NCBI GenBank assembly: GCA_048939765.1
Contig: JBHLPF010000048.1
Coordinates: 1 to 18,911, forward strand
Length of the DNA stretch: 18,911 bases
DNA from: Promethearchaeota archaeon
Lineage (GTDB): Archaea > Asgardarchaeota > Thorarchaeia > Thorarchaeales > Thorarchaeaceae
Reading direction: 5' to 3'
Of the stretch, positions 1 through 18,911 are shown in pieces; position 1 is the stretch's first letter; the number at the start of each line of letters is the position of its first letter. The notes under the pieces were generated by a model. It ran no database searches and had not been told where the DNA came from. It saw only the letters and a list, made by a program, of their open reading frames with translations. A program made the translations under genes and the position numbers.

Positions 1-80
1 AGGAGAGGTAAACATCCGACAAACCCTTTTCTGGAGCCCAAACATGTAGCAACCATCAATACAAGCAGGGAGTATGCAAA

Positions 81-782
81 TTGGCTGAGCAGTTCCTAAG
101 TCGTCTCCAAGATATCGAGAAAGCCATAGCGGGCTTGGATGACACATTGAAGCGCATGGTGACGATTCTAGCTAACATGGATGAGATTCGTTCTGATATC
201 AGATTGACCAAAGACGAACTCCTAGAAGCCATCAAGGCCGCGCCTGTTCCAAGCTCAGACTCTGGAGGAAACTTGGACCACGTTGCTGATCTTGTCAAAG
301 GCCAATTTGACCAGATTGCTACATTTATCGGCGAAGCTGTTGAAGCCATGAAAGATGATATAGTAGATGCAATGAAGCGGATTCAAGCAGCTGCACCACC
401 TGCTACTGTCGTTACATCAGCACCTGCCACTGCGGCTGCTCCTATACCAGCTCCTGAACCTGAGATTGTAGTGACGCAGCCTGCTCCAACACCGGCTACG
501 GTGACAGTTCCCGCTGACAAAGCTATGATGATAGCTGATCAGTTGGACAGCATTGTTGCCAGTCTGAAAATGGGCTGCAAAGCAGGAGACGTTCTTGACC
601 AGATGGACGAATCCAAGGCCAATATTCTGAAGGTTGTTGAGAGTGATCCGGTCATGATAAAGATCGATCAGTGGAAGGGAATAGTTGCTGCTTATCCAAA
701 GAGGAAAGAGCTTCAGGCACGGGACATTTTGAAGATCAAGAAGGGCATACGTGCCGAAATTCCCAAGTACCGTCCAGCATAG
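81..782 (+). CDS. Hypothetical protein: N-terminal coiled coil, Pro/Ala/Thr-rich linker, C-terminal helical bundle (possibly Vps28 C-terminal-like)
   Basis: 233-aa ORF, TTG start with GGGAG upstream; heptad-like N-terminus (LQDIEKAIAGLDDTLKRMVTILANM); low-complexity linker (APPATVVTSAPATAAAPIPAPEP); ~85-aa amphipathic helical C-terminus. Confidence 0.8.
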   Translation: MAEQFLSRLQDIEKAIAGLDDTLKRMVTILANMDEIRSDIRLTKDELLEAIKAAPVPSSDSGGNLDHVADLVKGQFDQIATFIGEAVEAMKDDIVDAMKRIQAAAPPATVVTSAPATAAAPIPAPEPEIVVTQPAPTPATVTVPADKAMMIADQLDSIVASLKMGCKAGDVLDQMDESKANILKVVESDPVMIKIDQWKGIVAAYPKRKELQARDILKIKKGIRAEIPKYRPA

Positions 783-856
783 GCAGGTTTCTTTCCTTCG
801 AAATCGAATCGCGAAGTTTATAGCCTGAGATACGACCCCCCATTTGAGGTTGGAGG

Positions 857-1276
857 TTGATTCGCAGAAGAAAGAAGCCAGAGGAGGTTCCTCCGCCAAA
901 TCCCTTCAAGGCTCTGCTTGAGTTTACTGAGGCAGATGAGCAGTATGTCAATATGATGCTCAGGAAGACTGCAATGCGGACTTTGACGAAGCATAGAAAG
1001 AACCCACAACCGTCGGGCTCACAAGTAGTAAATCCGGAAGTACATATTGATCCTGAGATCGACAGGATGCTTCATGCAATTGAAACAAAAATGGGAATCC
1101 ATAACATACCCATCGTTCCAATCAGAAATTGCCGGAAGTGCTACTTCTCCTCAGCATTCAGAATTATTGCGAACGGTTGGTATTCGCTCTGCACAAACAT
1201 CGCTAGAGCACCTAGCCTGCACCGCGGAAAGTGGGTCCATTGCGAGAGCAATCTTTCATGCTGGAGAGCGCCTTGA
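857..1276 (+). CDS. Hypothetical protein with C-terminal Cys-rich, putative metal-binding domain
   Basis: 139-aa ORF, TTG start preceded by GAGGT; CRKC motif followed by W-x3-C and two further Cys (HCESNLSCW). Confidence 0.6.
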   Translation: MIRRRKKPEEVPPPNPFKALLEFTEADEQYVNMMLRKTAMRTLTKHRKNPQPSGSQVVNPEVHIDPEIDRMLHAIETKMGIHNIPIVPIRNCRKCYFSSAFRIIANGWYSLCTNIARAPSLHRGKWVHCESNLSCWRAP

Positions 1277-1301
1277 GTGTAGCGCTGGTCTCGGCTGTAT
1301 G

Positions 1302-1472
1302 CTATTCTTTTAGGAATCTTTTGATAATTCCCTCTACCAGTTTCAGATGCTCATCATCTAGGACAGAAATCTTTGAGCGTATCCAATCCACTCGCAATTT
1401 CTTCTCGACCAGAAATTGTCTCCCCTTGTGTGCAACAGCTTTTCCAGAGGTTCTAGGTGATGTTTTGGCCAT
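1302..1472 (-). CDS. Small basic hypothetical protein (~56 aa; the ORF can extend to 1511)
   Basis: MAKTSPRTSGKAVAHKGRQFLVEKKLRVDWIRSKISVLDDEHLKLVEGIIKRFLKE; amphipathic helices; fills the gap between neighbouring genes. Confidence 0.45.
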   Translation of the reverse strand: MAKTSPRTSGKAVAHKGRQFLVEKKLRVDWIRSKISVLDDEHLKLVEGIIKRFLKE

Positions 1473-1586
1473 GCGCGTTGCTATGACCAATCGAAAATAA
1501 GTGATTTCCACATGAACAACAGTCAGACCACTTTGCTAAAGAGGATTAAAAGCTAAACAGGGCTTGTCCAATTCCAGTACAATGAC

Positions 1587-3512
1587 ATGGAGAGCTTGCT
1601 TGGTTTGGTAGATATTCGCCTCACTATAGTTGACGCCAAAGGAAACCAGAAACTTGGTCGAGTCGATAGGGAAAATGTCAGTCTGTCCTGGCGTAATATC
1701 AATGAAATTGACCTATCTCCACTTGCAGGAAGCAATGACCTCAGAGAAATTCATCTTGGCGAGAACCAGATAGGCACAATTGACCTATCCCCACTATCAG
1801 AATGCTCCAACCTCCGAGTTCTAGATTTGTTTGGGAACAAGCTTGCTTCTATCGATCTTAGTCCACTTGCTTCCTGCAAGAGCCTAGAGATTCTAAGGCT
1901 CAGTTGGAACGAATTGAACCAGGCAGACCTAATTCAAATCAAATCATGCATGAGCCTTCAAGTTCTGGATCTCTACAATAACAAAATCAAGAGTTTAGAT
2001 TTATCCCCACTTGATTCGCTCTCAAACCTTAGAGAAATCCGCTTGAACGAAAACCAGCTTCGTGATATTGAGTTGAAACCCTTACAATTCCTCGAGTCTC
2101 TGGAAGAATTGGATTTGAGTTGGAACCAGCTGCGGGAAATTAATCTCTCCCCACTTAGGCACTGCTCAAATCTGCGTTCCATAAGTCTACAGGGGAATCG
2201 GCTGGCTAGCATCAATCTTGATCCATTGGGATCATGTCAAAAGCTCGAACGGCTTCGCCTCTATCGAAACATTATCAGCCAAATTAATCTACGCCCTCTG
2301 TCTCATTGCGTTAATCTTTTGGAGCTACATCTAAGCTGGAATCATCTCAAAACCATCGATTTGACTCCAATTGGAGCTTGTAAGACTTTGCAGGAGCTGC
2401 ATCTGGATGAGAATCATCTATCAGAAATAGACCTTGACCCTTTGGTCACTTGCCGTGTGTTGCAGGCTATTCATTTGAATGGAAATCAGCTTGAGTCTGT
2501 AGACCTCACTGCCTTTTCTTCTGGTACTTGTCTACGAGAAATCGGACTCAGCCATAATGCATTACAGAAGATAGATCTGTCGCCCCTCAGCTCGTGCGCT
2601 ACTATCGGGCATCTCAGTCTCAACAACAATCGTCTTGAGAGCATCGATCTCAAATCACTTGAAGTTCGAAATGCTCACGGGAAAATCGACCTCTACAACA
2701 ACAATTTGAAGACAATTGACCTGAGTCCTTTGCTTTCCCTTGACTATTGGGCTGATGTCAACCTTGACCTGCCAGTCATAGTGACTGTGGACCCAATATT
2801 CTCTGGAGAAGACCTCAATCTCAAGCTGTCGCCTGAACGAGACTGGGATATTAAGTGGCATGATTACCGATTGAAACTTGAGCGGGAAGGATGGGGCTCA
2901 CTAAAAGCAACTGTGATTGAATATCTTGGCAGACTCTCAGGTCGTCACAAATTGGCAGGTCAGAGGAGCTTCTTGGAGGCTTTGGGCATACCAGAGTTCA
3001 ATGGTTTTGATGGCGACTTGATTCCTATAGTTGAATCTATAGATGGCATTGAGGGTTACAGCCAGCTCATTGATAATCTGTACCAGATAATGGTTGAGCG
3101 TCTACGCGAGCAAGTAGCATCCAAGGGGAACACAGTTCTACTTGATGTTGAAAGAATGCGCAAGGGGATGGCGGCTGTATTGATTACTGACATTGCCAAG
3201 CGTCGCAGAGAAGAGATTCTTGAAACAACAGTGCGTATCTCAGATGAGATAGTGGACATAGAGCCCCTTCTCCTCACTGCTTACGGATTTGTAATATTGA
3301 CAAAATTGAAGATGCCTCTTGAAATTTCCATTCGGGACATGGAGAAGGTTCAGACGGAACTGAGCTATATTGGCCTCTCTTTTAAAACAACAAGAGAGAG
3401 AATAACCAACTATCCAGTCAACACATCTGGGGATATGAGGCAATATCTAAAACGAGTCTATGCAGAATCTCTGAAACAGACGCCGCGTAGGGCTAAAGGG
3501 ATCACTGATTGA
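1587..3512 (+). CDS. Leucine-rich repeat protein with an uncharacterised C-terminal domain
   Basis: 641 aa; about 15 tandem 24-aa repeats LxxLxLxxNxLxxIDLSPLxxCxx, then ~250 aa of non-repetitive sequence; no signal peptide or TM helix seen. Confidence 0.93.
   Translation: MESLLGLVDIRLTIVDAKGNQKLGRVDRENVSLSWRNINEIDLSPLAGSNDLREIHLGENQIGTIDLSPLSECSNLRVLDLFGNKLASIDLSPLASCKSLEILRLSWNELNQADLIQIKSCMSLQVLDLYNNKIKSLDLSPLDSLSNLREIRLNENQLRDIELKPLQFLESLEELDLSWNQLREINLSPLRHCSNLRSISLQGNRLASINLDPLGSCQKLERLRLYRNIISQINLRPLSHCVNLLELHLSWNHLKTIDLTPIGACKTLQELHLDENHLSEIDLDPLVTCRVLQAIHLNGNQLESVDLTAFSSGTCLREIGLSHNALQKIDLSPLSSCATIGHLSLNNNRLESIDLKSLEVRNAHGKIDLYNNNLKTIDLSPLLSLDYWADVNLDLPVIVTVDPIFSGEDLNLKLSPERDWDIKWHDYRLKLEREGWGSLKATVIEYLGRLSGRHKLAGQRSFLEALGIPEFNGFDGDLIPIVESIDGIEGYSQLIDNLYQIMVERLREQVASKGNTVLLDVERMRKGMAAVLITDIAKRRREEILETTVRISDEIVDIEPLLLTAYGFVILTKLKMPLEISIRDMEKVQTELSYIGLSFKTTRERITNYPVNTSGDMRQYLKRVYAESLKQTPRRAKGITD
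1677..2745 (+). repeat. Degenerate 72-nt tandem coding repeat (LRR array, ~15 units)
   Basis: Recurrent IDLSPL-encoding units at 24-aa spacing, counted in the translation. Confidence 0.85.
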
Positions 3513-3523
3513 AAAGCCTTGCA

Positions 3524-3784
3524 TTACCAACGTTTTCTAGTTCTGCTTCTTCGCGTTCGACTCCACGCCTTCTTCATATGATGAGCTCGGTGACGCGCCT
3601 GAGATGAAAACACCAGCAGGTTGTCTGAGCGGTTATCGCCTCTAATCTTGTTCTTATGATGAACAACTTCACCTGTACGAAGTCTTCGTCCCATCTTCTT
3701 CTCAGCAGCCCATCTATGTACAAGCCTTCCGGAATCCTTGAAGCGGAGATACCCATTGCTATCTTTGTACGTCTTTCTACTCAT
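3524..3784 (-). CDS. Small HNH endonuclease (HNH_3-like)
   Basis: 86 aa; GY...VHR...EVVHHKNKIRGDNRSDNL...H motif typical of HNH_3 / phage-type HNH nucleases; basic C-terminal tail. Confidence 0.85.
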   Translation of the reverse strand: MSRKTYKDSNGYLRFKDSGRLVHRWAAEKKMGRRLRTGEVVHHKNKIRGDNRSDNLLVFSSQARHRAHHMKKAWSRTRRSRTRKRW

Positions 3785-4024
3785 GTGCTGGAGTCATCTG
3801 GCACACCTAAAAGGTGTTATCAATCTGAGAGTTCGCGGAGAAGGCAGTCAAAATGCTTTAGTAGAGCTATGTCAAAAAGCAATACGGTGGGTTGCTAGCA
3901 GGGATCTGGTATTTTGCTATCAAAGATACCACACCCAACGAAGCCTTGCTGGCTCTCACCACTTGAAGCTAGACATTCTCATCTAGATACCAGTTTATTC
4001 TCTGCCGCCAATTTAAGCCCCCCT

Positions 4025-4426
4025 CTAGTCGGGAGCGCTATCTGCGAGATGCTTCATTGTCGCTAGAACTCGAATCACATCACTGGTACTTACAACGCCG
4101 ATAATCGCATTTCCTTCAATGACAGGAAGACACTTGACGCCTGCCTGATCCATTACAGCTATTGTCTGACCCAGGTCAGCATCTGGACTTATTGTGATTA
4201 CAGGACTTGTCATAACATCCTCGACAGTAAGTGAACTATATGCATCGTCCGAGAGCAGTCGTGCACCGATGATCTCCTTCCTTGTTACCATTCCCGCCAA
4301 GACATCGCCCCTCGTCACAATGAGACTGCCAATGTCCTCAGCTGCCATAAGCTTCGCCGCTTCTTTTACCGGTGTGTCAGCCTCTGACGTGACAATCAGA
4401 GACGTCATGAAGTCTCGGACCTGCAC
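4025..4426 (-). CDS. CBS domain pair protein
   Basis: Two CBS repeats: VRDFMT...IGSLIV...GMVT and VEDVMTSPVITISPD...LPVIE...GVVSTSD. Confidence 0.92.
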   Translation of the reverse strand: MQVRDFMTSLIVTSEADTPVKEAAKLMAAEDIGSLIVTRGDVLAGMVTRKEIIGARLLSDDAYSSLTVEDVMTSPVITISPDADLGQTIAVMDQAGVKCLPVIEGNAIIGVVSTSDVIRVLATMKHLADSAPD

Positions 4427-4460
4427 CTTTGTTCCTCCATTGCAGTACGTGTTTAATGAG

Positions 4461-5060
4461 TTACATCTCCGAGCTTTTCCTCTCCGCTCGGGTCTGTCTT
4501 AAAACGAGCTTGGCTAGCTTGTCAAATACGTCAGTGACAGCCGCTCCCGTCTTTGCGCTCGTTTCATAGTAATCAGCTTGAAACCAGTCACGCAGCATCA
4601 ATCCAGGTTCTACGGGGACAATTCTGCTATCCAATAGGTCGACCTTGTTGGCTGCAATCACTACAGCCGCATTTGGACACGTCTCACGGAATGATTCAAA
4701 CCAGTTGTTCATAGCCATGAATGTTTCGGGACGTGTCACATCGTATGCTATTATGGCCCCTGCTGAACCCTTCATAAACTGTCTACGCAACTCTCGATAA
4801 GTGGTTTGACCCCCCATGTCCCAGACTATCAGCCGTACTTGTCTCGTCTGTCCCTCATCATCAGTCACGCTAACATCCTTAGAAGCAAAGGTGGTTCCAA
4901 TGGTCTGCTTATAGTCGGCGTCAAATGAGTTCTCAGTGAACCTTCTAATTAATGAAGTCTTGCCGACGGCGGCCTCACCCAGGAGAACAACTCGAAACTT
5001 GAACTCATCAGACGAATCGTCTGAGGAGTCTGCTGCTGAGGGTGTCGGACCTTCCGTCAT
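4461..5060 (-). CDS. Rab-like small GTPase (Ras superfamily)
   Basis: G1 GEAAVGKTS, G2 TIGTTF, G3 WDMGGQ, G4 NKVD, G5 ETSAKTG; no C-terminal Cys prenylation motif. Confidence 0.95.
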   Translation of the reverse strand: MTEGPTPSAADSSDDSSDEFKFRVVLLGEAAVGKTSLIRRFTENSFDADYKQTIGTTFASKDVSVTDDEGQTRQVRLIVWDMGGQTTYRELRRQFMKGSAGAIIAYDVTRPETFMAMNNWFESFRETCPNAAVVIAANKVDLLDSRIVPVEPGLMLRDWFQADYYETSAKTGAAVTDVFDKLAKLVLRQTRAERKSSEM

Positions 5061-5120
5061 TCATTGGTGCCCCTTTTCAGGGTGCGCTATGCACCTGATG
5101 CCAGAATCTCCCTGCTACTT

Positions 5121-5137
5121 CTTATATCTTTTCTGCG
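5121..5137 (-). promoter_or_regulatory. Putative BRE/TATA promoter of the GTPase gene
   Basis: Minus strand reads CGCAGAAAAGATATAAG about 60 nt upstream of the GTPase ATG. Confidence 0.4.
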
Positions 5138-5141
5138 GGGG

Positions 5142-5170
5142 GTAGCTAGGGGGTCTTTTGACCCCGCTAC
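5142..5170. terminator. Stem-loop at the pheT 3' end (possible terminator or RNA-stabilising hairpin)
   Basis: GGGGTC-TTTT-GACCCC (5150-5165), extendable by GTAGC/GCTAC (5142-5146/5166-5170), overlapping the pheT stop codon. Confidence 0.45.
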
Positions 5171-6831
5171 CATTTGCCGTCCCTTGGAAGGAATATCTCA
5201 AAGGCCAAGGTGGGCGTACCAAGCTCAAGATTCGCGAGGACTTCCGGAGAGATTTCTCCAAACAGACCAATTGGCTCCCCATCCAGCAGAATGTCTGCAC
5301 ATCTTCCCTCGATAAAGGTCCGATCCTCTCGTCTTCTGTAGGAAAAATGTCCATCCAATCCCAGGTTCCTTAGGAGAAATCCAATGTCGGTTGCCAAGTC
5401 TGTGATGTTGACAGCTGTGTCTGTAACAAGTCCACACACAGATGGGATTTGCTGAATGCGAGTCTCCATCATCTCATCAGGAATTGTAATCTCTCCCACC
5501 TCGAAGATCTTCTGTGGATATTCTGCATGTTGATTTTGAGCGGCAAAGCCAAGAGCAATCGGGAGCAATGAGTTTCTCAGAACTGAATAGTCCCTGCTCT
5601 TGGGATTTCCAGTGACAACCAATGGTCGATCTCTGAGCACTTTGTTATTCAATAGGTCAGGGGAACTCATGATGTAGCTCATAATCTCCTGATATTCCGC
5701 TCCAACCATGAGGTCTCGTACCTTGTTCCTGAGCCCGGTCACTGGTCTTGCTTTGCCAGTAGTCATAGTCTGTGGCATCGCAGGCACTATTCTATCGAAC
5801 CCGTAGCCGATTGCAATGTCTTCAATGATGTCGACAGGGTGCAAAACATCAACTCGATAGCTCGGGATATAGACCTCAAATTGACCGCCTTTTCGGAGTT
5901 TCGCACTGTATCCGGTCCTGCTAAGTGCATCAATGATCTCATCCTTTCCAAGGTCTAGTCCAGTCAATTTGTTGATGTCATCGATGGGTACCACCATGAC
6001 TTCAGGTGAGAAATCTGGGGTTTCATGTATGGTGCCATCAGGATAGACCACGGTGAGGGATTCCACTCTTCCCCCTCTCTCTGCCAGTGAGGCGGTCATG
6101 ATATTAAGCGCCTGATGGATTGTAGGCAAATGTGTGCCAGTCACCTCAACAAAGAGATTGTTTGTTTCAGTAGTTATTCGACCTAGGTGATTACTGTTGA
6201 TGATTGGAGGGAGGCTCAATACCTTTCCCTCAGAATCCTGAAGCAGAGGCCATTTCTTGAAACCTGAGATAATTGAGCCATAGTCAATCCCTTTCTCATG
6301 TTCTGAGATGATGGTTGGACCATCCATCTCTATCTCATAGCCAAGTGGAACGAACCTGATATTTTCTGGCTTTTCAGGGCTATAGATTAGGGGGAATTCC
6401 ATCTCATCAAAAACGTAGAGACCTATGCTGGCTTTCTGTCTGTTTCTGCCATGAGTCGACGTGAGTGCTTCCTGGAGGTGCATATACTCCTTGATTAATT
6501 CGTCACTGGTCTCGACTCCTTTCACAATTGAACACACCAGATAAGGTCGTATCTTTGCGAGACCGGGTTTGACAAGTGCCTGGAGTCCTGATTTCTTCAC
6601 CTTGTAGTCCCGAAGTCCGGAATCAATACGAAGGAATGACCTAACAGCCCTAGCGATTCCTTCTGTTGAAAGCATATCCTGTCTGTCAGGATTTATCTCG
6701 ATCTCAATGATGTTGCCATCGATCTTCTCGACCTCTGCCTTAATTAGAAATAGGGTGTCTTCGAGTTTCTGAAGTGACATCTTCTTCCCGATCAGTGCAA
6801 AGAGGTCATCAATTCTGCTTTCGATTATCAT
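5167..6831 (-). CDS. pheT: Phenylalanine--tRNA ligase beta subunit (archaeal type)
   Basis: 554 aa; NPDRQDMLSTEGIARA, GRNRQKASIG, LSLPPIINS, YRVDVLHPVDIIEDIAIGYGF, LRNSLLP, FGEISPEVL motifs; directly follows pheS. Confidence 0.97.
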   Translation of the reverse strand: MIIESRIDDLFALIGKKMSLQKLEDTLFLIKAEVEKIDGNIIEIEINPDRQDMLSTEGIARAVRSFLRIDSGLRDYKVKKSGLQALVKPGLAKIRPYLVCSIVKGVETSDELIKEYMHLQEALTSTHGRNRQKASIGLYVFDEMEFPLIYSPEKPENIRFVPLGYEIEMDGPTIISEHEKGIDYGSIISGFKKWPLLQDSEGKVLSLPPIINSNHLGRITTETNNLFVEVTGTHLPTIHQALNIMTASLAERGGRVESLTVVYPDGTIHETPDFSPEVMVVPIDDINKLTGLDLGKDEIIDALSRTGYSAKLRKGGQFEVYIPSYRVDVLHPVDIIEDIAIGYGFDRIVPAMPQTMTTGKARPVTGLRNKVRDLMVGAEYQEIMSYIMSSPDLLNNKVLRDRPLVVTGNPKSRDYSVLRNSLLPIALGFAAQNQHAEYPQKIFEVGEITIPDEMMETRIQQIPSVCGLVTDTAVNITDLATDIGFLLRNLGLDGHFSYRRREDRTFIEGRCADILLDGEPIGLFGEISPEVLANLELGTPTLAFEIFLPRDGKW

Positions 6832-8349
6832 CTAAATCACCTCCCGAATGAAGCTTGCCTTTCTTAGCCAAGTCAGATCTTTTGAGAACAGATCTCTGAT
6901 ATCATCGATTCCCATGGCTGCCATATAGAGACGCCCTGAGCCTATTCCCCATGCTAGGACCGTATCCTTAATCCCCAACGGATAGGTCACCTCGGGTCTG
7001 AAGATTCCCGATCCACCTAGCTCTATCCAGCCAAGTTTATCATGCTTGCCAAAGGTTTCGACACTTGGCTCTGTAAATGGGAACTGACCTGGTTTGAACT
7101 TCAGCTTCTCAATACCCACTGCATTGCAAATAGACTTCAGATATCCCAGAAGGTCTCTCAGTGTGAGACCTTTATCCATGATTATTCCCTCACACTGATT
7201 GAACTCCTGTGCGTGCGTGGCACTCAGCGTCTCTGACCTGAAGTTGCGATCTATTATGAACATCTTCTGAGGGCTCTCTCGATGTTCCCAGAGATATCTC
7301 ATCGAAACCGGTGTCGTGTGAGGACGCAGGCAGAGCCTTGTTGAAATCTCCCTGCTGAAGGGCCAGTCCCATCCCTTTGATCCTGTGTTTCCTCCATTCT
7401 CATGCACTGCCTTTACGGCACGATAGTATTTCGCGTCTCTGATATCTCCGTGATCAAATGGAAACTCAATCCTGAACTGGTCCTGGACTTCACGTGCAAC
7501 ATGATCCTGAGGGACGAACAAGGTATCGTGCGCCCAGAACTCGGTTTCGACAAAAGGGCCATCCCATTCTGTGAAACCCAGTCCAATCATTATCTCTCTC
7601 AACCAATCATTGAACTCAACATATGGATGCTTCTTGCCATAATATTCGTAGGCAGGTTCCAACTCCACGTTGAATGGTCTGAAATCTTTGCCTTCCCAGG
7701 ACCTGGTGGTCAGCATTTCAGGTGTCAAATCCACAATGCCACTGACTTCTTCCTTGAGCAGATGCTCCGCTGCCGCTCGCATTTCTTCGGCGACCCTCGC
7801 CAGAAACATCTTCGATGTTTTGGCTGTGATAAGCGATCTTTCCAAAGCAATCTTCAAGGATGATTCATACCTTCGAGGGAATCTGTGCTCTCCTCTCAGA
7901 ATCTTCGAAAGGATGCTATCAATTGGAGTTTCAATGCTTCCAGCACTTGCAGAAAGAATCGTAGTTCCATTCTCCTTTGATATTGCGAGCCAACCATTCT
8001 TTCTTGTCCAGCTGAGAGCAATGCCTTTGGATTCCTCCGATATCCCACTATTATATACAGCCTCATCCAATTTGGCGCGTCCACCAAGCTTTGCGACAGC
8101 ACGAAAGAGCCTGACCTCCGGAAGACCATTCTCTGCATAGTCAAGCCCCTCATCCGTGAGATAATATGATGCAATTTCTTCTGTATTGAGTTCGATTAGC
8201 CCCTTTTGTGAGAGAGAGTTGAAAATCGAAACAACGCGTTCTTCATTTTCGCCAAGTCTTTTGGCGATGATTTTCGATGTTGTTCTCTCACTGCTGTCGA
8301 CCAATTGCTCAAGGACTGCTCTCTCTCCTTTTGTCAGCTGCTCGGTCAT
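6832..8349 (-). CDS. pheS: Phenylalanine--tRNA ligase alpha subunit (archaeal long form with N-terminal winged-helix domains)
   Basis: 505 aa; GLPE, GKKHP, LFVPQDHVAREVQD, LRPHTT, FRSE..SATHAQEFNQCEG, FPFTEPS, GSGIFRPEV, AWGIG motifs. Confidence 0.97.
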   Translation of the reverse strand: MTEQLTKGERAVLEQLVDSSERTTSKIIAKRLGENEERVVSIFNSLSQKGLIELNTEEIASYYLTDEGLDYAENGLPEVRLFRAVAKLGGRAKLDEAVYNSGISEESKGIALSWTRKNGWLAISKENGTTILSASAGSIETPIDSILSKILRGEHRFPRRYESSLKIALERSLITAKTSKMFLARVAEEMRAAAEHLLKEEVSGIVDLTPEMLTTRSWEGKDFRPFNVELEPAYEYYGKKHPYVEFNDWLREIMIGLGFTEWDGPFVETEFWAHDTLFVPQDHVAREVQDQFRIEFPFDHGDIRDAKYYRAVKAVHENGGNTGSKGWDWPFSREISTRLCLRPHTTPVSMRYLWEHRESPQKMFIIDRNFRSETLSATHAQEFNQCEGIIMDKGLTLRDLLGYLKSICNAVGIEKLKFKPGQFPFTEPSVETFGKHDKLGWIELGGSGIFRPEVTYPLGIKDTVLAWGIGSGRLYMAAMGIDDIRDLFSKDLTWLRKASFIREVI

Positions 8350-8513
8350 ATGTCTATCAAATCTCCTGAGATTGTATCGTGATGCTTGGAATGAGCCGCC
8401 TCATACAAACTGAGGTCGCAGAAAAAACAATCCATTGCTATAATGATGTAAATTGGCGGTACATCCCTTCTTCACCTATCTACTGCAGGTTCAGTCCTGT
8501 CTACCTTTTTAAC
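8346..8513 (-). promoter_or_regulatory. pheS promoter and long 5' leader with uORFs and hairpins
   Basis: TTAAAAAG TATA-like box at ~8505-8512 (minus); uORF1 MYRQFTSL* (8464-8438) behind AGGTGA; uORF2 MDCFFCDL...IDI* (8435-8346) whose TGA overlaps the pheS ATG; several short inverted repeats. Confidence 0.4.
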
Positions 8514-8589
8514 TTGTCGCCATTCAGTGGGAATGTCTGCTACGTAATGTTAAAATACGGACTTACACGCGATGACCATGGCGGTTGCC

Positions 8590-8621
8590 TGACGGCCACT
8601 AGTTCTTATAGAAATCCGTCA
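8590..8621 (+). promoter_or_regulatory. Putative aRF1 promoter: TATA-like TTATAGAA bracketed by inverted repeat TGACGG...CCGTCA
   Basis: TGACGG 8590-8595 and CCGTCA 8616-8621; SD GAGGTGA just before the ATG at 8651. Confidence 0.4.
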
Positions 8622-8650
8622 AATCAGATAAGAATAAGAGGTGAAACAGA

Positions 8651-9730
8651 ATGTCTGCCGAGCGTCAGAAGCTCAAGAGAAAGGTTCAACAGCTCAAAGC
8701 ACTCAAGGGTAGACATAGTTCTTTCACCACACTCTACATACCACCGACCAAGAGCCTGGTCGATGTCACTGGATTTGTAAAGACGGAGCTGGCAGGTGCT
8801 GACAATATCAAGAGCAAAGCGAATAGGAAGAACGTGCAAGACAATCTCACCGCGATCCTAAGCGAGCTCAATCTGGTCACTGCATTGCCAGAGAATGGCA
8901 TGGCGTTCTTCTTTGGCATCCTTGAGGAGGGTGGAACAACCCAAGAGATTCGGGAGATTGTCATCCCTCCCTCACCAATCTCACAGTTCACATACATCTG
9001 CGGTCGAGAGTTTATAACGAATGAGCTTGAAGAAATGACCCTACCCAAGAGTCTGGTCGTCATCACTCTGATTGAGGGGGGAAAAGTCACCATCGGATAC
9101 CTACGCGGCAAGCATATGGAGCTCGTCCGTGATGAGGACTTCTACATCATCGGAAAGACTCGTGCTGGCGGTCAGAGTGCCAAGCGATATCTGAGAATTC
9201 GAGAGGAGAAGATGCTAGAATTCTTCCGACATGTAGGCAGGATGCTGAAAGACCTACTGTTGGATGATATCGACAACGTAGATGCGATTGTGCTTGGAGG
9301 CAACACAATAAGGTGTCAGGAATTCCTGGAGAAAGGTGACTTAGATTATCGAATTCGAGAGAAGATTGCAGAAACCATAATTCCAGTTAGCGTCATAGAT
9401 GAAACAGGACTATACCAAGCCATGAAAGAGGCATCTAGGGTTCTCAAAGAAACCGAGATCTATGCAGAACGTCAGATATGGGATGGATTCATGGAATCCC
9501 TCATGAAGGGTGAGAATAATGTTGCGTATGGCGAAAAGGAAGTTTTGGACGCTCTCAGAGCCGGTCGTGCAGAAACCATAATGGTCACTGAGGATAAAAC
9601 TGCCCTCATAGACTCTCTATATGATGAGATTGATGAATACGGCTCCGATTTGATGATATTCTCTGCTCAGACAGAATCAGGTGCACAACTGAAATCGTTT
9701 GGAGGCGTTGCTGCGCAGCTTCGATGGTAG
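8651..9730 (+). CDS. prf1: Peptide chain release factor aRF1/eRF1 family protein
   Basis: 359 aa; NIKS motif (ADNIKS), YxCxxxF (YICGREF), GGQS (RAGGQSAKRY), YGEKEV and C-terminal FGGVAAQLRW. Confidence 0.93.
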   Translation: MSAERQKLKRKVQQLKALKGRHSSFTTLYIPPTKSLVDVTGFVKTELAGADNIKSKANRKNVQDNLTAILSELNLVTALPENGMAFFFGILEEGGTTQEIREIVIPPSPISQFTYICGREFITNELEEMTLPKSLVVITLIEGGKVTIGYLRGKHMELVRDEDFYIIGKTRAGGQSAKRYLRIREEKMLEFFRHVGRMLKDLLLDDIDNVDAIVLGGNTIRCQEFLEKGDLDYRIREKIAETIIPVSVIDETGLYQAMKEASRVLKETEIYAERQIWDGFMESLMKGENNVAYGEKEVLDALRAGRAETIMVTEDKTALIDSLYDEIDEYGSDLMIFSAQTESGAQLKSFGGVAAQLRW

Positions 9731-9733
9731 TTA

Positions 9734-10162
9734 TCAGTCCTTTGGAATGCGTGGCATCTCACGAAGCATATCTATATCCTCAGCCCAAGCTACAAGCTCT
9801 TTGCCCATATTCTCCAAATATTGAAGGAGAATGACCTGATATTTGTGCAGATGGTGTTGCTCCAGTTTTTTCTGCTTCTCGACATAATCTCTCACTCTTC
9901 TGGGAAGTCCTGCACTCCAACGCCTGACAGCCATCTCGGCTTTCCGATCGCTAAGAACTCTCTTGGCTGTCCTTGACCTCCGCTTCATAACCAGAATCTG
10001 TTCGAGAGTCTTCTGAACCGCAATTGTGGCCGCGACAAGCTCCTTTGCATCCGCCTTTAGGCTCTCATTTCGTGTTGTGTAATATATCTCCTTGATATGT
10101 CGTTTAGCTTTGATAACGTAGTTTAGGAGTTCTATCATCTCTTGCATGCTTTTAGACTCCAC
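9734..10162 (-). CDS. Hypothetical all-helical basic protein, last gene of the split-Cas4 cluster
   Basis: 142-aa ORF (GTG start, alternative ATG at 10147) 23 nt downstream of the Cas4-like gene; amphipathic helical pattern. Confidence 0.75.
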   Translation of the reverse strand: MESKSMQEMIELLNYVIKAKRHIKEIYYTTRNESLKADAKELVAATIAVQKTLEQILVMKRRSRTAKRVLSDRKAEMAVRRWSAGLPRRVRDYVEKQKKLEQHHLHKYQVILLQYLENMGKELVAWAEDIDMLREMPRIPKD

Positions 10163-10185
10163 ATCAAGAGAGATTACTCTTTTGC

Positions 10186-10851
10186 CTACGCAGCTGAGTG
10201 ACTACAGACATCATTTCTTCCATACGGACAGCCTCTGCACTTCCCTGCGCTGGGACTGGCCTCCGGTTTTCTCCCCTGATACCAGACCTCATCTAGTTTT
10301 GCCAAGGCTTTCAATACACGTTTTTGATTGAATCTTCTGCTATATACCGTTCCATCTCCACAAGACATGCAATCAACTTGGTTATTTCCAATACAATTCC
10401 TCGCAGTCCTCTGCAAGCAATAGACGAGAACTAGCTTGGCGGTGGCGCATGAAACACCAGTTTCCATCAAGGCAAGGGCATATAGCTCTGCCTGGAAAAA
10501 GTCTTCTTTCCTAGCTCTATCCGGAATATATCTTGTGGGAAACTTGCGTTCTATAATAGCATCAAGTACTGGTGCATCTTCCCAGTGGAGGATTGCATTG
10601 TCAAACCTTCCATTGAACCTGTGTCCCATCGAATGGACTGATTGTTCACTGAATAGAAAGGAGCTTTCAGATCCCGGCTTGTTTCTCAATTTGATGAATT
10701 CCTGAAGAGTCCATCTACTTGGTTGCGCCCTCCTAATTCGCCTTCCAGTTGAATGTAGGATTCCTCCAGAGTTCATATAGATTATTGCGAAAACGCCTCC
10801 AATGAATATGGCTAGTAGAATGCCATTCGTGAACGGATCCAATTGCATCAT
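10186..10851 (-). CDS. Cas4-like PD-(D/E)xK (RecB-family) nuclease, C-terminal catalytic part, with an N-terminal transmembrane helix
   Basis: TM segment GILLAIFIGGVFAIIYM; GRFD...IIERK and QAELY RecB motifs; C-terminal CRGCPY-x5-C Fe-S ligand triad; start ATG overlaps the upstream stop (ATGA at 10851-10848). Confidence 0.8.
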   Translation of the reverse strand: MMQLDPFTNGILLAIFIGGVFAIIYMNSGGILHSTGRRIRRAQPSRWTLQEFIKLRNKPGSESSFLFSEQSVHSMGHRFNGRFDNAILHWEDAPVLDAIIERKFPTRYIPDRARKEDFFQAELYALALMETGVSCATAKLVLVYCLQRTARNCIGNNQVDCMSCGDGTVYSRRFNQKRVLKALAKLDEVWYQGRKPEASPSAGKCRGCPYGRNDVCSHSAA

Positions 10852-11102
10852 CCTGCCACCCATAGAATAGCAGCTACTATTGTTGCAAACAAAATTATTG
10901 CTCTAATCAAGCGACTGAATGAACGGATGGGCTGGGGATTCAATCCCACTTCGCGATGAAGCCGTTCGCCATCTCTACTGGCCTCAGAGGGTTTCTCTCG
11001 GCGCGAATTTTGAAGGTAGAATCGATGTTCACAGAGATATTGAATTCGTAATTCAGACACATCTCGATATCGTCCCAATGCGCCTCTCCTTGAATCTCTC
11101 AT
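10848..11102 (-). CDS. N-terminal Cas4-like fragment (first Fe-S Cys and G-x3-H helix) with a C-terminal transmembrane helix
   Basis: DVSELRIQYLCEHRFYL...SEASRDGERLH matches the Cas4 N-terminal S-(D/E)-x-Y-x-C...Y and G-x3-H pattern; ends in hydrophobic LIRAIILFATIVAAILWVAG; probable ATG at 11102 (ORF is open to 11180). Confidence 0.7.
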   Translation of the reverse strand: MRDSRRGALGRYRDVSELRIQYLCEHRFYLQNSRREKPSEASRDGERLHREVGLNPQPIRSFSRLIRAIILFATIVAAILWVAG

Positions 11103-11294
11103 CCTACATCTAGTGATTGGTGACCTATGAGCCCTCAAAAGGGGCACAGTTTTCGAATTTGAGCGGATGAGGAAATGCACACAGGTCTGAGAAGTGTTTT
11201 AGCTCTACATCGCAATCATAGGAGCTTTACTTATATTCGTGTGACGTAAATCCTAGGATGTTAGACTTCACCAGCGGAGTCTGGGGAAACTTGA

Positions 11295-11726
11295 ATGGGT
11301 GATATGATGTCTGAAGACTACGATGGAGCTACGGCTGGCAGGGTTCTCGTTTTTGATGCCAACGAGACTGTAAGGTTTCCAGCACAATTCAAAGACGCCA
11401 TGGGGACCAATAACGGATTGATGGTGCTAGTGCACAAGGACCGTCTCATCAAGATTTTCCCGCTCGAAGACAAAGAGGTAAGCTTTCTGTCGGTCGAGAT
11501 TAAGAAACTTACAAATGACTTCCTAACACAACTCTCGCAGGTCTTCAAGTCAGCAGGCCTGGTCGATTTGCTATTTTCAACCGGTGTCTGCCTTCGTGGC
11601 ACAAGATGTTTCTATGAGTGTTATTTCAATCCTGGACAGCTTACCAACACCTTAGATGATCTGAGAAACGAACTTGCTGCATTAGAGGGCGTTAGCTATG
11701 TCCACATAGAAAACGTGCATTCATGA
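11295..11726 (+). CDS. Probable AbrB-like plus ACT-like domain protein (putative regulator)
   Basis: N-terminal VLVFDANETVRFPAQFKDAMG resembles the AbrB/SpoVT swapped-hairpin pattern; C-terminal beta-alpha-beta-beta-alpha-beta pattern ending LRNELAALEGVSYVHIE is ACT-like; true start may be 11304 or 11307 after GGTGA. Confidence 0.55.
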   Translation: MGDMMSEDYDGATAGRVLVFDANETVRFPAQFKDAMGTNNGLMVLVHKDRLIKIFPLEDKEVSFLSVEIKKLTNDFLTQLSQVFKSAGLVDLLFSTGVCLRGTRCFYECYFNPGQLTNTLDDLRNELAALEGVSYVHIENVHS

Positions 11727-11752
11727 TTGAATCGGTGAGTTGCTGAGGGGAC

Positions 11753-12388
11753 ATGCAAGACATAGTCATAGACCTGATACTTCAGGGCTATCTAGGTCTA
11801 TTCGTGGTCTGCCTCGCTATCAACTTGATACCGTTTATTAGCCCCAGTAATATGGTGCTGGCGGCCGTCGCCTATCTCGTCATGTTTCCCGGAGATCGAA
11901 TCCTTTCCGAGGCTATTATAATCGCAGCTCAGATTGGGATTGTAGTCGCTCTTGCCGCAACAGTATCAAAGGTCATCCTGTATTATGCGATGCGTGGTTC
12001 ACGTGTTGTTTTGTCAGAAAATATGCTTGCGAAAATAGACTTGGAGCGGAAGAGAGTAGAGAAGTGGGGGGCTATTGCTTTGTTTCTATCAGCAGGCTCT
12101 CCAGTGCCTGACGACCCGATCGTTATCTACTGCGGTCTTACTGAATACAGCGTTCCAAAATTCTTTGCTAGCTATTACATCGGGAAGGTGGCAGTCACTA
12201 TTCCAGGTGCGCTCATTGCATCAGCAGTAAGTTCGCTTTTTGGTTCAATGCCTAGCATTGTTGGTTCCATTGCATTAACTGCCATTATTCTTGGAATCAT
12301 CTTCAAACGCAGGTCTGATGAAGATGGCATCAATAAAGAAACCGTCAGTCCTCGTGAAGAAAAGGGAGAGCAGAATTGGCATGGGTAG
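11753..12388 (+). CDS. DedA/VTT (SNARE-associated Golgi protein) family membrane protein
   Basis: Multiple hydrophobic segments; IPFISP, ALAATVSKVILYY, SPVPDDPIVIYCG, FFASYYIGK motifs typical of DedA/VTT. Confidence 0.82.
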   Translation: MQDIVIDLILQGYLGLFVVCLAINLIPFISPSNMVLAAVAYLVMFPGDRILSEAIIIAAQIGIVVALAATVSKVILYYAMRGSRVVLSENMLAKIDLERKRVEKWGAIALFLSAGSPVPDDPIVIYCGLTEYSVPKFFASYYIGKVAVTIPGALIASAVSSLFGSMPSIVGSIALTAIILGIIFKRRSDEDGINKETVSPREEKGEQNWHG

Positions 12389-12437
12389 GAACTCTTAAGA
12401 GCTTCACGACGATGTAATGCATCGCTTTGGTGATAAG

Positions 12438-12833
12438 ATGGCAGGAAGAAGTACTGCAGAAATCAAATGTGTGAAATGTAAGAATGTATACGAATTCGAC
12501 GTCATTGATCACATTGACCTTTCCCAAGACCGCGACCTTCTGAAGAACCTAAAGGCTGGAAAGGCAAACCGAGTTCAATGTCCCAAGTGCAAGAAGGTTC
12601 AGTATCTGGATCGGAGTATAGTCATCAATTTTGAGCCGGAGAATCTCATTGTTGTCTATGATACTGCAGCCAAGAAGAAGGAAGTCCGCGAAGAACATGA
12701 GCGAGACTATCAGACTGTGATTGGATTCAACGAGATTCTAGAAGAGGTAGGAGAGGAAACTGAATTCAAGGTCATCTCTACAATTGATCAGCTAAAGGAA
12801 CTCGTGGTTGAATACATGAAATCTCATGAGTAG
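12438..12833 (+). CDS. CpXC-like zinc-ribbon domain protein
   Basis: CVKC...CPKC pair with the CpXC spacing (IDLSQDRDLLKNLKAGKANRVQCPKC); ATG at 12438 preceded by GGTGA. Confidence 0.78.
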   Translation: MAGRSTAEIKCVKCKNVYEFDVIDHIDLSQDRDLLKNLKAGKANRVQCPKCKKVQYLDRSIVINFEPENLIVVYDTAAKKKEVREEHERDYQTVIGFNEILEEVGEETEFKVISTIDQLKELVVEYMKSHE

Positions 12834-12841
12834 GCTGATGA

Positions 12842-13909
12842 CTAGAGTTTTCTCTTTCCAAGTAGGAACTCTTCCACCCATCTCTCAGCTCTGTACATGG
12901 TAGTTGGAGTGGGAGGCATCTTGAATCCATAGGCTGAGATTGACTCCAGTGCTCCACCAGTCTCTCTCTTGAGGGCTAGTTTTGCACCCCGGATTGCATC
13001 CATAAGGATAGGTCCTGCATTTGGACCGTCAGTGACTTCCATTCTGATATCAATCTTAATCGGTGCACCTCCAAACTGGCGGCCGTGTACATAGAAGTAT
13101 GACTCCCTGCTGTTGTCCATGAATGGAACAAAATCTGAAGAGCCAGCTACAAGGGGCGCGTCATAAGGTAGGTCCTGACTGATCGCGCTGCTCTTCACCC
13201 CTCGCTTCCTCATACGCCCACGGTAATGCGAATCGAGTGACTCAGCTCCTCCGCCCACATCTAGCTGATAGCTTTTATCGACGCGTACTCCACGAGCCAC
13301 GAGGAGCTGCAGCAAGTTCCTATGAAGCACCGTTGAGCCAAGCTGGTCTTGGAGATCGTCTCCTATCAAAGGCAATCCTTTCTCTTCGAATTTATTGCTC
13401 CATTCCTGGTCAGAGGCAATTGGTATTGGAGCGCCGTTGATGAATGCACACCCAGCTTCCAGACTGGCGCCAGCATAGAATTTTGTTGCCTCTTCGGCAG
13501 ATCCTGGCAGTAAGTTGATGACGACCTCTGCATCTGAGTCGCGAAGTATCTTGACAACATCTGAGTCGGATTCACTGGAAACCTTGATCAATGCCCGAAG
13601 CATATCATCTACTCCATCATGAATCGGACCCTTCTCTACTTTCACGCCCATCTTGGGAACATCTGCAAATCGAATCACATTGTTGGGCTCTGCAAAGATT
13701 GCATCTGATAAGTCTGCACCGACTTTTCCCTCCGCAACATCGAACGCTGCTACAAACCTGATATCTCTTACGTGAAATCCGGCGAAATCTGGATGGCTGA
13801 GACCCACCAAGTCGTCGCTAGCTTTCGCACCCCTATAGTATTCTACTCCTTGGATCAGAGCGCTCGCGCAGTTGCCTACACCAACTATTGCTACATTTAT
13901 CCCATTCAT
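12842..13909 (-). CDS. ino1: myo-Inositol-1-phosphate synthase (archaeal/actinobacterial short type)
   Basis: VAIVGVGNCASALIQG Rossmann motif, AAFDV..GKVG.DLSDAI, GDDLQDQLG, SYQLDVGG, DGPNAG, ISAYGFKMPP; GAGGTG SD before the ATG at 13909. Confidence 0.92.
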   Translation of the reverse strand: MNGINVAIVGVGNCASALIQGVEYYRGAKASDDLVGLSHPDFAGFHVRDIRFVAAFDVAEGKVGADLSDAIFAEPNNVIRFADVPKMGVKVEKGPIHDGVDDMLRALIKVSSESDSDVVKILRDSDAEVVINLLPGSAEEATKFYAGASLEAGCAFINGAPIPIASDQEWSNKFEEKGLPLIGDDLQDQLGSTVLHRNLLQLLVARGVRVDKSYQLDVGGGAESLDSHYRGRMRKRGVKSSAISQDLPYDAPLVAGSSDFVPFMDNSRESYFYVHGRQFGGAPIKIDIRMEVTDGPNAGPILMDAIRGAKLALKRETGGALESISAYGFKMPPTPTTMYRAERWVEEFLLGKRKL

Positions 13910-13945
13910 GCTATACACCTCTGACTACGAAGATAGGCTCGGGAC

Positions 13946-13977
13946 CGCACTCCCATAGTGCGCTTTTAAAGTTTTAT
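13946..13977 (-). promoter_or_regulatory. ino1 promoter (TTTAAAAG) with adjacent palindromic operator CGCACT-N5-AGTGCG
   Basis: Perfect 6-bp inverted repeat at 13946-13962, directly downstream (minus strand) of the TATA-like box at ~13963-13970. Confidence 0.5.
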
Positions 13978-14071
13978 GACCATATAATAGTGCATTAATG
14001 AGACGTATGAGACCTCGGGGTTGTTTCGTCGAGAAGAAATGCTTATGTTGTTAGGAAGCATATTCTAATCT

Positions 14072-14297
14072 GGACGACTGGCTGAAGCCTGTTGCTCCTC
14101 ACACATGCAGAAGAGTGTGTGACCGGATTCAGCGTCTTTCCGAATGTCCTCCTGTAGGGAGATTCGGCTCTCACCCAGTGTTCAGAGAACGGCGTTGTAT
14201 CACGTGGTTTGGAGCACCACTTACTCACGTTCAAATTGAGAGGGTGGACCTCAAATGCCCAAGATGGGCACCAAGTCTTTGGCTCCGGCCAGCGTCC
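14072..14297. ncRNA. Candidate structured non-coding RNA of unknown family (~226 nt)
   Basis: Ends pair over ~16 bp (GGACGACTGGCTGAAGCC / GGCTCCGGCCAGCGTCC) and enclose at least four hairpins; lies in a 420-bp gap with no convincing ORF. Confidence 0.5.
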
Positions 14298-14339
14298 CCC
14301 TCTTCTCTAAGTAATTGCTTCTTAAGGCATGTCTTGTTC

Positions 14340-15500
14340 TCACAAGTGCTCTGCCAGCAACTCAACAATGTCAGCGACGCCGATAGAACTCCCTAATTGC
14401 CTCGCTCCGGCATCCAGATTGCTAAAACAGAAGGGACATGCAGAAACAATGAGGCTAGCTCCTGTTTCGATTGCTTGCCTAACCCTATCTGACGCTATTC
14501 GTTTGGAGAGGTCCGCGTCGTAAGAACGCACACCTCCTCCTGCGCCACAGCATAGTGCAGCTTCTCTCTTGGTTTCCATCTCCGCTAACTCTATCCCCGG
14601 AATGGCAGAGAGAACCTCCCGTGGCGCATCATAAACTTTGAATTCTCTGCCTAGATGACAGGGATCATGGTAAGTGGCTATCCTTTTCCGTCCGGGTCCA
14701 CGAAAGTCTAAATCTCCATTTCTTATGAGTTCAGCCGCATACTCCACAATGTGTATCACCTGAGGAAGCTCAATACCGAAGCGCTCGGGAAAATCTGACT
14801 TCAGCGTTTTTAGGCATCCAGGGCAAGATACAACGATACGCTCAGCTCTTGCCACTTCAAATGCTTTCTTGATTCGTTCAGCATTCTCCTTAGCTGCCTC
14901 GACTTTGCCGGTCCTAATCATGATAGACCCACAGCATGGTTCTTCCTCAAGCACCCCGAAATCTTCTGCAGCTGCATTCAATATCTTCACAGTTGATATG
15001 GCGATGTTTGGTAGTTTCATCCCTGCAGTACATCCTGTGTAGTAGATTGTGGATGCCTTGGCTGGGACATCAAATCCAACCTCCCCTACCCAGTTTCTCC
15101 TGATGCTGTTGTTATCCTCATAGGGATTCAGATGTTTCAGAATCTGTTCTGTGATGGCATCCCTTGATTCATTTGGTGCATCACTTAGAACCTGACGGAC
15201 TTGCTCGAGAGTCTGGGTAGGGTCGAATTCAGCTGCACAGATCTCTGTGCAATTCCCACATAGCATGCACGTGAAGATCGACTCGACATTTTCCGCATTC
15301 TTCTCCAGCCTTCCATCGAGGAGCGCTTGTGCAACTTGGATTCTTCCTCGCATGAAGCTGGTTTCGAAACCACTTGAGTTCCTCCAGACTGGACATACGC
15401 CATCGAAGCCCATAGATTCCAAGACGGCATTTCGACAGATGCCACACCTTCTGCACTGAGCCAAGTTCTCAAGGAGGTCATCTATGTCTACTCCGGCCAA
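14340..15500 (-). CDS. Fe-S oxidoreductase, GlcF/HdrD-like (two 4Fe-4S motifs plus two CCG domains)
   Basis: CRRCGIC...CP and CMLCGNCTEIC; YTGC...CCGS...SCPGC and YHDPCH...CCGAGGG...ACPFC. Confidence 0.92.
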   Translation of the reverse strand: MAGVDIDDLLENLAQCRRCGICRNAVLESMGFDGVCPVWRNSSGFETSFMRGRIQVAQALLDGRLEKNAENVESIFTCMLCGNCTEICAAEFDPTQTLEQVRQVLSDAPNESRDAITEQILKHLNPYEDNNSIRRNWVGEVGFDVPAKASTIYYTGCTAGMKLPNIAISTVKILNAAAEDFGVLEEEPCCGSIMIRTGKVEAAKENAERIKKAFEVARAERIVVSCPGCLKTLKSDFPERFGIELPQVIHIVEYAAELIRNGDLDFRGPGRKRIATYHDPCHLGREFKVYDAPREVLSAIPGIELAEMETKREAALCCGAGGGVRSYDADLSKRIASDRVRQAIETGASLIVSACPFCFSNLDAGARQLGSSIGVADIVELLAEHL

Positions 15501-15503
15501 CTA

Positions 15504-16910
15504 TCAAATACCTCCTAAAACACCCGGATTCATTATCCCCTTGGGATCGAGCGATGCTTTCAGAGACTTCACAAGTTCAAGGTACCTGTCCATCTCCTCA
15601 ACGCCATCACTCCAATAGGGTGCTAGCTTGAAAGGAACTGCACCAGCCTTGAATAGGCGGCGAGCTAGCTCTCCATGTGCTTCACGCGCCCTCTGCGCTT
15701 CATCCTTATCTTGTGGATCATAGAATATCTGTGGATAGAAATTGTAGCTAGCATGTCCCGATTGGAAACCTGCAGTGTGACCTAGAATGTTATATTCCTC
15801 CATTACGGACCAGAATTCTTCGAGAGTCCTGTGCCAATTTGATGGGGTTTGGTGGTGATACAATATTCGCCAATGCCACCTATGAACATAGGAAGCTCGA
15901 ACCAGAATCCTCATTCTATTCTTCCACTCACCTTCTGGCAATTCCTTGATGCCGATTTCATAGCCACCAGTGCTTTCGCATAGCTTCTTTGTCATCTCAA
16001 TATCGCTTTGGAGTTGGTCCTTTCGTAATGATCCAAGAACAAGAGAAACTGTGTATTTTGGCCAATCATATTTGGGAACTCCAAATTCCTCTCCTATCAT
16101 TTCGAGGAATAAATCGAGAATGTGACCTTCATAGATGACTGCCCAGAGAGAGCTAACATCATTTTGCTTTAGCTCAATTAGGAACTTCTCAGCTTGGCCT
16201 GCATCTTCAAAGCCAAAAGTATTGTAGTCGAACTGATGCATCCGCTTGTGGGTCTTGAGGGATACTTTCGTGATGATGCCAAAACTGCCTAAGGAACCAA
16301 TAAAGAGCCCAGTAAGGTCTGGACCAAACGAATATCGCAGGAAAGGTCCTGGTGCATTTGGATTAGCCTCAGATCCAGTCTGAATGATGCGGCCATCCGG
16401 TAGCACCACCTCCAGTCCTAGGACAAATTCTGCAATGCATCCGAATTTCGAAGATCCAAATCCCGCTCCGTTTACAGCAACATTCCCTGCGACTGTCGCT
16501 GAAAGTGATGAGCCAGGGTAGAATGGAACCCACAGGTCGTCCGGCTTGAGAAAACTGTCAAGCATGCCGTATGTGACACCCGCTCCAACGGTTACAGAGC
16601 GAAGTTCTTTGTACAGAATAATATTGTTCAATCGCATCATTTCTATGACAAGTCCGCCTTCTTTGGGAATAACTTCTCCTTGAAGGCTAGAACCGCCTGA
16701 TCTCGGTATGACTGGGATTTGATTCTTGTCTGCAATCCTCATGATTTGCGCGACTTCATCGGTATTTCCAGGACGGACCACAGCTCCTGGCATCACAGGG
16801 TCATAACTAGTTGATGCTGAAACAGCATATGCCGTGAGAACATCTGTTCTTGTTGATACATACTCCTTCCCTACAATCTTCTCCAATGCAATGATAACCT
16901 TAGGATCCAT
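15504..16910 (-). CDS. FAD-binding oxidoreductase, GlcD/D-lactate dehydrogenase-like (VAO/PCMH family)
   Basis: PGAVVRP, PRSGGSSLQG, VGAGVT, ATVAGNVAVNGAG, VLGLEVVLPDG, DLTGLFIGSLGSFGIITK, LDPKGIMNPG; GGAGGTGA SD. Confidence 0.92.
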   Translation of the reverse strand: MDPKVIIALEKIVGKEYVSTRTDVLTAYAVSASTSYDPVMPGAVVRPGNTDEVAQIMRIADKNQIPVIPRSGGSSLQGEVIPKEGGLVIEMMRLNNIILYKELRSVTVGAGVTYGMLDSFLKPDDLWVPFYPGSSLSATVAGNVAVNGAGFGSSKFGCIAEFVLGLEVVLPDGRIIQTGSEANPNAPGPFLRYSFGPDLTGLFIGSLGSFGIITKVSLKTHKRMHQFDYNTFGFEDAGQAEKFLIELKQNDVSSLWAVIYEGHILDLFLEMIGEEFGVPKYDWPKYTVSLVLGSLRKDQLQSDIEMTKKLCESTGGYEIGIKELPEGEWKNRMRILVRASYVHRWHWRILYHHQTPSNWHRTLEEFWSVMEEYNILGHTAGFQSGHASYNFYPQIFYDPQDKDEAQRAREAHGELARRLFKAGAVPFKLAPYWSDGVEEMDRYLELVKSLKASLDPKGIMNPGVLGGI

Positions 16911-17004
16911 TTCATCACCTCCGCGTACCTGAGCGAATCATAAAATGCATAGAATCATCATCAAGTCGCTCGCAGATTCTTTTGCCGCTTTTAATAGATG
17001 CTGC

Positions 17005-17655
17005 TCACTTTCTGACATCATTAACAATATCAAGAAACTTCTTGACATTTTCAGTGATGACCTCATAGCGGCCATCCTTTATTGCCTTCTTATCAGTAAT
17101 GGCGCTACCTACACCTAACGCAAAAGCCCCTGCCTCCAGCAACGGACGTGCCGTTTCTAAATTGACGCCCCCTGTGGGTACTAGCCGAATCTGTGGAAGA
17201 GGTGCTCTCACAGCTTTGATGTAGTTGGCTCCTCCTAGATTCCCACAAGGAAACACCTTGACAGCATCCGACCCGAGGTTATGCGCGTCCAGTATCTCAG
17301 TAGGTGTGAGTGCGCCAGGAATGCATGGCTTGGAATGCTTCTTTGTAGCATCAATAAGCTCCTTTGAGTATCCTGGACTGACGATGAATTCGCTGCCTGC
17401 GGCAACTGCTTCATCCACCATCCTTCCATTCAGAACAGTTCCTGTACCGACTAGCACTTTGTCACCTAGTCGCTCTGTAAGCTTTCGCACAACGTCTGTT
17501 GCTCCGGGCACGCTAAAAGTAACTTCTATGATTCTCACACCACCCTCAATCAATGCATCAGCCACTTTCATCGCGGTATCAGATGAATCGACCCGAATTA
17601 TGGGTATCAGTCCTGTTTGATGAATCAGGTCAAGTGCTTTTTTCTTATTCCACAT
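17005..17655 (-). CDS. eda: KDPG/KHG aldolase (2-dehydro-3-deoxy-phosphogluconate / 4-hydroxy-2-oxoglutarate aldolase), bacterial Eda type
   Basis: [33 protein letters not shown], Schiff-base AVKVFP, PTGGV, GVGS motifs; probable start MWNKK at 17655, 10 nt after the kinase stop. Confidence 0.92.
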
Positions 17656-17665
17656 GGTTCCCAAC

Positions 17666-18661
17666 CTACCTGTCAATCCTAAGACCACGATCGCGCCCCT
17701 TGATGAGTTTCTCAACCTCTGACTTGTAAACGAACGCTAGGTCTCCCGGCATTGAGTGTTTCAGGGCTGAGAAGGCAGCACCGAAATCAACAGCCTTCTG
17801 TAGGTCCTCTAGTATAAGATAGCCATATATGAAACCAGCACTGCACGCATCACCCCCGCCAAGTCGGTCGATGACCTCGACATCATATACCGGGCTTTTG
17901 TAGACCTTTCCATTGGAATATGCGAACACCGACCATCTGTTTGTAAGAACAGTGGGAGTTTCTCGAAGCGTGATTACAACCACTTCAAATCCAAACTTGT
18001 CAGTCAGTTTCTTAGCCACTTCTTCATAGTCGCTACCCTCAATACCATAGACCACCTTTGTGTCCTCTTCTGTGGTAATCAATATGTCAAAGTATTCTGA
18101 GGCTGGCTCCGTAAACTCTCTTGCCTCTTCAGGTGTCCAAAGCTTACCTCGATAGTTCACATCGTAGGAAACCTTGCAGCCCTTCTCTTTCGCTACCTTC
18201 AAAACTTCCATTGTGACGTCTGCACATGAGGCACTCAATGCAGGAGTAATGCCGCTGGTGTGGAATAGCTTTGTGCCATCGAGTATTTCAATCCATGGCA
18301 CTTCTCCGGGCATGATTTTACTTATGGCAGACTCTTTCCTATCATAGATGACCCGATTGGTCCTTGGTGCCGCTCCAAATTCAACGAAGTAGACGCCACA
18401 GCGACTATCAGGGTCCCAAAGAATATGGGATGTATCAACACCATGCTCTCTGGCTTTGTTCCGGATGAAATGACCAATGGAGTTGTCACCAAGCTTCGTT
18501 ACATAGGCTGAATTGAGTTCAAGACGTGCACATGCCACCGCTACATTCATCTCGGCGCCTCCTGCATGCGCGTTGAAGCTGTGAGTCTGCTCAAACCTCA
18601 TGAAGTTGGGAGGTGAGAGTCGGAGCATGACCTCTCCAAAAGTGACTACATCGTATCCCAT
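17666..18661 (-). CDS. kdgK: 2-keto-3-deoxygluconate kinase (PfkB family)
   Basis: VVTFGEVMLRLSP, GGAEMNVA, YFVEFGA.PR..VIYDR, HTSGITPALS, DVNYRGKLW, DRLGGGDACSAG, SALKHSMPGD motifs characteristic of KdgK. Confidence 0.9.
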   Translation of the reverse strand: MGYDVVTFGEVMLRLSPPNFMRFEQTHSFNAHAGGAEMNVAVACARLELNSAYVTKLGDNSIGHFIRNKAREHGVDTSHILWDPDSRCGVYFVEFGAAPRTNRVIYDRKESAISKIMPGEVPWIEILDGTKLFHTSGITPALSASCADVTMEVLKVAKEKGCKVSYDVNYRGKLWTPEEAREFTEPASEYFDILITTEEDTKVVYGIEGSDYEEVAKKLTDKFGFEVVVITLRETPTVLTNRWSVFAYSNGKVYKSPVYDVEVIDRLGGGDACSAGFIYGYLILEDLQKAVDFGAAFSALKHSMPGDLAFVYKSEVEKLIKGRDRGLRIDR

Positions 18662-18740
18662 TAAATCACTCTCTTTGGTCGATTAAACAAGATGGGAAAG
18701 AATGGCCCGAGAGTTAAATCTGCCGAAGATAACTAGGTGC

Positions 18741-18911
18741 CTATGTGCTAGGATTAAACTCTGTGCGCGCGATTACTTCATCTTGGACGAACGGATCAAG
18801 CTCAATGAAATATGCGCTATAGCCTGCAACACGTACAATGAGGTCCCTATGTTGGAGTGGGTTCACTTTCGCATCCTCCAATGTTTCTCTGTCCACGACA
18901 TTGAACTGCAC
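18741..18911 (-). CDS. Glycyl radical enzyme (PFL/PflD family), C-terminal 56 aa; gene begins beyond the window
   Basis: Manual translation: [56 protein letters not shown]; contains the QFNVV and RVAGYSAYF glycyl-radical loop; absent from the supplied ORF track. Confidence 0.93.

Follow-up and report, generated by a model that had tools for sequence, protein, structure and literature searches.

Two short genes, here called A and B, lie on the minus strand of an 18,911-nucleotide stretch of DNA from a Thorarchaeota-type Asgard archaeon (the window), where the end of A overlaps the start of B (Table 1). A first-pass annotation made from the sequence alone had described this layout, together with a Shine-Dalgarno-like site for gene B and a set of named nuclease motifs in the two products. 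Both reading frames were found as placed, GGGTGG lies 5-10 nt upstream of the gene B ATG, and all of the motifs are present in the translations. The start of gene A at position 11102 is backed by the lengths of its homologues (82-89 aa) and by a stop codon directly upstream in one relative. The region considered in the first pass (9734-11102) also includes a third gene, gene C (9734-10162), which had gone unmentioned.

Table 1. Features of the A-B locus, with positions counted within the window.
Feature	Positions	Strand	Remarks
Gene A	10848-11102	minus	84 aa; putative small subunit, N-terminal nuclease module and C-terminal membrane helix (tail-anchor type)
A residues 13-49, two-helix module	10956-11066	minus	Invariant C24 and G45-x3-H49
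A residues 65-83, C-terminal TM helix	10854-10910	minus	One-residue tail after the helix; Kyte-Doolittle mean 2.53 (19 residues)
A/B stop/start overlap, ATGA	10848-10851	minus	Translational coupling
Gene B	10186-10851	minus	221 aa plus stop; putative large subunit, N-terminal membrane helix and PD-(D/E)XK core
B residues 7-25, N-terminal TM helix	10777-10833	minus	Kyte-Doolittle 2.08; AF2 helix 6-28
B motif II, G81-R-F-D84	10600-10611	minus	Metal-binding Asp; G81, R82 and D84 invariant
B motif III, E101-R-K103 (ExK)	10543-10551	minus	E101 invariant, K103 at least 90%
B Q120-A-E-L-Y124 (QxxxY)	10480-10494	minus	Q120 and Y124 invariant
B C145-x7-C153-x7-C161-x2-C164	10360-10419	minus	All four Cys invariant, 33 sequences
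B C205-R-G-C208-x7-C216	10204-10239	minus	Three C-terminal Fe-S ligands by homology; invariant

The neighbourhood of the pair is conserved and of a housekeeping character, with genes for PheRS, an eRF1/Pelota-like protein, a VTT/DedA protein, a CpXC protein and inositol-phosphate synthase, and these neighbours give no pointer to the function of A and B. The window contains no cas genes, in agreement with the earlier remark that it lacks cas1 and cas2, and the source genome, which is 88.5% complete, gave no Pfam match to Cas1 or Cas4. The A-B pair is without a CRISPR link. A defence-island context was also considered and is ruled out by the neighbouring genes; the PADLOC matches are Cas4 models that hit B alone. 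Gene C was rejected as a third component: some genera and a sister family have it without having A or B, and it moves together with the eRF1-like gene.

Homology of proteins A and B to single-chain nucleases

Protein A carries DVSELRIQYLCEHRFYL and G45-x3-H49, and the columns R13, L18, R19, Q21, C24, E25, R27, G45, L48 and H49 are invariant in its alignment. A profile of A aligns with positions 28-68 of single-chain relatives of about 250 aa (hhalign, 96%, E 3.4e-9), and the same stretch of these relatives aligns with the segments ...QNWCE... and ...GASIH of human EXO5. Thus, A matches the Cys/GxxxH module of the single-chain proteins, which bears out the Cas4-type N-terminal similarity first proposed for it, and by homology C24 is the first Fe-S ligand. 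AF2 predicts helices at residues 15-33, 40-53 and 64-83 (pLDDT 78-95 for the last of these), and the three-helix model of A alone, with a pTM of 0.28, is too poor to support a fold search. The databases hold 86 relatives of A (55-103 aa) and 67 of B, which are of similar lengths and all come from Thorarchaeota-type archaea.

The catalytic motifs of B can be followed through the single-chain relatives to EXO5. Motif II aligns with the G..D of the relatives, whose motif aligns with EXO5 GVID(182); motif III aligns with their ElK and, through them, with EXO5 E196/K198; and QxxxY aligns with both QAxLY of the relatives and FQVSLY of EXO5. The three C-terminal cysteines align with KCxxCxYxxxC of the relatives, with KCRTCTYADIC of EXO5 and with the end of the TIGR00372 cas4 model, and the B profile as a whole aligns with positions 100-248 of the single-chain proteins (99.5%, E 3.9e-22). 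The AF2 model of B has a mean pLDDT of 82.7, and its best fold matches in Foldseek and VIA-align are Cas4, EXO5, MGME1 and the AdnAB nuclease. Foldseek finds the Cas4-type fold with an E-value of 6e-5 to 8D3L, and VIA-align superposes 132 residues of the model on residues 54-191 of Cas4 7MI4 with a Z-score of 10.8 and an rmsd of 3.6 Å; the match to EXO5 has a Z-score of about 8. Since B superposes on Cas4 from residue 54 onwards, only the first ~50 residues of the fold are missing from it, and this is the part matched by the motifs of A.

Another set of invariant residues in B, C145, C153, C161 and C164, was absent from the first-pass annotation. A four-cysteine insert occurs at the matching position in four unsplit relatives (P0091, P0105, P0107 and P0093), and in B these residues are a candidate second metal site for Zn or Fe-S.

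Direct matches of A and B to known families are weak. Neither protein has a Pfam match at E-values up to 1; B scores 17.5 bits against TIGR00372, where the cut-off is 65, and does so over residues 176-216 only; and the B profile reaches the EXO5 sequence weakly (E 0.026). PADLOC Cas4 models, which carry no curated cut-off, match B at up to E 8e-7, with model positions 50-115 falling on B residues 58-144. Searches of the PDB with single sequences and with the A profile returned noise only. The family assignment rests on the profile-profile links and the fold. The single-chain relatives match the Pfam families Exo5, PDDEXK_1 and Cas4 (PF09810 at up to 2.5e-9), and their match to human EXO5 (E 1.7e-16) is much stronger than that to Cas4 (E 0.0025). 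The earlier label "Cas4-like" needs correction: among characterised families, EXO5 (PF09810) stands closest, and not Cas4 proper.

A proposed two-subunit enzyme

The A-B pair occurs in a single Asgard family, where it is present in 69 of 85 genomes. Profiles of A and B did not find the pair in 400 Asgard genomes outside this family (f1), and the suggestion that similar split pairs may exist in other prokaryotes gives way to a distribution restricted to one family. The two genes are gained or lost as a unit: both are absent from genera g15 and g3 and from the sister family f2 (93-99% complete), and in g15 and g3 the genes on either side of the site lie directly next to each other, with no remnants of A or B. 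In the phylogeny, 35 B rows form one clade, with no sign of a second, separate origin of the layout, and the split family (SH-aLRT 99-100) is nested among unsplit relatives.

Together, as two subunits, A and B probably form a single PD-(D/E)XK DNA nuclease of the EXO5/Cas4 type, located at the cytoplasmic face of the membrane. Because each gene encodes a membrane helix together with part of the nuclease, the enzyme should form only when A and B meet at that face. The two proteins would be co-produced from one transcript by translational coupling. Protein A, held in the membrane by its C-terminal helix, would supply C24 as the first of the Fe-S cysteines and H49 as the conserved GxxxH histidine, while B would supply D84, E101, K103, Q120, Y124, C205, C208 and C216 and may add the candidate four-cysteine metal site. 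The two helices would occupy the place of a tight membrane hairpin in a single chain, and their pairing in the membrane may bring the halves together, leaving a [4Fe-4S] cluster bound between the chains and the DNA channel closed. We infer, then, that A and B assemble physically, hold a cluster between them and have nuclease activity. The inter-chain cluster may be dispensable for catalysis, since Cys mutants of the M. mazei Solo-Cas4 lose the cluster and keep nuclease activity (PMC12501428).

An alternative is that B, alone or as a homo-oligomer, is a membrane-anchored nuclease, and that A, a small membrane protein, has an accessory or regulatory function and is no structural part of the fold. 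Two related species have IS607/TnpB-type insertions within gene A, a third has an in-frame TAA there, and B is intact at these A-disrupted loci; in the two species with insertions the motifs of B are preserved and its dN/dS is 0.2-0.3. Either B can survive for a while after A has been disrupted, or the disruptions are recent or polymorphic. The activity that Cas4 mutants can retain without their cluster also suits a B that acts alone (PMC12501428). We nevertheless regard this alternative as unlikely, given that A corresponds by homology to exactly the part of the fold missing from B, with the fourth cysteine and the conserved histidine included, that the four-residue core of the A motif is invariant, and that A and B come and go together.

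Predicted membrane helices and separate reading frames

The two-subunit nuclease is predicted to be a membrane enzyme, since a hydrophobic helix lies at the break in every A and every B, as had been claimed for the pair in the window. Kyte-Doolittle values are 2.1-3.2 in the A helices, with tails of 0-2 residues (19 of 19 aligned proteins), and 2.08-3.19 in the B helices (33 of 33). Protein A has the pattern of a tail-anchored protein, with its helix at the extreme C-terminus, a polar N-terminus and no signal peptide. In B the N-terminus before the helix is short and acidic, and a K/R-rich stretch stands behind it: across the 33 aligned proteins there are 0-1 K/R ahead of the helix (3 in one row with a 15-residue extension) and 1-5 within 15 residues past it. 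The external tails of B are 0-7 residues long in 30 of the 33 rows and 9-15 in three N-terminally extended rows. All members show the positive-inside pattern, which in B would put the acidic N-terminus outside and the K/R-rich stretch inside. Judging from hydropathy and flanking charges, the soluble parts of A and B are both cytoplasmic, which places the two halves on the same side of the membrane and not on opposite sides.

The helices could instead form a greasy heterodimerisation zipper rather than membrane spans, in which case the enzyme would be soluble; they do sit right at the break, where gluing the halves together would suffice. This is quite unlikely, since in each of the 52 sequences the 19 helix residues average 2.1-3.2 in hydropathy, the external tails are short in both proteins and K/R residues are enriched towards the soluble domains. 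High hydropathy, short tails and K/R bias together make up the pattern of a true membrane span.

The same two-ORF arrangement recurs across the family. A-like and B-like ORFs are adjacent but separate in 32 of 33 related loci and never share one frame, and these loci come from independent assemblies, including closed chromosomes, with B identities of 36-100%. Relative to A, roughly half of the loci have B in the +1 frame and the others have it in the +2 frame. The junction is either the ATGA overlap or a B start 5 nt past the A stop, and in all loci a start codon belonging to B lies no more than a few nucleotides from that stop. No fused A-B ORF was found among the B-family relatives; where database "B" proteins are longer, the extra length is simply an N-terminal extension in which the B frame is read across A. 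Values of dN/dS are 0.25-0.40 for gene A and 0.08-0.17 for gene B. Both genes are under purifying selection, and the conservation of motifs and layout is far beyond chance.

Programmed ribosomal frameshifting at the junction, which would yield one fused protein, could be read into the overlapping frames and tight spacing, but it is very improbable given that B is +1 in some loci and +2 in others, that the junction varies between an overlap and a 4-nt spacer, that B always has a start codon close to the A stop, and that there is no conserved slippery site. An assembly or sequencing frameshift (already doubted in the first pass), or a single-chain nuclease gene decaying into a pseudogene, might be suspected from the different frames with their 4-nt overlap and from the unsplit ~250 aa relatives in other archaea, but it is refuted by the comparative data: the separate ORFs in independent assemblies, the two relative frames and two junction types, dN/dS well under 1 for both genes, and the lack of any ~305 aa protein among the 67 relatives of B.

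Possible roles and relation to known nucleases

What would a nuclease do at the membrane? The likeliest answer, which we put forward with low confidence, is that A-B trims or destroys DNA ends located there, such as those of incoming foreign DNA or of membrane-attached replication or repair intermediates. A more speculative idea, and one that we think improbable, is that the enzyme is membrane-gated. The arch of the DNA channel, made up of the Fe-S region and the segment that corresponds to the EXO5 crossover helix, would consist of two chains joined only in the membrane, and it could therefore open and close around DNA. A-B might then need no free end to load on DNA, or it might become active only at places where the halves come together. 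If that were so, Thorarchaeota would have a membrane-gated nuclease for DNA that is passing through the membrane or fixed to it, be it during foreign entry, uptake or chromosome anchoring.

Nucleases of the Fe-S PD-(D/E)XK type, including Cas4, EXO5, AddB and Dna2, are, as far as is known, soluble single chains or domains in which the cluster ties the ends of the fold together. A-B would be a natural case in which this tie has to form between two polypeptides, and at a membrane, and it would offer a system for asking what purpose is served by the cluster and by the closed DNA channel. It is also predicted to be a rare membrane-tethered DNA end-processing enzyme in archaea near the eukaryotic stem, and the EXO5/Cas4-type family in which it is placed includes eukaryotic EXO5. 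Its importance is limited, as the enzyme itself is well known and A-B is a variant of it particular to one lineage. All database entries for A and B read "hypothetical protein", and annotation would thus benefit.

The nuclease domains of AddB and AdnAB, as well as Dna2 and MGME1, share the core fold of B (Z 5-9), and the idea of an Fe-S "staple" applies to AddB, AdnAB and Dna2. These proteins either belong, as domains, to large soluble helicase-nuclease machines or are mitochondrial enzymes, and to our knowledge none is cut at the A-B break point and none is membrane-anchored. A search of the openly accessible literature found no description of a split, membrane-anchored or tail-anchored Cas4/EXO5 nuclease, or of one from Asgard archaea.

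Cas4 and solo-Cas4 (PF01930, TIGR00372, COG1468) have the same 1+3 Cys and RecB motifs as A-B. They are represented by the structures of SSO0001 (4IC1), Cas4-Cas1 (7MI4) and a type I-C Cas4 (8D3L), and by the M. mazei Solo-Cas4; 7MI4 is the best structural match for B. Cas4 is one soluble chain. It differs further from A-B, which falls under the family cut-offs and has no cas1/cas2 partner. In the taxonomic family that carries A-B, 19 of 86 genomes encode a canonical Cas4 from a gene of its own, often together with the A-B pair. In its position outside CRISPR loci and its vertical inheritance in one lineage, A-B resembles solo-Cas4 (PMC5704561), and the words "transmembrane" and "split" do not occur in that article.

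Closest to A-B is EXO5 (PF09810; human EXO5, PDB 7LW7-7LWA), along with the single-chain homologues of 236-270 aa that archaea and bacteria have. A-B and these proteins have a motif order in common: an N-terminal ...YCE... cysteine, GxxxH, G..D, ExK, QxxxY and KCxxCx(5-7)C. Members of the EXO5 family are 5'-3' ssDNA exonucleases that need a free end. The RecB catalytic motifs of the EXO5 type are intact in B, and the 1+3 cysteines are present and invariant, but they are spread across two chains (C24 of A; C205, C208 and C216 of B). In EXO5 the [4Fe-4S] region links the N- and C-terminal cysteines, and the entry for ssDNA adjoins it (PMC8710748). EXO5 is a single soluble polypeptide, whereas A-B is encoded by two genes, each product of which has a hydrophobic helix with a Kyte-Doolittle value of at least 2.08. 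The placement of these membrane helices at the cut between GxxxH and the nuclease core, and the additional invariant four-cysteine set of B, likewise distinguish A-B from EXO5.

Homology of genes A and B to a nuclease fold

Genes A and B are two minus-strand ORFs that share an ATGA overlap, with GGGTGG positioned 5-10 nt upstream of the ATG of B. The best-supported reading is that they encode a two-chain, membrane-anchored nuclease of the EXO5/Cas4 type, whose assembly, cluster binding and activity we infer from homology. Every element that the first-pass annotation had listed for the two proteins was recovered in its place. The range it assigned to them, 9734-11102, does contain A and B but also spans a third gene, C.

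Features of the A-B locus and of related loci (window coordinates unless a contig or locus is named)
Feature	Location	Strand	Length	Details
Gene A	10848-11102	minus	84 aa	DVSELRIQYLCEHRFYL; G45-x3-H49; then hydrophobic helix, residues 65-83
Gene B	10186-10851	minus	221 aa	hydrophobic helix 7-25; GRFD 81-84; ERK 101-103; QAELY 120-124; C205-x2-C208-x7-C216
Extra Cys4 set of B	10360-10419	minus		C145, C153, C161, C164 (C-x7-C-x7-C-x2-C); invariant
Gene C	9734-10162	minus	142 aa	co-oriented with A and B
eRF1/Pelota-like gene	8651-9730	plus	359 aa	eRF1 domains 1-3; also acVLRF1 match
143-aa gene	11295-11726	plus	143 aa	highly conserved; motif ...LLFSTGVCLRGTRCFYECYF...; divergent from A at all loci
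Leucine-rich-repeat protein	1587-3512	plus	641 aa	
Ras/Roc-type small GTPase	4461-5060	minus	199 aa	
Other PDDEXK_1 protein, own genome	G000:C55:23438-24169 (L044 1108-1839)		243 aa	no Cys motifs
TAA-bearing gene A	G322:C94:2295-2522 (L023 1133-1396)			
Insert in A	L050 (G395:C355) 225-8611			
Insert in A	L051 (G394:C145) 172-999			
Unsplit relative (example)	G087:C1:41946-42806			

No Pfam model match was reached for A or B, and B aligned with the C-terminal end only of TIGR00372 (cas4) (17.5 bits; cut-off 65). An exhaustive search with a profile of the B alignment returned 21 close clusters and then, well separated from them, single-chain proteins 236-270 aa long, unsplit nucleases that carry both A-like and B-like parts. 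These proteins, from Heimdallarchaeota, Thermoprotei and others, are named PD-(D/E)XK nuclease or Cas4 by their sources and match Pfam Exo5 and PDDEXK_1, and Cas_Cas4 too in three of ten scanned. In profile-profile comparisons, B matched single-chain positions 100-248 (99.5%, E 3.9e-22), which include G..D, ExK, QxxxY and the KCxxC...C end. A matched positions 28-68 (96%, E 3.4e-9), which hold the ...YCE... Cys and GxxxH, and its earlier assignment as the N-terminal nuclease module is thereby upheld. The single-chain profile matched human EXO5 across N-terminal and C-terminal parts (E 1.7e-16) and Cas4 SSO0001 at E 0.0025 only. B as modelled by AF2 (pLDDT 82.7) was used for a structure search, which found Cas4, EXO5, MGME1, AdnAB and Dna2 nucleases. 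Residues 54-191 of Cas4-Cas1 7MI4 gave the best superposition (132 residues, Z 10.8), and EXO5 superposed at a Z of about 8. Positions 50-115 of the PADLOC Cas4 model matched B residues 58-144. Together, the profile-profile matches, superposition and PADLOC positions show that B is the nuclease fold without approximately its first 50 residues and that A is homologous to the absent piece.

In EXO5, whose active-site residues are D182 and E196, a [4Fe-4S] region links N- and C-terminal cysteines beside the ssDNA entry (PMC8710748). Traced through the single-chain relatives, D84 and E101 of B correspond to D182 and E196, and C24 of A to the N-terminal cluster ligand. The invariant residues are E69, S74, G81, R82, D84, E101, Q120, Y124, C205, C208 and C216 in B, and R13, L18, R19, Q21, C24, E25, R27, G45, L48, H49 and W81 in A.

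Reality of the split and damage to gene A

The first-pass annotation had considered a frameshift unlikely, and a comparison of 33 loci (3 fetched by exact protein and 30 identified by scanning 400 Asgard genomes) goes further. An A-like ORF lies immediately upstream of B in 32 of them and is separate every time, the frame of B relative to A is +1 in about half and +2 in the remainder, and at the junction B either overlaps the stop of A with its start or begins 5 nt past that stop. These separate ORFs, mixed frames and two junction kinds rule out both an assembly frameshift and a programmed one; the junction layout fits translational coupling. No A-B fusion of ~305 aa was present among 67 B relatives (90% clustering), nearly all of which are 200-230 aa and labelled Thorarchaeota, the few longer ones having N-terminal extensions in B's frame that run across gene A. 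The A profile retrieved 86 proteins of only 55-103 aa; none has a name, and all come from archaea of the same kind. A gave dN/dS values of 0.25-0.40 and B of 0.08-0.17.

In one species (G322), an in-frame TAA separates the Cys motif of A from GxxxH, beside an intact B; it may reflect a nonsense mutation, read-through or an error in the assembly. Genus g16 has two related species in which inserts cut A, at codons ~35 and ~67; the inserts carry genes for an IS607-type serine recombinase (MerR-resolvase TnpA) and/or TnpB (723 aa, with a Cas12f1-like TNB domain), and the 8-kb insert of G395 also holds a 1788-aa ORF without a Pfam match. The N-terminal piece of A lies 8 kb off or on a different contig. 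Since the cut codons differ, related elements are seen to have struck one 250-nt gene twice, separately. These insertions may be recent or polymorphic. B of the exception species keeps every motif, with dN/dS of 0.2-0.3, as for its neighbours, and these loci demonstrate that B is able to survive for a while after A has been disrupted.

Distribution and neighbourhood

In one Asgard family, 69 of 85 genomes carry B, and no B was found in the 315 Asgard genomes from elsewhere; within the family the single-chain profile matches the B part only, and unsplit forms are sporadic in other Asgard families. A and B are both absent from genera g15 and g3 and from the sister family (93-99% complete). At the g15 and g3 loci, gene C abuts a flanking 141-146-aa gene (spacers of 98 and 170 bp), without any trace of A or B; in the sister family gene C adjoins the eRF1-like gene, and hydrogenase genes lie upstream. 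This joint, remnant-free absence indicates that A-B is a single cassette, gained or lost together. With canonical Cas4 as the root, trees group all 35 B sequences included into a single clade (SH-aLRT 100; 99 with core columns only), which has a long stem (1.4-2.1 changes per site) and is nested among unsplit relatives with an ambiguous sister branch. Among 86 genomes of the family, 19 have canonical Cas4 as a gene of its own, and none of the 16 from the own genus does. The own genome (88.5% complete) has no Cas1 or Cas4 Pfam match, in agreement with the earlier remark that CRISPR context is lacking, and the 243-aa protein that is its sole other PDDEXK_1 match is unrelated to the pair.

Another Asgard family (f13, genus g39) has an unsplit relative of 312-323 aa in 11 of 12 genomes. 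Its N-terminal/core and C-terminal Cys parts match the single-chain profile as two stretches, implying a large insert between them.

The A-B neighbourhood is conserved and housekeeping in character (PheRS alpha and beta, eRF1/Pelota-like gene, C, B, A), with the 143-aa gene, a VTT/DedA membrane protein, a CpXC protein and inositol-phosphate synthase placed divergently. Gene C starts 23 nt downstream of B, the spacer has no T-run, and the two genes are probably transcribed together. A family search with gene C gave only a weak DUF7341 match (E 0.023). Of the 85 genomes of the family, 75 carry the gene, as does the sister family, and the carriers include genera without A and B; since it also invariably lies tail to tail with the eRF1-like gene, it is uninformative on A-B function. 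The eRF1-like gene is kept beside PheRS and gene C throughout the family, and its product could be Pelota-like since it is shorter than the usual aRF1. The 143-aa protein has no Pfam family and only a weak PRK08577 match. Elsewhere in the window, the leucine-rich-repeat protein and Ras/Roc-type GTPase are of kinds counted as eukaryote-like in Asgard.

Predicted membrane placement and possible function

A 19-residue segment with a mean Kyte-Doolittle value of 2.1-3.2 ends A in 19/19 aligned proteins, leaving tails of 0-2 residues, and the N-terminal region of B has a hydrophobic segment (2.08-3.19) in 33/33; AF2 models the helices as residues 64-83 of A and 6-28 of B. The B helix is preceded by 0-7 mostly acidic residues in 30 of 33 proteins (9-15 in three with N-terminal extensions) and followed by 1-5 Lys/Arg within 15 residues. 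By the positive-inside rule, A is predicted to be N-in/C-out and B N-out/C-in, which would put the soluble parts of both on the cytoplasmic side, where an Fe-S enzyme needs to be, and not on opposite sides, the arrangement that the first-pass annotation had held to be fatal to its proposal. A hypothetical fused chain would form a tight two-helix hairpin.

In the proposed two-chain nuclease, the fourth ligand of the cluster and the conserved histidine would come from A and the catalytic core from B, and the paired helices would keep the chains together. By analogy with M. mazei Solo-Cas4, whose activity survives cluster loss (PMC12501428), the cluster may have a structural or regulatory rather than a chemical role. 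A tentative suggestion for the cellular role is processing of DNA ends at the membrane.

A literature search found no description of a split or membrane-anchored member of the nuclease superfamily, and the words 'transmembrane' and 'split' are absent from the text of a Cas4 phylogenomics paper (PMC5704561). As far as this search shows, the pair is a previously undescribed form of a well-known enzyme, seen in one lineage only. The extra Cys4 set of B, which sits between two core strands in the AF2 model, may bind zinc or hold a second cluster. A comparable insert (CxxC...C...C) occupies the same position in the unsplit metagenomic relatives P0091, P0105, P0107 and P0093, so the set predates the split; this candidate second metal centre distinguishes B from Cas4 and EXO5, whose structures lack it.
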